From Clostridia bacterium (GTDB lineage: Bacteria; Bacillota; Clostridia; Oscillospirales; CAG-272), in assembly GCA_017466685.1 (NCBI GenBank), contig JAFTTS010000140.1, positions 715 through 64,714 of the forward strand: DNA of 64,000 nucleotides, read 5' to 3'. The position numbers and the translations under genes were made by a program. The notes below the pieces were generated by a model. It saw nothing but the letters and a program-made list of their open reading frames with translations. It was not told where the DNA came from and did no database searches. Position 1 is the first letter of the stretch; each line of letters opens with the position of its first letter. Positions 1 through 64,000 of this stretch are shown here, in pieces.

Positions 1-76
1 AGTCTTACAAAAGTTTAAATCGAATACAAAGAAACGGAGCCTTGCCGAAATCAAACGGTAAAGCTCCGATTTTTAT

Positions 77-1189
77 TTACTTTACAGGCTTTTTTGCGAA
101 CCGCTTATACAGCGCCAGGCACGAAATGGGAAGCAGTATAACCGGTATGAGCGCATAGAACGGGTTATCTGCGAATATCCAAAGCCAATACGGGGCGGTG
201 AACAAGCGTATATATTTTACAGTCGACAGCAGCAGTGAAATGTCGATGTATATCGGGCAGAGGACAAGTCCCAGAATAAAGAGGAAAAACGTAAATATCT
301 GTATCCTTGCCGCACTACGGAAAATAGCTGCTGCAAACAGTGCGAGTGTCGCGATTGCGAGGGAATAGAGGAATATCGGCAAAAAAAGTTCGGTAAGCGT
401 TGTGTTTTTATTTATGAGGAATGAGACAAACGCCGCCGTTATTGTCGCAAGCATTATACCGATTATCCGCACGCTCATATTCGGGATGACACTGTGAATG
501 AGGGTGTTTTTCATGCCTATGCGATGTGAACAGGCTTCGATATCCTTTGTGACAAGGTCGCATACGCCGTACATCAGCATTACGAGAATGAGCAGTGAGG
601 CAACGGCGAGCGAATATGTACGTGAACGATCGGGAGCTTGTGGGCTGCTTTCTCCGTCAGCCTCGACGTATTCGACCGCGAAGGTGAAGGGAGCGCCATC
701 TGCCATCATGTCTCGGTATTCTGCGATGACCTCGTCTGCGGTTATGGTTGTGTCTGTGATCGAATTTGCACTTATTATCGGTGCGTACTCGGAGAAGATA
801 GCTGTCATCACGTGATTTGAATAAATCGAAAGTAAAAAAGAGGACGGTGAAGTAATAAATGTCACTGATTTGTCTATGTTATCCGACATCAGCAGCTCGT
901 TGAAGCCTTTCGGTATAATGACGCCGCAGTTATATTCCCCCGAGCTTACCTTTTCGCGGAGTTCTTTCTCGTCCGTACAGAGCTCGAAACCGTTTTCCGA
1001 AAGGTGCTTGACGATATTTTTGGAGGAAACGCTTTCGTCAAAATCGCACACTCCCGCTATCGGCATACTCTCGCTTTCACCGAGCGAAACGGAGGCGATC
1101 AGTGCAAATGCGAAAATTATAAGCAGTGTCGGGAAATAGACCGAGCGCAGTGTGCGTTTGACTGCCAGGATGTAATTATACATTGTCAC
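77..1189 (-). CDS. ABC-2-type transporter permease (distal permease of a 4-gene ABC operon)
   Basis: 370-aa ORF with one N-terminal TM helix, a ~170-aa extracytoplasmic segment and a block of C-terminal hydrophobic helices (ABC-2 permease layout). It lies 27 nt downstream of a similarly built permease, on the same strand as an ABC ATPase. Confidence 0.6.
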   Translation of the reverse strand: MTMYNYILAVKRTLRSVYFPTLLIIFAFALIASVSLGESESMPIAGVCDFDESVSSKNIVKHLSENGFELCTDEKELREKVSSGEYNCGVIIPKGFNELLMSDNIDKSVTFITSPSSFLLSIYSNHVMTAIFSEYAPIISANSITDTTITADEVIAEYRDMMADGAPFTFAVEYVEADGESSPQAPDRSRTYSLAVASLLILVMLMYGVCDLVTKDIEACSHRIGMKNTLIHSVIPNMSVRIIGIMLATITAAFVSFLINKNTTLTELFLPIFLYSLAIATLALFAAAIFRSAARIQIFTFFLFILGLVLCPIYIDISLLLSTVKYIRLFTAPYWLWIFADNPFYALIPVILLPISCLALYKRFAKKPVK

Positions 1190-1216
1190 AAAAGCCTCCT
1201 TTCGTTGTGATTCTGT

Positions 1217-2392
1217 TCAGGCGTCACATTTGCCCGAGATGATATTTGTGATGCGTGATTTTATAAGTATTGCCGACAATGCGGCGTATACGAGCGCGAA
1301 ACAGAGTCCGACCGGGTCAGGACTTGCTCCGAACATCGGCTCGATAATTGCTTTTGCCGCTCCAAAGGGACTCATTTGTCCGATGTAACGCACACCGATC
1401 GGGAGCAGCCTTGTCGGGATCAATCCTCCGCAGAGAAGCAGACCGCCGAGCGTGACCAGTGTATTTGAGGTTATGCCGTCACCTGTGCACATTGTCAGGC
1501 AGGCAGAGGACAGGGTTATGAAGTATGCCGCAGCGAGCGGTGTTATGAGATTTACGGTGATACTGAGAGGTTCGCTCAGAGGGAGAATCACGGCGAGGAT
1601 TATTATATAGCGGAAGAGCGTCATTATAACGAGCTTCCAGAGCATGAACCGTGCCGCTCCGAGCTTATATGAAGCAAGCCTGGACAAGAGAGGACGCGTG
1701 CAGTCTCTCATGAAAAACTGTATAAAGAAAAGCGAGATCAGAAATAACATCGCACAGAGCCAGCAGACAACGAAATACTGCACTGTATCGAGTCCGCTGT
1801 TTTCATACGAAAGCTCCTCGACGGTGAAATAACGCTGGGGATCTGCCATGATCTCTGCAAGAAAAGCGGTGTTTGATTTAAGGAGGTAGTCATCGTGTAC
1901 TTCGTCACCTGCGTCATGCTCATCTATCACGTGTTCACCTGCAAAAACTCCGAATTGTCCCGAAACGATAAGCTTTTCACCGAAGTTGACAGCCGATTCG
2001 ATCAGTTCGCCCTGTGACGATACAGTTTTCGAGAGATAGACATTCCCCTGCGACTCTCTGCCGCGAGCGATATCAGATATGAAATTCTCCGGCAGGATTA
2101 TCGCGGCGGTGCATTCTCCGCTTTTTACGGCCTCCATTGCTGATTCCTCGTCTGTCTGTTCAACCGATATCATGGATCGGATATAATCCATTTCGCTTAT
2201 AGTATTAATAAGGATCCGGCTGATAACCGAATCCTCATTGTCAACTATTGCTACCTTTATTATATCGCCTTTACTTGATGCTCCTCCGGTCATCGCCGCT
2301 GCGGCCCCGATGCAGATCGATGCTAAAAGCACAAGCAGCAGGGACGCACGTGCAAGCGAATGAAAGAAGAACTTTAAGTCGCGTTTAAGCAT
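1217..2392 (-). CDS. ABC-2-type transporter permease
   Basis: 391-aa ORF with the same N-TM / large loop / C-terminal multi-TM architecture as the downstream ORF. It follows the lipoprotein gene by 12 nt. Confidence 0.6.
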   Translation of the reverse strand: MLKRDLKFFFHSLARASLLLVLLASICIGAAAAMTGGASSKGDIIKVAIVDNEDSVISRILINTISEMDYIRSMISVEQTDEESAMEAVKSGECTAAIILPENFISDIARGRESQGNVYLSKTVSSQGELIESAVNFGEKLIVSGQFGVFAGEHVIDEHDAGDEVHDDYLLKSNTAFLAEIMADPQRYFTVEELSYENSGLDTVQYFVVCWLCAMLFLISLFFIQFFMRDCTRPLLSRLASYKLGAARFMLWKLVIMTLFRYIIILAVILPLSEPLSITVNLITPLAAAYFITLSSACLTMCTGDGITSNTLVTLGGLLLCGGLIPTRLLPIGVRYIGQMSPFGAAKAIIEPMFGASPDPVGLCFALVYAALSAILIKSRITNIISGKCDA

Positions 2393-2404
2393 AGCGCTTG
2401 ATTT

Positions 2405-3928
2405 TTAATACATACCGAGTACGCTTACGATATCCTGTGCGCTTTCGGAAATTTCGTTAAGCAGGTCTGAAATCGCATATTCATCCATTGCAAGGATATC
2501 GGTGTAAGCACCGTTTGTGGGCATGGTGTCATTGGTGCTTAAGATCAGAGCGATTTCGCCGACGTCAACTGTGACACCCTGTGCGGTTACGGAGTTTACT
2601 GCAAGCGTGATGGAATCCTTTTCGTTAAGAAGCTTGCCCTTAATAGATACGGTCTCGCCCTCGAAGGTTACGCTGGCATCGAGCTCACCGGACTTCTTGT
2701 TCCATTCGATTTCTGCGAGATCTGCCTTATCGCCGTCCATGTTATAGGAGAGTTCTGCGCGGTATGTATCGTTGGTGTCTTCGGTAACGATGTACTTGAT
2801 CCACATTTCATGCGATTCATACTCATCCTTGTAATCAACGCTGAAGCTTATTTCGTCAATGTCGTTTACGGACGGACCGAAAACAGCCTTCATGACAACG
2901 GAGTTCGCGTTTTCGCTGATATCAACAGTTAAACCGATGAGCTCCTTTGAGGACTTCCCGATATGCATTGTGAATGAGAATTTGAAATCTGCAAGGTCTT
3001 CTCTGATATCATCGATGCTGTCAAGTCCCTCGTCGATAGCACCGTTGATAGTGTCCATCAGCTCGTCAACTGCAGGCAGATCATACATTTCTTCGCTGGG
3101 ATAATAAGACTTCATCATTTCAAGCATTGCATCGAGGATTTCCTTAACATCGTCGTTATCCTTGGCAAGCTCAAGTGCGCCCTTGATGATGTCTGCAATC
3201 TGATCGCCGGTGTATGTGAAGTTTACGTCGGTTGTTTTAACATCTTTTCCGCCAACGCTGAGAGTTGCGTCACTTGTTGTGTTTGTGCCGTTATCCTCGA
3301 TGAGAGCGTAAACGTCGTCCTTCAGACCATCCCATACGTCGTTTACTGTTTCTTCGAGAGCGGTGACCTTTTCAGCACGGACTGCATAGTTATCTACCGA
3401 GTCGATTGCCGCACTGATATCTTCAGCCGAGATTCCGAGCGAGAAATAACCGTCCTCACCAAACTGGGAGTTGTTGAAAGCACTGAGGAAGTTATCGGTT
3501 GAGAAGCCGTAAACATCATTGCCGAAGAGGGCATTAGAGGAAACAGAGATCGAATTATCTGCCATATAGAGCAGAAGATCGGCAATTGAAGTACCGCCGG
3601 AGAGAATGTCTGCACGAAGCGCACTTCTTCCGCCGTCAGCATCGCTGTAGCCCTTGATGGATGCGGTGAGGTCGAGACCGCTCACGGGAGCAAATGCCTG
3701 AAGGAGAGTGCCAACGTCCATTTTAAGCTCGATGCTTCCGTCGTTTGCAACCTTTTCGAGCTTATTTACAAGGTCGGATTTTTCGGTAAGCTGGGTGTAA
3801 CTCTTGTCTGCCGCAGCTTCAACTGTTTCCATTGCGGTTTTTTTACTGCCGCAGGAAGCGAATGTAAGAGCGGTCAAAGCTGCGAGTGCTGCACTTGAAA
3901 TTCGGGTTAAAAGCTTGATTTTTGCCAT
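2405..3928 (-). CDS. acidic lipoprotein of unknown function encoded inside the ABC operon
   Basis: 507-aa ORF with a signal peptide and lipobox (LTALTFASC|GSKK). The mature part is very rich in D/E/S/T and I recognise no catalytic motif. It sits 9 nt downstream of the ATPase gene. Confidence 0.65.
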   Translation of the reverse strand: MAKIKLLTRISSAALAALTALTFASCGSKKTAMETVEAAADKSYTQLTEKSDLVNKLEKVANDGSIELKMDVGTLLQAFAPVSGLDLTASIKGYSDADGGRSALRADILSGGTSIADLLLYMADNSISVSSNALFGNDVYGFSTDNFLSAFNNSQFGEDGYFSLGISAEDISAAIDSVDNYAVRAEKVTALEETVNDVWDGLKDDVYALIEDNGTNTTSDATLSVGGKDVKTTDVNFTYTGDQIADIIKGALELAKDNDDVKEILDAMLEMMKSYYPSEEMYDLPAVDELMDTINGAIDEGLDSIDDIREDLADFKFSFTMHIGKSSKELIGLTVDISENANSVVMKAVFGPSVNDIDEISFSVDYKDEYESHEMWIKYIVTEDTNDTYRAELSYNMDGDKADLAEIEWNKKSGELDASVTFEGETVSIKGKLLNEKDSITLAVNSVTAQGVTVDVGEIALILSTNDTMPTNGAYTDILAMDEYAISDLLNEISESAQDIVSVLGMY

Positions 3929-3937
3929 GATTGTTAC

Positions 3938-4624
3938 TCACTTTCTTTTGATGTTTAATAATGTGTCCTTGTAAAATTCCGCAAAAGCTTCTGCGGTTTT
4001 GGTTTGAGTGTCGATTTCCCGACGGCTGACTGTGAGCGGTGGGTTATCGAAAAAGATGATCGTATCGAAGAAGGTGTAAAATTCGCTTGGATCGTGACCG
4101 ACGTAAACGACGGTTTTTCCTTCGCGCTTCCACTTTTCAATGATACCGATAAGCTCGTCACGGAATGTGATATCGAGTGCGGCGCACGGTTCGTCAAGCA
4201 GTATGATCTGCGGATCACCGATGAGAGCACAGGCAATGCTGACCTGTTTTTTCATTCCGCCCGAAAGCTTGGCGACCTTTTTGTTCATATACTCACTGAC
4301 CGAAAAGGGGAGTGTTTCCGGAACACTGCTTTTCGAGAGCTTTGCGAAAAAACGCAGATTTTCCTTGACTGTGGCATCCTCTAAAAGTGCGCTTCCTTGC
4401 GGGATATATCCGATCTTGCCGTTTGCATGAACGGTTCCGGATGAGCTTTTCAGCGCGCCCGAGATAATACCGAGTGCGGTTGATTTGCCCGAGCCGTTTG
4501 GTCCCGCAAAAACCAAACATTCGCCGTCTTCGGCAGAGAAGCTGAGCGATTTTAATATCTCGCTTTTGCCGTATGAAAACGATATGCCGTCAGACCTTAT
4601 CATTTTATGCTGTCGGTTCACCAC
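3938..4624 (-). CDS. ABC transporter ATP-binding protein
   Basis: Walker A GPNGSGKST, ABC signature LSGGMKKQ and Walker B ILLDEP are present. The start is uncertain (GTG at 4624 or ATG at 4603). Confidence 0.9.
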   Translation of the reverse strand: MVNRQHKMIRSDGISFSYGKSEILKSLSFSAEDGECLVFAGPNGSGKSTALGIISGALKSSSGTVHANGKIGYIPQGSALLEDATVKENLRFFAKLSKSSVPETLPFSVSEYMNKKVAKLSGGMKKQVSIACALIGDPQIILLDEPCAALDITFRDELIGIIEKWKREGKTVVYVGHDPSEFYTFFDTIIFFDNPPLTVSRREIDTQTKTAEAFAEFYKDTLLNIKRK

Positions 4625-4649
4625 CTATAATATATCGTTACTATTACAT

Positions 4650-4678
4650 ATTTTATCACATTACAACGCAAATGTCAA
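4650..4678 (-). promoter_or_regulatory. sigma-A-type promoter for the ABC operon
   Basis: On the minus strand, TTGACA (4678..4673), a 17-nt spacer, then TAAAAT (4655..4650), about 25 nt upstream of the ATPase start. Confidence 0.55.
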
Positions 4679-4804
4679 TAGAATGAGCTGTTTTTGGTGA
4701 CTCCTTTACAAACGTAATATTAACAGCAGATTCTACCGCAATTTCCACTGCACCGCTTACTTTGAAAATTTTCTTTATTTGGCTGAGTTTTTTTGAAAAA
4801 CCCC

Positions 4805-4833
4805 TTGACAGATGCGACGAAATATGGTATCAT
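4805..4833 (+). promoter_or_regulatory. sigma-A-type promoter for tRNA-Trp
   Basis: TTGACA (4805-4810), a 17-nt spacer, then TATCAT (4828-4833), 13 nt upstream of the mature tRNA 5' end. Confidence 0.6.
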
Positions 4834-4846
4834 ATATCTGTTGTTT

Positions 4847-4922
4847 AGGGGTATAGTTCAGTTGGTAGAACACCAGTCTCCAAAACTGGGTGTCGTGGGT
4901 TCGAGTCCTTCTGCCCCTGCCA
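4847..4922 (+). tRNA. tRNA-Trp (anticodon CCA), CCA end encoded
   Basis: Hand-folded cloverleaf: acceptor AGGGGTA/TGCCCCT, D arm GTTC/GAAC, anticodon arm CCAGT-CTCCAAA-ACTGG, T arm GTGGG-TTCGAGT-CCTTC (one U.U mismatch), discriminator G and an encoded CCA. Confidence 0.9.
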
Positions 4923-4926
4923 AAAG

Positions 4927-4962
4927 CCTTCTCGGATTAAGTTCGGGAAGGTTTTATTTTTT
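4927..4962 (+). terminator. intrinsic terminator after tRNA-Trp
   Basis: 8-bp stem CCTTCTCG/CGGGAAGG (one G.U), a 9-nt loop, then TTTTATTTTTT. Confidence 0.7.
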
Positions 4963-5064
4963 CACTTTTCACGCTTCGCTTTTCACTGAATCTGTCCGAG
5001 AAGGCTTTTGGAAAGTAATAGGTAAGAGTGAATAGTGAAGAAGTAAGGTAGCTTTTTTCTCATA

Positions 5065-5116
5065 GAAAAACACTCTTTTGTCCTGATGATTGACAAGAGA
5101 GTGCTCTTTTTATTTT
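5065..5116. terminator. bidirectional intrinsic terminator (3' end of the glp operon)
   Basis: 12-bp stem CACTCTTTTGTC/GACAAGAGAGTG (5071-5082 / 5092-5103), flanked by an A-run upstream and a T-run downstream. It lies 10 nt beyond the glpP stop. Confidence 0.7.
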
Positions 5117-5125
5117 ATAGGAATT

Positions 5126-5665
5126 TTACATCTGCCAAAGCTCGGTGCGGCTGGTTGAAACGGCACTGGCTCCGCTCTCTATGGCGTTCTCGATATCACG
5201 CTTCGATTCAATAAGACCGCCTGCGATGATCGGGGTGTCGATCTTCTCACGCAACGACTTTATAACACGCGGTATTATGCCCGGCATTATTTCGATCATG
5301 TCGGCTTTTGAAGCTTTCAGCGATTCAAGTGTTGTTGCTACCGAATGTGAATCGACGATGAAAAAACGCTGTACCGTGAAAATTCCATGCTCACGTGCTG
5401 TTTTGATGATGTTGGTTCGTGTGCTGATTATGCCGTCAACGCCAAGCTTTTTTAAGAAAACTATACCGCTTTCGTCCTTGCCGATTACCGAGGCTAAGTC
5501 TATATGAACAAAATACTGTTTCCCGACGGCGTGCACTGCGTCGAGACGTTTGCCGATGCTGTTTATATCGGGTGACAGATCGAAGATGAGCTTTGGTACA
5601 GTTGTTCCGAGGCTTGCAAAATCCTTATCGGCGCGGAGTGCTGCGATGACGCTGCCTGTTTTCAT
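5126..5665 (-). CDS. glpP: glycerol-3-phosphate-responsive antiterminator GlpP
   Basis: 179-aa product (MKTGSVIAALRAD...IISTRTNIIKTAREHGIFTVQRFFIVDS...PIIAGGLI) matches my recollection of the GlpP family. I chose ATG 5665, preceded by AGGAAAGGA, rather than the track's longer ORF that overlaps the upstream gene. Confidence 0.8.
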   Translation of the reverse strand: MKTGSVIAALRADKDFASLGTTVPKLIFDLSPDINSIGKRLDAVHAVGKQYFVHIDLASVIGKDESGIVFLKKLGVDGIISTRTNIIKTAREHGIFTVQRFFIVDSHSVATTLESLKASKADMIEIMPGIIPRVIKSLREKIDTPIIAGGLIESKRDIENAIESGASAVSTSRTELWQM

Positions 5666-5669
5666 TATT

Positions 5670-6014
5670 TTAGTTCCTTTCCTGAGTTGCGACGATATCG
5701 CTTCCGTATACATCTTTGATTATAACATCTCCGATCCCGATTGGCAAGTGGGCAAGCGAATTGTTTATAATTTTGACACAATCAAACATTTTTTCCTTCG
5801 GTATCGGTCTGCTTGTTTTGACTGCCACAAGTCTGCCGTCGTCGCATTTTACCGTGGATGTTACGGTGCGCATCGGTGAGATACATTCGGTCACGGCATA
5901 TTCCTTGCCACGCACACAGGTGTTTCCGCTGACCGAGATGACGTTTCCCTTATCAAGCTCGACCTCCAGTGTACAGCCGAGAGGGCAGACGATACAGGTT
6001 AGTGTTCGTTTCAT
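5670..6014 (-). CDS. DUF1667-domain protein (small subunit of a clostridial three-gene glycerol-3-P oxidoreductase set)
   Basis: 114 aa with an N-terminal Cys cluster (CIVCPLGC...GNTCVRG). It is typically encoded after the two FAD oxidoreductase genes, as it is here. Confidence 0.75.
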   Translation of the reverse strand: MKRTLTCIVCPLGCTLEVELDKGNVISVSGNTCVRGKEYAVTECISPMRTVTSTVKCDDGRLVAVKTSRPIPKEKMFDCVKIINNSLAHLPIGIGDVIIKDVYGSDIVATQERN

Positions 6015-7249
6015 TACGCTTCCTCCAATACGAATTTGAGTGATTTTGCATAGGCAAAAATTTCACTTTTCAGCTTTACGGCTTCCATTTCACCGGGAGC
6101 CACTTTTTGTTTTTTCTTTGAAAAGACGAGTTTTTCCCCGTCGTAAACATTTATTTTCACGTCGCGGTAAACGTCCGCAACTCGGAAATACACGGTCAGC
6201 TCTTTGGCTTCGGTTATGCGCTGCGGAACTGTGTAACGTATTTTACCGTCGGTCGTTATCGGGATGTTGAGCGTTTTGTTTCGTTTGCCGTCAATATAAT
6301 CCGCCGCACTTTTACCTGCAATTTCGGCTTCGTCGGATACGTAATCAACGAGGTCATGCACGTGCAGGACATTTCCGCAGGCGAAGATACCGTCTACCGA
6401 GGTTTCTCTGTTCTGGTCGACTGCAGCACCGCCCGTTATCTGAGAAAGCGTGGCATCGGTACACTTTGTCAGCTCGTTTTCGGGGATGAGTCCGCAGGAG
6501 AGAAGTAGTGTGTCACAAGGGATGTATTCGCGTGTTTCGGCGATCGGACGGCGGTTTTCGTCCACTTTGGCGATGGTTACGCCCGTCAGACGCTCCTTGC
6601 CGTGAATTTGGGTGACGGTATGTGAGAGCTTTAAGGGGATGTTAAAATCGTTAAGGCACTGCTCGATGTTTCTTGCAAGTCCGCCCGAATACGGCATAAG
6701 TTCACATACAGCCGCGACCTTTGCGCCCTCGAGCGTCATACGTCTTGCCATGATGAGTCCGATATCACCCGAGCCGAGTATGACGACGTTTTTGCCGGGC
6801 ATATAGCCTTTCATGTTGACGAGCTTTTGTGCTGTACCTGCGCTGAATATGCCTGCCGGACGTGTACCTGCAATGTTGAGTGCGCCCTTTGCTCGCTCGC
6901 GGCAGCCCATTGCGAGGATGATCGCTTTTGCTTCTATAGTGAAGATACCGTCCTCGGGATTGGTTGCTGTGATGCGTTTTTCGGGCGTTATATCGAGCAC
7001 CATTGTGTTAAGCTTAAAGGGTATGCCAAGCTCGCGCACCTTTTTTTCATATCTGTATGCATATTCGGGACCGGTCAGCTCCTCGCCGAATTTATGCAGA
7101 CCGAAGCCGTTGTGTATACATTGGCGAAGTATTCCGCCGAGGTTGTCGTCACGCTCAAGGATGAGTATATCGCGTACACCGCGTTCATATGCTGCGACTG
7201 CCGCACTCATTCCTGCAGGGCCGCCGCCGATTATTACGAGATCTGTCAT
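6014..7249 (-). CDS. NAD(P)/FAD-dependent pyridine nucleotide-disulfide-type oxidoreductase
   Basis: N-terminal Rossmann motif IIGGGPAGMSAA and a second dinucleotide motif ILGSGDIGL. Its stop/start overlaps both neighbouring genes. Confidence 0.85.
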   Translation of the reverse strand: MTDLVIIGGGPAGMSAAVAAYERGVRDILILERDDNLGGILRQCIHNGFGLHKFGEELTGPEYAYRYEKKVRELGIPFKLNTMVLDITPEKRITATNPEDGIFTIEAKAIILAMGCRERAKGALNIAGTRPAGIFSAGTAQKLVNMKGYMPGKNVVILGSGDIGLIMARRMTLEGAKVAAVCELMPYSGGLARNIEQCLNDFNIPLKLSHTVTQIHGKERLTGVTIAKVDENRRPIAETREYIPCDTLLLSCGLIPENELTKCTDATLSQITGGAAVDQNRETSVDGIFACGNVLHVHDLVDYVSDEAEIAGKSAADYIDGKRNKTLNIPITTDGKIRYTVPQRITEAKELTVYFRVADVYRDVKINVYDGEKLVFSKKKQKVAPGEMEAVKLKSEIFAYAKSLKFVLEEA

Positions 7250-8682
7250 TATTTATCCTCCTTGGTCTTACCGAGCGCAACATTTGATTCGCCGCCGAAT
7301 TTGGTTACATTTTCATAAGGTATATCGAGCTCACGGGAGAGCAGTTCAATGATATACGGACTGCAGAAGCCGCCTTGACATCTTCCCATCTGTGCACGTG
7401 TACGGCGTTTTACACCGTCGAGATCGGTAGCCCGTGGGTTGGTTCGTATCGCATCGAGTATCTCGCCCTCGGTGACGCCCTCGCAGCGGCAAACTATTCT
7501 GCCGTATGCAGGATTTTCTTTTATCATGCGGTTCTTTTCGTCTATATTCGCTTCACGGAAGGCGTGCATCGGACGGCGTGTTCTTACGTGATCTTCCTTC
7601 TTTTCGAGCTTGAGGCCGTCACTTCCCAAAAGCTCACGAACATATTCCGCGATTGCAGGAGATGCCGAAAGTCCGGGGGATTCTATTCCTGCCGCATTGA
7701 TGAAATGTTCTCTCGGACTGGTTATGATAAAATCGCCTGTGTCGCCGACTGCACGAAGTCCGCAGAATGAGGTGATCGTTTTATTTCGCGGTATATTTTT
7801 GACGGTTTTGGCGGCGATGTCAAAGATAGAGGTGAAAAATTCGGGTGTGGTCGATTTATCGTCCTTATCGACGGTGTCAACGGCTGTCGGCCCGAGGAGA
7901 AGATTATTGTCAACCGTCGGAGAAACGAGGATTCCTTTGCCCATTTTGCTCGGTGTCATGAATATCGTATGTGAAACGGTATTGCCGCATTCTTTATCGA
8001 GGACGAGATATTCACCGCGACGGGGATGCACCGTGAATGTATCGTCTCCGATCATGCGTGCAACTGCATCTGAATATACGCCTGCTGCGTTTACGATAAA
8101 ACGTGCTTTAACCGTGTCGTTCCCTGATGAAATTTCGTAAAAATCCTCATGTGCCGTGATGGTTGTGACAGGGAAGCTGCATTTAAGCTTTGCGCCGTTA
8201 TCCATCGCGTTTCCGATTGCCGCGACGGTCAACTCATACGGACAGACTATTGCGCCGGTCGGTGCGTAGAGTGCACACTTGACACCGTCTGCAATATTCG
8301 GCTCAAGAACGGTGAGACGGTCACGCTCGATTATTTCAAGTCCCTCAACGCCGTTCGTTTTTCCGCGCTCGAGAAGTGTTTCGAGTGTTACTCTGTCCTC
8401 CTCATTGAAGCCGACGACAAGCGAACCGTTGCGTCTGTATTTTACGCCGAGCTCGTGTGTTACGTTCTCCATCATTTTTGAGCCTTTGACGTTCAGCTTT
8501 GCTTTAAGTGAGCCCTCTTTTGCATCAAAGCCTGCGTGTACGATGGCGGAATTTGCCTTGGTTGCACCCATTGCAACGTCGTGTTCCTTTTCGAGTATGC
8601 AGATGTTCAGTTTATAAGCCGCAAGCTCTCTTGCAATCATCGCGCCGACAACACCTGCGCCGATTACGGCAACGTCATACAT
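7249..8682 (-). CDS. FAD-dependent glycerol-3-phosphate dehydrogenase/oxidase-like protein with a BFD-like [2Fe-2S] domain
   Basis: VIGAGVVGAMIAREL FAD motif, plus C-terminal CRCEGVTEGEI...RCQGGFC (BFD-like Cys pattern). ATG 8682 with GAAAGGAGA upstream is preferred over the track start at 8724. Confidence 0.8.
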   Translation of the reverse strand: MYDVAVIGAGVVGAMIARELAAYKLNICILEKEHDVAMGATKANSAIVHAGFDAKEGSLKAKLNVKGSKMMENVTHELGVKYRRNGSLVVGFNEEDRVTLETLLERGKTNGVEGLEIIERDRLTVLEPNIADGVKCALYAPTGAIVCPYELTVAAIGNAMDNGAKLKCSFPVTTITAHEDFYEISSGNDTVKARFIVNAAGVYSDAVARMIGDDTFTVHPRRGEYLVLDKECGNTVSHTIFMTPSKMGKGILVSPTVDNNLLLGPTAVDTVDKDDKSTTPEFFTSIFDIAAKTVKNIPRNKTITSFCGLRAVGDTGDFIITSPREHFINAAGIESPGLSASPAIAEYVRELLGSDGLKLEKKEDHVRTRRPMHAFREANIDEKNRMIKENPAYGRIVCRCEGVTEGEILDAIRTNPRATDLDGVKRRTRAQMGRCQGGFCSPYIIELLSRELDIPYENVTKFGGESNVALGKTKEDK

Positions 8683-8700
8683 AATATTATCTCCTTTCAA

Positions 8701-8763
8701 ATAAAAACAAAAAAAGACGCACAAAACAAAGGCGTTCTCTTACGCCAATGCTTTGATACGTCT
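8701..8763 (-). promoter_or_regulatory. leader terminator/attenuator of the glp operon (candidate GlpP target)
   Basis: In the minus-strand 5' UTR, outer stem AGACG/CGTCT encloses inner stem GGCG/CGCC and is followed by TTTTTTTGTTTTT. It lies between the promoter and the SD of the first gene. Confidence 0.55.
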
Positions 8764-8784
8764 CCAAATCTCTGTATCGCTAAC

Positions 8785-8813
8785 ATTGTAGCACGTTTTT
8801 CCGGATTTGTCAA
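8785..8813 (-). promoter_or_regulatory. sigma-A-type promoter of the glp operon
   Basis: On the minus strand, TTGACA (8813..8808), a 17-nt spacer, then TACAAT (8790..8785). Confidence 0.6.
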
Positions 8814-8831
8814 TAGCTTTTTTCACGGCAC

Positions 8832-8860
8832 TTGACTTATTTTTTGCTTTGTATTATAAT
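8832..8860 (+). promoter_or_regulatory. sigma-A-type promoter of the Crp/Fnr regulator gene
   Basis: TTGACT (8832-8837), a 17-nt spacer, then TATAAT (8855-8860). Confidence 0.6.
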
Positions 8861-8883
8861 AATTATATGTTATCAGGTAAAGA

Positions 8884-9579
8884 ATGGTGATTTTTATGAA
8901 GAGCTACAAGGAAGTTTTACGCAGATGTCCGCTTTTTCGCGATATTTCGGACGATGAGCTTATACCGATGCTCGGCTGTCTCGGTGCCGATGTACGTGAA
9001 TACAAGCGCGGTGACATGATATTTTCCGAGGGTGACACGGCGAAATTTCTCGGGATCGTTTTATCGGGCGAGGTGCAGATCGAGCAGGTTGATTATTATG
9101 GTAATCGTGATATTGTCGGAAGTGTTGGCGTTGGCGGTATATTCGGTGAGACGTTTGCCTGCGCCAAGGTTGAGTCACTGCCGGTTGATGTTATCTGCGT
9201 TTCGGACTGTGAGATAATGCTTGTCGGAGTTGGCAGGATAACGAAATCGTGCTCAAATGCTTGTGCGTTTCACAGCATGGTTATATACAATCTCATGCAG
9301 ATGGTTGCCGAGAAAAACCTGATGCTTCACAAGAAAATCGAGATAATTTCAAGGCGTACAACCAGGGAAAAATTAATGGCATATCTGCTTTATGAGGCGA
9401 AGCGTGCCGGAAGTGACACATTTGAGATACCGTATGACCGTCAGTCGCTTGCCGATTATCTTGACGTTGACCGAAGCGGACTTTCCGTAGAGATCAGCAA
9501 GCTGCGTGCCGAGGGTATCATCGAAGCGGACAAGAAGCACTTTACGCTTTTGACAGGGGAATTTGAAATGAAGGAATAA
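8884..9579 (+). CDS. Crp/Fnr family transcriptional regulator
   Basis: N-terminal cNMP-binding-like beta-roll (FSEGDTAKFLGIVLSGEV...GGIFGE) and a C-terminal HTH (SLADYLDVDRSGLSVEISKLRAEGII). An alternative start exists at ATG 8896. Confidence 0.85.
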   Translation: MVIFMKSYKEVLRRCPLFRDISDDELIPMLGCLGADVREYKRGDMIFSEGDTAKFLGIVLSGEVQIEQVDYYGNRDIVGSVGVGGIFGETFACAKVESLPVDVICVSDCEIMLVGVGRITKSCSNACAFHSMVIYNLMQMVAEKNLMLHKKIEIISRRTTREKLMAYLLYEAKRAGSDTFEIPYDRQSLADYLDVDRSGLSVEISKLRAEGIIEADKKHFTLLTGEFEMKE

Positions 9580-9618
9580 TAAAAAGCGCACGGAAAATTA
9601 AAGCTCCGTGCGTTTTCG
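9577..9618. terminator. bidirectional terminator between convergent genes
   Basis: 8-bp stem CGCACGGA/TCCGTGCG (9587-9594 / 9605-9612), with an A-run upstream and TTTT downstream. Confidence 0.65.
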
Positions 9619-9628
9619 TATATGTTTG

Positions 9629-10714
9629 TCAGATAATGTCAACAGACTTGCCTGTTCTTGCCGATTCGTAAAGTCCCTCGAGGATCTTCATGATAACAAC
9701 GCCGTCCTCTGCGGGGGAGATACACTTGGTGCCGTTAAGACAGCAGTCAACAAAGTGATCGATCTCTGCCCGGAAGCCTTCCTTAGCTTCGTTGTAGTTG
9801 TCCACATCCTTGATCTCGGAATTGACCATGAAGCCGTTAACGTCGGTGTAATACATCATTGTGTCGAGGTTCAGACCGCCCTTGGTTCCGTAAAGAATGC
9901 GACCGTTGCCGCCATCCTGAGTGCTTCTGCCGTCGTGGAGGCTATACGAGCACTCAAGCAGAGTCGATGCACCGTTTTCGTAACGGATGATACCGACTGC
10001 ACTCGATTCAACGTCACAAACATCCTTCTTGGGATCGGCACCCTCGGGAGCCCAGCCAACGTGAGTCTTGAGGTTAGCACGGTCTTCGTGAAGCTCGTTT
10101 GCCGCAACACAGTATACCGAAACAGGCTTCGGATTGCCCATGAGATAACGGGTGAGGTCAAGCGGATGTACACCGATATCGATGATAGGTCCGCCGCCCG
10201 AACGCGACTTATCGGAGAACCAACCGCCGGGGTTACCGTGACGGCGTACATATGTAGCCTTAGTGTAGTAAATATTGCCGAGATAGCCGTTGTCGATGAA
10301 GTCCTTTGCGATACGCGACTGATTTGAGAAGCGTGTTACAAAGCCAAGCATGAGGAGCTTACCGTTCTTGTCGGCGGTGTCCTTCATCTCCTGCGCTTCT
10401 GCCGCGGTCATTGCCATGGGCTTTTCGCAGAGTACATTGAGACCTGCGTTGAGAGCGGCGATGGTGCACTCAGCGTGAGAGCAGTTCCATACGCAAACGT
10501 CAGCTGCGTCAAGCTCCACACTTGCGAGCATTTCGTCGACGCTTGTGAAACGTGCTTCAATATTGTGCTTATCGGCAAACTTGTTAAGCTTTTCCGCATC
10601 GATATCGCAGACAGCGGCGATTTCAACGTTGGGATTTGCCTCGTAACGGGTGATGTGTGTTTCGCCGATATTGCCTGTACCGATGAGTGCAACTCTTAAT
10701 TTTTTCATGTTCAT
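9629..10714 (-). CDS. Gfo/Idh/MocA family oxidoreductase
   Basis: N-terminal Rossmann motif LRVALIGTGNIGETH and the EKPMA motif, at the typical ~360 aa length. Confidence 0.9.
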   Translation of the reverse strand: MNMKKLRVALIGTGNIGETHITRYEANPNVEIAAVCDIDAEKLNKFADKHNIEARFTSVDEMLASVELDAADVCVWNCSHAECTIAALNAGLNVLCEKPMAMTAAEAQEMKDTADKNGKLLMLGFVTRFSNQSRIAKDFIDNGYLGNIYYTKATYVRRHGNPGGWFSDKSRSGGGPIIDIGVHPLDLTRYLMGNPKPVSVYCVAANELHEDRANLKTHVGWAPEGADPKKDVCDVESSAVGIIRYENGASTLLECSYSLHDGRSTQDGGNGRILYGTKGGLNLDTMMYYTDVNGFMVNSEIKDVDNYNEAKEGFRAEIDHFVDCCLNGTKCISPAEDGVVIMKILEGLYESARTGKSVDII

Positions 10715-10734
10715 TACCTCTCGTTTTTGTTTAC

Positions 10735-11586
10735 TTATTTAATAATACCACGCAGGAAATCAGCCGCTAACGTGATATCAGCTTCGGGAGTCGGGCCGAC
10801 CTCACGCTCGATTGTGAGGTAACCGCGGTAACCGATGTCCTCAAGTGCCGCAAGGTAAGCCGGGAAGTCAACGTCGCCTGTTCCGAGCGGTACTTCCTCG
10901 AAGAATTTCGTGTTTCTGATTTCTTCGGGAACGGGATGAACGACATGGTAAATATATTCGGGATTGCCGTCAGCAAGCTTTACACCGTCCTTTGCATGGG
11001 TGTGTACGATGTAATCCTTGAGGGTGTAAACAGCCTTGACGGGATCATCACCTGTAACCATTGCAAGATTTGCCGGGTCAAGGTTTACAGCAACGCCCTT
11101 TGAACCGAGGCTGTCGAGGAAGGTTTTGAGAGTTGCGGCGGTTTCAGGACCTGTTTCGATTGCGAAATGTGCATCGAGCGAGTCTGCATAATCTGCGAGC
11201 TCCTTGCAAGCCTCCTGCATGATTTTGTAACGGTCGTGGTTCGGATCTTCGGGAACGACGCCGATATGCGTTGTAACAATATTGCAGTCGAGCTCCTTTG
11301 CGAGGTCAAGGATACGCTTGGATATTTCGATGCTCTCGGGGTTAAGCGCGGGATTGCCGAAGCCGCGTCCGTGGTCACCGCAGAGAGCGGAGAAAACAAG
11401 ACCGTTATCCTTTACGTATTTAAGCAGCTCACGTGCCTTTGCACCGGAGAGATTTTCGGGTGCGTTTTCACCCTTGGTCGCGTACATCTGGATGCCGTTA
11501 AGTCCAAGCTCTGCCGCCTTTTTTACAGCATCATAGGTGGGCAGACGGAACGATTCGAGAACTACGCCGATCGGAAACTTATACAT
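10735..11586 (-). CDS. sugar phosphate isomerase/epimerase (xylose-isomerase-like TIM barrel)
   Basis: 283 aa with the family-typical segments AIETGPE and HTHAKDG...YLTIERE. It shares an operon with the Gfo/Idh/MocA gene. Confidence 0.8.
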
Positions 11587-11739
11587 AGTGATTCTCCTTA
11601 TTTAAAAATTTTACCTTTGAATTAACTTTTTTCTATAAGCCTCTTGCATTTTCCTTGTGCTTATTATATAATAATTGCAGGAGTATTTCAATAAATAATA
11701 TTGCTTACATTTAACACAATATTGCTTTTGGGGGATATT

Positions 11740-12597
11740 ATGAGTAGTTGCAATCCATGTATACCGGACTGCTTTGACGATGAACCTGCAGCATCGGGAG
11801 AGAAGCGGAATTATGAATCTCACATCCTGTCCGATCCGTCAAAACCTTACCTTTTTCATGCAGGAAATCGTTACACAATGCCGCACTGGCACGAAAATAT
11901 AGAAATTCTTTATTTTTACGGTGACGGCGGAATGGTTTGTGACCGTACCTCATATGAGGTTCATGCGCACGATATTGCGGTTTTTAATTCAAACACACTT
12001 CATTCTGTTCCGCTCTCGAGCCCGGTGGCACACGACTGTCTTATCATTGACAGCGGATTTCTTGCAAAATGTGACATACCTATTGCCGAAACCAAGTTTG
12101 ACTGTATCATTCGTGATGAGGAAGCCAAGCGGCGTTATCTTGAAGCTGCGAAAACGATTGTACAGCGTGAAGAGGGGGACAGTCCGTTCGGTGCGGCGAT
12201 GGTGAAATCGGCGATACTTTCATTTATGGTATATCTATGCTGTAATTTCTCGCAAAAGGACACCTGTGAGCAGGCACACGGAGATTCGGTGAAGCGTGCG
12301 CTCGGTTACATCAAGTCGCATTTTGACGAGCCGTTAACGATTGACCGTATTGCAGACAGCGTGAACGTCAGCAAGTATTATTTTTGTCGTGAGTTTCACC
12401 GAGAAACGGGATTTACGGTTGTGAGATACATAAACAATCTGCGTTGTCGTGAGGCGGAAAAGCTGCTCCGTGACGGGAAATATACGGTCGGAGAGGTTGC
12501 GAGGATGTGCGGTTTTGAGAATCTGTCATATTTCACGAGGACATACAAGGCCATCATCGGTCACACGCCAACCGAGTCGCGTAATGCACAGGAATAG
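11740..12597 (+). CDS. AraC family transcriptional regulator (cupin sensor plus HTH)
   Basis: C-terminal AraC HTH (SKYYFCREFHRETGFTVVRYINNLRCREAEKLL...NLSYFTRTYKAIIGHTP). It is divergent from the sugar operon. ATG 11740 is preceded by GGGGGA. Confidence 0.85.
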   Translation: MSSCNPCIPDCFDDEPAASGEKRNYESHILSDPSKPYLFHAGNRYTMPHWHENIEILYFYGDGGMVCDRTSYEVHAHDIAVFNSNTLHSVPLSSPVAHDCLIIDSGFLAKCDIPIAETKFDCIIRDEEAKRRYLEAAKTIVQREEGDSPFGAAMVKSAILSFMVYLCCNFSQKDTCEQAHGDSVKRALGYIKSHFDEPLTIDRIADSVNVSKYYFCREFHRETGFTVVRYINNLRCREAEKLLRDGKYTVGEVARMCGFENLSYFTRTYKAIIGHTPTESRNAQE

Positions 12598-12626
12598 TCA
12601 AAATTCGACAAAATACCGCGATGTTA

Positions 12627-12655
12627 TTGACAAACGCAAAAATTTTTGTTATAAT
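12627..12655 (+). promoter_or_regulatory. sigma-A-type promoter of mscL
   Basis: TTGACA (12627-12632), a 17-nt spacer, then TATAAT (12650-12655). Confidence 0.65.
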
Positions 12656-12693
12656 CGAAGCTGTAATAAATTAATATATTTTGGAGGCTAATC

Positions 12694-13239
12694 ATGGCAA
12701 AGATCAAGGATAAGCTCGGAAAGGTTACATTCTTTTCCGATTTCAAGGCGTTCATCACAAAGGGCAACGTGCTCGATATGGCAGTCGGTGTTGTTATCGG
12801 CGGTGCATTTGGCAAGATCGTAACCGGACTTGTTAACAATATCATCAATCCCGTTATAGCTTGTCTTACAGGCAGCGGCTCGATGGATGGATGGAAGATT
12901 ACACTTCGTGAAGCAGTTCCTGCTGACGAGGTGGCAGGCACAGCAGAGGTTGCCGAAGTTGCTATTACATACGGCACATGGCTTCAGACAATTATTGATT
13001 TTCTGATAGTTGCACTTTGCGTATTTGTTGCGGTACGCTGCATCAAGTCGCTTGAGAGAAAGCTCAACGCTAAGGCAATTGAAAAGGCTGAGGCTGAGGC
13101 GGCTGAGAAGAAGGCTGCAGAGGATGCCGCTGCTGCAGAGGCTAAGGCTGCAGAGGATGCAAAGCTTGCCGCTGAAAAAGCTGCACTCGAGGAGTTCTAC
13201 GCTAACATCCGTGAGATCAGAGATTCGCTTAAGAAGTAA
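12694..13239 (+). CDS. mscL: large-conductance mechanosensitive channel MscL with an extended Ala/Glu/Lys-rich C-terminus
   Basis: FKAFITKGNVLDMAVGVVIGGAFGKIV...NNIINP is the MscL TM1 signature. At 181 aa it is longer than usual because of an AEAAEKKAAEDAAAAEAKAAEDAKLAAEKAALEE segment. Confidence 0.9.
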   Translation: MAKIKDKLGKVTFFSDFKAFITKGNVLDMAVGVVIGGAFGKIVTGLVNNIINPVIACLTGSGSMDGWKITLREAVPADEVAGTAEVAEVAITYGTWLQTIIDFLIVALCVFVAVRCIKSLERKLNAKAIEKAEAEAAEKKAAEDAAAAEAKAAEDAKLAAEKAALEEFYANIREIRDSLKK

Positions 13240-13245
13240 ACGATC

Positions 13246-13280
13246 GGGACTGTCTTTTTGAGAGGCAGTCCCATTTATTT
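13246..13280 (+). terminator. intrinsic terminator of mscL
   Basis: Stem GGGACTGTC/GGCAGTCCC (one G.U) followed by ATTTATTT. Confidence 0.6.
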
Positions 13281-13295
13281 ATTCCGCCAATTCTA

Positions 13296-13845
13296 ACTTC
13301 AGCCGCGTCAGCGGCGTTTCCGCGCTAAAGAAACAATGAAGCCACTGAGCCGCCGACGCAGCTGGCGGTGGACGAACGGTTACAGTGACAAAGCGAATTG
13401 TGAGCGTTAGCGAACTGAGCGCAATTCGAGCGCAGGCAAAGGAAAGAGGGAGAGCTCGAGAGGGAAGAAAAACATCGCGCAGCGTTGGTTGTCGTCCCTC
13501 TCGAATGATACGAAGCTCGAAGCGGCATACTTTGAAGAAAGCTTTTCTCCGATATGAGCATAAAAGTTACTTTTATCCCGGATAACGAAAGAATATACGA
13601 ATTTTTTTTAGATTTCGAATCATTTTTCGAGTAATTCGAGGGACATAGGAACCAGCTGCCGCAGTTTCCTATTCCCCTCGAGCTCCCCTTTGCACCTCCT
13701 TGGCTGGGCTCGATTTGCGCTCAACTCCGCCTTACGGCTCCGGATTCGCTTTGTCACTGTAACCGTTCGTCCACCGCCAGCTGCGTCGGCGGCTCAGTGG
13801 CTTCATTGTTTCTTTAGTGCAGAGACGCCGCTGCGCGGCTGAAGT
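13296..13845. repeat. locus A of an interspersed structured repeat family: ~550-bp palindrome (two units head to head)
   Basis: 13325-13398 is the exact reverse complement of 13744-13817 (74 bp). Imperfect complementarity continues outward to 13296/13845 and inward to a centre near 13570-13620. Sequence is shared with the loci at 27.4, 40.3 and 47.3 kb. Confidence 0.9.
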
Positions 13846-13852
13846 TACTGAT

Positions 13853-13900
13853 GCAAAACAAGGGAGCTGCCCGTTTTAGTGGACAGCTCCGATTTTTTTA
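13853..13900. terminator. terminator of the SLH-protein gene (bidirectional shape)
   Basis: Stem GGAGCTG/CAGCTCC (13863-13869 / 13884-13890), with T-rich tracts on both strands. It lies 2 nt beyond the stop codon. Confidence 0.6.
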
Positions 13901-13901
13901 T

Positions 13902-16685
13902 TTATTCAACTGTGAATTCAACGAAGAAGCCAACGCCGTTTACCTCAAAGAGGAGTACATAATCGCCTGCTTCGAGAGCGGTGTCGGGAGTGATCTCGAA
14001 CGAGAAGTTTACGCCGGGAAGCTTAGCTTCGGTGAATTCCGAGATGTCAAGTTCTTCGTATTCCTCTGCTTCTGCGTCGAAGCTGTAGAGTGCGGACATT
14101 TCGAAGCTGTCAACATCCTTGAGGGTGTCAACTGCGGATACGGTGATCTTTCCCTCTGCATAGCTTGCATCAAAGCTTGCCGCACCAAGAAGAATTATCG
14201 AGGTTACCTTTCCGTCCTTGACGAGGAACTCGACATTGCCCATGAATGCATCTGCAAGTGTGATTATGGTAACGGTCTTGTCGGAATTGAGCTCGGTCAC
14301 CTTGATGCCGTCTGCAATACCGAAGGTTTCGCCGCCGATGGTTACTGTTGTCTTGGTGTAACCCGATACAACGCCGCTTGCTATGGATGCTTCCGCTGCG
14401 GAGATAAGGCTCTCTGCATCGATGAGGTAGTTCTTGCCTGCGACGAGCTCATCACTCTTTGAGTACATTTCCTTGATTTCGCCCGTTGCGAGGTCAAGTA
14501 CGGTGTAAGTGCTTAAAACTGTGCCGTCAACAAGCTCATGACCGGTGCTCTCGAGTACCTTGACACTGCTCTGGGTTGTAACGGTGTCGCCGAGAGAGCC
14601 GTCGGAAACGTAGAGGTAACGCAGGGTTTCAACCGAACCGATCTCATTGGTGAAAATAGCGGTTACGTATGCGCCGTCTCTGACTGTGATGCCCGACTTA
14701 TATGTGCCGGTGATGACAGAGTGAGTTGTGCCGTTCTTTACGATGATAAGTGTGTCATCGTTCATTACGAATCTTACAGAGGATTCGTCATTTCCTGTGG
14801 AGGTCTTGGAATCAGCACTGCCTGCCGAGATCGTGTGGTACGAGCCGGAGGGTGCAATGGTTGTCGAATCGGCGCTGTCGATGATGAACGCAATTTCGTC
14901 GTTCTTACTGTTTGACTGTACAAATTTATCTTCGCCGGATACGATGGTGCCGCCGCTTGTTGTTGCGGGAATAAGTGTGAATGTGCCGTCAGCGCTTGTT
15001 ACATAGCGATATACCTCGCCTGCGTTTACAACACGGTTGGTTACGAAGATCGTTTCTGCCACACCGTCAATAAGTGCTTCTACTGCGTAACCGAGCTTGC
15101 CTTCCACGAATACGGGAGTCGTGCCGCTCTGTGCAACAAGATACTTCGAGGGTGCGCCGATTACAGTGGTTGCGGTGTCAACTGCGAGAATGATATCGCC
15201 GAATACGACAACGCGTACTGCCGCACCGACTGTGAGCTGTTCACGTATGGATTCTGCGCTCACTCCGAGCTTTTCACTTCCGAGAGTATAGCTCTTGCCG
15301 TCGATGGTTGCGGTGGTCTTGGTCAGACGTGTGATCTTGCCGGGCTCGGTTATCGGAAGGACTGCCGAAAGCTCGAGTGTCTTACCGCTCTCGTTGAAAT
15401 AGTAGAGAACATAGTCGCCGTTTGCTGCCTTGCTCTCGTCGATGATGGAGAGGTCGGTTTCCTTCATGCCGCCGGCGAGATTTACCTTACCGTTCTTTAT
15501 TTCAAGCTTGCCGAATGCGAAGGGCTTGATTATAAGGCGGTCTGCGGTTGTGCTGTTCTTATCATCGAAGATAAGCTCTGCATCATATGCGCCGAGAAGA
15601 TCGGAGAGTGCTGCATTTGTTGTGATCTGTGTAAGAGATGCGTCCTTGTCGTAAGCGTAAACAAGAAGCTCGTTTGCGTTGGTTGCAAGTGCATCGGAGA
15701 GGGTTTCGACAACCTGGTATTTAACGCCGCCGATCTCGATATGTGCATTGTTCTTGCCGGGGGTTATAACCTCTGCGGCTTCACTCTTACCAAGCTCTGT
15801 GCAGCCGAGTACACTTACGAGCTTTGTCTTTTCGTCGCGCTTGTAAACCAGCTTGTAATTCTTGCCGAGATGCTCGTCTGCCTCACCCTCGAGTGCAAGC
15901 TCTGCGTATTTAACGGTGAGGAAGCCGTCCTCGGTGTGAACGGTTACATAGCCGTCCTTGGTTACGGTGTCAACGCCCTCAAGTGCGAAATGGTTGGTTG
16001 CAACGATGACGCTTTCATCAATTGTATAACCGAACACACGCTCGATGATCGTTGTGGATTCATAGAAGGTCATACCGTTGGATGCGGTTCTCGGAATGAG
16101 GTACTCCGCCGTGAGTGCATTGTAGAGGAGTGCGGAAACCTCGGAACGGGTGAGCTCCTTGGTGTAAGCGAGCTCCTCAATGCCGTCATCGAGACCGAGC
16201 TTGACTGCCGCATCGATGTAAGTCCAGGGGTAACCGCCGTTCATCTGGATCGAGCTGTGGCCGAGTGCACGAACGAGCATGGTCATCGCGTCCTGGAGCA
16301 TGATTCCGCCCTGAGGTGTGAAGGTTGAGTCGCTTGTACCGATGATGTAACCCGAAGCGTTTGCCCATGAGATAGCACCGCTGTAGGTGTCATTTGAAAG
16401 GTCGGTGAAGGGGGAAGTGTTTATTGTTCCCGCGGTGTCTTTGCCGATCATGAGTCTAAAGAGAAGCAGTGCCATCTGCTCACGGGTGACTTTTTCGTCG
16501 GGCGAAAATTCGGTTTCGCTTGTACCCTTTATAACTCCGATATCGGAAAGAATTTCGATTTGCTCTGCGTATCTGTCGGTTGATGCAACGTCATCGTACG
16601 ACTTCGCAAAGGCTCCGGTCGCCATTGTGGCAGTGAGCATTACAGTTGCCAGCGAGCCGGATATGAATCTTTTCAGATTTTTCAT
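13902..16685 (-). CDS. SLH-domain cell-surface (S-layer-associated) protein
   Basis: Signal peptide ending ...ATGAFA, then three SLH-like repeats (YDDVASTDRYAEQIEILSDIGVIKG..., FTDLSNDTYSGAISWANASGYIIG..., YIDAAVKLGLDDG...) and a ~700-aa T/S/V/G-rich beta-type region. Confidence 0.85.
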   Translation of the reverse strand: MKNLKRFISGSLATVMLTATMATGAFAKSYDDVASTDRYAEQIEILSDIGVIKGTSETEFSPDEKVTREQMALLLFRLMIGKDTAGTINTSPFTDLSNDTYSGAISWANASGYIIGTSDSTFTPQGGIMLQDAMTMLVRALGHSSIQMNGGYPWTYIDAAVKLGLDDGIEELAYTKELTRSEVSALLYNALTAEYLIPRTASNGMTFYESTTIIERVFGYTIDESVIVATNHFALEGVDTVTKDGYVTVHTEDGFLTVKYAELALEGEADEHLGKNYKLVYKRDEKTKLVSVLGCTELGKSEAAEVITPGKNNAHIEIGGVKYQVVETLSDALATNANELLVYAYDKDASLTQITTNAALSDLLGAYDAELIFDDKNSTTADRLIIKPFAFGKLEIKNGKVNLAGGMKETDLSIIDESKAANGDYVLYYFNESGKTLELSAVLPITEPGKITRLTKTTATIDGKSYTLGSEKLGVSAESIREQLTVGAAVRVVVFGDIILAVDTATTVIGAPSKYLVAQSGTTPVFVEGKLGYAVEALIDGVAETIFVTNRVVNAGEVYRYVTSADGTFTLIPATTSGGTIVSGEDKFVQSNSKNDEIAFIIDSADSTTIAPSGSYHTISAGSADSKTSTGNDESSVRFVMNDDTLIIVKNGTTHSVITGTYKSGITVRDGAYVTAIFTNEIGSVETLRYLYVSDGSLGDTVTTQSSVKVLESTGHELVDGTVLSTYTVLDLATGEIKEMYSKSDELVAGKNYLIDAESLISAAEASIASGVVSGYTKTTVTIGGETFGIADGIKVTELNSDKTVTIITLADAFMGNVEFLVKDGKVTSIILLGAASFDASYAEGKITVSAVDTLKDVDSFEMSALYSFDAEAEEYEELDISEFTEAKLPGVNFSFEITPDTALEAGDYVLLFEVNGVGFFVEFTVE

Positions 16686-16758
16686 AGCTTTGGATTTCCT
16701 CCGTGATAATATGATTCACGGCTTGGCTCGGTTTGTGCCGTCCTTGCCGCGTGAATAT

Positions 16759-16787
16759 ATGATACCATACGTAGCCGGGAAAATCAA
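16759..16787 (-). promoter_or_regulatory. sigma-A-type promoter of the SLH-protein gene
   Basis: On the minus strand, TTGATT (16787..16782), a 17-nt spacer, then TATCAT (16764..16759). It is followed by a ~70-nt 5' UTR containing a hairpin (TTCACGCGGC...GCCGTGAA). Confidence 0.55.
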
Positions 16788-16885
16788 TATTTTTTGTGCA
16801 TATGTTATAAAACCGTTATCGCAGTTCATGGATAATATATTTAATATGAATAATATTCCAATTCTGTAAACGAAACGGATAATAA

Positions 16886-16942
16886 GCACAAAAATATCCC
16901 TGCGCAGCCATGACGTACACAGGGATATCGTTTATTTTTTTA
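16886..16942. terminator. bidirectional terminator after the lipoprotein gene
   Basis: 9-bp stem ATATCCCTG/CAGGGATAT (16894-16902 / 16920-16928), with A/T runs on both sides. Confidence 0.65.
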
Positions 16943-16950
16943 ATGCTTGC

Positions 16951-17439
16951 TTACTTGCCGAGAAGTGTGTTCTCAATTGCCGTGAATACATCGGTTTTTG
17001 CATCCTCGGAAAGGATAGCGTAAACGACATATCTGCCGAACACCTTTACCTCTGCATTTTCAACCTTGGGAAATTCCTCGGGCATATATTCGGGCATCCA
17101 TTCTTCAACGCGTCTGCCGAGATATGTTTCCACGGTTTCTTTTATAGCTTCAACATCATCGTCCGAGGGGGCTTTGAATATGCCGTATTCATCGATGACG
17201 TTGATCTTGACAGCATAATCTTCAATTGCCGATAAATCAATTTCCATTCTGTTTGTAATATACGACTCTGAAATGTCGGTGTATTTATCGCTTTCGGTTA
17301 AAGCTGCATCGGCACAGGCGGCGAGATCACTGACTGCGATATCTGCCGAATATGATACGGTTTCTCCGCAGGACGTGAGAAGTGCTGTCGGAATGAGCAT
17401 TGCAGCGGCTAAAATTATTGAAATAAGACGGGTTTTCAT
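16951..17439 (-). CDS. small lipoprotein (DUF4358-like, from memory)
   Basis: Lipobox ALLTSC|GE; 162 aa; acidic. It lies immediately downstream of the SGNH hydrolase gene. Confidence 0.55.
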   Translation of the reverse strand: MKTRLISIILAAAMLIPTALLTSCGETVSYSADIAVSDLAACADAALTESDKYTDISESYITNRMEIDLSAIEDYAVKINVIDEYGIFKAPSDDDVEAIKETVETYLGRRVEEWMPEYMPEEFPKVENAEVKVFGRYVVYAILSEDAKTDVFTAIENTLLGK

Positions 17440-17460
17440 GATAAATTTTCCTTTCGGTTT

Positions 17461-18459
17461 TTAATCGGTATAAGCGTGTGTTCGCAGATTGTTAAGTTCA
17501 AGCGTGAACGATTCGGTGTGCAGGTGAATGCCGTCACCGTTGTGGTAGCTTTCGGGTAACCAGCCTTCACTGTCGCAGAGGACGGAATATGTGTCTATAA
17601 ACTTAACGCCGACCTCGTCTGCAACCTCAAGTATCCACTCGTTTGCCGCACGTATTTTTTCATTGTTGATTGACTTGATATGAGGATAACTTCTTGCAAC
17701 GGGGAAGATCGACTGACAGATTATTTTCGTTTCGGGACTTGCCTTCATTATCGTTTCAAGCATACCCTTATATTCCGCCTTGAAATAATCCTCTCCCATG
17801 AACGATACGCCGTTAACGCCGAGGGTTATTACGAGATATTCGGGCTTTTTACGTGATACGGCTTCCTCTATTGTGATCTGCTCTCCCGTTTCGGGGTACA
17901 CGATCGTTTCAAACGAAACATTTGAGAGAGTGAGCGTTCCGCTTTTTGGTGTCCAGACCTGTGTTGTGTTCTTTCCGCCATTCAGCATTCCGTAGGCGCG
18001 AAGTCCGTTTGTCGTGGAGTCGCCGAGGAATACCATCTTGTCAATATAAGCCTTGCCTGCATCCGCTGTGACGCCGAGCACTGTATCCGGATATTTTGCG
18101 AGAGTCTCTGCCCATTCGGCACTTACGTTTTTCGAGGGAACCGCAACAGTGGGTTCGTTCGGATTTGACGGTGTGGGCGGTGCTGTTGTTTCGGGTGCTT
18201 TGGTCGTTTCGGGTGGGAGTGTTGTGACTTCGGAGTCGGTTGTATCGGGCGTTTCTTCGAAGTCGATGAGTTCGGATGTGTCGATTGGAGTGGGGACTGT
18301 CGGCGTGTTGACGATAGCCGAGTCCGAGCTTTCCGTTTTCACATTTGTGCCCACGATCGAGGCGCCTATGATCATAACGATCAGAACCGCGATAATGATG
18401 AATACCGCGAATGCCGCGATTTTATACAGGGTTACCTCGTCGTTATTGTTCCTGTTCAC
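17461..18459 (-). CDS. membrane-anchored SGNH/GDSL-family hydrolase
   Basis: N-terminal TM anchor and a Thr/Pro-rich linker. Block I is FLGDSTTNG, and the C-terminal GDGIHL is the block V D-x-x-H. Confidence 0.8.
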   Translation of the reverse strand: MNRNNNDEVTLYKIAAFAVFIIIAVLIVMIIGASIVGTNVKTESSDSAIVNTPTVPTPIDTSELIDFEETPDTTDSEVTTLPPETTKAPETTAPPTPSNPNEPTVAVPSKNVSAEWAETLAKYPDTVLGVTADAGKAYIDKMVFLGDSTTNGLRAYGMLNGGKNTTQVWTPKSGTLTLSNVSFETIVYPETGEQITIEEAVSRKKPEYLVITLGVNGVSFMGEDYFKAEYKGMLETIMKASPETKIICQSIFPVARSYPHIKSINNEKIRAANEWILEVADEVGVKFIDTYSVLCDSEGWLPESYHNGDGIHLHTESFTLELNNLRTHAYTD

Positions 18460-18483
18460 GTGTACTGCTCCTTTCGGGCGGTT

Positions 18484-18939
18484 TTATTTGTTTTTCTTGA
18501 ACTGCGAATCGTAGTCGGCATTCGTATTCTTGCGGCTCTTTCTGATGCTTCCTATGATCAGTGCGATAATTGCGATAACGAAGTAAACAACCGTAAAGAT
18601 AAGTGCGCGCAGGAAGGTGCTTTCAACGGTCGAGTTATTTTCGAGCATGAATATAAAGAATACCGCAAAGGCTGCAAGTGAACCGATGAAGTGAAGCAGA
18701 AGCTTGATCGTTACCGAATATTTGATTTTCCAGATAAGGTTGAGGAAAGCCATTACGAAGGAATACGAAAAGATAATTCCGGTCAGCTTTGGGCTGAGAA
18801 GCATTTTTTCAGGCTGTGCGAAAGATTCATTTTGGCTTGCAATGGTAAATGCTATCATAAGCACAAATACGGCTATCGTAAAATAAAGACAGGCGTTATA
18901 GATTATGTTTTTAACTTCCTTGAGTATTTTTGTTTTCAT
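18484..18939 (-). CDS. small integral membrane protein (about 4 TM), function unknown
   Basis: 151 aa with four hydrophobic segments and a basic C-terminal tail. It is the last gene of the minus-strand set. Confidence 0.55.
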   Translation of the reverse strand: MKTKILKEVKNIIYNACLYFTIAVFVLMIAFTIASQNESFAQPEKMLLSPKLTGIIFSYSFVMAFLNLIWKIKYSVTIKLLLHFIGSLAAFAVFFIFMLENNSTVESTFLRALIFTVVYFVIAIIALIIGSIRKSRKNTNADYDSQFKKNK

Positions 18940-19183
18940 GCGAGAAAAGCATCCTTTCGATTTTGCGTGTGCATTTTTATGTTATTATAATAATACCACC
19001 AAAACGGAATTTTTTCAACAGTGTGCAAAGAATATTTATAAATGTGTCATCATTTGATAACATTTTTGGAAAGAAACGGCTTTTTACCCGTCACATGAAT
19101 ACACTGTATATACAATAAAATGCTGCAGTGATAAAAAAACAAAAAATATTATGGTTTTAAGCGGATAAATTTCCGTATAACGA

Positions 19184-19212
19184 TTGACTTTTTGCTCCGG
19201 AAAATGTATAAT
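19184..19212 (+). promoter_or_regulatory. sigma-A-type promoter (extended -10) of the nusB-recN gene string
   Basis: TTGACT (19184-19189), a 17-nt spacer, then TGTATAAT (TG at 19205-06, TATAAT at 19207-19212). Confidence 0.65.
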
Positions 19213-19285
19213 ATAATATGTATACTTATATTTATATGTATAAACATGAATATTAACCACCAAACATATACAAAAGAGGTCACTT

Positions 19286-19735
19286 ATGGAAGAAAACATC
19301 AAAGCACCGATAACCAGAACAGAGGCTCGTGAATACGTTTTTGCACTTCTTTTTGCAAGAGCGTTTGCACCCGATGAAGCCGCAGACGAATTTTATGCAC
19401 GCGAGATGGAAAACGCAGAGATCGAATTCGGCGATCAGATCGATTATGTCCACGACGTATTTTTCGGCATAACGGACACACTTTCGCAGATCGACGAAAA
19501 AATCGCTTCTGCCGCTTCGGGTTGGTCACTGGGCCGTCTTTCCAAGGCTTCGCTTGCAATTATGCGCCTTTCAACTTATGAAATGACGGCAGTTGATGAC
19601 GTGCCGAAGAAGGTTGCGCTTAACGAGGCAGTTGAGCTTGCAAAGAAGTTTGACGATGATAACGCTCCGTCATTTATAAACGGTGTGCTTAACACTATCG
19701 CACATTCTCTGCCCGAGCGTGAATGCGACAAATGA
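19286..19735 (+). CDS. nusB: transcription antitermination factor NusB
   Basis: 149 aa: TRTEAREYVFALLF...LAIMRLSTYEM...VPKKVALNEAVELAKKF...SFINGVLN, which is the NusB fold signature. The SD is AAGAGG. Confidence 0.9.
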   Translation: MEENIKAPITRTEAREYVFALLFARAFAPDEAADEFYAREMENAEIEFGDQIDYVHDVFFGITDTLSQIDEKIASAASGWSLGRLSKASLAIMRLSTYEMTAVDDVPKKVALNEAVELAKKFDDDNAPSFINGVLNTIAHSLPERECDK

Positions 19736-20694
19736 AACGCTTCTATATAGGCATCGACACCTCGAATTATACAACCTCCTGTGCGCTTTTTGAAGCCGAG
19801 GAGAGACGGTTTTATTCGAATGTCAAACAGCTTCTGACGGTCTCGGAGGGGGAGCGTGGACTCAGACAGAGTGATGCTGTGTTTGCTCACGTAAAGAATC
19901 TTCCGTCTGTTACAGCCGAGGCACTGGCTGAGCTTGATACTAAAGCTCTTGAGGCAATTGGCGTTTCGGCAACTCCACGTGATGAAGAAGGCTCGTATAT
20001 GCCCTGCTTTCTTTCGGGAGTTGCTTCGGCAGAGGTTCTTGCAAATACAGTTAAGAAACCGCTTCACCGTTTCTCACATCAGTCGGGACACGTTATGGCG
20101 GCACTCTGGTCGAGTAAGTCCCCCGATCTTTTGGGACGTGAATTTATTGCGTTTCATGTATCGGGAGGGACGACGGAGGTGCTTTCGGTCAAGCCCTGCG
20201 GTGTCGGTTTCACGATAGAAAAGCTCGGCGGTACTGCGGATCTCAATGCAGGTCAGGTGATCGACCGTGCAGGCGTTGCGATGGGACTTTCGTTCCCGTG
20301 CGGTCCGAAGCTTGAGGAGTTGGCATTTGGGAATACCGAGCCGCTTGCAAAATCGAAGCTTTCAGTCAAGGGCTGCGAATGTAACCTTTCGGGAGTTGAA
20401 AACAAGGTTTTGCAGATGCTCCGTGAGGGAAAGAGCCGCGAGTTCATTTCGGCTTACGTGCTTGACTTTGTCGGACGGACGATCATTGAGCTTACAAAAA
20501 ATGCGCTTGACGGACGTGAGCTGCCCGTTCTCTATGCAGGCGGCGTTATGAGCAACACACAGATCAAGGATATGATTAAAAAACACGGCTTTGATGCAAG
20601 GTTTGCCGAGCCGAGGTTTTCAAGCGACAATGCCGCGGGATGTGCGCTTCTTTGTGCAGCGGCAGAGGAAGGATGGGAGTTTTGGACGAAATAA
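19732..20694 (+). CDS. Kae1/TsaD-like (peptidase M22/glycoprotease family) ASKHA-fold protein
   Basis: GIDTSNYTTS phosphate-1-like motif, an H-x-x-x-H (SHQSGH), FHVSGGTTE and GGVMSN. It overlaps the nusB stop. The start could be ATG 19723 or 19732. Confidence 0.6.
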   Translation: MKRFYIGIDTSNYTTSCALFEAEERRFYSNVKQLLTVSEGERGLRQSDAVFAHVKNLPSVTAEALAELDTKALEAIGVSATPRDEEGSYMPCFLSGVASAEVLANTVKKPLHRFSHQSGHVMAALWSSKSPDLLGREFIAFHVSGGTTEVLSVKPCGVGFTIEKLGGTADLNAGQVIDRAGVAMGLSFPCGPKLEELAFGNTEPLAKSKLSVKGCECNLSGVENKVLQMLREGKSREFISAYVLDFVGRTIIELTKNALDGRELPVLYAGGVMSNTQIKDMIKKHGFDARFAEPRFSSDNAAGCALLCAAAEEGWEFWTK

Positions 20695-21944
20695 TCAGGC
20701 AGACGGACACTCCCATGATGGGAAACACAGAAAATGACACCGTGATGACGGTTGCACAGCTTAATGCTTATATCAAGGGGCTTATCGATTCGGATAGGCT
20801 TCTCACAAATGTCACGATCAAGGGTGAGATCTCGAATTTTACAAATCACAGAACGGGACATTTTTATTTCACGATAAAGGATCCCGAAAGTCTTATTCGT
20901 GCGGTTATGTTCAAGGGTGCAGCGTCGAAGTTAAGATTTCTGCCCGAGAACGGTATGAAGGTTATCGCGAGAGGACGTGTTTCGGCGTTCGTTCGTGACG
21001 GACAGTATCAGATATACGTTGAGGAGCTGCAGCCGGACGGAATCGGAAGCCTTTACATCGCCTTTGAACAGTTAAAACGAAAGCTCGAAGCGGAGGGACT
21101 TTTCTCACCTGCAAGAAAGAGACCGCTTCCCAAAATACCGACGCGTATCGGCATAATCACCTCTCCGACAGGTGCGGCTGTGCGCGATATGATAAACATA
21201 ACAAAACGCCGTTTCCCGTATGCGACGTTGACGCTTTATCCCTCGCTCGTTCAGGGCCCGGATGCACCGGCACAGCTTATCGGCGGTATAAATTATTTCG
21301 GTGCGGCAAGAAATGTTGACGTTATAATCATCGGACGCGGTGGAGGCTCGATTGAGGATCTCTGGGCGTTCAACGACGAAATGCTTGCACGTGCTGTTGC
21401 GGCTTGTCCGATTCCCGTTATAAGCGCGGTCGGACACGAAACGGATTTCACGATATGTGACTTTGCGGCAGATGTCCGTGCTCCCACACCCTCTGCGGCG
21501 GCGGAGCTTGCTGTACCCGATACGCTTGAGCTTATGCGTAAGGTTAACAACATCGTCGGTCACATGGAGCTCGCCTTGACAAAACGGATATCGACGGGAC
21601 GTAATTCACTCGCGACACTCGCAAAAAGTCGTGCGCTGACCTCTCCCAAGAATTTCATTGACGACAAACGCATGGCAGTTCTTTCGCTTTCAAACAGCCT
21701 TGAGAGAGAAATGAAGCTCTCACTGACTGCAAAGCGCGGCAGATTCGCTTCACTTACGGCTTCTCTTGAGGCACTTAACCCGATGTCGGTCATCTCGCGC
21801 GGATATTCGGCGGTGTTCGATAACTCGGGCAAGCTTATCAAGAGCGTCAGACAGATCGAAAAAGGACAAAGGTTCACATTCCGTACAACCGATGGCAGTG
21901 TCGTCGGTGAGGCTGTGGATATAGTTCCCGAAACTGAAACTTAA
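20673..21944 (+). CDS. xseA: exodeoxyribonuclease VII large subunit
   Basis: N-terminal OB fold (VTIKGEISNFTNHRTGHFYFTIKD), then IGIITSPTGAAVRD and RGGGSIEDLWAFN. The start is chosen at the ATG with GAGGAAGG upstream; the track ORF begins at 20640. Confidence 0.9.
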   Translation: MGVLDEIIRQTDTPMMGNTENDTVMTVAQLNAYIKGLIDSDRLLTNVTIKGEISNFTNHRTGHFYFTIKDPESLIRAVMFKGAASKLRFLPENGMKVIARGRVSAFVRDGQYQIYVEELQPDGIGSLYIAFEQLKRKLEAEGLFSPARKRPLPKIPTRIGIITSPTGAAVRDMINITKRRFPYATLTLYPSLVQGPDAPAQLIGGINYFGAARNVDVIIIGRGGGSIEDLWAFNDEMLARAVAACPIPVISAVGHETDFTICDFAADVRAPTPSAAAELAVPDTLELMRKVNNIVGHMELALTKRISTGRNSLATLAKSRALTSPKNFIDDKRMAVLSLSNSLEREMKLSLTAKRGRFASLTASLEALNPMSVISRGYSAVFDNSGKLIKSVRQIEKGQRFTFRTTDGSVVGEAVDIVPETET

Positions 21945-21959
21945 TGTGAGGTAACAATA

Positions 21960-22199
21960 ATGGAAAACAATAACGATATCGCATTTGAAACAGCACTTGC
22001 GCGTCTTGAGGAGATCGTGCGTGCGCTTGACGGCGGTGCGGCACCGCTTGATGAATCGCTTGCACTCTTTGAGGAGGGTGTTAAGCTTGTAAAGCTCTGC
22101 TCGGGTAAGCTCGATGCGGCAGAGCAGAAGGTCAAGATCCTCGTTCGCGGCGAGAACGGTGACGCAGAGGAGCGCGATTTTGCTCCGGGACAGGAATAA
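21960..22199 (+). CDS. xseB: exodeoxyribonuclease VII small subunit
   Basis: 79 aa: FETALARLEEIVRALDGG...LDESLALFEEGVKLVKLCSGKLDAAEQKV, the XseB pattern. Confidence 0.9.
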   Translation: MENNNDIAFETALARLEEIVRALDGGAAPLDESLALFEEGVKLVKLCSGKLDAAEQKVKILVRGENGDAEERDFAPGQE

Positions 22200-23110
22200 T
22201 GATGAATACTGATATTGAAAAGCTTTTAGAGCTCGGTGCTGCGGCAGTTGAGGCTGAGCTCGCAGGATATGCCGCAGGTGACGATGAAAAATTCGGTGTC
22301 ATTTACGATGCCGTACGATACAGTCTGCTCGGCGGCGGAAAGAGACTGAGACCTTTTATTGTTCTGCAGTTTGCTCTGCTTGCCGCAAGTGAGAGCGGTG
22401 AGGACGGTCAGCGTGCATTCGAGAGGGCACTTCCGTATGCCTGTGCGCTTGAAATGATACACACATATTCGCTTATACATGATGACTTACCTTGCATGGA
22501 CAACGATGAGCTTCGCCGCGGTAAACCGACAAGTCACGTAAAGTTCGGCGAGGCTAATGCACTTCTTGCAGGTGATGCGCTTCTGACACGTTCGTTCGGA
22601 GTTGCGGCAGGTAACAGACTGGCGAGCGGCGAGGTCAACTGTCTGGCAGTTTCGCTTCTTTCCGAATGTGCGGGCATTGGCGGCATGATCGGCGGTCAGG
22701 TGCTCGATCTTATAGGCGAAAGTGAAAAATTCGATATGGAAACGCTTGAGCGGCTTCAGGCTCTCAAAACGGGTGAGCTGATTCGTTGTGCGGCACTTTT
22801 AGGATGCTTTGCCGGCGGTGCTTCATCCTCTCTTTGTGAGGCGGCAGAAAAATATGCGCTCGGTGTCGGCAGGGCGTTCCAGGTTGTTGACGATATTCTG
22901 GATGCCGTCGGCGACGAGGCACTTCTCGGCAAACCGATCGGAAGCGATAAGGAAAGCGGTAAGACGACCTTCCTTTCGTTTATGAGTATTCCCGAGGCTC
23001 GTGACTATGCATCAAAGCTTACCGATGATGCCATAACGGCGCTTGACAAATTCCCGGGGGCTGAAACGCTTTGCGAGCTTGCAAGGTATCTGCTTACCAG
23101 AATAAAATAA
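22199..23110 (+). CDS. ispA: (2E,6E)-farnesyl diphosphate synthase-type polyprenyl synthetase
   Basis: First DDxxD-type motif LIHDDLPCMDNDELRRGKPT and second FQVVDDILD. It occupies the canonical position after xseB. Confidence 0.85.
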   Translation: MMNTDIEKLLELGAAAVEAELAGYAAGDDEKFGVIYDAVRYSLLGGGKRLRPFIVLQFALLAASESGEDGQRAFERALPYACALEMIHTYSLIHDDLPCMDNDELRRGKPTSHVKFGEANALLAGDALLTRSFGVAAGNRLASGEVNCLAVSLLSECAGIGGMIGGQVLDLIGESEKFDMETLERLQALKTGELIRCAALLGCFAGGASSSLCEAAEKYALGVGRAFQVVDDILDAVGDEALLGKPIGSDKESGKTTFLSFMSIPEARDYASKLTDDAITALDKFPGAETLCELARYLLTRIK

Positions 23111-23123
23111 GAAAGGCGATCAA

Positions 23124-23576
23124 ATGGAGTTTTTAACAGGGATTTTTACCAACTATATTCTTGTTTGTGCGGTTGCGGGCTGGTTCAGTGCACAGCTCAT
23201 AAAGTGTGTGCGTTACATTCTTAAAAACCACAGATTCGATTTTATGATCATAATGTCGTCGGGCGGTATGCCGAGCTCACATTCGGCAACAGTCAGTGCG
23301 ATGGTCATTGCGACGGCACGTGCCTGCGGAACCGATACTGTCGAATTTGCATTGGCGGCTGTACTTGCCTTCATCGTTATGTATGATGCGGCAGGAGTCA
23401 GACGTGCGGCAGGTGAGCAGGCTAAGGTTTTAAACCGTATCGCTCACGATATTTCCGAGGGTGACACACAGTATCTTGACAAGAATCTGAAGGAGTTTAT
23501 CGGTCATACGCCGCTTCAGGTGCTTGTCGGCGGACTTCTCGGTATCTTTATTCCCATTCTGATACCCGTTTTCTGA
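23124..23576 (+). CDS. divergent PAP2-family membrane protein (DUF212 type)
   Basis: 150 aa with SGGMPSSHSATVSAM and YDAAGVRR motifs. Confidence 0.75.
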   Translation: MEFLTGIFTNYILVCAVAGWFSAQLIKCVRYILKNHRFDFMIIMSSGGMPSSHSATVSAMVIATARACGTDTVEFALAAVLAFIVMYDAAGVRRAAGEQAKVLNRIAHDISEGDTQYLDKNLKEFIGHTPLQVLVGGLLGIFIPILIPVF

Positions 23577-23577
23577 T

Positions 23578-24345
23578 ATGCGTATCGATAAGCTTTTATT
23601 CTCGCGCGGACTTGCAAAAAGCCGTGAGTCTGCACAACGTATGATACGCGACGGAAATGTTTTGGTTGACGGTAAAATAATAACAAAGCCGTCATTTGAA
23701 GCGGCAGAGGAATGTGACATAACTCTTGTCGGAGAAACGCTTAAATATGTCAGCCGCGGCGGACTCAAGCTCGAGCGTGCACTGGATGCGTTTGCGATAG
23801 ATGTAAACGGTCTTGACTGCGTTGACATCGGTGCTTCCACGGGCGGCTTCACGGATTGCCTTCTTAAACGCGGTGCATCCCATGTCCGTGCAGTTGATGT
23901 CGGACGCTCACAGCTTGATAAAACGCTTGAGAGGGACGAGCGTGTAACCTCGTTTGAGGGTGTTAATGCCAGATACTTAAAGCCGGAGGATATCGGTGGC
24001 TTATGCGATATGGCAGTGTGTGACGTTTCGTTCATCTCACTGACGCTTATAATGCCTGCGGTTTCAGAGCTTCTCTCGGAAAAGGGATGCTTTGTGGCAC
24101 TTATCAAGCCGCAGTTTGAGGCAGGACGGGCAAATATCGGCAAAAACGGTATCGTTAAAGACAGAAATATACATGCCGAGGTTATTGAGAGGGTGATCGA
24201 TGCGGCAGCGGAGTGCGGACTTCACTGCTTTGCACTCACTGCGTCTCCGATACTCGGCGGCGACGGTAACCGCGAATATTTAGCGGCGTTTGACCGCACG
24301 GGCGGACTTGACCGTACGCTTATTAAGAAGGTCGCGTTTGAATGA
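23578..24345 (+). CDS. tlyA: TlyA-family rRNA (cytidine-2'-O)-methyltransferase
   Basis: N-terminal S4-like domain (RIDKLLFSRGLAKSRESAQRMI), the YVSRGGLKLE motif, and the SAM motif DIGASTGGFTD. Confidence 0.85.
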   Translation: MRIDKLLFSRGLAKSRESAQRMIRDGNVLVDGKIITKPSFEAAEECDITLVGETLKYVSRGGLKLERALDAFAIDVNGLDCVDIGASTGGFTDCLLKRGASHVRAVDVGRSQLDKTLERDERVTSFEGVNARYLKPEDIGGLCDMAVCDVSFISLTLIMPAVSELLSEKGCFVALIKPQFEAGRANIGKNGIVKDRNIHAEVIERVIDAAAECGLHCFALTASPILGGDGNREYLAAFDRTGGLDRTLIKKVAFE

Positions 24346-25229
24346 TCTGCCATAGGATGGTGATTGATTTGAAGACAATCGGGATATGCCCGAGCAGAAC
24401 AAATGATATAGATTTTCTCGGAACATCGAGGGTTATCGAACAGCTTTACGATAAGGCAATACTGATACTTCCCGAATCGCTTGAGAATGCGGTCGTTTCG
24501 GCTATGGGTGACTATGTGCGTGAGCGTGTACGCTTTGTCTCTGAGGATGAGCTTTATACGGCTCCGGATGTGCTCATCGTCCTCGGCGGCGACGGTTCGA
24601 TACTCAAGGCAGCAAGAAGATGTGCCGGAGGTGACGCCGCTATTCTCGGAATAAACCTTGGGCGGATCGGTTATATGGCGGAGCTTGAAATTGACGAGCT
24701 TTCACTGCTTGACCGTATCGCCGAGGGTGATTACAGGGTTGAAAAGCGTATGATGCTTGAAGCTACCATCGGCGGCGAACGTTTGTATGCGCTCAATGAG
24801 GCGGTTCTCGGCGGCGCATCGATCTTCCGTATTGTTGAGATAGAGCTTTACTGCGACGGCAATTTAGTCAACCGTTACCGTGCGGACGGACTCATCGCTT
24901 CAACGCCGACCGGTTCAACGGCATATTCGATGTCTGCAGGCGGTGCTGTTGTTGATCCGCGTATGGATGCGATGATAGTTACGCCGATCTGTTCACATTC
25001 GCTGAGTGCAACGCCGCTTGTTTTTTCGGCGGAGTCGGAGCTTATTATGGAGAATGTCACAGAGCGTGAGGAACAGCTTTATCTGAATGTTGACGGCTGT
25101 GAAATGCGTACGCTCGCATACGGTGAGACCGTGACACTGCGAAAGGGCGACAAGAACGTTAATTTTATAAGGCTTAAGGATGGCGGCTTCTACCAGGTGC
25201 TTCGCCACAAAATGGCTGATAAACACTGA
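24342..25229 (+). CDS. nadK: NAD kinase
   Basis: GGDGSIL motif, NLGRIGYM, and ASTPTGSTAYSMSAGG. It overlaps the tlyA stop by 4 nt. The true start may be a few codons downstream. Confidence 0.9.
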   Translation: MICHRMVIDLKTIGICPSRTNDIDFLGTSRVIEQLYDKAILILPESLENAVVSAMGDYVRERVRFVSEDELYTAPDVLIVLGGDGSILKAARRCAGGDAAILGINLGRIGYMAELEIDELSLLDRIAEGDYRVEKRMMLEATIGGERLYALNEAVLGGASIFRIVEIELYCDGNLVNRYRADGLIASTPTGSTAYSMSAGGAVVDPRMDAMIVTPICSHSLSATPLVFSAESELIMENVTEREEQLYLNVDGCEMRTLAYGETVTLRKGDKNVNFIRLKDGGFYQVLRHKMADKH

Positions 25230-25246
25230 AAATGTGAGGCAATAAA

Positions 25247-25708
25247 ATGAAATATGATCGTCAATCTGAAATAATATCGCTTATCGGCGAGAGGGAAATA
25301 GAAACCCAGGAGGAGCTTCTTGAAGGGCTTCGCGAAAAGGGATACATGGTCACGCAGGCGACGATTTCGCGTGATATACGAGAACTCAAGCTTGTGAAGG
25401 TTTCCGCTGGAGCAGGCGGACGTTACAAATATGCTACGGCGCACCGTGAGGAAAACACGATCAGCAAAAAATACCGTAATCTCCTTATTGAAACGGTTGA
25501 AAAGATCGACCGTGCGAACAATATCACGGTGGTTAAAACGATTGTCGGTATGGCATCGGGAGCTGCGGCGGCTATTGATTCAATGGGACGTGACGATCTT
25601 GTCGGAAGCGTTGCGGGGGATGACACGATAATTATTGTTATGAGAACAAACGAGGCGGCGCAGTCTTTGGTTGATGACCTTAATGAGATAATAAGCACAA
25701 AAAGATAA
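25247..25708 (+). CDS. argR: arginine repressor
   Basis: 153 aa: RQSEIISLI...TQEELLEGLREKGYMVTQATISRDIRELKLVK, plus a C-terminal GTIAGDDTI-like motif (GSVAGDDTIIIV). Confidence 0.9.
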   Translation: MKYDRQSEIISLIGEREIETQEELLEGLREKGYMVTQATISRDIRELKLVKVSAGAGGRYKYATAHREENTISKKYRNLLIETVEKIDRANNITVVKTIVGMASGAAAAIDSMGRDDLVGSVAGDDTIIIVMRTNEAAQSLVDDLNEIISTKR

Positions 25709-25736
25709 ATCTTACAAAAGAGGGGAGGGATGACGT

Positions 25737-27440
25737 TTGCTTTCTTCACTTCACATTGAAAATATTGCCGTTATTAAATCGGCTGATATAGATTTTAATG
25801 GCGGTTTTACGGTTCTGACCGGTGAAACGGGTGCAGGTAAATCGATAATTATTGACAGTCTCGGTCTTATCTGCGGCGCAAAGCAGTCCCGGGAGCTGAT
25901 ACGAAACGGTGAGGACTCGGCAAAGGTGTCCGCTGTGTTCACGGAGCTTGGTGAGCAGTCACAAAAGGCACTTTCGGAGCTTGGTATCAGTGCAGACGAG
26001 GACGGAGTTCTCATGTTTGAGCGCACTATAACGACGCAGGGCAAATCGACATCCCGTATAAATGGCAGGGTGATACCGTTATCACTCCAGCGTGAGGCGA
26101 TGAAGAGTCTCATTGCGATACACGGTCAGCACGATAATATGGCACTGCTCATTCCCGAGAACCATATGACGTACCTTGACGAATTTGCGGATATCGGTGC
26201 AGAGCTTGAGCAGTATACGGAAAGCTACGACAAATACTGCGAGCTGAACAGACGTATTTCCGACATTACAAAAAACGAACGTGAAAAGGCACAGAAGCTT
26301 GAGTTCCTGCGTTATCAGATCGGTGAGATCGAGGCGGTGAAGCTCAAGGAGGGCGAAGAAGAAAAGCTGCTTGCAAGGCGGAGTAAGCTCGAAAACAGCG
26401 AAAAGATCGCCCAGCTTTCGGATATGGTGTATTCATTACTTTACCGAAACGAAAAGAGTACGGCGGCGCTTGACAAGGTGAACCGTGCGTCACGTGCACT
26501 TGAGACGCTTTCACCCGTGCTTGACGATGCCGACTCGCTTATATCGCGGCTTGATGCGGTTTCTGGTGAGCTTGAGGATATCGCGCTGACGGTGGATGCG
26601 CTTCGTGATGATGAGATAGTCGATCCCACGGCAGAGCTTGATAAAGTTGAAACCAGGCTTGAGGAGATCTCAAAGCTTGAGCGAAAGTACGGAGACACGG
26701 TGGAGGATGTTTTAAAATTCCTTGCATCGGCAAAGGAAGAGCTTGAAACGATCGAGCTTTCGGAGGAACGTCTCGCCGAGCTTACGCACGAACGGGAAAA
26801 GCTTATTTCGGTCATGGATAAACAGGCGGCGGTTCTGTCCGAGCGCAGAAAAGCTTCGGCGAAGATGCTTGAAAAAATGATCGTTGACGAGCTTTCATAC
26901 CTTGATATGGGCGGTGTCAGCTTCTCATGCGGAGTTGTCACACGTCATCGAGTCGAGGGTGACGGAGGTGTACATTACGCCAAACGCGGCGTTGACGATG
27001 TGGAATTTTTAATATCAACAAACAAGGGCGAACCACTGAAGCCGCTTGCAAAAATCGCATCGGGCGGTGAGCTTTCACGAATCATGCTTGCGATAAAGAG
27101 CGTGCTTGTTAAAGCGGAATCGCCGGGTACGCTGATATTCGACGAGGTTGACACCGGTGTTTCGGGCAAGACCTCGCAAAAGATCGGTATAAAGCTGCGT
27201 GAGCTTGCCAAAGCGGCTGGAACTCAGGTGTTCTGTGTAACCCATGCGGCACAGATCGCCTCCCGTGCAGAGAATCATTACCTCATTGCCAAAAGCGAGT
27301 CGGGCGGCAGAGTTTCAACCTCGGTCACACCGCTTGACCGTGACGGACGTATCAATGAGGTCGCACGCATCATGGGCGGTATCAACATAACCGACACCCT
27401 TATTGAAACCGCACGTGAAATGATTGATGAGGTTATATGA
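25737..27440 (+). CDS. recN: DNA repair protein RecN
   Basis: TTG start preceded by GAGGGGAGGG. Walker A GETGAGKS, long coiled-coil middle, C-terminal ASGGELSRIMLA and LIFDEVDTG. Confidence 0.95.
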   Translation: MLSSLHIENIAVIKSADIDFNGGFTVLTGETGAGKSIIIDSLGLICGAKQSRELIRNGEDSAKVSAVFTELGEQSQKALSELGISADEDGVLMFERTITTQGKSTSRINGRVIPLSLQREAMKSLIAIHGQHDNMALLIPENHMTYLDEFADIGAELEQYTESYDKYCELNRRISDITKNEREKAQKLEFLRYQIGEIEAVKLKEGEEEKLLARRSKLENSEKIAQLSDMVYSLLYRNEKSTAALDKVNRASRALETLSPVLDDADSLISRLDAVSGELEDIALTVDALRDDEIVDPTAELDKVETRLEEISKLERKYGDTVEDVLKFLASAKEELETIELSEERLAELTHEREKLISVMDKQAAVLSERRKASAKMLEKMIVDELSYLDMGGVSFSCGVVTRHRVEGDGGVHYAKRGVDDVEFLISTNKGEPLKPLAKIASGGELSRIMLAIKSVLVKAESPGTLIFDEVDTGVSGKTSQKIGIKLRELAKAAGTQVFCVTHAAQIASRAENHYLIAKSESGGRVSTSVTPLDRDGRINEVARIMGGINITDTLIETAREMIDEVI

Positions 27441-27745
27441 GTGGTGGGCGTTAGCTGTAGAGAACCCTCTCCGACTCGCTGCGCATAGATGCTTGCATCT
27501 GTTACACCTTTCTCCCGGAGTGAGAGGCTAAAAGTAACACTTTGTGCAGTAAAACGAAAAAAGGTGAATCTGATGCCGGCGAAGCTGGCAGGACAAACGG
27601 TTACAGATGACAAAGCGAATTGTGAGCCTGCGAACTGAGCGCGAATCGAGCGCGGCAAAGGAAAGAGGGAGAGCGCGAGAGGGAAGAAAAACATCGCGCA
27701 GCGTTGGTTGTCGTCCCTCTCGTAAGATACGATAATCGAAGTGAA
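27441..27745. repeat. locus B of the interspersed structured repeat family (recN-tyrS spacer)
   Basis: 27575-27745 aligns almost base for base with 13345-13515 of locus A (for example ACGGTTACAG.TGACAAAGCGAATTGTGAGC and GGCAAAGGAAAGAGGGAGAGC.CGAGAGGGAAGAAAAACATCGCGCAGCGTTGGTTGTCGTCCCTCTCG). 27465-27540 is the reverse complement of the GCCTCGCCC..CGGGAGAGG..GAGTCGGAGAGGG module seen at 40.4 and 47.4/47.7 kb. Confidence 0.85.
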
Positions 27746-27838
27746 TACAATGAAATTTCTCAAAACTTCGCACACAAATCGCAAACTAACATAAACAACA
27801 AAAAACAACATAAACAACAAAAAGGAAGGTACAAAATA

Positions 27839-29047
27839 ATGAAATTATACGAAGAACTTGTCGAGCGCGGACTTATCGCGCAGGTTACGGACGAAGAACA
27901 TATCCGCGAAATGATAAACGAGGGTAAAGCCACGTTTTACATCGGCTTTGACTGTACAGCAGACTCGCTGACTGCAGGTCACTTTATGGCGCTCACTCTC
28001 ATGAAGCGTTTACAGATGGCAGGTAATAAGCCTATCGCGCTTATCGGCGGCGGTACAACTATGATCGGTGACCCCTCGGGACGTACCGATATGAGAAAAA
28101 TGCTTACCAAGGAGGATATCGACCACAACGCAGAATGCTTCAAGCGTCAGATGGAAAGATTCATCGAGTTTGGCGAGGGCAAGGCGATGATGGTGAACAA
28201 TGCCGATTGGCTTCTTAACCTCAATTACGTCGAGCTTCTCCGTGAGGTTGGTGCTTGTTTCTCGGTTAACAATATGCTTCGTGCGGAGTGCTATAAGCAG
28301 AGAATGGAAAAGGGACTCTCGTTCCTTGAATTCAACTATATGATCATGCAGTCCTACGACTTCTACTATATGTTCAAGAAGTACGGCTGTAACATGGAGT
28401 TCGGCGGTGACGACCAGTGGTCGAATATGCTCGGCGGTACTGAGCTTATCAGAAAGAAGCTCGGCAAGGACGCTTACGCTATGACTATTACGCTTCTCAC
28501 AGACTCTAACGGCAAGAAAATGGGTAAGACCGCCGGCAACGCTGTCTGGCTTGATCCCAACAAGACCTCACCGTTTGATTTCTTCCAGTATTGGCGCAAC
28601 GTCGGTGACGCGGACGTACTCAAGTGCATCCGTATGCTGACCTTCCTTCCGATGGAGCAGATCCGCGAGATGGCAAACTGGGAGGGCGCACAGCTTAACA
28701 AGGCTAAGGAAATCCTTGCATACGAGCTCACCAACATGGTTCACGGCAAGGAAGAAGCCGATAAGGCACTCGAGGCTGCACGTGCGGTATTCGCAGGCGG
28801 CGGTTCGAGCGAGAATATGCCCACCACCGAGGTCGAGGCTGTAGATACATCCGTTGTTGATCTGCTTGTTGCAGGCAAGCTTGCACCGTCAAAGGGTGAA
28901 GCAAAGCGTCTCATTCAGCAGGGTGGTATTTCGGTTGATGACGTTAAGGTTGAGCGTTTTGACGCTATCGTTGAGGGCGCAAAGCTTGCCGAGGGTGTCA
29001 TCATCAAGAAGGGCAAGAAGGTATTCCATAAGTTTATCGCAAGATGA
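27839..29047 (+). CDS. tyrS: tyrosine--tRNA ligase
   Basis: MKLYEELVERGLIAQ..., a class I HIGH-type motif (TADSLTAGHF), a KMGKT (KMSKS-type) motif, and a C-terminal S4-like domain. ATG 27839 with AAGGAAGG 9 nt upstream is preferred; the track ORF starts at 27704, inside the repeat. Confidence 0.95.
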   Translation: MKLYEELVERGLIAQVTDEEHIREMINEGKATFYIGFDCTADSLTAGHFMALTLMKRLQMAGNKPIALIGGGTTMIGDPSGRTDMRKMLTKEDIDHNAECFKRQMERFIEFGEGKAMMVNNADWLLNLNYVELLREVGACFSVNNMLRAECYKQRMEKGLSFLEFNYMIMQSYDFYYMFKKYGCNMEFGGDDQWSNMLGGTELIRKKLGKDAYAMTITLLTDSNGKKMGKTAGNAVWLDPNKTSPFDFFQYWRNVGDADVLKCIRMLTFLPMEQIREMANWEGAQLNKAKEILAYELTNMVHGKEEADKALEAARAVFAGGGSSENMPTTEVEAVDTSVVDLLVAGKLAPSKGEAKRLIQQGGISVDDVKVERFDAIVEGAKLAEGVIIKKGKKVFHKFIAR

Positions 29048-29736
29048 GGAAATATACAACCCTGCTCTTTGATGCAGACATGACGCTTTTCGATTTCGAC
29101 GGCGCGGAAAAGGTGGCCTTTGGTATAGTAATGTCATCTCACGGCATACAATATAGTGATGCTGATTTTGAGCGTTACAGAGCTATAAACGCAGAGCTTT
29201 GGGAAATGTACAGCCGCGGCGAAGTGACCAAGGAGCGTTTGCAGGCGACACGTTTCGGAATGTTTTTTGAGACACTTGATCCTGTGCCGACGGTTGACGG
29301 AGAACGTGTCAATGCAGAATATGTTGATGCGCTTGCCGATTGCTCCGAGATTTTTGACGGTGCCGAATCGCTCTGTAAAAAGCTTTCCGAAAAATATGAA
29401 TTGTACATCGTTACAAACGGTGTTTCACGCACCCAGAAGAAACGCTTCTACGCCTCGTCGATATGTCAGTATTTTAAGGATATATTCGTTTCCGAGGATG
29501 CAGGTGCGCCAAAGCCTATGCGCGGATATTTCGATTATGTTTTTGAGCGTATCGGTGAAGATAAAAAAGAGGGAAGCGTTATCATCGGCGATTCGTTAAC
29601 AAGCGATATTGCAGGCGGTAACAATTTCGGCATCGATACATTCTGGTATAACCCGAACGGTAAGCGAAACACAACAGATATAATCCCGACAAGGGTTATT
29701 GGAAGCTATTCCGGGTTACTTGAACTCTTACTTTGA
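29044..29736 (+). CDS. HAD-superfamily hydrolase (YjjG-type nucleotidase-like)
   Basis: Motif I FDADMTLFDF, with later IVTNG and GDSLTSDI motifs. The ATGA overlaps the tyrS stop. Confidence 0.75.
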   Translation: MRKYTTLLFDADMTLFDFDGAEKVAFGIVMSSHGIQYSDADFERYRAINAELWEMYSRGEVTKERLQATRFGMFFETLDPVPTVDGERVNAEYVDALADCSEIFDGAESLCKKLSEKYELYIVTNGVSRTQKKRFYASSICQYFKDIFVSEDAGAPKPMRGYFDYVFERIGEDKKEGSVIIGDSLTSDIAGGNNFGIDTFWYNPNGKRNTTDIIPTRVIGSYSGLLELLL

Positions 29737-29745
29737 GGAGAACCT

Positions 29746-30651
29746 ATGGACTACACTTGTGCACTCACGCGTCTTACGGATGCTAAAATTGAATACAGCG
29801 AAAACACACCTCTTGCACCCTTTACGAGCTTTCGTATCGGCGGAGCGGCAAGGATAGCGGTGTTCCCGAAGTCGTGTGACGAAGCGGCGGTGGTGTTTGA
29901 TATTCTCCGCGGTGAGTCTGTGCCGACGGTTGTGCTTGGAAACGGCACCAATGTCCTCGTTTCGGATGACGGTTATAACGGCGCGGCAGTTATACTTTCG
30001 GGACTTCGTTCATGTACGGTCTCTGGCGAAACTATCACCGCAGACGCAGGTGTACCTCTGACTGGACTTGCACTGACGGCGGCGAAACATTCACTCACGG
30101 GACTTGAATTTGCATACGGTATCCCGGGAACGCTCGGCGGTGCAATTTATATGAATGCCGGTGCATATGGCGGTGATATGTCGCAGGTCACGGTGTCGAG
30201 CAGATATTACGATCTCGAAAGCGGCGAGGTTGGTGTCATTACCGGGGAAGCACATGAGTTTGCATACCGTCACAGTGTTTATATGGACAGCTCGAAGGTG
30301 ATACTTTCCGTGACATTACAGCTTGCACTTGGAGAGCGCAGTGAGATCGAAGCGAAAATGAACGATTTCATGTCAAGGCGTCGCGAAAAACAGCCGCTTG
30401 AATATCCGAGTGCAGGAAGTACGTTCAAGCGCGGAAACGGTTTTATAACCTCGCAGGTTATCGACGAGGTCGGGCTTAAGGGCAGGAGCGTCGGAGGCGC
30501 AGAGGTTTCCGAAAAGCACGCGGGATTTGTTATCAATAAAGGCGGTGCAACGGCAAAGGATGTGCTTTCACTGATCGATATCATAAAATCCGAGGTCAAA
30601 CAAAAGACCGGATATGATATTGAATGTGAAATCAGATATATAGAGAGTTAG
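29746..30651 (+). CDS. murB: UDP-N-acetylmuramate dehydrogenase
   Basis: FAD-binding segment (TSFRIGGAARI...VLGNGTNVLVSD), then PSAGSTFKRG and GGAEVSEKHAGFVIN. Confidence 0.9.
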   Translation: MDYTCALTRLTDAKIEYSENTPLAPFTSFRIGGAARIAVFPKSCDEAAVVFDILRGESVPTVVLGNGTNVLVSDDGYNGAAVILSGLRSCTVSGETITADAGVPLTGLALTAAKHSLTGLEFAYGIPGTLGGAIYMNAGAYGGDMSQVTVSSRYYDLESGEVGVITGEAHEFAYRHSVYMDSSKVILSVTLQLALGERSEIEAKMNDFMSRRREKQPLEYPSAGSTFKRGNGFITSQVIDEVGLKGRSVGGAEVSEKHAGFVINKGGATAKDVLSLIDIIKSEVKQKTGYDIECEIRYIES

Positions 30652-30670
30652 GGCAAAGGGAGCATAAAAC

Positions 30671-31528
30671 GTGGAATTTTTAATAATTACGGGAATGTCC
30701 GGTGCGGGAAAATCACAGGCGGCGAATACGCTTGAGGATCTCGGCTGGTATTGTATTGATAATATGCCGACACAGCTTATACCGAAGTTTGCGGAGATTT
30801 ACAGCGCAACTCCGGGTAAGCTTGATAAGGTTGCGTTTATAGTTGACGTACGCGGAGAGGTTGAGTTTGACACGCTTTTCGCGGAGCTTGACGTTCTTCG
30901 TTCACAGGGCTTTAACTGCAGGACGGTATTCCTCGAATGTGCCGACGATGTTATAATAAGCCGCTACAAGTTTACAAGACGTACACATCCGCTCGTTGCG
31001 GCACAGAATATCAGTATTGCGGATGCGCTGGAGACCGAACGCAAAATTCTCACCGTCGCAAAACAGCGTGCGGATTACACTATTGACACGACCAAGCTGA
31101 CTCCCGTTCAGTTAAAGGAAAAGATTCTCGGTATCGTTAATGCCGAGGAAGGAAACGGTCTGCTTGTGACCTGTATGTCGTTCGGCTTCAAGCACGGTGC
31201 GGCAGTCGAGGCGGATCTCGTTTTTGATGTTCGTTGCTTTGCTAACCCTTACTATCACGATGAGCTGAAATCGCATACGGGACTTGAAGAATGTGTGCGC
31301 AGTTTCGTTTTCTCGCATGAAGAAACAAACACCTTTGTAACCAAGCTTTGCGATATGATCGATTACCTCCTGCCGCTTTACGGTCGCGAGGGTAAAACAC
31401 AGCTTATAGTCGCCATCGGATGTACGGGCGGTAAACACCGTTCGGTTGCAATTTGTGAAGCGCTTGCGGCACATATCCGTCAGGGCGGACACAAAACGGT
31501 TACGATCCACAGAGATATAACAAAATAA
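30671..31528 (+). CDS. rapZ: RNase adapter / nucleotide-binding protein RapZ (YvcJ)
   Basis: GTG start. Walker A ITGMSGAGKS, then DVRCFANPYY and IGCTGGKHRSV. Confidence 0.9.
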   Translation: MEFLIITGMSGAGKSQAANTLEDLGWYCIDNMPTQLIPKFAEIYSATPGKLDKVAFIVDVRGEVEFDTLFAELDVLRSQGFNCRTVFLECADDVIISRYKFTRRTHPLVAAQNISIADALETERKILTVAKQRADYTIDTTKLTPVQLKEKILGIVNAEEGNGLLVTCMSFGFKHGAAVEADLVFDVRCFANPYYHDELKSHTGLEECVRSFVFSHEETNTFVTKLCDMIDYLLPLYGREGKTQLIVAIGCTGGKHRSVAICEALAAHIRQGGHKTVTIHRDITK

Positions 31529-31565
31529 CGTGTCGGGCAATACTCCCGGCATATGGGAGGAAGCC

Positions 31566-32486
31566 ATGTCTTTTGCAAAGGATACCAAGGCGAGTCTCGT
31601 TTCGCTTTCGGAATCAATGAAGCATGATTGCTGCAGACGTTCGCAGTTATACGGAATATTATGGGCGGCAGGAATATTCAGTCGCTCACGAATAAAGCTT
31701 GTCACATCGTGTGAGGAGCTTGCAAGCCTTACTGTTAAATGGTTACACGACCAGCATATGATCGAGGGAAATCTCTATATCACCGATAAGAAAAGCGGAG
31801 ATGCCGATGAGAGGCGAAGCTGTAAAATAACGGTCGTTCAGAAAAAGGAGCTTGAGAGGTTATTTCGTGCGCTCAAATATACAGAGGAGCAGAGCGAGAG
31901 CGAGATAAACCCCGATGTGTTCCGTTGTCAGAACTGTACGGCGGCGTTTCTGCGCGGTGCGTTTCTTTCGGCAGGTACGCTGACCGATCCCGATAAGGGT
32001 TATCACCTTGAAATGAACTTTATCGACAAAGCCTCGGCGGACAAGCTCGGTGAACTTTTATCAATGCTTGGGCTTGAAGCGAAAATGACCGTACGCAAAA
32101 CAGAGCACGTGATTTATTATAAGGACAGTGAGAGCATTGAAAATTTCCTTGCCCTCATCGGTGCAAACAACGCGGCGTTTACTATAATGAATAAAAAAAT
32201 CGAGCGTGAGCTTCGTTCCGATATGAACCGCATCGCAAACGGTGAGGTTGCAAATATTGAAAAAACCACCAAGGCGGCAGGTGCACAGATAGCCGCTATA
32301 AAGGCACTTAAAGCAAGCGGAGAGCTTGAGCGTATGCCGGACGAGCTTCGGATAACGGCTTATCTGCGGCTTGAAAACAGTGACGCTTCGCTGATTCGTC
32401 TTGCCGAGCTGCATACACCTCCCATAACCAAATCGGGAGTTAACCACAGACTTAAAAAGATTCTTGAATGGAAATCACTTGACTGA
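31566..32486 (+). CDS. whiA: DNA-binding protein WhiA
   Basis: MSFAKDTKASL..., LAGLIDADG-derived core (FLRGAFLSAGTLTDPDKGYHLE), and a C-terminal HTH (ITKSGVNHRLKKI). The start is chosen at the conserved MSF rather than the track's 31530. Confidence 0.9.
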   Translation: MSFAKDTKASLVSLSESMKHDCCRRSQLYGILWAAGIFSRSRIKLVTSCEELASLTVKWLHDQHMIEGNLYITDKKSGDADERRSCKITVVQKKELERLFRALKYTEEQSESEINPDVFRCQNCTAAFLRGAFLSAGTLTDPDKGYHLEMNFIDKASADKLGELLSMLGLEAKMTVRKTEHVIYYKDSESIENFLALIGANNAAFTIMNKKIERELRSDMNRIANGEVANIEKTTKAAGAQIAAIKALKASGELERMPDELRITAYLRLENSDASLIRLAELHTPPITKSGVNHRLKKILEWKSLD

Positions 32487-32506
32487 TAAACAAGAGGGAA
32501 CACAAA

Positions 32507-35500
32507 ATGCCGGATTTCGTACATCTTCATCTGCACAGTGAATATAGTCTTCTCGACGGTGCTTGCCGCATTGCCGAGATACCCCGTCGCGCAAAAGAGT
32601 GCGGTCACAGTGCGGTTGCGCTTACGGATCACGGTGTTATGTACGGTGCGGTGGCGTTTTATAACGCTTGTAAGGCTGAGGGGATAAAGCCCATAATCGG
32701 CTGTGAGGTTTACCTTGCCAAACGTACACGCTTCGACCGTGACCACGAGGAGGACAGCGGAAGTTACCATCTCATTCTCCTCTGCAAAAATGAAATCGGC
32801 TATAAAAATCTGATTTATATGGTAACGAGCGCATTCAAGGAGGGCTTTTATTCAAAACCGCGTATCGATATGGAGCTGCTCGAAGCTAATCACGAGGGAC
32901 TTATTGCGATGTCCGCTTGCCTTGCCGGATTTATTCCGAGGGCGATCATTAACGGTGAGTCTATGCTTGCACGTGAGCACGCCGAGCGGATGAAGTCGAT
33001 CTTCGGCGATGATTATTATCTTGAGCTTCAGGATCACGGACTTGAGGAGCAGAAGCTCGTGAACCGCGAATTAGTCAAGCTTTCACATGAGCTTTCAATC
33101 CCTCTTGCGGCAACAAACGATGCCCATTATCTTCGCCGTAAGGATGCAGACACGCAGGCGATACTCATGTGCATTCAGACGGGTAACGTCATAACAGACG
33201 GCAGACCGCTCGGCTTTGAAACGGACGAGTTTTATTATAAAACCACAGAGGAGATGCAGTCGCTTTTCGGCTATCTCGAAAACGATCCGCTCGGAAGTCC
33301 GATAGAAAATACAGCGCGAATTGCCGAGAAATGCAACTTCGATTTCGATTTTTCGAAGCTCTATCTTCCGGCTTTCACACCTCCAGACGGTCGTTCCTCT
33401 CCCGATTATCTGCGTACACTGACGATGGACGGTCTTTCGCGCCGTCTTAACTCGGGCCGTATCAAATATTCGGACAAGCATCCCGAGAGCGAATACACGG
33501 AGCGTATCGAATATGAGCTTGATGTTATAGTCAGGATGGGTTACGCCGATTATTTCCTTATAGTACAGGATTTTGTCGGCTTTGCAAAGAAAAACGGTAT
33601 TCCCGTCGGTCCGGGACGTGGCTCGGGTGCAGGAAGCCTTGTTGCGTTCTTGCTTGGTATAACCGACCTTGATCCGCTTCATTTTGAGCTGCTGTTTGAA
33701 CGCTTTCTCAATCCCGAGCGAGTCAGTATGCCCGACTTTGATATAGATTTTTGTTACAACAGACGCGACGAGGTTATCGATTACGTAAGGAGAAAATACG
33801 GTGACGATCACGTTGCGCAGATCGTGACATTCGGTACTATGGCGGCACGTGCGGCTGTAAGGGACGTCGGACGTGCGCTTGATATGTCCTATGCCGAGTG
33901 TGACACGGTTGCGAAAAATATTCCCCGTGCACTTGATATGACGCTTGACGGTGCACTTAAAATAAGCAAAGAGCTTCGCGAAATGTATGAGGATTCGCTG
34001 AGTGTAAAGCGGCTTATCGACACGGCACGTGACCTTGAGGGTATGCCAAGACACGCATCAACTCATGCGGCAGGTGTTGTTATAACCGACCGTCCCGTGC
34101 ACGAATATGTGCCGCTTTCAATGAACGGCAATGTCCCCGTCACGCAGTTTGATATGGACACCTCGGCAAAACTCGGACTCCTTAAATTCGATTTTCTTGC
34201 CTTACGGTATCTTACAATAATTTCCGACACGGAAAAGCAGATCCGTGAGCGTATCCCCGATTTTGACGTTGAGGCTTTACCGCTTGACGATAAGGCGGCG
34301 TATGAACTTATTTCGTCGGGCAATACAGACGGCGTTTTCCAGCTTGAATCGGGCGGTATGCGTCAAATGCTGACACAGCTTCGTCCCGACTGTATCGAGG
34401 ACATTATCGCCGCGATCTCACTTTACCGTCCCGGCCCGATGGATTCGATACCGAAATACATCGAAAATCGCAAAAACCGCGATAAGATAACCTATAAAAC
34501 TCCGCTTCTTAAACCGATACTCGACGTCACATACGGCTGTATGGTCTACCAGGAGCAGGTCATGCAGGTCTGCCGAAGCGTTGCAGGATATACGTTCGGA
34601 CGTGCCGATCTTGTCCGCAGAATGATGGCGAAGAAAAAAGCCGAGGATATGGAACGTGAGCGTGCCGTATTCGTTGAGGGTGCAGGCAAGAACGGGATCT
34701 CCGAGGATGTTGCGAACGAGCTGTTTGACGAGATGTCGGGCTTTGCTTCGTACGCCTTCAATAAGAGTCACGCGGCGGCTTATGCGATAATTTCATACCG
34801 TACCGCTTATTTGAAGAGTCACTATCCTTGCGAATATCTTGCTGCGCTGATGACCTCTGTTATGGGAAGTGCCGTCAAGACTGCGGAATATGTGGCTGAA
34901 TGTAACCGTTACAATATCAGCATTCTTCCGCCGGATATTAACGAATCGATCGCCGCTTACCGTGCAACCGTGACCGAGGACGGCAGTTATATCCGTTTCG
35001 GTCTGCTTGCTCTGAAAAATTTAGGCGAGGGATTTATTGAGCGTATCGTTGCCGAGCGTCGTATACGTCCATTCAGTTCGTTTGAGGATTTCATCGAGCG
35101 TATGTACGGGCAGGATATGAACAAGCGTCAGGTTGAGGCACTTATCAAGAGCGGTACGTTTGACAGTCTCGGAATTTACCGAAGTCAGCTGCTTCTTACC
35201 TATGAGATGATAATCGATCACTATCAGGAGCGCAGCCGAGTTAACGTTGAGGGACAGCTTGATCTCTTTTCAATGGGACTTGACGACACCGTTAAGGCTG
35301 AAGCTTTCAAATATCCCGATATTCCCGAGCTTGCATTCAGGGATAGGTTAAGACTTGAAAAGGAAGCTGCCGGAATATACTTCTCGGGACACGTGCTTGA
35401 AGATTACAGAGCGCATATCGAAAAAATATCACCCACGAAAATAAACGATATTTTGTCTTCATTCTCGGAAGAGGACGAAACCGATGCTGTATTTTCCGAT

Positions 35501-36241
35501 AAACAAACGGTCACGCTTTGCGGTGTTATTGCCTCAAGGCAGACCAAGGTTACCAAAGCCGGTGAGCAGATGGCGTTTCTGACTCTTGAAGACAGGCTCG
35601 GCGAGATAGAGGTCGTTGTTTTTGCGAAAACCTTCGAGCAGATCGGACATATGCTGTCTGTCGATGCCGCGGTATGTATTGTCGGTCAGATATCCATCCG
35701 TGACGATGAAGAACCCAAGATACTTTGCCGCACGGCGATTTTACTCGATGATAACGAGCATTTCGGTGACAAGTCCGCACTTCCCGAGGTGAACCGTTAT
35801 AAAGGACGTGGGGATTATCTGCAAAACCGACCGCAAATGCCGCAAAGGACGGGGAACGAGGTGACACCACCGCCGCCTACACTCAAAAAGGACGGCGAGG
35901 TTTACCATGTCAGCGGCAGACGTGCAGCACCGGCAGTCAACCTTTATGCATCGGGAGGACAGTCTGATAACGCTCCGATGCAGAGAAATGCTTCATCACA
36001 GGCTGTGACGTCAGTGCAGAAAATCTATCTTCGCGTTGAATCAACAAGTGAAGCTGACCGCATTTTTATGAAAGTGCAGAATCTTTGTTACATTTTCTGC
36101 GACGGTACGGCGGAAATTATTTTTTACGACAAATCCACGGGTGAATATAAACGCATGACGGGTGTACGTCTTGGTGCATCACCTTTTGTTATCGGTGAGC
36201 TCAAAGCGCTTCTCGGTGACGATAACGTGGTTGTAAAATAG
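32507..36241 (+). CDS. dnaE: DNA polymerase III alpha subunit (DnaE type)
   Basis: PHP domain (FVHLHLHSEYSLLDGA), polymerase core (GPGRGSGAGSLVAFLLGIT, DFDIDF), an OB fold, and a ~150-aa C-terminal extension. Confidence 0.95.
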   Translation: MPDFVHLHLHSEYSLLDGACRIAEIPRRAKECGHSAVALTDHGVMYGAVAFYNACKAEGIKPIIGCEVYLAKRTRFDRDHEEDSGSYHLILLCKNEIGYKNLIYMVTSAFKEGFYSKPRIDMELLEANHEGLIAMSACLAGFIPRAIINGESMLAREHAERMKSIFGDDYYLELQDHGLEEQKLVNRELVKLSHELSIPLAATNDAHYLRRKDADTQAILMCIQTGNVITDGRPLGFETDEFYYKTTEEMQSLFGYLENDPLGSPIENTARIAEKCNFDFDFSKLYLPAFTPPDGRSSPDYLRTLTMDGLSRRLNSGRIKYSDKHPESEYTERIEYELDVIVRMGYADYFLIVQDFVGFAKKNGIPVGPGRGSGAGSLVAFLLGITDLDPLHFELLFERFLNPERVSMPDFDIDFCYNRRDEVIDYVRRKYGDDHVAQIVTFGTMAARAAVRDVGRALDMSYAECDTVAKNIPRALDMTLDGALKISKELREMYEDSLSVKRLIDTARDLEGMPRHASTHAAGVVITDRPVHEYVPLSMNGNVPVTQFDMDTSAKLGLLKFDFLALRYLTIISDTEKQIRERIPDFDVEALPLDDKAAYELISSGNTDGVFQLESGGMRQMLTQLRPDCIEDIIAAISLYRPGPMDSIPKYIENRKNRDKITYKTPLLKPILDVTYGCMVYQEQVMQVCRSVAGYTFGRADLVRRMMAKKKAEDMERERAVFVEGAGKNGISEDVANELFDEMSGFASYAFNKSHAAAYAIISYRTAYLKSHYPCEYLAALMTSVMGSAVKTAEYVAECNRYNISILPPDINESIAAYRATVTEDGSYIRFGLLALKNLGEGFIERIVAERRIRPFSSFEDFIERMYGQDMNKRQVEALIKSGTFDSLGIYRSQLLLTYEMIIDHYQERSRVNVEGQLDLFSMGLDDTVKAEAFKYPDIPELAFRDRLRLEKEAAGIYFSGHVLEDYRAHIEKISPTKINDILSSFSEEDETDAVFSDKQTVTLCGVIASRQTKVTKAGEQMAFLTLEDRLGEIEVVVFAKTFEQIGHMLSVDAAVCIVGQISIRDDEEPKILCRTAILLDDNEHFGDKSALPEVNRYKGRGDYLQNRPQMPQRTGNEVTPPPPTLKKDGEVYHVSGRRAAPAVNLYASGGQSDNAPMQRNASSQAVTSVQKIYLRVESTSEADRIFMKVQNLCYIFCDGTAEIIFYDKSTGEYKRMTGVRLGASPFVIGELKALLGDDNVVVK

Positions 36242-36253
36242 GAGGATATAAAA

Positions 36254-36928
36254 ATGAGTATTTTTTCAAAAAAGAAGGACGAACCCAAAAAGAATTACAA
36301 GTATCGCAAAATTGTGACTGCCGCGAAAATTTCGTCGCCGATACTCAAGGGACTTTACTATGCATTTTTCGTCGGTGTTTTTCTCCTTGCGATAATTGCA
36401 CTTATAGTTCTCTTTGTCGGCACCGAAGCAAAGGACATGATGCTTCCGCCTTATATGACCTTTGACGGCAATGAATATTCAATAACGATCGGCAACGGTA
36501 TACGCGTGATAGACAAGAGCGTTGGAAGCTGGGATATCAAGACGGTTGCGTTTGCCGAGCTGATGATGCTTGCGGCGATATTCTGTATTTTAGCTCCGAC
36601 GACGCTTTTTCTCTCCAAGCTTGCAAAAAATATTGCAAAGGGCGATGAATATAACCTGAAGAATCCCCGTTATGTCATTTATATCGGTCTTTCGGTCATG
36701 GTCGGAAGTACGTTCATTGCCGTTATCAGAAGCTTTTACAATTATCTTCTTGTCAAGACGTTTGCAAGCGACCCCGATGCGATAAAATATGCGTTTGATT
36801 TTGATCTCGGCGCAGTCGCAGTCGGCGTGCTTATTATAGTGCTTGCTTATATTTACGGCAGCGTTTGTGAGCGTAATTTCACCGAAGCTCCCGTGGCTGA
36901 AGCAAAAAAAGATATAGAACCCGTTTAA
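36254..36928 (+). CDS. integral membrane protein, function unknown
   Basis: 224 aa with a basic N-terminus and about 4-5 TM helices. It starts 12 nt after the dnaE stop, so it is probably co-transcribed. Confidence 0.55.
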   Translation: MSIFSKKKDEPKKNYKYRKIVTAAKISSPILKGLYYAFFVGVFLLAIIALIVLFVGTEAKDMMLPPYMTFDGNEYSITIGNGIRVIDKSVGSWDIKTVAFAELMMLAAIFCILAPTTLFLSKLAKNIAKGDEYNLKNPRYVIYIGLSVMVGSTFIAVIRSFYNYLLVKTFASDPDAIKYAFDFDLGAVAVGVLIIVLAYIYGSVCERNFTEAPVAEAKKDIEPV

Positions 36929-37056
36929 AATTTTCACAGCGCAGGATGATAATTCATAAAAATTTAATTATATTACGTTATAATATTGAAACAAAATCAC
37001 TCATAATTTCGTCTTTTTACTATAGATAACCTTGTTTTTGAAAGGGAATTTTTAAA

Positions 37057-39711
37057 TTGAACAGTAACCAAAGAAAAACCGAAAAAAAGAAAAAGACCGA
37101 TTGGTCAGGTGAGGCTGCGGCTTCGGGTAAGCTTGTGGGTAAGGTCATCAAGCGGATATTTTCATATATTCTCAACGCTTTGCTGACGCTCCTGCTCGTT
37201 TGCTTCATAACCGGAATAATCGTTGCAACCGTTTTTGCGGTTTACGTTAAAAACTACATCGATCCGGAAATCGATCCGTCAATCTTCCGCATGAATTCGA
37301 GTCAGACCACCAAGATCTACTATATGAATTATACCGACCGCGAAAACCGTATCGGTACTATGGTCGAGATCAAGGATGAACAGCTTTACGGCTCGGAAAA
37401 CAGCGTCTGGGTTCCTTATACGCAGATTCCCGAGGATCTTGTTGATGCCTTTGTTGCAATTGAGGATAAACGTTTCTGGAGTCACAACGGCGTTGATATC
37501 TGGCGTACCGGAGCGGCGATACTCAACTATTTCGTTCCGTTTAAAGAAAGTCAGGGTGGCGGTTCATCCATAACCCAGCAGACGGTCAAGAATCTGACGG
37601 ATGATAAGGATTACACGCCTCAGCGTAAGATTCAGGAAATACTGCGTGCGCTCAATCTCGAAAAACAGCTTGACAAAACGCAGATCCTTGAATTATATCT
37701 CAATAATATTTACCTCTCGCAGAACTGTTACGGTGTTCAGGCGGCGGCTTATACCTATTTCAATAAGGATGTTTCCGAGTTGACGCTTATCGAATGTGCG
37801 GCGATCGCTTCGATAACCAATTCGCCGACAAGATACGATCCCATTCAGAATCCCGATAAGCAGGCTGAGAGACGTGATACCATCCTTGAGGAAATGCTCG
37901 ACCAGGGTTATATCACCAAGGAAGAATTTGACGCTGCATACGGAAAAGAGTTGGTTCTCGACTATCAGGGACGCGCGAAGGATGCCTCGGTCACATCAAA
38001 CTCGTGGTATACAGACCAGGTTATGCGTGAGGTTGCCAATGCGCTCGTCAAGGAAAAGGGATATAACCTTGAAATGGCTTATAACCTTATATACACGGGC
38101 GGTCTGCAGATCATAACTCTCCAGGATCCCGAGGTTCAGGCAACTCTTGAGGAGGTTTACGCAAACGATTCAAACTTCCCGAGAACTAACAATGCCGTTC
38201 AGCCGCAGTCATCGGCGGTCATAGTCGATCCGGCAACGGGTGACGTACTCGGTCTTGTCGGTGCACGTGGCGCAAAGGAAGCGAATCTGCTGCTTAATAA
38301 GGCAACCGAAACGACACGCTCCCCCGGTTCGTCGATAAAACCGCTGTCTGTATACGCGCCCGCAGTTGAATACGGTCTTATCACATACGGAAGCGTTTAC
38401 GACGATGTTCCGGTTATGTTCAACTATGCCGAGACCGACGAGGAAAAACTGAATCCGTCAGCATGGCCGAAGAACCTGCCCGAGGTTTACGGCGGACTTA
38501 CGACTGTTAACGATGCGGTCACACGCTCGGTCAACACGGTTGCCGTACGTATCCTTCAGGAGCTTACGCCGGATACTTCGTTTGATTTCGTTAAAAACAA
38601 GCTTCAGATGAACAGCTTTATCGAATATGCAGAGCTTTCGGGCGGAGTCGGAATCACGGACAAGGACTTATCTGCACTTGCACTCGGCGGTATGAACTAC
38701 GGTGTTACCAACCTTGAAATCACGGCTGCATATCAGATATTTGCCAACGGCGGTGTCTACAATAAGCCGCGTACATGGCTTCGCGTGCTCGATTCAGAGG
38801 GTAACGTCATTCTCGAGAATAAATCCGAGAGCTATGTTGTAATAAGCGAGCAGACGGCTTCAATTATGACCAAGATGCTTGAGAACGTTGTCAATCGCGG
38901 TACGGCGACATCGGTCACACTCAAGAGCAAGGTCGACTGTGCAGGCAAAACCGGTACGACATCGAGTGACGTTGACCGTTGGTTTATCGGTTACACTCCC
39001 TATTATGTCGGCGGAATCTGGTTTGGTTACGAAATTCCGCAGACTCTCGGAACGCTTGCTTGGAATCCCGGAACGGTCACATGGGATATAATCATGACAA
39101 AGCTTCATGAAAAATATCTTAATGGAGACGAGCCGCTTAAATCGTTTGAAACGGCGGACGGCGTTATCACGGCAACTTACTGTAAGGATTCGGGTAAGCT
39201 GATGAGCTCAGCCTGCTATGCCGATCCTCGCGGAAACCGTGCCGAAACGGGTTATTTCACGACGGCGACTGTCCCGACGGAGTTCTGTGACTGTCACGTT
39301 ATGGTCGATTACGATATCGTCACCGGCGGCGTGGCACATGAAGGATGTCCCGAGGAAAACATAAAGAGCGTTGGCCTTTTGAAGGTTGACCGTGTTTTCC
39401 CGATGAACGTAAAGGTCACGGATGCGCAGTACACTTACCGTGAAGTGGGCAGTGGAACAGCGATGCCGACGGTTGGCGATTTGCCGTTCTATATCGGACT
39501 TTATGCCACAGGCGAGTATCCCGGTTACAGCGGTACTAACGGCGCACGCTTCTATAACAGTTACTGTTACGAGCATCACGTTGACGAACCCGAGCCGGAG
39601 GATACTGACTTCGAGGATACGGATGATACCTCACCCGAGGATACCGCAGAGGACACCGGGTTCGAGGATACATCCGACGGTGCAGAGGATACTGCAGATT
39701 TGGACGAATGA
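37057..39711 (+). CDS. class A penicillin-binding protein (glycosyltransferase plus transpeptidase)
   Basis: TTG start, N-terminal TM, GT51 motifs (EDKRFWSHNGVD, RKIQE). Transpeptidase motifs are SPGSSIKP (SxxK) and KTGTT. There is a 40-aa acidic ED(T)-repeat tail. Confidence 0.9.
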   Translation: MNSNQRKTEKKKKTDWSGEAAASGKLVGKVIKRIFSYILNALLTLLLVCFITGIIVATVFAVYVKNYIDPEIDPSIFRMNSSQTTKIYYMNYTDRENRIGTMVEIKDEQLYGSENSVWVPYTQIPEDLVDAFVAIEDKRFWSHNGVDIWRTGAAILNYFVPFKESQGGGSSITQQTVKNLTDDKDYTPQRKIQEILRALNLEKQLDKTQILELYLNNIYLSQNCYGVQAAAYTYFNKDVSELTLIECAAIASITNSPTRYDPIQNPDKQAERRDTILEEMLDQGYITKEEFDAAYGKELVLDYQGRAKDASVTSNSWYTDQVMREVANALVKEKGYNLEMAYNLIYTGGLQIITLQDPEVQATLEEVYANDSNFPRTNNAVQPQSSAVIVDPATGDVLGLVGARGAKEANLLLNKATETTRSPGSSIKPLSVYAPAVEYGLITYGSVYDDVPVMFNYAETDEEKLNPSAWPKNLPEVYGGLTTVNDAVTRSVNTVAVRILQELTPDTSFDFVKNKLQMNSFIEYAELSGGVGITDKDLSALALGGMNYGVTNLEITAAYQIFANGGVYNKPRTWLRVLDSEGNVILENKSESYVVISEQTASIMTKMLENVVNRGTATSVTLKSKVDCAGKTGTTSSDVDRWFIGYTPYYVGGIWFGYEIPQTLGTLAWNPGTVTWDIIMTKLHEKYLNGDEPLKSFETADGVITATYCKDSGKLMSSACYADPRGNRAETGYFTTATVPTEFCDCHVMVDYDIVTGGVAHEGCPEENIKSVGLLKVDRVFPMNVKVTDAQYTYREVGSGTAMPTVGDLPFYIGLYATGEYPGYSGTNGARFYNSYCYEHHVDEPEPEDTDFEDTDDTSPEDTAEDTGFEDTSDGAEDTADLDE

Positions 39712-39736
39712 TATTTTCTATGAATTAAATCAAAGG

Positions 39737-39768
39737 TCACCTCATACATTTGGTGTGAGGTGATTTTT
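39737..39768 (+). terminator. intrinsic terminator of the PBP gene, overlapping the tspO SD
   Basis: 10-bp stem TCACCTCATA/TGTGAGGTGA (39737-39746 / 39754-39763) plus TTTTT. The 3' arm contains GAGGTGA, and the tspO ATG (39769) follows the T-run directly. Confidence 0.65.
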
Positions 39769-40299
39769 ATGTCGTATATTAAAAAAATCAAGCGTAAAAT
39801 TTCCTGTGAGGTACGCTCCGAGCTTTCGCGCATCAATTTTCGCTGTGTCATAATCGGTGCAGTTATAATCCTTCTCTGCGGTGTACTCAGCGCAATTGTT
39901 GCAGGTCCGACCACGCTTTACCGTGAGCTTGAACGCCCACCCCTTTCGCCACCTGCGTTTCTTTTTCCGATAGTGTGGACGGTGCTTTACATACTTATCG
40001 GAGGTGCGACAGGAGCGGTGACGTGTTCGTGTGAGCGTTCGGTCGAATCCGAAAAATATAAAGGACTGCTGTTTTTTGTGATCATGATGGTATTCAACTT
40101 TATCTGGTCGCCGCTTTTCTTTGGTGCAGGCGCGTTTTTTGCGGCGTTTTGTGCGATCATTGTGATGATAATACTGACGTTTTTTATTATCATTTTCTTC
40201 TCACGCATATACAAGGTTGCGGCAGCAGTAATGGTTTTATATCTCGCGTGGCTTTTCTTTGCCGCATATCTGAACTTGGGAATCATTATTCTTAATTGA
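39769..40299 (+). CDS. tspO: TspO/MBR family (tryptophan-rich sensory) protein
   Basis: PPLSPPAFLFPIVWTVLYILIG and later FNFIWSPLFF...YLAWLFFAAYLN, on a five-TM layout. Confidence 0.8.
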   Translation: MSYIKKIKRKISCEVRSELSRINFRCVIIGAVIILLCGVLSAIVAGPTTLYRELERPPLSPPAFLFPIVWTVLYILIGGATGAVTCSCERSVESEKYKGLLFFVIMMVFNFIWSPLFFGAGAFFAAFCAIIVMIILTFFIIIFFSRIYKVAAAVMVLYLAWLFFAAYLNLGIIILN

Positions 40300-40344
40300 T
40301 GGATATAAATGGGGACTTTACTTAAAGTTTAACGGAAAGGTTTT

Positions 40345-40930
40345 TCTGCGATGTTTGGGGTTATTGCAAAACATCGTTTTGCTGCTCTGACTAACTTAGC
40401 CTCGCCCTTTGGGAGAGGTGTCGAGCATAGCGAGACGGAGAGGGTAATTCCGAGGCATACTGCTTTGAGCTTCGCGTAAATTCGAGAGGGATGGACACCA
40501 GTTGCACAGTTGTTCCACTACACATCGCTTTCAGCGAGTGTTCTCGAGCTCTCCCACCCTTCCTTGCCGACGCCCGATTTGCGCTCAGTTCGCTTCGCTC
40601 ACAATTCGCTTTGACACCTATACCCCTCGAGCCGCCACCTTACGAGGGCGGCTTCACTCCCTTGTTTATTTTACTGCAAAAAAGTTAGTCTGTGCAGGTA
40701 AGTTTCGTTTACCGTTGAACATCGTTTTACTGCTCCAATCTAACTTTTCTCGCCGACGCAGTTGGCGAAAACGAACGATTACCGTTATACGAGCGAATTG
40801 TGAGCCGTAGGCGAACTGAGCGTGCCGAGAAGACCGCCCAAGGAAGGTAAGGGGTGCCCGAGGGGACGGGAAACTGTGGCGAGAGTTGGTTCCTGTCCCC
40901 TCGGAAAGCACTGCACAAGCGATAGTACGG
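40345..40930. repeat. locus C of the interspersed structured repeat family (one unit plus an inverted partial unit)
   Basis: 40385-40680 is collinear with 47360-47640 of locus D. 40745-40905 is in the opposite orientation and collinear with 13345-13503 of locus A. Confidence 0.85.
40348..40381 (+). terminator. terminator-like hairpin downstream of tspO (also the first module of repeat locus C)
   Basis: 8-bp stem CGATGTTT/AAACATCG (40349-56 / 40369-76) followed by TTTT. Confidence 0.5.
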
Positions 40931-41004
40931 CAAACACCGATTACGCTCTTTCAAAAACAGGTAGCAACAAATTAATATAGCTTTCAAAAAACAACGATTT
41001 TCTA

Positions 41005-41033
41005 TTGACAAATTTAGAATAAAAGAGTATAAT
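41005..41033 (+). promoter_or_regulatory. sigma-A-type promoter of the DUF4430-like lipoprotein gene
   Basis: TTGACA (41005-41010), a 17-nt spacer, then TATAAT (41028-41033). Confidence 0.65.
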
Positions 41034-41108
41034 ATATCCATAAGCAACATAAAATGTGTGCACTATCATTTCACACCGTGCTTATACTAAAATATGGAGG
41101 ATTTTAAA

Positions 41109-41552
41109 ATGAAATTTACACGTATTCTCGCTCTTGCACTTGCTTGCGTTATGCTCGCTCTTTCTATGGCATCATGCGGTGGTTCCGCTGTGACGAATGT
41201 AAAACTTAAAATCTCGGTTCCGTCCGAGGAGAATCCGGAACAGTCTACAGATTATTTCGCTGATGGAACGATAGATCTTGAAGTTCCCGGCGAGAATCCC
41301 ACTGTTATCGACGTTCTCAGAGTTACAGAAGAACCGTACGATATGGTATATGACATTGAAGAAAATGCAAACGGCAGATCATCTGTAAAGGCTATTGACG
41401 ATTACGCGACATATACCGACGAGGAAACCGGTATCTACTATGCTTGGCACTTTACCATCAACGGTGAAATCCCGGACGGTCACGCAGGTTCTGTTACCGT
41501 TGCAGAGGGCGACGTTATCGAATATATCTTTGCACCTGTTGAGGCTGAGTAA
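41109..41552 (+). CDS. lipoprotein with a DUF4430-like (transcobalamin-like C-terminal) domain
   Basis: Lipobox LSMASC|GGS, and the C-terminal W.F.INGE....G...V.EGD.IEY pattern I associate with DUF4430. ATG 41109 lies 7 nt after GGAGGA. Confidence 0.6.
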   Translation: MKFTRILALALACVMLALSMASCGGSAVTNVKLKISVPSEENPEQSTDYFADGTIDLEVPGENPTVIDVLRVTEEPYDMVYDIEENANGRSSVKAIDDYATYTDEETGIYYAWHFTINGEIPDGHAGSVTVAEGDVIEYIFAPVEAE

Positions 41553-41566
41553 TAATTAAAAACTTT

Positions 41567-41597
41567 GGGAGGACGTTTCGGTTCTCCCTTTTTTATT
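41567..41597 (+). terminator. intrinsic terminator
   Basis: Stem GGGAGGAC/GTTCTCCC with a 6-nt loop, then TTTTTT. Confidence 0.7.
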
Positions 41598-41690
41598 TGC
41601 TGCTGTAATATTTTTGTGCTTTCTCGGTAATATTTCTTCCGAATGATAAATATAATGTAACAACTGAAAAGAAATCGGAGGAATTAAACC

Positions 41691-42185
41691 ATGTTTGTAT
41701 ATTCACTCAGGGGAAGTACACTGAAATTTTTCGGCGTTACCGTGCTGGCATTGGCGGCACTTGTTACACTTCTTGTATTTATTCCGGCTGCAGAACCGGC
41801 GATGTCTGACGGCGTGCTTGAAACGGTTGAAAAGGTGAAGTTTGATAAGATCAAGAATGCCGAGGATCGCATAGAGTTCCTGCGTCAGTTTGGTTGGGAG
41901 GTTGAGCCTACGCCCGTTGAGGAGGTTAAGGTGACGATCCCTGCGGAGTTTGACAAGGTGTATCAGAGCTATAACGAGCTTCAGAGAAAGCAGGGTTTTG
42001 ATCTTACCAAATATCTCAAAAAAGAAGTTATGCGCTATACATATCGAGTCACAAACTATCCCGGTTACGACGGGGAAGTGTATGTCAATTTCCTCGTTCA
42101 CAAAAACAAGGTGATCGGCGGTGACGTATGCTCGGCGGATGCAAACGGTTTCATTCACGGGCTTGACCGCAATATTGAATTTTAA
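41691..42185 (+). CDS. membrane-anchored protein, DUF4830-like
   Basis: 164 aa with an N-terminal TM, then IEFLRQFGWEVEPTP...IPAEFDKVYQSYNELQ, resembling DUF4830 proteins (from memory). Confidence 0.5.
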   Translation: MFVYSLRGSTLKFFGVTVLALAALVTLLVFIPAAEPAMSDGVLETVEKVKFDKIKNAEDRIEFLRQFGWEVEPTPVEEVKVTIPAEFDKVYQSYNELQRKQGFDLTKYLKKEVMRYTYRVTNYPGYDGEVYVNFLVHKNKVIGGDVCSADANGFIHGLDRNIEF

Positions 42186-42194
42186 TTAAACATA

Positions 42195-42237
42195 CAAAAA
42201 GGAGCTGTCTGTATTTAAAAGACAACTCCGATTTTTA
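42195..42237. terminator. bidirectional terminator between convergent genes
   Basis: Stem GGAGCTGTCT/AGACAACTCC (one mismatch), flanked by AAAAA and TTTTT. Confidence 0.65.
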
Positions 42238-43608
42238 TTAAGTGTATTTATATTCAATCTGACTGTACAATTGCCAGAGGACGTTTATCATATAGACAAG
42301 CCAGATGCCCGTCAGAATAAACGGGATAAGCCAGAATGCGGCGTTTATATCGGCTCGCATGAAAATGTAGACGGCATTTGAAAAGAGCGCGATGACAAAG
42401 AGCACGGCACCTTTGATGATGCTGTTCTTCACTGAACGCAGATGATTTTTGTATATAGCAATCAAACGCTCGTCCTTTATATCGGGGTCGGGAGCGAGAT
42501 GTGCTTTGGCGAGGACGAGTATTTCTCGCATTATCATAAGCATTGTCAGTCCCATTATGGCATATTCAATGACAGACAAGGTCACCGAGAGGTTATACAG
42601 CGTGACTACCTCGGGATCGGCAACTCCGAGCGTTATCGCGCGCAGGTCGTATTTTACAGAGAATGTAAACGACACGCCGAATGTAACTGCCGAAACGAGT
42701 GTGAATATAACCGAAGCGACGATGGATACACCCGAAACAGGCGATACCCTTTTTAACTTCAGCATGGCGGCAAATATGAACAGAGCACCGATGAAGGTCG
42801 GTATTACGTTCACGCTGTCAAACCACATATTCAGGAAAAAGACGAAGCCTGCAACCAAAAAGGCAATCACGGTATGAAGACTGCGGCGTATTCCGATTCC
42901 GACGTTATCGGTTATCTCGAGGTCGTAATCGTGAAGTATGCGTTCAAGAAACGGCGTGTCCTTTGATATGCGCTGTATATACGGAAGTGTATTGACAAGC
43001 CAGAGAATGCCGATGAGAAGTGACAGTATCACTCCTGCAAGCACGAAAAGGTTTTTATACTGCGAAAGATCAAACTGCGGAGTTGAGGTTATATAGCCTG
43101 AATACTCATAGTCTGAAAGGGACGTAAATTCGGGGATCAGGCAGAGTACGGATTTTGCAATAAAGAAAATGTTTGTTAAAAGACGCAGATCCTTGAGGCC
43201 GTTAAATACCGCCTTGCCGTCAAAGCGTGTTCCGAAGTATTCAAGTCCGTCAAAGATACGTCCTGCGGCGGGAATTGCGTATATCAGCTCGATCAGTATG
43301 AACGCAAACGTCAGCAGAAGAGTGAGCGTGTCATCCCTCATGATCGGAATGAGAATGATCGCCGGGAGCTTTATGAGCATATACCAGCGAAGCTTACCGA
43401 GTCCCTGCACGGCGTCTGCAATGTTGGGACAAAGATCTGCCCATTTTTCAAGTCCCTTTAATAAAAACATATAGCCGAAAAAGTCGGGCAGGATGTCAAC
43501 AATGTTGATGCACGGATTGAATATAAAAATGACAGCGGCGATGAAATATCCGTATCCGAGACGTTTTTTCGGCGGCACGGTGGTGTGTTCTCTTTTGCTT
43601 GTCACCAT
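42238..43608 (-). CDS. polytopic membrane protein of unknown function (internal duplication)
   Basis: 456 aa with at least 10 hydrophobic helices. A motif block F.F.N....[DN].[IV].P.F.G occurs at about residues 28-50 and again at about 255-278. It shares this module with the upstream 227-aa ORF. Confidence 0.6.
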   Translation of the reverse strand: MVTSKREHTTVPPKKRLGYGYFIAAVIFIFNPCINIVDILPDFFGYMFLLKGLEKWADLCPNIADAVQGLGKLRWYMLIKLPAIILIPIMRDDTLTLLLTFAFILIELIYAIPAAGRIFDGLEYFGTRFDGKAVFNGLKDLRLLTNIFFIAKSVLCLIPEFTSLSDYEYSGYITSTPQFDLSQYKNLFVLAGVILSLLIGILWLVNTLPYIQRISKDTPFLERILHDYDLEITDNVGIGIRRSLHTVIAFLVAGFVFFLNMWFDSVNVIPTFIGALFIFAAMLKLKRVSPVSGVSIVASVIFTLVSAVTFGVSFTFSVKYDLRAITLGVADPEVVTLYNLSVTLSVIEYAIMGLTMLMIMREILVLAKAHLAPDPDIKDERLIAIYKNHLRSVKNSIIKGAVLFVIALFSNAVYIFMRADINAAFWLIPFILTGIWLVYMINVLWQLYSQIEYKYT

Positions 43609-43629
43609 ATCAGATATCCTTCCTTTTGC

Positions 43630-44313
43630 TTATTTTTTATTTCGTTTTGTCCATGCGATGATCTTATCGAAAACGTCCTCACGGTATGGCATATCCTCGT
43701 CTCCCTCAAGGCATATTTTCGCATAGCAGGAGAAGATAAGCAGGAGATTCACAAGAATACATACATATTCAAGCAGTCTTGAAAACAGTCCGACATAGGC
43801 TACGATCATACGAAATTCGTCGTTTACTGTAGCTGTCGACGATATCACTATTTCGGCTATACCCGAAAGCAGCATTGCCGCGCCGAAAACACCGGTTACT
43901 GTTATTCTTCGTGTTGCCGCAGAGGCAAGCTTCGGAAGCTCGACCTCGTTTGAAAGGCGGTGTATTCCGAGAAACAGAGTTATCGAGTATATACAGAGTG
44001 TGAGCTTTGCAAGGAGCACTGCCGAGTATATACAGATCGTGCCCATTGAAGCCGCCGAAGCAGAATCGGCAGAGGTGGTGTCCGCCGGTATAAAATTAAG
44101 CACGAGCATTGCGGCAGAGAAAAGAGACAAGAGTACAAGCGCATATTTTGCCGCCTTGAACGACTTGTTTTCGGGACAATACTGAATTAACCGCTTCATG
44201 GCGGCAAGCATCAGAACACAGCCGATGATCGAAAGATTCGGCAGCATACCGATCGTGTCGAGCGGATAAAACAGCAGGAAAAAGTATCCGATAAAGAGAA
44301 AACCGAAGCCCAT
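43630..44313 (-). CDS. polytopic membrane protein of unknown function (paralogous module)
   Basis: 227 aa. The N-terminus MGFGFLFIGYFFLLFYPLDTIGMLPNLSIIG...CPEN parallels LGYGYFIAAVIFIFNPCINIVDILPDFFG...CPN of the next ORF. Confidence 0.6.
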   Translation of the reverse strand: MGFGFLFIGYFFLLFYPLDTIGMLPNLSIIGCVLMLAAMKRLIQYCPENKSFKAAKYALVLLSLFSAAMLVLNFIPADTTSADSASAASMGTICIYSAVLLAKLTLCIYSITLFLGIHRLSNEVELPKLASAATRRITVTGVFGAAMLLSGIAEIVISSTATVNDEFRMIVAYVGLFSRLLEYVCILVNLLLIFSCYAKICLEGDEDMPYREDVFDKIIAWTKRNKK

Positions 44314-44374
44314 ATGTAAATTCCTTTTTTAACTGCGCCCCCACAGTGAGAGCGCAGTCGTTTTTTTTATTATA

Positions 44375-47170
44375 TTATTCAGCTGTGTCTGTCATTCCGC
44401 TTCCGCAGCACTTCTTATATTTCTTTCCGCTTCCGCAGGGACAGGGATCGTTACGGCCAACCTTGGGAGTTGTACGTGCTGTAGGGCTGACGATACCTGT
44501 TTGTGATGCGGATCCGCGATTCGTTGCTGCGGCAGGACGAGTCTGTGCACCGCCCGCGAAGCCTTCGCTTGTTGCCTTTGCAACCTCAACACGTTTGATC
44601 TCCGTATCACGGCGAGGCGAGACTGCAAGGATCATACGTGTTGTATCCTCACGGATCTGTGCGATCATGTCATCGAACATATCTCCGCCGGCGAAACGGT
44701 ACTCGTTTATGGGACTGCGCTGTGCATATGCCTGAAGTCCGACAGAGCTGCGCAGGTCGTCCATCGCGTCGATATGATTCATCCAGTTCTGGTCAACTGC
44801 ACGCAGAAGTACCGCACGTTCGATCTCACGCATACGGTCGCCGAACTCGGTCTCCTTGGTTTCATAAAGTGCATCGGCACGCTCGTGGAGAATCTTCTTG
44901 ATGTCATCCTTCTTGAGGGATGCACGTTCTTCATCGGTATACTTGAAATCATCCTCACGGCAGAGCAGACCGAAGAAATGCGAACGTATTGCGTCGATAT
45001 TCCATTCTGCGGGATTTTCGGAGACGGTGTGAGTGTCAACGCCGATCTCGATGGTTTCGTCGATCATGCCGCGCACGGTTTCACGCAGGTCTGCACCGTC
45101 AAGCACCGAGCGACGCTGCTTATATATGATTCCGCGCTGCTGGTTCATTACGTCGTCATATTCGAGGACGGTCTTACGGCGCTGGAAGTTCTGATCCTCA
45201 AGACGCTTCTGTGCGCCCTCAATTGCATTGGAAAGGATGTTTGCGTCAATCGGCTGATCCTCCTCGAGTCCGAGACGTTCAACCATACCTATAACGCGTT
45301 CGCTTCCGAAAAGACGCATGAGGTCATCTTCGAGCGAGAGGAAGAAGCGTGATTCACCGGGGTCTCCCTGACGTCCCGAACGTCCGCGCAGCTGGTTATC
45401 GATACGGCGGCTTTCGTGACGCTCCGTGCCGATTATAAAGAGACCGCCTGCCTCGCGTACCTTATCAGCCTCGGGTGCGATTTCGAGCTTGTATTTTTCG
45501 AGAGATTCGTGATATTTCTTGCGTGCTTCGAGAACGATCTCGTCATCGGTGTTAGCCATTCCGGTTGCGACGACGATAACCGATTCATCATAGCCGAGCT
45601 TACGCAGGTCGTTCTTGGCTAAGAATTCAGCGTTACCGCCGAGCATGATGTCCGTACCGCGTCCTGCCATGTTTGTTGAAATGGTGACGGCACCGAGCTT
45701 ACCTGCCTGAGCGACGATCTCAGCTTCCTTTTCGTGATATTTCGCGTTAAGAACGACGTGAGGTATACCATTGAGCTTAAGCTTCTTTGAAAGCTCCTCG
45801 GATTTTTCGATCGAAACAGTACCGACGAGGACCGGCTGTCCCTTATCGTGGCATTCCTTGATCTGCTCAACGATCGCGTCATATTTGCCCTTGATGTTCT
45901 TATAAACCACGTCGCGGTGGTCCTTTCTGATCATCGGCATATTGGTGGGAACTTCAACAACGTCGAGCGAATAGATCTCACGGAATTCGTTTTCCTCGGT
46001 CAGAGCTGTACCGGTCATACCGGAGAGCTTTTTGTAAAGACGGAAGAAATTCTGGAAGGTGATCGTTGCGAGAGTTTTGGTTTCCTTCTGAATGTCAACG
46101 TGTTCCTTTGCCTCGATTGCCTGGTGCAGACCGTCCGAATAACGGCGTCCCGGCATGACACGTCCCGTAAATTCGTCAACGATCAGCACCTCGCCGTCTT
46201 TGACGATATAGTTTACGTCGCGCTGCATATTACCGTGAGCCTTGATTGCCTGATTGATATGGTGCGAAATTGTGGAGTTTTCGGGATCGGAGAGGTTTTC
46301 GAGCTCGAAATATGTCTCCGCCTTCTTGATGCCGCTGCCGGTGAGCGTTACGGTTTTCGCCTTTTCGTCTACGATATAATCGGCATCGTAATCTTCGTTG
46401 AGCTCCTTGGAGTCGAGCTCCTTGATAACGAATTTCTTCAGAGTTCTGACGAATTTATCCGCCTTATCGTAAAGATCGGTGGACTTTGCTCCTGCGCCTG
46501 AAATGATGAGAGGTGTTCTTGCCTCGTCGATGAGAATCGAGTCAACCTCGTCAACGATTGCGAATACATGGTCGCGCTGAACAAGCTGTTCCTTATAGGT
46601 TACCATGTTATCGCGCAGGTAGTCGAAGCCGAATTCGTTATTTGTACCGTAAGTGATATCGGCTTTATATGCGGCGCGTTTTGCTTCCTTGGTCTGATCG
46701 TGGATAATGAGTCCGGTTTTGAGTCCGAGGAAGCCGTACACCTTGCTCATTTCTTCACTGCCCGTTTTTGCGAGGTATTCGTTAACGGTTACGATATGCA
46801 CGCCCTTTTCTGTGAGAGCGTTAAGATATGCCGGCAGGGTTGCAACGAGAGTTTTACCCTCACCGGTCTTCATTTCCGCGATACGTCCCTGGTGCAGAAT
46901 GATACCGCCGAGGAGCTGTACTCTGAACGGGCGTTTACCGAGTACACGGTCAGCCGCTTCACGCACAGTTGCGAAAGCATCGACTAAAATATCATCGAGT
47001 GTTTCGCCGCCACTCAGGCGAGCCTTTAATTTGTCGGTCATAGAACGCAGCTCATCGTCGCTCATTGCCTTATATTTGGGTGTGAGCGCATCGATTGCGT
47101 CAACGGTGGGCATGAGCTTTTTCACCTGTCGCTGGCTGTATGTTCCGAAAATTTTGTCTATCAGCTTCAT
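44375..47170 (-). CDS. secA: preprotein translocase ATPase SecA
   Basis: [18 protein letters not shown]..., Walker A MKTGEGKT, a DEVD box, and the C-terminal zinc motif [17 protein letters not shown] 47170 is preferred over the track's 47191. Confidence 0.95.
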
Positions 47171-47319
47171 AGTTATATATCTCCGATTCAAAATGAATTA
47201 TTTTACTTTTCATGCATTTTTCAGCGAAAACTTTACGTAAAATGCATACACGTAATTAGTATACTACATTTTTTCGAAAATTGCTATAATATATTGTAAA
47301 TTTTCAGTGTTTTTTTGAT

Positions 47320-47760
47320 TTGTTTTACTGCGGAATATTGTTCTGCTGCTTTGGCTAACATAAAGCCTCGCCCTCCGGGAGAGGTGGCGAGCGAAGCGAG
47401 ACGGAGAGGGCAAAGTACGCCGCTTCGAATTTCGCGTAATACATGAGGGGAGCAGGAACCAGCTGCGCAGTTTCCTATTCCCCTCATACTCCCCTTTGCA
47501 CCTCCTTGCCTTACGCCCGGGTTGCGCTCAGTCGCTAACGCTCCAATTCGCTTTGACACCTGTACACATCGAGCCGCCACCTTACGAGGGCGGCTTCACT
47601 CCCCTGTTTCTTTCACTGCAAAAAAGTTAGTCTGTGCAGACAAGTTTCGTTTTACAGCGGAACATTGTTTGGCTGCTTTGACTAACTTATAGCCTCGCCC
47701 GCCGGGAGAGGTGGCGAGCGAAGCGAGTCGGAGAGGGCAAAGTACGATTCTTCAAACTTC
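47320..47760. repeat. locus D of the interspersed structured repeat family (about 1.3 tandem units)
   Basis: The unit starting TTTTACTGCGGAATATTGTT...GCCTCGCCCTCCGGGAGAGGTGGCGAGCGAAGCGAGACGGAGAGGGCAAAGTACG at about 47323 restarts at about 47649 (TTTTACAGCGGAACATTGTT...GCCTCGCCCGCCGGGAGAGGTGGCGAGCGAAGCGAGTCGGAGAGGGCAAAGTACG). Confidence 0.9.
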
Positions 47761-47774
47761 ACATGAAATCTCTC

Positions 47775-47812
47775 TAAACAAAAAGGAGCTGCTTTCGTAG
47801 AACAACTCCTGA
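47775..47812 (-). terminator. intrinsic terminator of the maturase-like gene
   Basis: On the minus strand, stem AGGAGTTG/CAGCTCCT (one mismatch) followed by TTTTTGTTT. Confidence 0.6.
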
Positions 47813-47818
47813 AATTTA

Positions 47819-48478
47819 TTATTTTGCTGCGGTTTCGCACATCATTACGCATTCGATACGCTTCTTTTCAAGCTCACATTTCGCATTTTGCGCAGACGCC
47901 AGCGAACAAAGCTTGAATGCCCAACAGCCTGCGCAGGATTCTTCGTCATGTGTTGCCGGAATATGTTTTTCAAATGCGGTGAACGGCTTTTCGTCTGCTC
48001 CTGCACGTGCACGCTTGACCTGCTCTTTGGCGATTTTTTCAAGCTGCCTTGCGATTGTCGGAACGTCCTCCTCCGTGAATGCAGGGAGGTTTTCGGGCGA
48101 ATCCACGATGCTGATCGTAACATCCTCGCCATCCTCTGCAAGCTTCTTTACGATATCGAAAATGTGAGGATCGGTACGTGTGCATACTGTGTCGCCGACC
48201 TTGATTGCCGCGCCGCCGTGTACTGTTTCACTCTCGCCCTTGCCCTCCGCAAAAAGTTTGCCGTCACGGTAAAGTGCGTAAAGCTCATTATATGTTTCGC
48301 CGATTGCCGCGCTGTCATATTTCGCGAGATCGTATCTGAGTGCTGACGAGCATTCCTTCGGCATAGGCAATTCAATATAGTCGAGCATTTTGTATGCAAG
48401 CTCGGAAAGCGGAAGCACCAGTCCCGATACGTTATCGTACGCGATGCGCTGACCGCCGAATTTGAATGTATGTACCAT
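47819..48478 (-). CDS. SCIFF/anSME-maturase-like protein lacking the radical-SAM core (reduced homologue or decayed gene)
   Basis: 219 aa. The N-terminus is MVHTFKFGGQRIAYDNVSGLVLPLSELAYKMLDYI and the C-terminus is CAGCWAFKLC...CELEKKRIECVMM, resembling the two ends of clostridial rSAM-SPASM maturases. There is no CxxxCxxC anywhere. ATG 48478 is preceded by GGAAGGA. Confidence 0.5.
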   Translation of the reverse strand: MVHTFKFGGQRIAYDNVSGLVLPLSELAYKMLDYIELPMPKECSSALRYDLAKYDSAAIGETYNELYALYRDGKLFAEGKGESETVHGGAAIKVGDTVCTRTDPHIFDIVKKLAEDGEDVTISIVDSPENLPAFTEEDVPTIARQLEKIAKEQVKRARAGADEKPFTAFEKHIPATHDEESCAGCWAFKLCSLASAQNAKCELEKKRIECVMMCETAAK

Positions 48479-48502
48479 TTTGTATTCCTTCCTTTTGAAC
48501 AC

Positions 48503-48533
48503 GTAAAAATATCCCCCGCCACATCGGACGGGA
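48503..48533 (-). terminator. intrinsic terminator after the TIGR04086-like gene
   Basis: On the minus-strand RNA, CCCGUC/GGCGGG (the G.U pair is possible only on this strand) followed by a U-rich tract. Confidence 0.5.
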
Positions 48534-48557
48534 GAATAAAACACTTCGCATATAAAC

Positions 48558-49052
48558 TCAGGTCCGTTTGCCAAGCTGACGTCTCAAGCGCGCTGTCACA
48601 CTGTTTTTTCCCTCTTTGATGCGTGTCCGCTTCGGTCTTGCAACAACACTGCCGACAAGCGACAGGGCGATACACCCGATGTAAACGATTACCGTCCATA
48701 ACGGTGATGCGCTCTCAGAAGTATCCGACCGTAAAAAGAGCGAAAACAGCCACATGACAAGAACATATCCGCCGCCGCTTACAAGAGATGCGCCGAGCCT
48801 TTGCTCCGTATCGGTTTTACTCGCAGTGACACCGCCGAGCAGTGATGCGATGATGAGCACAGCATAAGCAAATATGCCGATAAGACCTTTGGGATCCTTT
48901 GTCATAAGTGCAACTGCGGTCAGTATAAGCGATAACAGCAGTGTTGCCGCGACTGCGATCAGTATACCCCTGAGTGAGGCAAAGAGCAGTTCTCTTAATC
49001 CTGCGGCTTCGTCCTTTGGTTTAGTGTTTATCAAGCTGACTCCTCCTGACAT
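48558..49052 (-). CDS. small membrane protein (TIGR04086-like, from memory)
   Basis: 164 aa with 3-4 TM helices: LRGILIAVAATLLLSLILTAVAL...GGVTASK...GGGYVLVMWLFS. It is encoded directly after yajC. Confidence 0.55.
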   Translation of the reverse strand: MSGGVSLINTKPKDEAAGLRELLFASLRGILIAVAATLLLSLILTAVALMTKDPKGLIGIFAYAVLIIASLLGGVTASKTDTEQRLGASLVSGGGYVLVMWLFSLFLRSDTSESASPLWTVIVYIGCIALSLVGSVVARPKRTRIKEGKNSVTARLRRQLGKRT

Positions 49053-49097
49053 ACAAATAATTTTACTAATTTATATGCCGTGGGAAGTCGACTTATG

Positions 49098-49436
49098 TTA
49101 TTTGTCCGATGCTTTTACGTCAACAGACTTGATTGCGCTGACGTGGAAACGGATGGTTGTACCGTTGCGGCTGGTTTCGATAACAACGGTATCTTCCTTA
49201 ATGCTGACGATCTCGCCGATGATACCGCCGATCGTTGAAACTTCGTCGCCAACCTCAAGCGAGTTGCGCATATCTGCTGCTGCCTTTTCAGCCTTCTTCT
49301 GCGGTCTGTACATGAGGAAATAGAAGATAGCAACCATTGCAACGAGCATTATGATCGTACCGAGTCCTCCCATACCACCACCGGTAGTATTCGGGTCAGC
49401 GGTCTTCGGTGCGCTTTCAAGAAATAAATTAAGCAT
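49098..49436 (-). CDS. yajC: preprotein translocase subunit YajC
   Basis: IMLVAMVAIFYFLMYRPQKKAEK...LEVGDEVSTIGGIIGEIVSI is the YajC signature. ATG 49436 lies 5 nt after GGAGG; the track ORF starts at 49460. Confidence 0.85.
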   Translation of the reverse strand: MLNLFLESAPKTADPNTTGGGMGGLGTIIMLVAMVAIFYFLMYRPQKKAEKAAADMRNSLEVGDEVSTIGGIIGEIVSIKEDTVVIETSRNGTTIRFHVSAIKSVDVKASDK

Positions 49437-49515
49437 GATAACCTCCAAAAAAATATTCATTCTACAATATTATAGCGTATCTTTGATGTAATTTCAAGAG
49501 CAAATTGTAAACTTG

Positions 49516-50283
49516 TTAATATTTTCCGATAAATTCGATCTTTCGTTCCGATGTATTCTGAATATACATAACCGTTCCGACCGATATCGCTGTACAGACG
49601 GCTACGAGAATCGGCAGATTTCCATGGTATAACGGGATAAGGAGTCCACAGGTGTTAAAGCCGATGTGGAAAAGTATCGAGGCTAAAAGTGAGTCGCTTT
49701 TTTCAAACACCCATGCGAGCAGGAGCCCGAGCAGAGAAGCGTAGATCACCTGTATCGTTATGCCGTGTATCATACCGAAAATGCAGGAGGAAATGATCAT
49801 CGCCGCAAATGACGGCAGTATTCTGCGTATACGGGTGTGAACGAGTCCGCGTATTGTTATTTCCTCGCAGAGAGGTGCGAGCAGAACGGTGTAAATGATC
49901 GCCATTACGTCATTCGGAGCGGTTATCATGGATATTGCGGTTTCGTACTCATTAAGCCACGACTCGGGAAAGGGGATCAATGCGAGGATATATGCCATTA
50001 TGACGTTGACTGCCGCACCGAATATCGGCATTAGTACATAGCTTACCGGTCGGATTTTTTTGATTCCGATCTCGACTGTGACATTTTTTCTTCGCAGGAC
50101 GAAAATAAGGATGTAGATGGCGATTGTCAGCACCGATGCGATCACGCTTAAATGAGCGAGATATTTATTGACATCTCCCACAAAGAAAAGTGCACCGAAG
50201 GCAACGGCAAACTGACAGCCGAGGTAAATGCCAAGGTAGAGGACAGCCGCACCGAGATTTTTAAGGGCGTTTTTTATATTCAT
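49516..50283 (-). CDS. CPBP-family intramembrane glutamic endopeptidase (CAAX protease-like)
   Basis: Motif 1 APLCEEITIRG, motif 2 FGMIHG, motif 3 HIGFN, in a polytopic protein. Confidence 0.8.
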   Translation of the reverse strand: MNIKNALKNLGAAVLYLGIYLGCQFAVAFGALFFVGDVNKYLAHLSVIASVLTIAIYILIFVLRRKNVTVEIGIKKIRPVSYVLMPIFGAAVNVIMAYILALIPFPESWLNEYETAISMITAPNDVMAIIYTVLLAPLCEEITIRGLVHTRIRRILPSFAAMIISSCIFGMIHGITIQVIYASLLGLLLAWVFEKSDSLLASILFHIGFNTCGLLIPLYHGNLPILVAVCTAISVGTVMYIQNTSERKIEFIGKY

Positions 50284-50449
50284 TGCAAGCCTTTCGGTAA
50301 AATGTGATGTTTTTTTAATTATAGCCCACATACAGGCAAAAATAAAGCATAATTTGTTAATATTGAAATGAAAATTTACAATAAATGAATATACAAACCG
50401 CGGATTTTATGATACAATTAAAATAACTATTGATTAAAGAGGTGACGCA

Positions 50450-51655
50450 ATGTCTGCCGACAAAATAACGGAAATTTTCAGTGACGTTATCGGACGTCGT
50501 ATACTTAAAAAAGCAATTTTCTCGAAAGCAGAGGAAAAAGCAACACAAAAAGAGGTTGCCGCATTTGCCAAAAAGTCTGACGGCACAATGCTTTTGGCTG
50601 TTGAACGCTTCACTCGTGACAACAAGACCTTCAGAAGAAATCTTTCGCTTGACGATACTGCCGAGCTTTGCCGTATGACACTTGAGGATTACCGTCAGGT
50701 CAACATAATAACGACTGCAGGGGATATTGAGATCAAACGCTCGAAATCGGGCAGTGTACACATTTCGGGAAAGCTTATGCAGGATGCCGAAAAAACCGAG
50801 GTCAGTGCCGAGGGAAAGAAATATATCCTTGACACCTCGCGTGACATAGGTTTTTTGCGTGAGCTTGGAATATCCGATTCAAACGGACGTATACACGATA
50901 AAAAACAGGCGAAATTCCGTCAGATCAACCGTTTTCTTGAGATCATACGTGACGTTGAGGATGGGTTGCCGAGGGAGCGTCCTGCGGTGATCTACGATCT
51001 TTGCTGCGGCAAGAGTTATCTGACGTTTGCGGTTTATTACTATTTTGCCGTGCTCAAAAAACGCGAGGTCAGGATGTACGGTGTTGACCTTAAGGAGGAC
51101 GTTATCGAATACTGTAATGAGGCGGCAAAGCGTCAGAATTTCACGCATCTTCGTTTTGTCAGCGGAAACATAAACGATTATCAGCCGCCCGAGCCGCCCG
51201 ACATGGTTATCTCGCTGCACGCCTGTGACATTGCGACGGATATTGTGCTTGCGAATGCGATCAAATGGCAGGCTCGTATCATTCTTTCAACGCCGTGTTG
51301 TCACCATGAGATGTCAAAGCAGCTTGCCGTAAGGACAGAGAATGTCCCCATGCGTGATGAGCTTGCGTTTATACTCGACCATCCCATGCTTAAACAGAAA
51401 TTCTGCGACTGTGCGACGGATGCACTGCGTGTCAAACGTCTCGAATCGGTCGGTTACAATGTTACAACCCTTGAATTGATCGATCCCGATGACACGCCGA
51501 AAAATCTGATGATACGTGCAGTCAGGGCTGTGTCACCGTCTCTGAAAAAGTGCACCGCGGCAATGAGGGAATATGAACGTATATCCGAGTCGCTCGGTGT
51601 TACACCTTATCTTGACCGTCTTATCAAAGCAAATGAGACGGATGCTGCCAAATAA
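50450..51655 (+). CDS. class I SAM-dependent methyltransferase
   Basis: 401 aa with motif I VIYDLCCGKSYLT, followed by acidic-loop and post-I segments (GVDLKEDVI, VISLHACD). Confidence 0.7.
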   Translation: MSADKITEIFSDVIGRRILKKAIFSKAEEKATQKEVAAFAKKSDGTMLLAVERFTRDNKTFRRNLSLDDTAELCRMTLEDYRQVNIITTAGDIEIKRSKSGSVHISGKLMQDAEKTEVSAEGKKYILDTSRDIGFLRELGISDSNGRIHDKKQAKFRQINRFLEIIRDVEDGLPRERPAVIYDLCCGKSYLTFAVYYYFAVLKKREVRMYGVDLKEDVIEYCNEAAKRQNFTHLRFVSGNINDYQPPEPPDMVISLHACDIATDIVLANAIKWQARIILSTPCCHHEMSKQLAVRTENVPMRDELAFILDHPMLKQKFCDCATDALRVKRLESVGYNVTTLELIDPDDTPKNLMIRAVRAVSPSLKKCTAAMREYERISESLGVTPYLDRLIKANETDAAK

Positions 51656-51675
51656 TATAAATGTGTAAAATTAAG

Positions 51676-51703
51676 CCTCTCCGAAAATATGGAGAGGTTT
51701 TTG
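51676..51703. terminator. bidirectional terminator between convergent genes
   Basis: Stem CCTCTCC/GGAGAGG with an 8-nt loop, then TTTTT. The upstream side is A-rich. Confidence 0.7.
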
Positions 51704-51712
51704 TATTGTATT

Positions 51713-52813
51713 TTATCTGACGGCGGCACTTTTTGGGGCAGCAAGTACACGGTTTTTACCCTCGTGCTTTGCCATATATAAGGTTTTGTCCGCCTGTTCG
51801 AAAAAGGTATCTCTTGTTGTCTCCGATGTGTATTTTGCAACACCTGCCGAGAATGTTATGGGTGAGCTTGTAAAAGCAAAGGTGTAACTGCGAAATTCAT
51901 CAAGTATATTTTGCATGATATCGCAGACCGCATCCGTGCTTTTTCCGAGAAAGATAACCGCAAATTCCTCTCCGCCGTAACGGTAAGCCGAGTCGTTTTG
52001 CGTGCAATGCTTTTGTATTGTTTTGGCAAGGTGGATCAGAACAGTGTCGCCGCAGTCGTGACCGTATGTGTCGTTGATCTTTTTGAAATTGTCAACGTCC
52101 ACCATAACCAAACAAAGCGCATTTTCCGCACTGTGATCTTTTATCATTTCATCCAGCTTGTTTGTAAATGCATTGTGGTTATAAAGCCCGGTCATCTGGT
52201 CTCGCTGTACGTCGTCCATCAGCTTGTCATTTTGTTCTGCCTGAGATTCGATTGTTATGTAATTCTGCCCTGAGAAATTGATGGATATGATACCGCAAAG
52301 GTAAGAAACGAAGGTGAAGCCGAGCAATATAAGCAGATTAAGTCCTGTGGTGAGCGTTATTCCTTCCTCTATCCAAAAGGCGGCACCGACACAGGCATGA
52401 ATGAAAACAGAAGCCGCAAAGCTCATATTAAGCAGCTTTCTGTCATTGAACATTGCGGAAAGTACAATGGGGAAAATAAAGGCACAGCTTGTTACAATGT
52501 ATTCTTTATGAATCACCGCAACAACAAAGGATGTGATCAGAGCCGCAGTAATGATACATTTGTTTTTTCGCTTACGGCTGACCTTCGGATTTTCACCGAT
52601 AGCTCTGGCAACCAAATGCGTAATTACATTAACAACAATCGGAAAAACAACACCGTACCACAAATAAGCGTTTTTCGGCGAAAAGCTTTCGACACCTGAG
52701 ATAACCATGATTATGTATCCCACGATTTCAATCACGGAAACGGTAAGCACCGTAATTGCGTGAACATTTGTAAGCTGATGCCGAAACCTGTCATGAAGGG
52801 TTTTGTTATCCAT
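51713..52813 (-). CDS. membrane-bound diguanylate cyclase (GGDEF domain)
   Basis: About 190-aa N-terminal multi-TM region, then a GGDEF domain with the active site RYGGEEF and an upstream RxxD-like segment. Confidence 0.85.
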   Translation of the reverse strand: MDNKTLHDRFRHQLTNVHAITVLTVSVIEIVGYIIMVISGVESFSPKNAYLWYGVVFPIVVNVITHLVARAIGENPKVSRKRKNKCIITAALITSFVVAVIHKEYIVTSCAFIFPIVLSAMFNDRKLLNMSFAASVFIHACVGAAFWIEEGITLTTGLNLLILLGFTFVSYLCGIISINFSGQNYITIESQAEQNDKLMDDVQRDQMTGLYNHNAFTNKLDEMIKDHSAENALCLVMVDVDNFKKINDTYGHDCGDTVLIHLAKTIQKHCTQNDSAYRYGGEEFAVIFLGKSTDAVCDIMQNILDEFRSYTFAFTSSPITFSAGVAKYTSETTRDTFFEQADKTLYMAKHEGKNRVLAAPKSAAVR

Positions 52814-52831
52814 TACCTGTATATCCTTTTC

Positions 52832-53314
52832 TTATTCGCACTGCTTTTTTTCGTGAAAGCGTTTTGATATATGCATCAGTACGCTCACGATGATCGATGC
52901 AAAGCTTACACCGACTGCGATACCGAGTGCTATACTGAGTGTCGGTTTCGCATAAAAGAGCAGCTTTTCCTGATTATAGAATAACGTATAATATATTGTA
53001 TAGTAAAGTCCGCGTCCCGGGACGATCGGTATCGCACAGGGGAAGAGGAATATTACTGCCGGCGCATGAAGTATACGAGCGAAAAATTCCGAATAAAGCG
53101 CCATAAACAGTGACGACATAAACGCCGAAAGCATCGGATCACCGCCGAGCACAGCCGTCAATTCGTACACTGCCGATGTGGTGAGTCCGCCGAGTGCTGC
53201 CCAGAAAAGGCGTTTGCGCGGTACCTTGAACATAAGTGAAAAGCCGATCGTACCCGTGATCGAGGTGATCAGACGGATGATTATGCCCATGAGCTCTTCG
53301 TTTGTTATATTCAT
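52832..53314 (-). CDS. threonine/serine exporter family protein (ThrE_2 / YjjB-like)
   Basis: 160 aa with 4-5 TM helices. It overlaps the upstream ThrE-like gene by 4 nt, which is the typical two-gene arrangement. Confidence 0.7.
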   Translation of the reverse strand: MNITNEELMGIIIRLITSITGTIGFSLMFKVPRKRLFWAALGGLTTSAVYELTAVLGGDPMLSAFMSSLFMALYSEFFARILHAPAVIFLFPCAIPIVPGRGLYYTIYYTLFYNQEKLLFYAKPTLSIALGIAVGVSFASIIVSVLMHISKRFHEKKQCE

Positions 53315-54120
53315 CCTGCAACACCTCCCAAAAGAAGGATCGCGAGGGCGTAACCGATTGCAATCATTACAGCAATGATGACAGCCTGTACTATTTTGAG
53401 TGTTCCTGCCAGTGTGTCACCGCCGAGCAGATCACGCATGGCGTTTCCGAGGGATAGTCCGGGGATGAGTATCATTATCGTTCCGATGATTATCATGTCG
53501 AGGTTTTCGCCGAGTCCGATTCGCACGCAAAGGCAGGCGAGTATTCCCGAAACAAACGAAACGAGTGTGGTTTTTGCCATTTTGTTGAAGTAATCGATCT
53601 TCACCTCATCGAAAAGATACATCACGATGGCGATGAGGGCTGCAGAGATACCGTCGCGCAGAGTGCCGCCGAAGAATACCGCAAAGCTTCCTGCCGCTAA
53701 AATGTAACCGAGAAGTATAAGATAAAACGGGTACACGCGTTCATGCTTGATCCTTCGTATCTGCTCATCAACCTCGTCTATACTTGGCTTTTCTTCGCAT
53801 ATTCTGCGCGAAAGGGCATTGTAAAGCTCGAGTCTTGTTAAGTGGTTTGCGATATCGAAAATTCGTCTTGACTGGGTTGAATGAGTGCCGTCGGGCATAT
53901 AAATTGCGACTAAGATCAGCGAATGAATCGTGAAAACGTCGATATGTGCCGCGCCGTATGTCCGACATACCTTTTCGATCGCGACCTCGACACGGTGAAC
54001 GTCCGCGCCGTTTTTTAAAAGTCCCTCGCCGATATCAAGCGCGATGCGAAGGACGTTATCGGCAAAGCTTCCCGTGTATGGAGTTAACTTGGGAAGTGCC
54101 GTGGTTTCGGGATTGGTCAA
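53311..54120 (-). CDS. threonine/serine exporter family protein (ThrE / YjjP-like)
   Basis: 269 aa with a soluble N-terminal half (ALDIGEGLLKNGADVHRVE) and a C-terminal TM bundle. Confidence 0.7.
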   Translation of the reverse strand: MTNPETTALPKLTPYTGSFADNVLRIALDIGEGLLKNGADVHRVEVAIEKVCRTYGAAHIDVFTIHSLILVAIYMPDGTHSTQSRRIFDIANHLTRLELYNALSRRICEEKPSIDEVDEQIRRIKHERVYPFYLILLGYILAAGSFAVFFGGTLRDGISAALIAIVMYLFDEVKIDYFNKMAKTTLVSFVSGILACLCVRIGLGENLDMIIIGTIMILIPGLSLGNAMRDLLGGDTLAGTLKIVQAVIIAVMIAIGYALAILLLGGVAG

Positions 54121-54166
54121 ACTTTTTCTCCTGCCTTTTATGTGTTATTATACTGCTTATATGAAA

Positions 54167-54676
54167 TTATTCGTTGCCGCGATTTATGAGCGAGCCGCTT
54201 CCGCGTTCAAGCGCAACGACACCCGTGCGGCACATTTCGATGATACCGTACGGCGCGACAAAGTCAATAAACGCATCGATCTTTGAGCTTTGTCCGGTCA
54301 TTTCGATGCAGAGCTCATCCGGAGTGAAGTCAACGACCTTGCAGCGGAAAACGTTGACGGCATCAAGGATCTCACCCCGTGTCTGTCCCGTTGCACGGAG
54401 CTTTATCAGCATAAGTTCACGGATGACTGTGGTTTCCGGCGGCATTAAGTCGATCTTGATAACGTCGTGGAGCTTACGCAGCTGCTTGATTATCTGTTCC
54501 TTTGTAGCGTCGTCACCTGTTGCGGTGATGGTTATGCGTGAATATGCGCGGTCCTCCGTTTCACCGACGGTAAGGCTGTCGATGTTGAAGCCGCGGCGTG
54601 CGAAAAGGCTTGTTACGCGCATAAGTACACCGTATTGGTTTGAAACGAGTACGCCGAGTACGAATTTGTTGTTCAT
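54167..54676 (-). CDS. ilvN: acetolactate synthase small (regulatory) subunit
   Basis: ACT domain start LGVLVSNQYGVLMRVTSLFARRGFNIDSLTVGET. 169 aa, 14 nt after ilvB. Confidence 0.9.
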   Translation of the reverse strand: MNNKFVLGVLVSNQYGVLMRVTSLFARRGFNIDSLTVGETEDRAYSRITITATGDDATKEQIIKQLRKLHDVIKIDLMPPETTVIRELMLIKLRATGQTRGEILDAVNVFRCKVVDFTPDELCIEMTGQSSKIDAFIDFVAPYGIIEMCRTGVVALERGSGSLINRGNE

Positions 54677-54690
54677 TGTTTTTTCTCCTG

Positions 54691-56319
54691 TTAATCGGTT
54701 ACAGTGGTTTCATTCGGCATAATATCGCAGTCGATAACAAACGGAAGCGTGTTCTTCGGATCAAATGCACGTTTCAGTGCCGCGTCAAGCTCACTGACGG
54801 TTTTTACCTTTGCACCGTCTGCACCGAATGCCTTTGCGAGCAGTGTGAAATCGGTTTTACGCTCAAGAGCTGATTGACTTTCGCGCCCGAACATTGCGTT
54901 TTGCCATTCTCTGACCATTCCGAGCGATTTATTGTTCATGATGATGATAACAAGCGGTATTTTATAGCTTACAGCGGTTGCAAGCTCGGTGAGGTTCATG
55001 CCGAAGCTGCCGTCACCTGTGAAAAGCACACAACGCTTGCCGCCTTTTGCTATGGATGCACCGATTGCCGCACCCATACCGAAGCCCATTGTTCCGAGTC
55101 CGCCGCTTGTTAAAAAGCTCCTCTCACCCGATATCGGATAACGCTGTGCTGTCCACATCTGATGCTGGCCGACGTCGGTTATGATACTGAGTCCGCGTGA
55201 ATAATCTGCAACGGCATCGATGATTTTATAAGGCGTGAGCTTATCGTCGTTTTCGGCTTTCTTCCTGTACGGGAGCGATGCAACCGTCTTTTTCCATTCG
55301 GGATGCTTTTGCGGCCTGATACGCTCAAGAAGTGCAGTCAGTACAGGACGTATCTCGCCGATGACATATGCCGCATCCTTGACGTTTTTGTCAACCTCGG
55401 CAGGATCGATGTCAATTTGTACGATTTGGGCATCCTTGACGATCTCTCCGTGTGCCCCTGTTGCACGGTCGGTAAAGCGTGCGCCGATCGCGATGATAAC
55501 GTCTGCGCTCTTCATAGAACGTGTTGCAAAGGGGTGACCGTGCATACCCGTAAGTCCGAGCATTGACGGAAAATCGTGCTCGATTGCCGAAAGTCCCATC
55601 AGGCTGGCACCGCACGGCGCATCGATCTTTTCAGACAGCTCTTTGACAAGCTCGCCTGCTCCTGCGCTGACAACTCCGCCACCGCAGTATATGAACGGAC
55701 GCTCGGCACTCTCAATTATTGCAGCAGCAGAAGAAAGCTCGTCCTCCGAGGGCTCGGGCTGATTTTTTTCGGGGAGTGATACAGGTGTAAACTCGGTTTT
55801 CGCGATCTGTATATCCTTGGGTATATCAACGAGTACCGGTCCGCAGCGTCCTTCACGTGCGATTGCGAAGGCTTCCTTCAGGATTCGGTGAAGCTCGCGG
55901 ATGTCCTTGACTATATAATTGTGTTTTGTTATCGGCATGGTGATATCGGCGATGTCGAGCTCCTGGAAGCTGTCACGTCCGATCTGATCTGTCGGTACGT
56001 TTCCCGTTATGGCAACCATCGGCACCGAATCGAGATATGCCGTTGCAATACCGGTTACGAGATTTGATGCACCGGGACCGGAGGTTGCGATAACAACGCC
56101 GACCTTACCTGTGGTACGTGCAAAACCGTCAGCAGCGTGTGCCGCACCCTGTTCATGTGCCGTTAAAATATGACGTATATGGCGACGTTTCTTTTGCAGC
56201 TCGTCGTATATATGCAGAATCTGTCCGCCCGGATATCCGAAAACCGTATCAACATTTTCTTCGATCAGTGTACGGACGATTATCTCTGCACCGCTTAGTT
56301 TTTTTGTTTTTTCTTTCAT
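54691..56319 (-). CDS. ilvB: acetolactate synthase large subunit (biosynthetic type)
   Basis: MKEKTKKLSGAEIIVRTLIEENVDTVFGYPGG..., the ThDP motif GLGTMGFGMGAAIGA, and ...GDGSFGMN. ATG 56319 lies 8 nt after AGAGG. The track ORF (to 56535) includes leader sequence. Confidence 0.9.
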   Translation of the reverse strand: MKEKTKKLSGAEIIVRTLIEENVDTVFGYPGGQILHIYDELQKKRRHIRHILTAHEQGAAHAADGFARTTGKVGVVIATSGPGASNLVTGIATAYLDSVPMVAITGNVPTDQIGRDSFQELDIADITMPITKHNYIVKDIRELHRILKEAFAIAREGRCGPVLVDIPKDIQIAKTEFTPVSLPEKNQPEPSEDELSSAAAIIESAERPFIYCGGGVVSAGAGELVKELSEKIDAPCGASLMGLSAIEHDFPSMLGLTGMHGHPFATRSMKSADVIIAIGARFTDRATGAHGEIVKDAQIVQIDIDPAEVDKNVKDAAYVIGEIRPVLTALLERIRPQKHPEWKKTVASLPYRKKAENDDKLTPYKIIDAVADYSRGLSIITDVGQHQMWTAQRYPISGERSFLTSGGLGTMGFGMGAAIGASIAKGGKRCVLFTGDGSFGMNLTELATAVSYKIPLVIIIMNNKSLGMVREWQNAMFGRESQSALERKTDFTLLAKAFGADGAKVKTVSELDAALKRAFDPKNTLPFVIDCDIMPNETTVTD

Positions 56320-56330
56320 ATGTGATACCT

Positions 56331-56474
56331 CTATATCAAAAAATCCCGGCAGGCGGTCTGTCGGGCAGGTATGCTTGAGCCTTTGGAGGTGACAGCACAA
56401 AAAAGCCCACTGACAGCATCTATGCCGCCGTACAGTAGGACGGGATGAGATTTGAAAATACTGTCTATTCTCAT
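56331..56474 (-). other. 47-codon upstream ORF in the ilvB leader (hypothetical)
   Basis: An ATG 6 nt after GGAGG. The ORF MRIDSIFKSHPVLLYGGIDAV... reads through the leader terminator, and its TAG overlaps the ilvB SD. Confidence 0.3.
56338..56365 (-). terminator. leader terminator immediately upstream of the ilvB SD
   Basis: On the minus strand, CCCG-A-CAG [ACCGC] CTG-C-CGGG followed by ATTTTTT (56343..56338). Confidence 0.5.
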
Positions 56475-56506
56475 GCTGTGCCTCCGAAAGTATATAATAT
56501 ATGGTA

Positions 56507-56535
56507 AGTATATCATACTTTAACCTGTTTGTCAA
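56507..56535 (-). promoter_or_regulatory. proximal sigma-A-type promoter of ilvBN
   Basis: On the minus strand, TTGACA (56535..56530), a 17-nt spacer, then TATACT (56512..56507). Confidence 0.55.
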
Positions 56536-56662
56536 GAGAATAAAGTAAAGCGTCGGAAGCGCGGCATGAAAAGCGAAATCCCGAAGCCTTCGCCGTATAC
56601 GAAAACCTCGGGAGCAGAGCTTGATATAATGTATCCTCCGAAAAATATTCTATAGCAATAAA

Positions 56663-56691
56663 ATTATAGCAAATATAAACAGTGATGTCAA
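56663..56691 (-). promoter_or_regulatory. distal sigma-A-type promoter upstream of ilvBN
   Basis: On the minus strand, TTGACA (56691..56686), a 17-nt spacer, then TATAAT (56668..56663). Confidence 0.55.
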
Positions 56692-56861
56692 CCCCCTCGT
56701 TCATCTTAAATCCGTCATTTTAGAGTCTATAATCTGCCTACTTTTACAGATACGCGTTTTTTCGACATATATTTTCAAAAAAATACAAAACCGTCTTGAC
56801 AAAAACGGAAGGGCGTTTTTATTTTGAACTCCCTCCGACACAAAGAAAGGGGTACTTTTTT

Positions 56862-58409
56862 ATGTTTGAAAAAATCCTTATGATCGTTATCTTTTTTGCC
56901 ATCACTATAGGCGTCGGCGTTTATTGCCGCAAAAAGGCGACGGACGTTAACGGTTTCGTGCTCGGCGGACGCTCGGTTGGCCCTTGGCTGACTGCATTCG
57001 CTTACGGTACATCCTATTTCTCCGCCGTCGTTTTCGTCGGTTACGCCGGACAGTTCGGTTGGAAATATGGTATGGCGGCAACCTGGATCGGTCTCGGTAA
57101 CGCAATAATCGGAAGTCTGCTTGCCTGGGTCGTACTCGGCAGACGTACTCGCGTTATGACTCATCACCTCGGTGCTTCAACCATGCCCGAGTATTTTGAA
57201 AAACGTTACGGCTCAAAGGGACTTAAAATTGCCGCTGCGCTTATTACGTTCATCTTCCTTATTCCGTACACCGCATCGGTTTACAATGGTCTTTCGAGAC
57301 TTTTCGGTATGGCGTTCGATATTCCGTATGAGATTTGTGTCATCGTAATGGCGGTACTCACCGGTGTTTACGTTATCCTCGGCGGTTATATGGCAACGGC
57401 TGTTAACGATTTTATTCAGGGAATCATCATGCTTGTCGGTATTGTTGCGGTTATCATTGCCGTGCTTTCGGGACATGGCGGATTCACTGAGGCTGTTATC
57501 AAGCTTTCGGGAGTCACCGAGGGTGCACCTGCCGGAATGAACGGAGCTTACACGTCGATGTTCGGCCCTGATCCGATGGGACTTCTCGGCGTTGTTGTGC
57601 TCACTTCGCTCGGTACATGGGGACTTCCGCAGATGGTTCAGAAGTTCTATGCTATCAAGTCGGAAAAGGCGATCAGCCAGGGTACTATCATTTCAACGAT
57701 ATTCGCAGTCGTTGTTTCGGGAGGATGTTATTTCCTCGGCGGCTTCGGCAGACTGACGGACGGTTCTGCACTTGAATATGCCGCAAACGGTTCGCTTATT
57801 TACGACTCGGTTATCCCTGCTATGCTTAACAAGCTGCCCGATATTCTTATCGGTATCGTTATAGTGCTTGTTCTGTCTGCATCGATGTCAACGCTGTCAA
57901 GTCTCGTTTTAACCTCGAGCTCAACGATAACGCTTGACCTCATAAAGGGTAACATCTCGAAAAAGATGAGCGAGAAGAATCAGCTTCTCAGTATCCGTAT
58001 TTTCATTGCGGTATTCATCGTGCTCTCTGCAGGTATCGCGATATTCCAGTATCAGTCGGCAAGCACGTTTATCGCACAGCTCATGGGTATTTCGTGGGGG
58101 GCACTTGCAGGTGCGTTCTTAGCGCCGTTTATGTACGGTCTCTATTCGAAGCGCATTACGGTCGCTTCCGTTTGGACAAGCTTTATCATCGGCGTGGGAC
58201 TTACCGTTTCGAATATGTTCTTAAAGTTTATTGCGTCTCCCATTAACGCAGGTGCGATTGCAATGGTGCTCGGACTTATCGCAGTGCCGATCGTCAGCCT
58301 CGTTACTCCGAAGCCGAAGAAGGTTGACGTTGACGAGATCTTCACCTGCTACGACACAGAGGTGGTCGTTCACAAGAAGATCTCTATAGGTAACGAAGAA
58401 GAAAAGTAA
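56862..58409 (+). CDS. sodium:solute symporter family transporter (PutP/PanF-like)
   Basis: 515 aa with about 13 TM helices. SSF-type segments include GGRSVGPWLTAFAYGTSYFSA and LGTWGLPQMVQKFYA. The start is ATG 56862; the track ORF begins at 56796. Confidence 0.85.
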   Translation: MFEKILMIVIFFAITIGVGVYCRKKATDVNGFVLGGRSVGPWLTAFAYGTSYFSAVVFVGYAGQFGWKYGMAATWIGLGNAIIGSLLAWVVLGRRTRVMTHHLGASTMPEYFEKRYGSKGLKIAAALITFIFLIPYTASVYNGLSRLFGMAFDIPYEICVIVMAVLTGVYVILGGYMATAVNDFIQGIIMLVGIVAVIIAVLSGHGGFTEAVIKLSGVTEGAPAGMNGAYTSMFGPDPMGLLGVVVLTSLGTWGLPQMVQKFYAIKSEKAISQGTIISTIFAVVVSGGCYFLGGFGRLTDGSALEYAANGSLIYDSVIPAMLNKLPDILIGIVIVLVLSASMSTLSSLVLTSSSTITLDLIKGNISKKMSEKNQLLSIRIFIAVFIVLSAGIAIFQYQSASTFIAQLMGISWGALAGAFLAPFMYGLYSKRITVASVWTSFIIGVGLTVSNMFLKFIASPINAGAIAMVLGLIAVPIVSLVTPKPKKVDVDEIFTCYDTEVVVHKKISIGNEEEK

Positions 58410-58415
58410 AACAAA

Positions 58416-58460
58416 CAAAATGGAGCTGTCTTAATTGCAGAGACGGCTCCTGATTTTTTG
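58416..58460. terminator. bidirectional terminator between convergent genes
   Basis: 10-bp stem GGAGCTGTCT/AGACGGCTCC (one G.U), flanked by AAAA and TTTTTT. Confidence 0.7.
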
Positions 58461-58468
58461 TTATATTA

Positions 58469-59359
58469 TCATTTCTTTTTAAAAATAAACGCAAGCTTGG
58501 TTTCGGAGATGATTACCGCGATGAAGATAAGTGCAAAACCGAAACACATCTTCGCAGAAAGCGTTTCACGTCCGAGCAGCACCGAGAAACCAACTCCGAA
58601 TACCGATTCGAGCGACAGTATTATCGAGGCTGTTGAGGGATCGGTATATTTTTGTCCGAAGTTTTGGAGAGTCAGCGCAACTGCGGTACAGAATACGGCG
58701 AGATATGCAACGCCGAGGATGAGTTCCTTATTCGGTGTTACTGTTGTGAGCCTTGGGAGCTCGGTTGTCAGCGAAAGTATCAATGCGCAGATGCCGCTTG
58801 ATGCAAACTGTATTATCGTTAAAACAAGCGGATCACGTTCGTTTGAAAAGCGCGAAACGGCGATGATGTGCAGGGCATAAAAGACACCTCCGATGAGCGT
58901 TAAAATGTCGCCCATACCCATTGTGAAGTCAGCGTTAAGCGAAACGAGACCGATACCGATGATGCATATGAACGCCGATATAACATTATAACGGTCGGGA
59001 CGTTTTTTCGAAAATCCCCATGCCATGAACGGAACCATCACGCAGTATACCGCTGTCAGAAATGCGTTTTTTCCCGGTGTGTTTTCGGGTGAGCTGATTC
59101 CGAGCGTTTGAGTCATATATGCAAGGAAAAGCAGAACTCCGAGAAGGGCACCGCGCCATATGTACGCTTTATTAAGCTTTTTAAGACGTGGGAAAAATAT
59201 CACCGAAAGCAGGATCGTCGCCGTGATAAAGCGCAGTGCGAGCAGTGCATTTGTCGGAAGCGTGTCCGTTACGTCCTCAACGATGATGAAGGAGCTTCCC
59301 CAGATAAGCGTTGCCGCGAGGAGTGCCAGCTTTGCGAGTGTTCCGGTCTTATTCTTCAT
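58469..59359 (-). CDS. DMT-superfamily transporter (two EamA domains)
   Basis: 296 aa with 10 TM helices. The N-terminal half (LLAATLIWGSSFIIVE) and the C-terminal half show the EamA duplication. Confidence 0.85.
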   Translation of the reverse strand: MKNKTGTLAKLALLAATLIWGSSFIIVEDVTDTLPTNALLALRFITATILLSVIFFPRLKKLNKAYIWRGALLGVLLFLAYMTQTLGISSPENTPGKNAFLTAVYCVMVPFMAWGFSKKRPDRYNVISAFICIIGIGLVSLNADFTMGMGDILTLIGGVFYALHIIAVSRFSNERDPLVLTIIQFASSGICALILSLTTELPRLTTVTPNKELILGVAYLAVFCTAVALTLQNFGQKYTDPSTASIILSLESVFGVGFSVLLGRETLSAKMCFGFALIFIAVIISETKLAFIFKKK

Positions 59360-59591
59360 TTGTGCCCTCGGATGTGTTATCTATATAAGCCATAATGTCG
59401 GCAATTGTTCTGAATTCGGGCATTTCTTCATCGGGAATGGACACGCCGAAGTTTTCTTCAACTGCCATCAGTATTTCAACAAGGTCAAGCGAATCCGCAC
59501 CGAGGTCCTCGAATAATGCGGAGTCCTCGTTTATAAGTTCAGCGTCACAGCCGAGCTGAGCCGTTATTATATCGGTGATTTTTTTAAGCAT
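59349..59591 (-). CDS. acyl carrier protein (AcpP-like), stand-alone
   Basis: 80 aa with the DLGADSLDLVEILMAVEENFGVSIPDEE phosphopantetheine-attachment motif. ATG 59591 lies 8 nt after GGAGG. Its 3' end overlaps the DMT gene start by 11 nt. Confidence 0.8.
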   Translation of the reverse strand: MLKKITDIITAQLGCDAELINEDSALFEDLGADSLDLVEILMAVEENFGVSIPDEEMPEFRTIADIMAYIDNTSEGTNEE

Positions 59592-59724
59592 AGATATACC
59601 TCCGTTTGTAAGTCGGTTATTTATATTCTCAATTATATAACATATTTGGATTTTTTTCAAGTAGGCAAAGGGATTTTTTAAAAATATTTACTTTTTTCTC
59701 CGTTTGACGGATGTGATATAAATA

Positions 59725-59753
59725 TTGACAAAAATCTGTTTTTCATGTATAAT
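59725..59753 (+). promoter_or_regulatory. sigma-A-type promoter of the ROK-family gene
   Basis: TTGACA (59725-59730), a 17-nt spacer, then TATAAT (59748-59753). This places the track's ATG 59745 inside the promoter. Confidence 0.6.
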
Positions 59754-59789
59754 CATAGTGTTATTATATCCGAAACGCGAGGTGATACG

Positions 59790-60668
59790 GTGCAAAATCA
59801 GAATAACAGTATAATGGCGGTTTTCGAGGCTGTCTCGGAAGCAGGTGAACTCAGCCGCGCACGTATATCCGATATTACCGGATTCAGTCTGGTTACAGTC
59901 GGCAAGGTGGTCGATTTACTTTGTGAATGCGGTATCGTTACGGAATATAAGCAGACAAGCGGTACAGTCGGACGTAAATCGGGCATATGCAAGCTTATAA
60001 ATTCAAGCGGTATGCTGATTTTTGATCTGACAGGTGAACCAAAGGCACGGCTTTATGATATATCACTTTCACTTTGCGATGAATATACGGGTGACTCGGT
60101 CTGCGACATGATGGCACGCGGACTTATGCGTTTTGGCGAGCTGCTCGGTGGTGAGCTTATGGGAATCGGCTGCATTGTTCCCGATGGTGAAACGGAGCTT
60201 TGTGCCTCACAGATATCGGATGCGATCGGTGTGTCACCAGAAATTATTACCGTATCGAGTCGTGCATATGCCGTCGCTAATGCAAAGAGGTTTCATTACA
60301 ACGGCATGGCGGTGTTTTTGCGCTTGCTTGACGGCATTGACGGTGCGATAATGTACGGGGGCAGGCTTTACACGGGTGCACATGGCGGCGCAGGTGACAT
60401 TTCGGCATTTATTCCGTCACGCGATGTTCTTTATCCGAAATTGACCGAGCTTTGTTATATGCTTGATCCGGGAATGATACATATTTCGTGTAAATCGGAT
60501 GACGAGTGTAAAGCGGTCGAAACAGAGCTTACCTCGCATCTTCAAGGCAGTCTCGGCGAGCGTACACCGCTTATTGTTACAGAGCCGAGTGCGTTATGCC
60601 GAAGTGCTTCCGACGGTGCGGCACTGATGCTGCGCGAAAAATATCTTTTATCAAAAACTTCCAGATAA
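59790..60668 (+). CDS. ROK-family regulator-like protein (N-terminal wHTH plus short sugar-kinase-like domain)
   Basis: wHTH segment LSRARISDITGFSLVTVGKVVDLLCECGIV...GRKSG, then an ASKHA-like region with GGAGD. The start is assigned to GTG 59790 after GAGGTGA and is uncertain. Confidence 0.55.
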   Translation: MQNQNNSIMAVFEAVSEAGELSRARISDITGFSLVTVGKVVDLLCECGIVTEYKQTSGTVGRKSGICKLINSSGMLIFDLTGEPKARLYDISLSLCDEYTGDSVCDMMARGLMRFGELLGGELMGIGCIVPDGETELCASQISDAIGVSPEIITVSSRAYAVANAKRFHYNGMAVFLRLLDGIDGAIMYGGRLYTGAHGGAGDISAFIPSRDVLYPKLTELCYMLDPGMIHISCKSDDECKAVETELTSHLQGSLGERTPLIVTEPSALCRSASDGAALMLREKYLLSKTSR

Positions 60669-60758
60669 TACCTGATTAAATTGTGTGTGTGCGGTACAGA
60701 ATAATATCGAAGTCGAGCTTAATCGGCTTAAAATATTATGAAAAGAAGGTACCTCGAA

Positions 60759-60953
60759 ATGGAAAACAAGACTCCCAATCATTCCATCGAATGCTCGGTT
60801 AAGCAGTGTGAATATCACTGCCAGAACGAAAACTACTGCACACTTAACACCGTAAAGATCGCAACTCACGAAGCAAACCCCACTGTTTGTCAGTGTGTTG
60901 ACTGCGAATCGTTCGTTAAGAAGTCGAACTGCTCCGGCGGTAATTGCCACTAA
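60759..60953 (+). CDS. DUF1540-like cysteine-rich small protein
   Basis: 64 aa with two C.V..C.YH-type half-sites (IECSVKQCEYHCQNENYC / TVCQCVDCESF). Confidence 0.65.
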   Translation: MENKTPNHSIECSVKQCEYHCQNENYCTLNTVKIATHEANPTVCQCVDCESFVKKSNCSGGNCH

Positions 60954-60961
60954 AATTAAAT

Positions 60962-61010
60962 AAAATTGAGCTGTCCGCATGATCTTTAGCAGACAGCTCG
61001 TTTTTTGTTT
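60962..61010. terminator. bidirectional terminator between convergent genes
   Basis: Stem GAGCTGTC/GACAGCTC (60968-75 / 60992-99) followed by GTTTTTTGTTTTT. Confidence 0.7.
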
Positions 61011-61027
61011 TTGGACGCTCGGATTTA

Positions 61028-62218
61028 TTATCTGTATCTGCCCTGTGCCTTAAGCTTCTTTATCAGAATGACAGTTCCGATAATCAAAAGCGCAAGCCAT
61101 ACCGCGAGCATGACCGGCAGAAGCGCGATACTTGCTGCATCCGCGATGATACCGAAAAGCGGCGGTGCAAGCATGACACCGAAATATGCGGTTGCCATCT
61201 GTGTACCGATGACCGAGCCTGAAACGTTACGTCCGAAATTCTGCGGAGCGAGGTTCATGATATTGGGGTAGATCGGGCCGTTTGCAAAGCCGATAAATGC
61301 AAGTGCCGCAATCGAGAGGGCAGGTATGCCAAGCGGCAAGAGAAGCATGACTACTGCGACGGTCAGTATATAAATACAGATACGTATCATTCGCCATGAA
61401 CCGAGCTTGTCGGCTAAAACTCCCGATAAGAAGCGGCCGAGCGTCATTCCGACAAAATAGAACATAAGCGCATCTGCACTTGCCGAATCGCTCATTCCAT
61501 GCACGTGGATAAGGTACTTTGCACCGAGAACGCCGCAGAGTGCTTCAATCGCGTTCGTGGAGATGCACATGATCCACGCTGTGCGTATGGAGGAATTTTT
61601 CGCCATTTCGAGGATTGAAAGTGTACGCGGTGTAACCTCCTCGTCACCTGACTGTGCAGTGTTCGATTTTTTCTTCCAAAGGGGAAGCGAAACGATTACG
61701 ATAAGTGCAATTCCCGCCTGGAGCATGAACGCCGCACGGTAACCGCCGCGCCAGTCCTCATTCGCAAGCATACGTGACATAAATTCAAGACTTATGATCG
61801 TACCTGCGCCGTAGAAGCAATGCAGGAAGTTCATATGCTTTGCCGAGAAGTGGAGAGCGATGTAATTGTTAAGGCTTGCATTGATCGCTCCCGAGCCGAC
61901 TCCGAGCGGTATCGCCAGGAGGTACATAATAATGATGTTCGGCGCAAACGAGAAACCGAGCAGAGTGAATGCCATTAACAGGACGCTTATTGCTGTAACT
62001 GCGTATGTACCGAAGCGGTTAATGACACGTGCCGCCAGGACACTTGCAAGCGCGGTACAGCCGTAAACTATGGTTGTAACAAGAGTTGAAACAAGGTTTG
62101 CAGCCTCGCCGAGCGCAAATTCCTTTCCGATAGCTTCCATTGCCGCACCAAAAAGCGATTCGGGAACGCCGATGCAGATGAATGTTATATAGATAACTGC
62201 TAAAAGAATGAATGTCAT
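61028..62218 (-). CDS. MFS transporter
   Basis: 396 aa with 12 predicted TM helices in a 6+6 layout and a basic central loop (WKKKSNTAQSGDEE). Confidence 0.85.
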   Translation of the reverse strand: MTFILLAVIYITFICIGVPESLFGAAMEAIGKEFALGEAANLVSTLVTTIVYGCTALASVLAARVINRFGTYAVTAISVLLMAFTLLGFSFAPNIIIMYLLAIPLGVGSGAINASLNNYIALHFSAKHMNFLHCFYGAGTIISLEFMSRMLANEDWRGGYRAAFMLQAGIALIVIVSLPLWKKKSNTAQSGDEEVTPRTLSILEMAKNSSIRTAWIMCISTNAIEALCGVLGAKYLIHVHGMSDSASADALMFYFVGMTLGRFLSGVLADKLGSWRMIRICIYILTVAVVMLLLPLGIPALSIAALAFIGFANGPIYPNIMNLAPQNFGRNVSGSVIGTQMATAYFGVMLAPPLFGIIADAASIALLPVMLAVWLALLIIGTVILIKKLKAQGRYR

Positions 62219-62226
62219 TTTACACC

Positions 62227-64000
62227 TCAGAATTTAAGTTTTACCGGTCCGAAAAGACCGCTTTCGAGAGAATCCTTGTCAAATTCACGTGAGATCGGAG
62301 GGTATGGGCCTATCTGCCAATCCTGCCACTTATCAAACGATTTGGTAAAGTAGTATTCGTTTGCGGCAGTATTGGTGACACGGATTTCAAGGGTATTTGT
62401 CTCTTCAAGCGGTGCCGTTACCTTGAAGGTATACGGTGCCATCACGCGAACGCCCTGTGATACTCCGTTAACGAACACCTCGGCTGTATAACGAACCTTT
62501 CCGAGATCGATCTGCAGCTCATCCGCTTCGGGACACTCAAAGGTTGTCTTGTAAACGCAGCTTCCCGAATAGTCCTCGCCGACCGTAGTGCGCCAGTCTC
62601 CGAGCACTATAGGCTCAGGATCTTCATCAAACAGTTCGGTTTCAAATGTCATTTTGCCGATGCGCATACGCTTTTCACGGCGGAATGTGAAATCTGCAAA
62701 TATAATTTCATGCGTATAGTCGGTTGTTTCTGAAAGCTCAAGGGCATCAGAGCTGTCAAGCAATGCGACAAGCTCTCCGGGTTCAAGATAAAGCGAAACT
62801 GTGTCGCCACAGTCGGTGACGGTTCCGTCGGTCAGCTCGAGCAGACGGTAATGCTTTCCCTCGGTGTCAATGTTCACGGTGACGGGAGTTAAGTTCTCGT
62901 TGCTTACAAGAAGCAGACTGCCGTTGTCAAGCTTTCGCTCCATTGTCATTATCTTTTCGCTGCTTCCGATGAATTTGACGGGAGGCGTGATTGCCGGGAT
63001 TTCATCCGCTGTGATGACTTTTCCACCAGCCACTTTGAAGGCTTCAAGGCGTTTCATTACGTCCTCGGGAATGTCAAACGCGGTGTCGATGATGACTGTT
63101 TTATATTGTGCTGTTCCGATTTTGACTGTATCGGAAATATCGGCTGTTCGGATGATATCATCGTCAATGACATCGAAATTGATGTGAGCCGCTTCAAGTG
63201 CGAAACCGTGCTTATTGAATATGTTTTCAGTATCGACGGCGTGCTTACCTCTGCGCCAAAAGTCGCGTATCGGATAGTAAAGTGCCACATCGCAGACACG
63301 CTCACCGAGAGAGGCAATGTACGAAAGTCTCTCAAGATAAGGATTGAACGCGGCAAGATCACCGTAACACGCCTGATGCTCACAGAGAGCCGGCAGTTCA
63401 CCCGTCATGAGCCATCCCGAACGTCCGTAGGGAATGAGCATCATGTTGAAAAGGTTTATGCCTCGTATTGCCTGGAATGTGAGTACCCAACGCATCTGGT
63501 CGAACGTGAGTCCCATTCCGTAAACGCCGAAGGATTCGGTCATTGCATATCTGCTTCCAACCTGTGCGGCTGCAGATGCGGCGAAACGTGGGAAAAAGTG
63601 ATTCGTTCCCATTTCACGACCGTTTATCGATTTTTTCTCACATGGGAATATCTGTCTCCAGATGACGTCAACACCGGGAATGTCGAAGCAACGAAGTGCA
63701 CGCATCACATGGAAGTTACCGCCGCGTATAGGGCTGTTCGGCGTGTCGTCAATGTTCATGTGTCCCGTGAACAAAAGTCCGTTACTGTTGCACCATTCGC
63801 GCTCAACGTTCAGGAAGTTATTGCAGAATTCCTCGCTGAGAAAATCGTACCAATCGCAGACGGCTTCAACTGCATCGTCGGGCGTTTCCGCGTCACCTGC
63901 AAGATATGGCAGATAGGGAAGAATTGAACGTCCCGTGCGTTTTTCGTATTTTTCTGCGAGATCTTGACGCATAAGCTTTGTCGGTGCGGCAGGCTCATCG
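62227..64000 (-). CDS. glycoside-hydrolase-like protein, C-terminal part (gene continues beyond the window)
   Basis: The reading frame stays open upstream of the first Met to the window edge. The C-terminal jelly-roll-like segment (VFVNGVSQGVRVMAPYTFKVT...LEIRVTNTAANEY) is typical of sugar-binding domains of large glycosidases. The family is not assignable by eye. Confidence 0.55.
   Translation of the reverse strand, partial: DEPAAPTKLMRQDLAEKYEKRTGRSILPYLPYLAGDAETPDDAVEAVCDWYDFLSEEFCNNFLNVEREWCNSNGLLFTGHMNIDDTPNSPIRGGNFHVMRALRCFDIPGVDVIWRQIFPCEKKSINGREMGTNHFFPRFAASAAAQVGSRYAMTESFGVYGMGLTFDQMRWVLTFQAIRGINLFNMMLIPYGRSGWLMTGELPALCEHQACYGDLAAFNPYLERLSYIASLGERVCDVALYYPIRDFWRRGKHAVDTENIFNKHGFALEAAHINFDVIDDDIIRTADISDTVKIGTAQYKTVIIDTAFDIPEDVMKRLEAFKVAGGKVITADEIPAITPPVKFIGSSEKIMTMERKLDNGSLLLVSNENLTPVTVNIDTEGKHYRLLELTDGTVTDCGDTVSLYLEPGELVALLDSSDALELSETTDYTHEIIFADFTFRREKRMRIGKMTFETELFDEDPEPIVLGDWRTTVGEDYSGSCVYKTTFECPEADELQIDLGKVRYTAEVFVNGVSQGVRVMAPYTFKVTAPLEETNTLEIRVTNTAANEYYFTKSFDKWQDWQIGPYPPISREFDKDSLESGLFGPVKLKF

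Follow-up and report, generated by a model that had tools for sequence, protein, structure and literature searches.

The segment between mscL and the gene for an SLH-domain protein, in the 64-kb stretch of clostridial DNA analysed here (the window), is an imperfect palindrome of 554 bp made of two repeat units joined tail to tail. The likeliest interpretation is a selfish element that encodes no protein, as opposed to a gene or a terminator. Our preferred reading, at about even confidence, is that this doublet belongs to a clade-specific, non-coding and non-autonomous family resembling REPINs and BIMEs, which spreads via a single-stranded hairpin and in which the doublet itself propagates. Judging from the genomes searched, the family appears to be restricted to a few related uncultured gut Clostridia, with dispersed, intergenic copies.

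The palindromic doublet and its setting

The coordinates of all features are collected in Table 1. An earlier note on this DNA had described a ~550-bp palindrome able to fold as one long hairpin, with 13325-13398 and 13744-13817 as exact inverted copies and TA abutting both outer ends. All of this holds. The two arms are exact reverse complements, 74 nt being the maximal exact length; TA is present at 13294-95 and 13846-47; and the doublet, as single-stranded DNA, is predicted to form one hairpin of -221 kcal/mol, versus -90 +/- 4.6 for shuffled sequences (z = -28.5; 0 of 100 shuffles as good). Repeat search gives wider arms of 97 nt that are 94% complementary (13309-13405 and 13737-13833), and the outermost 14 nt pair perfectly (TAACTTCAGCCGCG at 13294-13307, its complement at 13834-13847). 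Taken together, the exact arm, the 94%-complementary sequence around it and the perfect 14-nt end amount to a terminal inverted repeat of ~105 nt, which is conserved in both arms. When 13571-13847 is reverse-complemented and aligned to 13294-13570, the two halves show 75% identity over 291 aligned columns.

The same note had held that both flanking genes possess terminators of their own and that the element is not explained as a simple terminator. Both statements were borne out: canonical intrinsic terminators, each with a T tail, lie separately outside the element, and none was detected inside it. Across the family, the elements contain no strong internal promoter or terminator, and neither signal was found at the unit boundaries.

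Three independent metagenome assemblies of different samples (L003, L004 and L005) cross the whole palindrome without gaps at 99.7-99.8% identity, and the palindrome centre is present at single-copy depth in Logan unitigs of three runs. The palindrome is not an artefact of a single assembly. Its exact arm is also the point at which four other contigs break (four of seven contigs stop there), which we attribute to the repeats.

Table 1. Positions of the doublet, its parts, its neighbours and the other copies in the window
Feature	Position	Strand	Remarks
MscL gene	12694-13239	+	
mscL intrinsic terminator	13246-13283	+	hairpin 13246-13272 and T tail; ends 10 nt before the element
Whole palindromic doublet	13294-13847		554 bp; two units tail to tail; outer ends TAACTTCAGCCGCG and complement CGCGGCTGAAGTTA
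Left unit (arm subtype A)	13294-13570	+	head to tail on +; nhmmer 3.5e-73; covariance model 192 bits
Left exact arm	13325-13398	.	74 nt
Hairpin P1, left unit (GCCGCC..GGCGGT)	13349-13369	+	98% of cells paired; CG<->UA double changes
Hairpin P2	13393-13422	+	invariant AGCGAAT...GAGC...TGAGCG core, the family signature
Purine tract GGCAAAGGAAAGAGGGAGAGC	13435-13455	+	mirrors the 5' arm of P3 about CTC
Long hairpin P3, left unit	13456-13504	+	double changes across copies in 20 of 23 pairs
Centre motif AAAAGT-T-ACTTTT	13562-13574	.	tail-to-tail junction
Right unit (arm subtype B)	13571-13847	-	head to tail on -; nhmmer 2.6e-61; covariance model 117 bits
Right exact arm	13744-13817	.	74 nt; reverse complement of 13325-13398
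SLH-gene intrinsic terminator	13853-13890	-	hairpin 13890-13863 and T tail; 5 nt from the element
SLH-domain protein gene	13902-16685	-	
Module X (inverted, ~27455-27535) and unit 27533-27790	27455-27790	+	between recN and tyrS
Composite of 677 nt	40303-40979	.	X 40345-40447 (+), unit 40419-40697 (-), linker 40688-40740 (53 nt), unit 40732-40957 (+)
Tandem (X + unit) array, period 327 nt	47316-47775	.	X 47316-47433, unit 47391-47639 (-), X 47644-47760, then truncated unit tail; upstream of the secA promoter

Structure and strand of the repeat unit

The unit is ~275 nt long, non-coding and heavily folded, with four conserved hairpins that carry many compensatory changes. P1, P2 and P3 are formed by every copy; a small hairpin, P1b, is weaker, with 70% of its cells paired. 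The hairpins extend over the whole unit, beyond subterminal positions, and invariant single-stranded motifs (AGCGAAT, TGAGCG, AAGGA and TGGT) lie between them. RNAalifold recovered the structure only partly from the raw MAFFT alignment, because of register shifts in that alignment, and a covariance-model realignment was used instead. In this model alignment, which leans towards the structure used in building it, 86.6% of cells pair versus 37-47% in slid controls. Double changes are seen at 27 of the 41 pairs of the unit structure, and the covariation score is 0.205 versus 0.04-0.06 for slid controls (reached by 0 of 500 shuffles), with the reservation that repeat copies share descent and such counts are therefore not independent.

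One strand of the unit stands out. G.T outnumbers A.C in the stems by 57 to 14 in the model alignment and in P3 by 41 to 16 under strand-symmetric scoring, wobble counts that are likewise not independent among copies of common descent; this excess points to one strand as the folded strand. Folding of the head-to-tail strand is favoured by ~10 kcal/mol over that of its complement in 22 of the 23 units. Templated correction of quasi-palindromes, as opposed to selection, could be part of the cause of hairpin maintenance. A bolder proposal, which we consider rather unlikely, is that the ~200-nt core of the unit is a new strand-specific folded ssDNA or RNA and the family a large REPIN-like class of replicators in Clostridia, with an enzyme that serves it and no derivation from a known IS.

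In this bolder proposal, a purine mirror repeat (e.g. AGGGAGAG-CTC-GAGAGGGA) that co-varies with the pyrimidine arm of P3 could fold into a triple helix of the purine-motif type or switch between two states. A coding mini-gene was also considered for the unit and ruled out, since the indels that separate copies do not come in lengths divisible by three and no frame is free of interruptions.

Copies within the window and beyond

The earlier note had taken each half of the palindrome for one copy of a unit that recurs at 27.4, 40.3 and 47.3 kb, and recurrence was found at all three places. The window holds six units, those outside the doublet lying at 27533-27790 (+), 40419-40697 (-), 40732-40957 (+) and 47391-47639 (-). 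Units and other modules join in alternating orientation via a CTAACTT junction motif, and module X may replace a unit in these mosaics; the head-to-head linker of 53 nt is bounded by AAGTTAG...CTAACTT, and the tail-to-tail centre reads AAAAGTWACTTTT. The copies are not uniform, comprising doublets, single units, head-to-head pairs, tandem X + unit arrays and truncated units.

Every copy is intergenic. The elements are placed between terminators or upstream of promoters, with housekeeping genes as neighbours; often the terminators are convergent, and other copies lie between co-directional genes, upstream of promoters. Synteny also breaks at the repeats, both downstream of mscL and upstream of secA.

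A covariance model of the unit finds 29 units in the window and 14 loci of two related MAGs, JAZNFB01 and CAYSFT01, and none in nine loci of close relatives. Searching 185,579 species genomes with the exact core pattern returned 14 loci, in two MAGs only, and the same pattern had no match in JGI metagenome contigs or in IMG/VR. A degenerate pattern yielded 17 metagenome loci, all of which nhmmer identified as chance matches. No match to the repeat was obtained by blastn against plasmids and phages. The repeats give rise to spurious ORFs, and copies were also sought through these: a word-indexed protein search produced no match, and an exhaustive HMMER search with the X + unit translation produced two. 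In three metagenome runs, words of the repeat occur at a depth of 100-300 versus ~9 for the flanks.

Five tail-to-tail doublets are now at hand (those of the window and of loci L019, L015, L020 and L008), at non-orthologous sites in three species; the flanks of the latter four show no orthology to the window or to each other. The terminus TAACTTCAGCCGC is common to L019, L020 and L008, and the outer head of L015 differs. The centre AAAAGT[T/A]ACTTTT is found in four of the five, with a degenerate GAGTTACTTTT in L020. The L019 doublet has the arm architecture of the window doublet, with 81% identity in matching left/right orientation and 77% when inverted. Doublets at non-orthologous sites of other species thus keep their ends and both arm subtypes as an A/B pair. 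A dispersed family of mobile or selected repeats, as the earlier note had supposed, is upheld by these copies beyond the window, by its restriction to one clade and by the defined doublet termini at non-orthologous sites.

An empty site, which had been proposed as a check, was found for another member of the family. The TspO-DUF4430 spacer measures 794 nt in the window versus 135, 179 and 155 nt in three relatives (SecA identity 87-90%); the spacer flanks align with those of the relatives, and the additional 677 nt in the window are the repeat composite. Since the orthologous spacer is without the repeat, the 40.3-kb composite is an insertion relative to these three relatives. The empty site is flanked by ATATA, the relatives being too diverged for a duplication to be called. 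For the doublet, no empty site was found at the mscL locus, where MscL relatives (73-86% identity) share upstream synteny and have downstream genes that all differ. Within the species, all contigs spanning the 13-kb and 40-kb elements carry them, so that neither element showed filled/empty polymorphism, and no joint skipping the doublet occurs in three runs. In sister species, the equivalent genes and promoters are kept and the element is absent; JAFQVU01 is among the sister species that lack the repeat.

Mobilisation and competing explanations

The earlier note saw no transposase, RAYT or integrase gene in the window, and a Pfam scan of 50 window ORFs, together with precomputed Pfam assignments for the rest, agrees: no transposase, integrase or Y1/RAYT domain was detected. 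No mobilising gene is present in the 8 kb past the right window edge, and the 26 ORFs flanking elements in the 14 other loci belong to housekeeping families only by Pfam. Y1_Tnp had no match among the 78 ORFs scanned, nor were TnpA and TnpB found among them. A cognate IS with matching termini and an IS630-like gene were both absent from the window, the 8 kb beyond and the neighbourhood of the elements at the 14 loci. Integron attC sites were considered as well and rejected: CTAAC resembles RYYYAAC/GTTRRRY in some copies only, the element is ~4 times the size of the largest attC, and there is no integrase.

The closest parallel is to REPINs, which consist of two inverted repeats that form a hairpin in ssDNA or RNA and are mobilised in trans; they are extragenic, multi-copy and non-autonomous, and it is the doublet and not the single repeat that replicates, more complex arrangements occurring alongside (PMC3337134, PMC3116915). 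As in the REPIN/RAYT systems of Pseudomonas and Enterobacteria, an inverted doublet of a palindromic repeat forms one long hairpin here and would be the propagating unit. However, REPINs are ~90-120 bp long and built from REPs of 16-35 nt, whereas this doublet has 554 bp and units of ~275 nt with four hairpins each; there is no GTAG-like signal, the boundary motif being CTAACTT, and no RAYT in the ORFs scanned; the host belongs to the Gram-positive Clostridia; and the arms are two subtypes that are only 75% alike. Resemblance to the BIMEs of E. coli lies in the intergenic mosaics of palindromic units that alternate in orientation, in the few conserved head-to-head and tail-to-tail linkers and in the frequent position after operons, although the unit is ~tenfold larger here and the CTAACTT junction and linkers are unrelated in sequence. 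Binding of gyrase, IHF or Pol I and effects on mRNA stability also belong to the BIME type; the likeness drawn here is one of sequence architecture. The BOX elements of Streptococcus pneumoniae are another modular intergenic repeat of a Gram-positive organism, with combinable boxes, stable stem-loops and no known transposase. Their modules of 45-59 nt follow a direct A-Bn-C order and do not alternate, unlike the Clostridia repeat, and no sequence relationship exists between the two. Finally, derivatives of IS200/IS605 have strand-specific secondary structures and a short conserved boundary sequence (PMC6006769). The present family, with its wobble bias to one strand and its CTAACTT boundary motif, resembles these palindrome-associated HUH elements in part, its hairpins covering the whole unit and not subterminal positions only; nevertheless, the HUH elements have asymmetric ends without terminal inverted repeats and a replication-strand bias, whereas the ends here are symmetric. 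The window lies within one replichore, with near-monotonic cumulative GC skew, and its units are oriented three on + and three on -; this absence of replication-strand bias counts against an HUH-type reading.

Under the REPIN-like reading, the outer ~105 nt of the unit would serve as long terminal inverted repeats of the doublet, and spread, whether ongoing or until recently, would involve an intermediate that is single-stranded and folded as a hairpin. Recognition of this intermediate in trans would fall to an enzyme whose gene lies at some other place in the genome, much as RAYT/IS200-IS605-type HUH transposases are believed to serve REPINs. Copies may survive only where insertion is neutral, for example in the handful of bases that separates back-to-back terminators, and arrays and mosaics could arise by recombination or by repeated insertion at the common CTAACTT junction motif. 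Neither mscL nor the SLH gene would depend on the element at the 13-kb locus. Against this reading stand the missing mobilising enzyme (in the window, 8 kb beyond and beside the elements at 14 loci), the presence of the elements in all spanning contigs of the species, the lack of a doublet with an empty site, on which the exact termini and any target duplication depend, and units that are ~10 times the length of a REP and have no known GTAG-type signal.

The earlier note had likened the TA at both outer ends to that of an IS630/Tc1-mariner-type MITE, in which a DDE transposase binding the terminal inverted repeats would cut and paste the doublet and duplicate a TA target. RUP and Correia-type MITEs are non-coding and intergenic, have terminal inverted repeats and TA ends, and form long stem-loops as transcripts or ssDNA; TA is a frequent terminus among bacterial MITEs, and IS630-Spn1 is the presumed partner of RUP (PMC2229807). 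The doublet matches the TA MITEs (Correia/NEMIS, RUP and ERIC) in being non-coding, dispersed between genes and able to fold, and in having TA at either end beside terminal inverted repeats; its size fits too. Its terminal inverted repeats are long and near-perfect (14-nt perfect ends; 97 nt at 94%; 74 nt exact), and TA flanks all three complete doublets with a TAACTT terminus, preceded by C and mostly followed by G (L019, AAAC-TA...TA-GTTT; L020, AAAAC-TA...TA-GACAAG; window, TTC-TA...TA-CTG). IS630 prefers CTAG as its target, which the context of the doublet ends fits. Since TA is itself palindromic, a target duplication and an extension of the repeat look the same without an empty site. However, the TA sits inside a conserved (C)TAACTT motif, and the base outside the TA is C at seven of eight doublet ends. 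The same motif marks junctions between modules within the mosaics as well as the middle of the palindrome, places for which no duplication is implied; the ends lend no specific support to a TA duplication and do not refute it. In addition, TA MITEs are uniform elements of ~100-200 bp, whereas here we see modular BIME-like mosaics, tandem and inverted arrays and truncated units; covarying internal hairpins and a strand-asymmetric G.T bias are not predicted for a double-stranded cut-and-paste substrate; and neither a cognate IS nor an IS630-like gene was found in the ORFs of the window or the other element loci. We regard this explanation as improbable.

Just as doubtful is the alternative in which the unit would encode or form a structured RNA of ~200 nt, acting as a small RNA or in cis within a UTR, for example as an anti-Shine-Dalgarno/Shine-Dalgarno-like regulator or an mRNA stabiliser; the doublet would then be two convergent copies of it. 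The four covarying hairpins, the invariant single-stranded motifs between them and the G.U-type wobble bias to one strand are consistent with an RNA, and where a doublet separates convergent genes, each of its units has the sense orientation with respect to the gene reading into that unit. Moreover, the spacer of the unit upstream of tyrS has no terminator and only weak promoter-like sites, which suggests that this unit is probably transcribed with recN and tyrS. Yet strong intrinsic terminators precede both units at the 13-kb locus, the unit boundaries have no promoter or terminator signals, and at 40 and 47 kb the units follow no consistent direction with respect to the genes beside them. 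The region was found in no RNA-seq run. Rfam 15 at the gathering threshold identifies only a tRNA-Trp in the whole window, and no T-box upstream of tyrS; at E <= 10, the three element regions give sub-threshold chance matches only and no family. The family is also wholly absent from close relatives (87-90% SecA identity), which argues against a housekeeping role.

Less probable still is a BIME-type DNA structure that serves the host as a cruciform, a gyrase or nucleoid-protein site or a bidirectional transcription barrier and is kept by selection instead of mobility. Intergenic positions, often between convergent terminators, alternating orientation with fixed junction motifs and extreme hairpin potential would all suit such a site. 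Nevertheless, other copies lie between co-directional genes, upstream of promoters; both genes at the 13-kb locus are already terminated; sister species keep the genes and promoters without the element; and a strand-asymmetric wobble bias is unexpected for a double-stranded site. As for a chimeric fold-back made by the assembler at a repeat, the assemblies examined are all short-read and four contigs terminate within the exact arm, but the identical, gap-free 554 bp in three independent assemblies, the unique centre crossed at single-copy depth by unitigs of three runs and the matching doublet architecture in MAGs of two other species make it extremely improbable.

If the REPIN-like reading is true, a small clade of uncultured chicken-gut Clostridia would carry abundant protein-less replicators, at about one unit per 10-12 kb over 72 kb, and REPIN/BIME logic would operate at five to ten times its usual size, and in a phylum from which such systems are little known. 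In these genomes, the repeats fragment short-read assemblies. With its strong covariation and strand bias, the unit is a clean starting point in the search for its maintaining enzyme or an RNA function, and the clade-restricted distribution offers a natural presence/absence contrast for identifying the partner gene.

The palindrome between mscL and the SLH-domain gene

Positions 13325-13398 are the exact reverse complement of 13744-13817, and the exact match does not extend beyond these 74 nt. Outward, complementarity takes the form of a 97-nt arm pair (94%), and the doublet ends in 14 nt that pair perfectly, TAACTTCAGCCGCG at one end and its complement, CGCGGCTGAAGTTA, at the other. Inward, complementarity continues at lower identity, the two 277-nt halves being 75% alike. 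As single-stranded DNA, the doublet folds into one hairpin of -221 kcal/mol, compared with -90 +/- 4.6 for shuffled sequences (z = -28.5). Each flanking gene has a canonical terminator of its own just outside the doublet. These results bear out an earlier note, which had described the exact inverted copies, their imperfect extension in both directions, the single long hairpin and the separate terminators.

The identical arrangement is found in three independent metagenome assemblies, with 99.7-99.8% identity and no gaps. Four further contigs end within the exact arm, as is expected given that repeats are where contigs break. In three sequencing runs, unitigs cross the unique centre at a depth of ~7-14 (flanks ~9), while the repeated parts reach depths of up to 100-300. 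Assemblies and unitigs, rather than long reads, thus confirm that the doublet is not a one-off assembly artefact.

Two observations concern the neighbourhood. An imperfect 33-nt direct repeat within mscL (13066-13176) codes for the C-terminal tail of MscL, which is rich in Ala, Glu and Lys; the repeat reflects low-complexity coding sequence and has no relation to the palindrome. In L002 (ERZ28653984), an assembly of the same species, the gene calls from the cNMP-binding regulator up to mscL differ: ORFs of 130 and 223 aa stand where the window (9580-12690) has a GFO/IDH oxidoreductase and an AraC regulator, which could reflect strain variation or poor assembly.

Units, module X and their arrangement

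Coordinates of the palindrome, its flanking genes and the repeat modules in the window
Feature	Position	Strand	Remark
mscL	12694-13239	+	Pfam MscL
Palindromic doublet	13294-13847		between the 3' ends of mscL and the SLH-domain gene
SLH-domain protein gene	13902-16685	-	
Module X	about 27455-27535		inverted
Unit	27533-27790	+	
Module X	40345-40447		
Unit	40419-40697	-	
Unit	40732-40957	+	
Module X	47316-47433		
Unit	47391-47639	-	
Module X	47644-47760		

Each half of the doublet is one copy of a ~275-nt unit read from head (outer end) to tail (centre), the left half on the + strand and the right half on the - strand. The recurrence of the unit, also proposed in the earlier note, amounts to four more copies in the window, at 27, 40 (two) and 47 kb, and a second module of ~100 nt, X, is attached to units. 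Inverted pairs are the commonest arrangement of units and are of two kinds: the tail-to-tail doublet, with the conserved centre AAAAGT[T/A]ACTTTT, and the head-to-head pair, joined by a 53-nt quasi-palindromic linker after which X may stand in a unit's place. At 47 kb, X and unit form a tandem array with a period of 327 nt. Every module starts with (C)TAACTT, next to another module or unique DNA alike. The architecture is that of a BIME-type mosaic repeat on a much larger scale.

Module X has a consensus of roughly GCCTCGCCC-NNN-GGGAGAGGTGGCGAGCGAAGCGAGACGGAGAGGG, in which a pyrimidine arm is combined with a purine mirror repeat and a small hairpin. It presumably resembles hairpin repeats that are widespread in Clostridia genomes and give spurious '...GRW..EA.TEG...' peptides; an exhaustive protein search returned one protein with two X-like copies (P0242). 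In the doublet at L020 (4505-5170, in the MAG CAYSFT01), the full left unit is preceded by a further, incomplete head, a tandem duplicate of the ~140 nt with which a unit starts. Local duplication or recombination is thus another way in which units grow.

No Rfam family matches the repeat, and neither a strong promoter or terminator nor a conserved reading frame is present inside it. Searches of 50 window ORFs, of 8 kb beyond the window and of 26 ORFs beside elements elsewhere detected no domain of a transposase, an integrase or a Y1 HUH enzyme, in line with the earlier note, which had seen no transposase, RAYT or integrase gene in the window; the neighbours of the elements, in the window and at the other loci scanned, are all housekeeping genes.

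The 400-nt recN-tyrS spacer (27441-27838) is filled by an inverted X and one unit. Given that it lacks any terminator-like site and that its promoter-like sites are weak, the repeat there probably belongs to one recN-tyrS transcript. Upstream of tyrS (start 27839), no Rfam T-box leader is detected, even at E <= 10.

Probable folding of one strand

Every unit has the local hairpins P1, P2, a long P3 and a small, weaker P1b; P2 encloses the invariant AGCGAAT...GAGC...TGAGCG core, and a further hairpin, P4, is often present beyond P3. A covariance model built from seven units recovered 29. In its alignment, 86.6% of cells hold standard pairs (37-47% with partners slid by 1-3 columns), and 27 of the 41 pairs have changed on both sides, although such compensation can be mimicked by templated quasi-palindrome correction. 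The base of P3, for instance, shows four different pairs at one position (T-A, G-C, A-T and C-G) and two at its neighbour (C-G and T-A). The covariation score is 0.205; sliding the partners gives 0.04-0.06, shuffling them gives 0.108, and none of 500 shuffles reaches the observed value, with the caveat that the copies share ancestry and the model alignment leans towards its own structure.

Mismatches are asymmetric between the strands, with G.T against A.C at 57:14 in the model alignment and at 41:16 for P3 in a strand-symmetric arm alignment. The head-to-tail strand folds better than its complement by ~10 kcal/mol in 22 of 23 units, a bias to which the compositional advantage of the purine-rich strand may contribute. 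The pattern nevertheless points to one strand acting as a single strand, either a transposition intermediate or an RNA.

Just 5' of P3 (13435-13466, and the equivalent in every unit; alignment A6, columns ~135-181) lies a purine tract that mirrors the P3 5' arm about a pyrimidine-rich centre of 3 nt; one instance is AGGGAGAG-CTC-GAGAGGGA. Subfamilies show coordinated changes in this tract and in both arms of P3, the 5' arm and the pyrimidine 3' arm (GAGAGGGA, GAGGGGGA, GAGGAGGG, GAGGGGAA, GAGAGGGGG). Such a sequence would suit a purine-motif triple helix or alternative pairing, though its low complexity leaves mirror and direct similarity not fully separable.

Distribution, evidence of mobility and proposed nature of the element

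The invariant core, AGCGAATTGTGAGC and ACTGAGCG separated by 2-10 bases, was sought in one genome per species for 185,579 species. Matches occur in two MAGs only, Candidatus Flemingiibacterium sp. JAZNFB01 (11 loci; Clostridia incertae sedis in NCBI taxonomy) and the 'uncultured Lachnospiraceae' CAYSFT01 (3 loci), many of them at contig ends; the earlier note had suggested a search for such further copies. JGI metagenome contigs and IMG/VR gave none, a looser pattern gave chance matches only, the plasmid and phage collections searched hold no copy, and no unit lies in the 4-23 kb taken from each relative with 73-86% MscL or 87-90% SecA identity. Hence, the family is restricted to a narrow clade. 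In the window's organism it is frequent, with 6 units in about 72 kb.

The tail-to-tail doublet is present in the two other species at different, non-orthologous sites (L019, L015, L020 and L008). Three of these doublets share the TAACTTCAGCCGC termini, and most have the centre motif and pair an arm of one subtype with an arm of another. Flanking sequences at the 14 loci show no homology to one another or to the window; L019, for example, has a D-Ala-D-Ala carboxypeptidase gene on one side and a convergent gene for a membrane protein on the other. The L019 and window doublets are 81% identical in the same left/right orientation and 77% when inverted. Within each of these two doublets, the outer ~105 nt of one arm are nearly identical to those of the other and the inner parts differ, as is typical of long terminal inverted repeats that flank an interior which has diverged.

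An empty site, another thing the earlier note had proposed looking for, was found for the 40-kb member. Three relatives keep the PBP-TspO-DUF4430-DUF4830 order and the same strong promoter, with a spacer of 135, 179 or 155 nt, against 794 nt in the window, where the extra 677 nt (40303-40979) are an X-unit-linker-unit composite. ATATA flanks this insert at both ends, the relatives being too diverged to call a target duplication. Upstream of secA, homology with relatives stops exactly at the start of module X, past which a different gene is found, and this places the element at a synteny breakpoint. Downstream of mscL (13240-13900), a different gene follows in every MscL relative, a second such breakpoint at an element site (loci compared at the two: L022-L026 and L048-L051). 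Taken together, the repeated doublet sites, the empty site and the synteny breakpoint are evidence that the element is, or was, mobile; the lack of any filled/empty polymorphism seen within the window's own species counts against recent activity.

It should also be noted that the promoter upstream of the DUF4430 gene (41005-41033), kept in three related species and immediately outside the insertion, is a perfect sigma-70-type consensus (TTGACA, 17 nt, TATAAT; 12/12). At the secA breakpoint (47192-47330), the conserved secA promoter is preceded in relatives by a gene for a PLP enzyme of Cys/Met metabolism, and in the window by X-unit-X and an unrelated gene of 251 aa. Downstream of secA, two genes (42238-44313, - strand; 227 and 456 aa) have no Pfam match, and their position is kept in four related species (L048-L051).

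We judge it about an even chance that the repeat is a non-autonomous element that would spread through a folded single strand, be mobilised by a trans-acting enzyme encoded elsewhere and survive in neutral intergenic niches. The closest working analogy is the REPIN, here with BIME-like mosaic clustering added, and we do not claim membership. In a REPIN, a palindromic repeat and its inverted copy fold into a hairpin as ssDNA or RNA; they propagate together as a doublet, with a single-copy HUH transposase acting on them in trans (PMC3337134, PMC3116915). The present unit, however, is tenfold larger than a REP, its boundary motif differs and no RAYT is seen.

The earlier note raised the idea of a TA-duplicating IS630/mariner-type MITE, calling the flanking TA weak evidence, and we regard this reading as unlikely. 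TA does flank the doublet, as it does two other complete doublets with the same termini, and in these three C precedes it and G usually follows, a context that agrees with the target preference of IS630 (CTAG/TA). Many bacterial MITEs end in TA, and for RUP the enzyme used is believed to be that of IS630-Spn1 (PMC2229807). However, the TA lies within CTAACTT, a motif found as well at the head of internal modules and in the palindrome centre; the family structure is not uniform; and strand-biased, covarying hairpins are unexpected for a double-stranded cut-and-paste substrate. The proposal is possible but unsupported, since neither an empty doublet site nor, in the window and the other loci scanned, a cognate IS was found. 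That the single strand is instead a structured RNA is similarly improbable, a DNA structure serving the host is doubtful to a greater degree, and an assembly artefact would be very surprising.

Palindromic repeats scattered through intergenic DNA are a familiar type of element, and the finding opens no new mechanism as yet. As far as the searched libraries show, this family is undescribed, and it differs from known ones in unit size, richness of internal structure and host phylum. Its covariation, its strand bias and the purine mirror repeat beside P3 are the points of specialist interest.

Follow-up and report, generated by a model that had tools for sequence, protein, structure and literature searches.

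Introduction

What is known so far of intrastrand triplex repeats comes from sequence searches and from in-vitro work on a single E. coli family that hardly varies, and their biological relevance is uncertain. A triplex fold of such a layout has previously been described mainly in E. coli and its relatives. For the E. coli repeat TMECO (BoxC), the literature provides a consensus, a DNA triplex proven in vitro, an arrangement in inverted doublets and the definitions of class I and class II elements, class I having the order 5' reverse-Hoogsteen tract, purine tract, pyrimidine tract 3' (PMC4666352). TMECO is associated with local genome instability, and its pattern was found in Proteobacteria (262 genomes), the main text naming no Firmicutes or Clostridia (PMC4666352). 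Searches for potential elements of this kind (PIT elements) have allowed loops of 0–10 nt (Hoyne) or 1–6 nt (ITxF), and the purine motif is reported not to form with RNA strands (Semerad & Maher 1994, cited in PMC4666352). The canonical triplets of the antiparallel GA/GT (purine) motif (PMC2532714) are those followed here.

The repeat described here, from the genome of an uncultured gut Clostridium, resembles TMECO, BoxC and PIT elements (Hoyne et al. 2000; Holder et al. 2015) in having three G-rich tracts on one strand, a pyrimidine tract, a purine tract and a mirror purine tract. As in TMECO, the triplets that these tracts could form are G·G-C plus A·A-T or T·A-T, and there are tens of intergenic copies per genome, often in inverted doublets of two subtypes and with no orientation bias. 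Unlike TMECO, which is class II, the order in the clostridial hairpin (hairpin 2 below) is that of class I (third strand, purine, pyrimidine), its tracts vary widely in sequence where TMECO copies are nearly identical, and it is embedded in a multi-hairpin arm of ~220 nt. The TMECO triplex has been proven in vitro; that of the clostridial repeat is predicted from sequence.

Other families of bacterial repeats share different parts of this description. The REP/REPIN elements that occur with RAYT in E. coli and Pseudomonas are, like the clostridial repeat, abundant intergenic imperfect palindromes found as inverted doublets, frequently positioned after genes, in which compensatory change keeps the stems. 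The clostridial arms are, in contrast, about 10 times longer and modular, they have no GTAG box, and no RAYT was found in the 89%-complete host genome. Pneumococcal BOX, enterobacterial ERIC/IRU, Neisseria Correia and Bacillus cereus bcr1 elements are likewise mosaics of exchangeable modules (arm, module B and centre in the repeat described here) with predicted folded transcripts and compensatory substitutions between copies, but to our knowledge none of them has been described with a mirror-repeat third strand. Here we document the clostridial repeat family, its Watson-Crick covariation, its strand asymmetry and the covariation of a mirror tract, and we consider what fold these features may reflect.

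An abundant intergenic mosaic repeat

The hairpins under study are parts of an abundant, non-coding, interspersed mosaic repeat. The window (the whole 64,000-nt stretch of DNA that was analysed, contig C133) belongs to a draft genome of 2.32 Mb in 148 contigs with a G+C content of 46.7%. Searches of the whole 2.3-Mb draft genome by blastn and an iterated nhmmer profile found ~86 arm matches, of which 70 are close to full length; all copies are intergenic. The number is a lower bound since several contigs end within copies. In a collection of genome contigs, with records near the host genome left out, an overly strict exact pattern for the conserved linker had no matches. The ends of the element were defined from an alignment of 21 copies. 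Each arm (~220 nt) begins at the outer end CAxCAAxC-TAACTTCAGCCGC and runs through hairpin 1 and a conserved linker to an inner part composed of a purine-rich box (GCAAAGGAA or GCCAAGGAG), hairpin 2 and TTACGCG or GATACG.

The apparent unit of the family is the inverted doublet (~550 bp), as is the case for REPINs: the draft genome has 15 convergent doublets and no tandem pairs, and in a doublet the left arm consistently comes from another subfamily than the right arm. Set against the hallmarks of a MITE (terminal inverted repeats, a target-site duplication, a related autonomous element and presence/absence polymorphism), the doublets have long inverted arms and defined ends; no duplication is evident, and there is no transposase between the arms. 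A second module, module B, is joined to other arms. The orientation of solo arms is not biased with respect to the adjacent gene (23 same, 15 opposite). By our own count, 19 of ~45 true outer ends sit 0–28 nt past a terminator-like hairpin with a T-run.

Within the window, copies of the repeat fill four intergenic spacers (13240–13900, 27440–27704, 40299–41094 and 47191–47819) among ordinary genes: mscL, a gene for an SLH-domain protein, recN, tyrS, dnaE, a PBP gene and secA. The SecA protein of the window has 67–70% identity to those of uncultured gut MAGs of the Eubacteriales/Oscillospiraceae type. The spacer between the terminators of the convergent mscL and SLH-domain genes holds a type I element, a ~550-bp inverted doublet of two arms (13296–13845), for which the repeat search gave 97-nt arms that are 94% complementary. 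A comparison with Rfam, which the initial annotation had proposed as a check, returned no relevant match: a tRNA was the only match at gathering score in the window, and at E values up to 10 the region 13200–13920 gave only noise.

Hairpins 1 and 2 in the window

The initial annotation described stems of hairpin 2 that differ between copies while remaining internally complementary, and all of these stems are present as described: ATGAGGGGA/TCCCCTCAT at 47443–47487, CGAGAGGGA/TCCCTCTCG at 13457–13503 and 27676–27722, CCGAGGGGAC/GTCCCCTCGG at 40858–40904, and the bulged stem CGAGGGA/TCCCCTCG at 13637–13680. Its statement that most copies keep an inner helix also stands, but AGGAA/TTCCT is only one among several co-changing versions of that helix, the sequence of which varies. 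A sixth copy of hairpin 2, with an extra inserted stem-loop, was overlooked (40482–40555, - strand); in it the inserted stem-loop, of 22–25 nt, stands in place of the purine arm's GGG.

In the left arm of the type I element, hairpin 2 (13456–13504, + strand) has a purine 5' arm, TCGAGAGGGA..., and a pyrimidine 3' arm, ...TCCCTCTCGA. It is preceded by a purine tract, AGGGAGAG (13447–13454, + strand), and the loop CTC (13455–13457). This tract, the candidate third strand discussed below, is unpaired in the minimum-free-energy fold. The right arm carries hairpin 2 together with the tract AAGGGGAG (13683–13690) at 13636–13690, read on the - strand. The solo arm between recN and tyrS has the same order (27666–27723, + strand), with the tract AGGGAGAG (27666–27673), the loop CGC and then hairpin 2. 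The copy at 47443–47487, which reads TATGAGGGGA.../...TCCCCTCATG on the - strand, has the tract AAGGGGAG at 47489–47496 (- strand) and the loop TAT at 47486–47488. The hairpin 2 at 40849–40904 (+ strand) belongs to a 5-copy subfamily, and its tract AAGGGGTG is a weak mirror of the arm (score 5). The apical loop of this hairpin resembles a loop that is conserved in other genera.

Hairpin 1 occurs as CCGCC/GGCGG in the left arm of the type I element (13350–13368, + strand); the right arm has a hairpin 1 of its own (13774–13792, - strand). Its variants were also correctly described initially: TCGCC/GGCGA at 40750–40768 (+ strand), GCCGGC/GCTGGC at 27575–27589 (+ strand), which is part of a rebuilt TGCCGGC/GCTGGCA stem, and AGCCGCC/GGCGGCT both in a type II arm (40630–40653, - strand) and in the arm that holds the 47443–47487 hairpin (47572–47595, - strand). 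Hairpin 1 is real. The evidence for the proposal that it behaves in the same way as hairpin 2 is thin, though, because the GCCGCC/GGCGGC core is almost invariant among 61 distinct copies and two to three compensatory events are visible: the change to TCGCC/GGCGA, a single event common to five copies, the rebuilt stem, found in three copies, and one shifted stem. Hairpin 1 is weakly indicated to be under selection, with which its few changes are compatible.

Covariation and strand asymmetry of hairpin 2

Covariation was assessed in 50 distinct copies of hairpin 2, 38 of them from the host and the remaining 12 from four congeneric species. The proportion of cells that were paired was 82.0%, as against 74.2 ± 0.6% in shuffled data (reached in 0/500 shuffles) and 47–54% in slid registers; the tracts are low-complexity G/A runs and the baselines are consequently high ("paired" cells make up 74% of shuffled data). 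There were 127 cells with a change on either side of the pair at once, compared with 49.9 ± 7.7 after shuffling (0/500), a comparison that overstates the independence of the copies since they are related. The covariation score was 0.371, versus 0.233 shuffled and 0.14–0.17 slid, and changes on both sides were seen in 15 of the 18 pairs of the main helix. Folded as single-stranded DNA, the hairpins have a z value of about -5 relative to dinucleotide shuffles. At the base of the stem, CGAG...CTCG has switched to TGAG...CTCA (C-G to T-A) in two host subfamilies and in genera G093 and G063, which we read as repeated events in four lineages and not as one inherited change.

The two strands of the hairpin are not equivalent. 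On the strand that carries the purine tract (arm +), 57 of 60 hairpins are more stable, with a mean difference of 4.4 kcal/mol (Wilcoxon p = 1.4e-10), and there are 87 G·U pairs on this strand versus 21 on the other. With DNA energy parameters the same asymmetry was found in three window copies, the 5' tract being unpaired in each fold. Such an asymmetry speaks against correction between the arms and suggests that one strand is the functional one. The initial suggestion that the paired changes in hairpin 2 reflect selection for a single-stranded fold, beyond shared ancestry, is therefore borne out by covariation far above both the shuffled and the slid controls, by the recurrent switch at the stem base and by the one-strand wobbles. 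The alternative that accompanied it, arm-to-arm conversion in a palindrome, is insufficient, as it predicts perfect, strand-symmetric stems and no co-varying mirror tract.

A mirror purine tract 5' of hairpin 2

Overlooked in the initial annotation was a third tract. Directly 5' of hairpin 2, and separated from it by a loop of 3 nt (CTC, CCC, TCC, TAT, TTT and others), lies a purine tract that is the mirror, not the complement, of the purine 5' arm. Its discovery changes the likeliest nature of the structure. Combinations of mirror tract, purine arm and pyrimidine arm within the genus include AGGGAGAG, GAGAGGGA and TCCCTCTC; AGGGGGAG, GAGGGGGA and TCCCCTTC; GGGAGGAG, GAGGAGGG and CCTCCTC; AAAGGGAG, GAGGGAAA and TCCCTC; and, for tract and purine arm, GGAGGGAG and GAGGGAGG. 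Among 29 unique haplotypes of the genus, tract and arm are identical at 134 of 174 instances of positions 4–9, while shuffling gave 93.2 ± 5.0 (maximum 115 in 20,000) and slid registers of the mirror tract gave 63–109. At position 4, tract and arm are AA in 7 haplotypes, GG in 21 and GA in one. Our claim of mirroring rests on these register-aware counts instead of on a crossing-bracket mirror test, which was weakly informative: in three of its four columns there is hardly any variation or the register is wrong, and one of the slid controls did as well as the true register.

Other relationships between the tract and the hairpin were considered and rejected. For Watson-Crick pairing between the tract and the 3' arm, antiparallel as in a switch of the terminator/antiterminator type, there was no covariation (74.4% vs 74.7%; score 0.270 vs 0.275), and when read as a direct repeat the tract stayed at the level of the shuffles (97). 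A G-quadruplex is disfavoured by the fact that the main host variants have only two GGG runs, and it would leave the A positions unconstrained. The mirror is weak in some copies, for example in that at 40849–40904 of the window and in G053. In ~8 copies an inserted stem-loop removes part of the purine arm while the mirror tract is retained, for which the triplex model gives no account.

The module in other genera, and module B

A covariance-model search detected the module in 17 of 121 sampled genomes of the family, which represent 13 of 97 genera, and outside the family in one other genus among 139 in the order. Where present it is usually multi-copy (34, 33, 23, 13, 12 and 12 copies). Canonical triplets (G·G, A·A and T·A) fill 434 of 615 instances of positions 4–12 in 70 unique elements, as against 298 ± 10.6 in shuffles (maximum 350 in 5,000), and when the host genome is left out the figures are 315 and 222 ± 9.2. 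Runs of canonical triplets have a median of 7.5 and a maximum of 13, and the mirror relation extends over as many as 13–14 positions. Examples, with the mirror tract read from the loop outward and followed by the purine arm, are G042 (GAGAGGGGCGGGAA and GAGAGGGGCGGGAA; 14), G058 (GGGGAAGAGAGAA and GGGGAAGAGAGAA; 13), G093 (GAGAGGGGTGTTA and GAGAGGGGAGAAA; 13), G081 (GGGAGGTGGGAGA and GGGAGGAGGGAGA; 13) and G105 (GGAGGGGATAGAAA and GGAGGGGAAAGAAA; 14). Where a pyrimidine interrupts the purine arm, a C in the tract recurs opposite T-A (six distinct 8-mers, three species) and T or C is found opposite C-G, but preferences at interior interruptions come from few clean cases and are not firm. The apical loop ACTTCGGCGTTTGAGATGG is conserved across genera. 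In G009, one copy has a promoter-like TTGAAA...TAATAT site on one side and an intrinsic terminator on the other.

Module B has a different layout, that of class II: pyrimidine, loop, purine, 18 nt and mirror purine. The copy at 40400–40444 (+ strand) is TMECO-like and consists of the pyrimidine tract CCTCGCCC, the loop TTT, the purine tract GGGAGAGG, 18 nt and the mirror GGAGAGGG; further copies lie at 47366–47410 and 47693–47737 (both + strand). The arms CCTCGCCC/GGGAGAGG are shared almost unchanged with the TMECO "mm" (mismatch) type, including a G·A mismatch. Compared with the TMECO/BoxC consensus, CCCTCNCCC-N3-6-GGGNGAGGG-N3-GGGNGAGGG, module B deviates in its 8-nt tracts and in a second loop of 18 nt instead of 3 (CCTCGCCC-N3-GGGAGAGG-N18-GGAGAGGG), and hairpin 2 deviates in its order and in its variable tracts. 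Two variants of module B differ in all three tracts (CCTCGCCC/GGGAGAGG/GGAGAGGG vs CCTTCTCC/GGAGAAGG/GGATGAGG), the second having a T·A-T triplet. The mosaic repeats appear, then, to carry two independent triplex-type modules, hairpin 2 and module B.

Discussion

We know of no replication or recombination error that creates mirror repeats, and a twofold-symmetric protein would require direct, not mirror, repeats. Since the alternative Watson-Crick pairing of the tract is also unsupported, antiparallel base triples of like with like are the simplest reading of the mirror tract. Hairpin 2 has the tracts that define a class I PIT element, a purine tract, a complementary pyrimidine tract and a mirroring G/A or G/T tract on one strand, and in all parsed copies their order is 5' reverse-Hoogsteen, purine, pyrimidine 3', which corresponds to an antiparallel third strand. 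Its first loop is 2–8 nt. It departs from PIT elements in the connection between purine and pyrimidine arms, which at 13–57 nt, with a helix of its own, far exceeds that of the elements described so far, so that ITxF, with loops of 1–6 nt, would miss it. On balance we favour, with rather more confidence than doubt, a triplex-forming interspersed DNA repeat that is kept by selection on one strand.

We infer triplex formation, a DNA rather than an RNA substrate and the role of the fold from these patterns, and picture them as follows. Hairpin 2 would be the Watson-Crick part of a potential intrastrand triple helix, laid out on one strand as a purine tract of 7–14 nt, a 3-nt loop (2–8 nt over all genomes), the mirroring purine 5' arm, an apical helix with its loop, and the pyrimidine 3' arm. 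When this strand becomes single-stranded, the two arms of hairpin 2 would pair, and the upstream tract would fold back antiparallel on the purine arm through reverse-Hoogsteen G·G-C, A·A-T and T·A-T triplets (the class I purine motif). Selection would hold all three tracts matched, with the result that copies diverge yet remain paired. The likeliest substrate would be DNA that replication, supercoiling or repair has laid bare, as with TMECO/BoxC in E. coli, and the repeat may act as a REP/MITE-like selfish or genome-architectural element that settles intergenically, often just after terminators. A structure at the DNA level is favoured because the purine motif is reported to exclude RNA, there is no transcription bias and the position behind terminators is frequent.

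A structured RNA element is a serious rival, if an improbable one in our estimation; the wobble pattern, the conservation of the apical loop and the copy in G009, which resembles an sRNA, give it weight. The arm would then be transcribed, as a read-through 3' UTR or a small RNA, and hairpin 2 would work in RNA, where it may, for example, stabilise a 3' end, be a site of processing or bind a protein; the tract may form RNA base triples or have another role, for example a Shine-Dalgarno-like one (AAGGAGGTG lies just upstream in one subfamily). An excess of G·U-type wobbles on one strand is a classic signature of RNA, but in DNA hairpins, too, G·T is tolerated better than any other mismatch. Retention of the apical loop sequence across genera and the promoter-like site and intrinsic terminator flanking the G009 copy likewise fit an RNA, as does the fact that a convergent doublet shows its sense-oriented arm first to a transcript from either side. 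Weighing against it are the absence of orientation bias among solo arms (23 vs 15), the many elements downstream of intrinsic terminators, the tract rules themselves (G·G, A·A and T·A, antiparallel), which are those of the purine motif, reportedly not formed with RNA strands, and the lack of a matching Rfam family at gathering score in the window or at the permissive threshold over 13200–13920.

Unlikely, too, and somewhat more so than a role in RNA, is a recognition structure for a transposase of the REP/RAYT or IS200/IS605 kind, in which the hairpin and its 5' tract would be a single-stranded DNA site that an enzyme binds and cuts in trans, and selection for being mobilised would keep the structure. 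The high copy number, intergenic spread and REPIN-like inverted doublets are what such an element would show, the structure is strand-specific, and the distribution is patchy in one family (13 of 97 genera) and multi-copy where the module is present. No Y1/HUH domain (PF01797) was found, however, in the 89%-complete host genome, while control matches were obtained in 6 of 14 genomes. The ORFs between widely spaced arm pairs (on contigs C108, C1 and C12) are ordinary, e.g., a release-factor-like protein, and include no transposase. Nor was there a GTAG-type box, a visible target-site duplication or an empty site, the genus being too divergent for comparison of empty sites (flanking genes are ~74% identical and on different contigs or missing). 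By itself, mobilisation also leaves the mirroring of tract and arm unexplained. That no selection acts on the structure at all strikes us as highly improbable. Quasi-palindrome correction, through template switching or gene conversion between the arms, is an established mutational process, and if it were followed by amplification of a few master copies it could produce paired changes; the copies do form subfamilies, so that many of the double changes are inherited and not independent. Correction predicts perfect stems on both strands, though, and what is seen is many wobbles, restricted to one strand; the compensatory switch at the stem base arose more than once independently; and the process cannot make or keep a mirror repeat that tracks its arm across at least 13 genera.

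Should a triplex not form, the clostridial repeat remains a well-documented new structured repeat family. Covariation of base pairs is accepted as evidence for helices in RNA, and evidence of that kind is presented here for triplets; what sets the clostridial family apart is that its three tracts vary widely yet stay matched. More tentatively, and with some doubt, this may amount to natural comparative evidence for selection on reverse-Hoogsteen (purine-motif) triple helices in living bacteria. If our reading is true, the fold and not the sequence is what the element needs, possibly as a barrier to replication or repair or as a recognition structure for its own spread, while formation of the fold in RNA would contradict the reported exclusion of RNA from the purine motif. 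Confirmation would make the natural sequence variants ready material for testing the rules of triplex formation, and it would account for breaks in assemblies at the repeats, in which several contigs end. It would also establish a feature based on DNA structure in the genomes of abundant gut Clostridia.

Variant forms of hairpin 2

The purine arm of hairpin 2 is interrupted or partly replaced in some copies by a stem-loop of 22-25 nt (e.g., CACTCGCTGAAAGCGATGTG). Within the window the hairpin-2 copy with this extra stem-loop is at 40482-40555 on the - strand, and there are approximately seven further copies in the genome, such as those on contigs C41 (27325-27551), C96 (166-400), C139 (5335-5557), C1 (15152-15388), C78 (10484-10721), C51 (19789-20020) and C86 (3561-3778). 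The stem-loop enters the purine arm at two positions, slightly apart, and these copies keep their mirror tract and pyrimidine arm. A stem-loop in the purine arm is unaccounted for by the triplex model, in which the mirror tract folds onto that arm.

In some other genera the hairpin-2 unit is symmetrical (loci L032 and L050 of genome G136, and L034 of G042), having a pyrimidine tract 3' of the hairpin that is the mirror of the 3' arm. Both strands consequently have the third-strand/purine/pyrimidine layout, and thus the duplex of such a unit is a classical homopurine mirror repeat of the H-DNA type. A tandem array of module B's short core, CTCGCCACCTCTCCCAAAGGGCGAGGCAAAGTTAG, spaced at 47 nt, is found beyond the window in the source genome (C55:59342-59480).

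Possible RNA or coding features

At positions 1340-1640 of L005 (G009:C43), a locus in another genome, one hairpin-2 unit is flanked on one side by a promoter-like TTGAAA...TATGCT/TAATAT site and on the other by a clean intrinsic terminator. It resembles a stand-alone small-RNA gene about 230 nt long. The box directly 5' of the mirror tract in one subfamily is AAGGAGGTG, a perfect Shine-Dalgarno sequence (window 13683-13712 and 47489-47515, both - strand, plus related copies), and the TATGAGG/TTTGAGG variants of this subfamily have a start codon 11 nt downstream and a short frame that runs through the hairpin. This combination of a Shine-Dalgarno-like box and a short frame is probably a coincidence.

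Genomic setting and conservation between species

A terminator-like hairpin with a T-run lies 0-28 nt before 19 of the ~45 true outer ends of doublets across the genome (e.g., the doublet flanks at 13246-13295 and 13846-13900 of the window). Semi-conserved bases, CAxCAAxC, are found directly outside TAACTTCAGCCGC at the outer ends. The position of doublet ends behind terminators may reflect a preference for insertion into the zone just after them, or survival there only. The recN-tyrS spacer is occupied by a solo arm (window 27541-27745), oriented like tyrS.

The best arm copies of G003, which represents a second species of the genus, have 92-93% identity to those of the source genome. In the other species of the genus, orthologs of the flanking genes have just ~74% identity, or were not found. 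The repeat may have diverged less than the genes, or it may have been passed between species.
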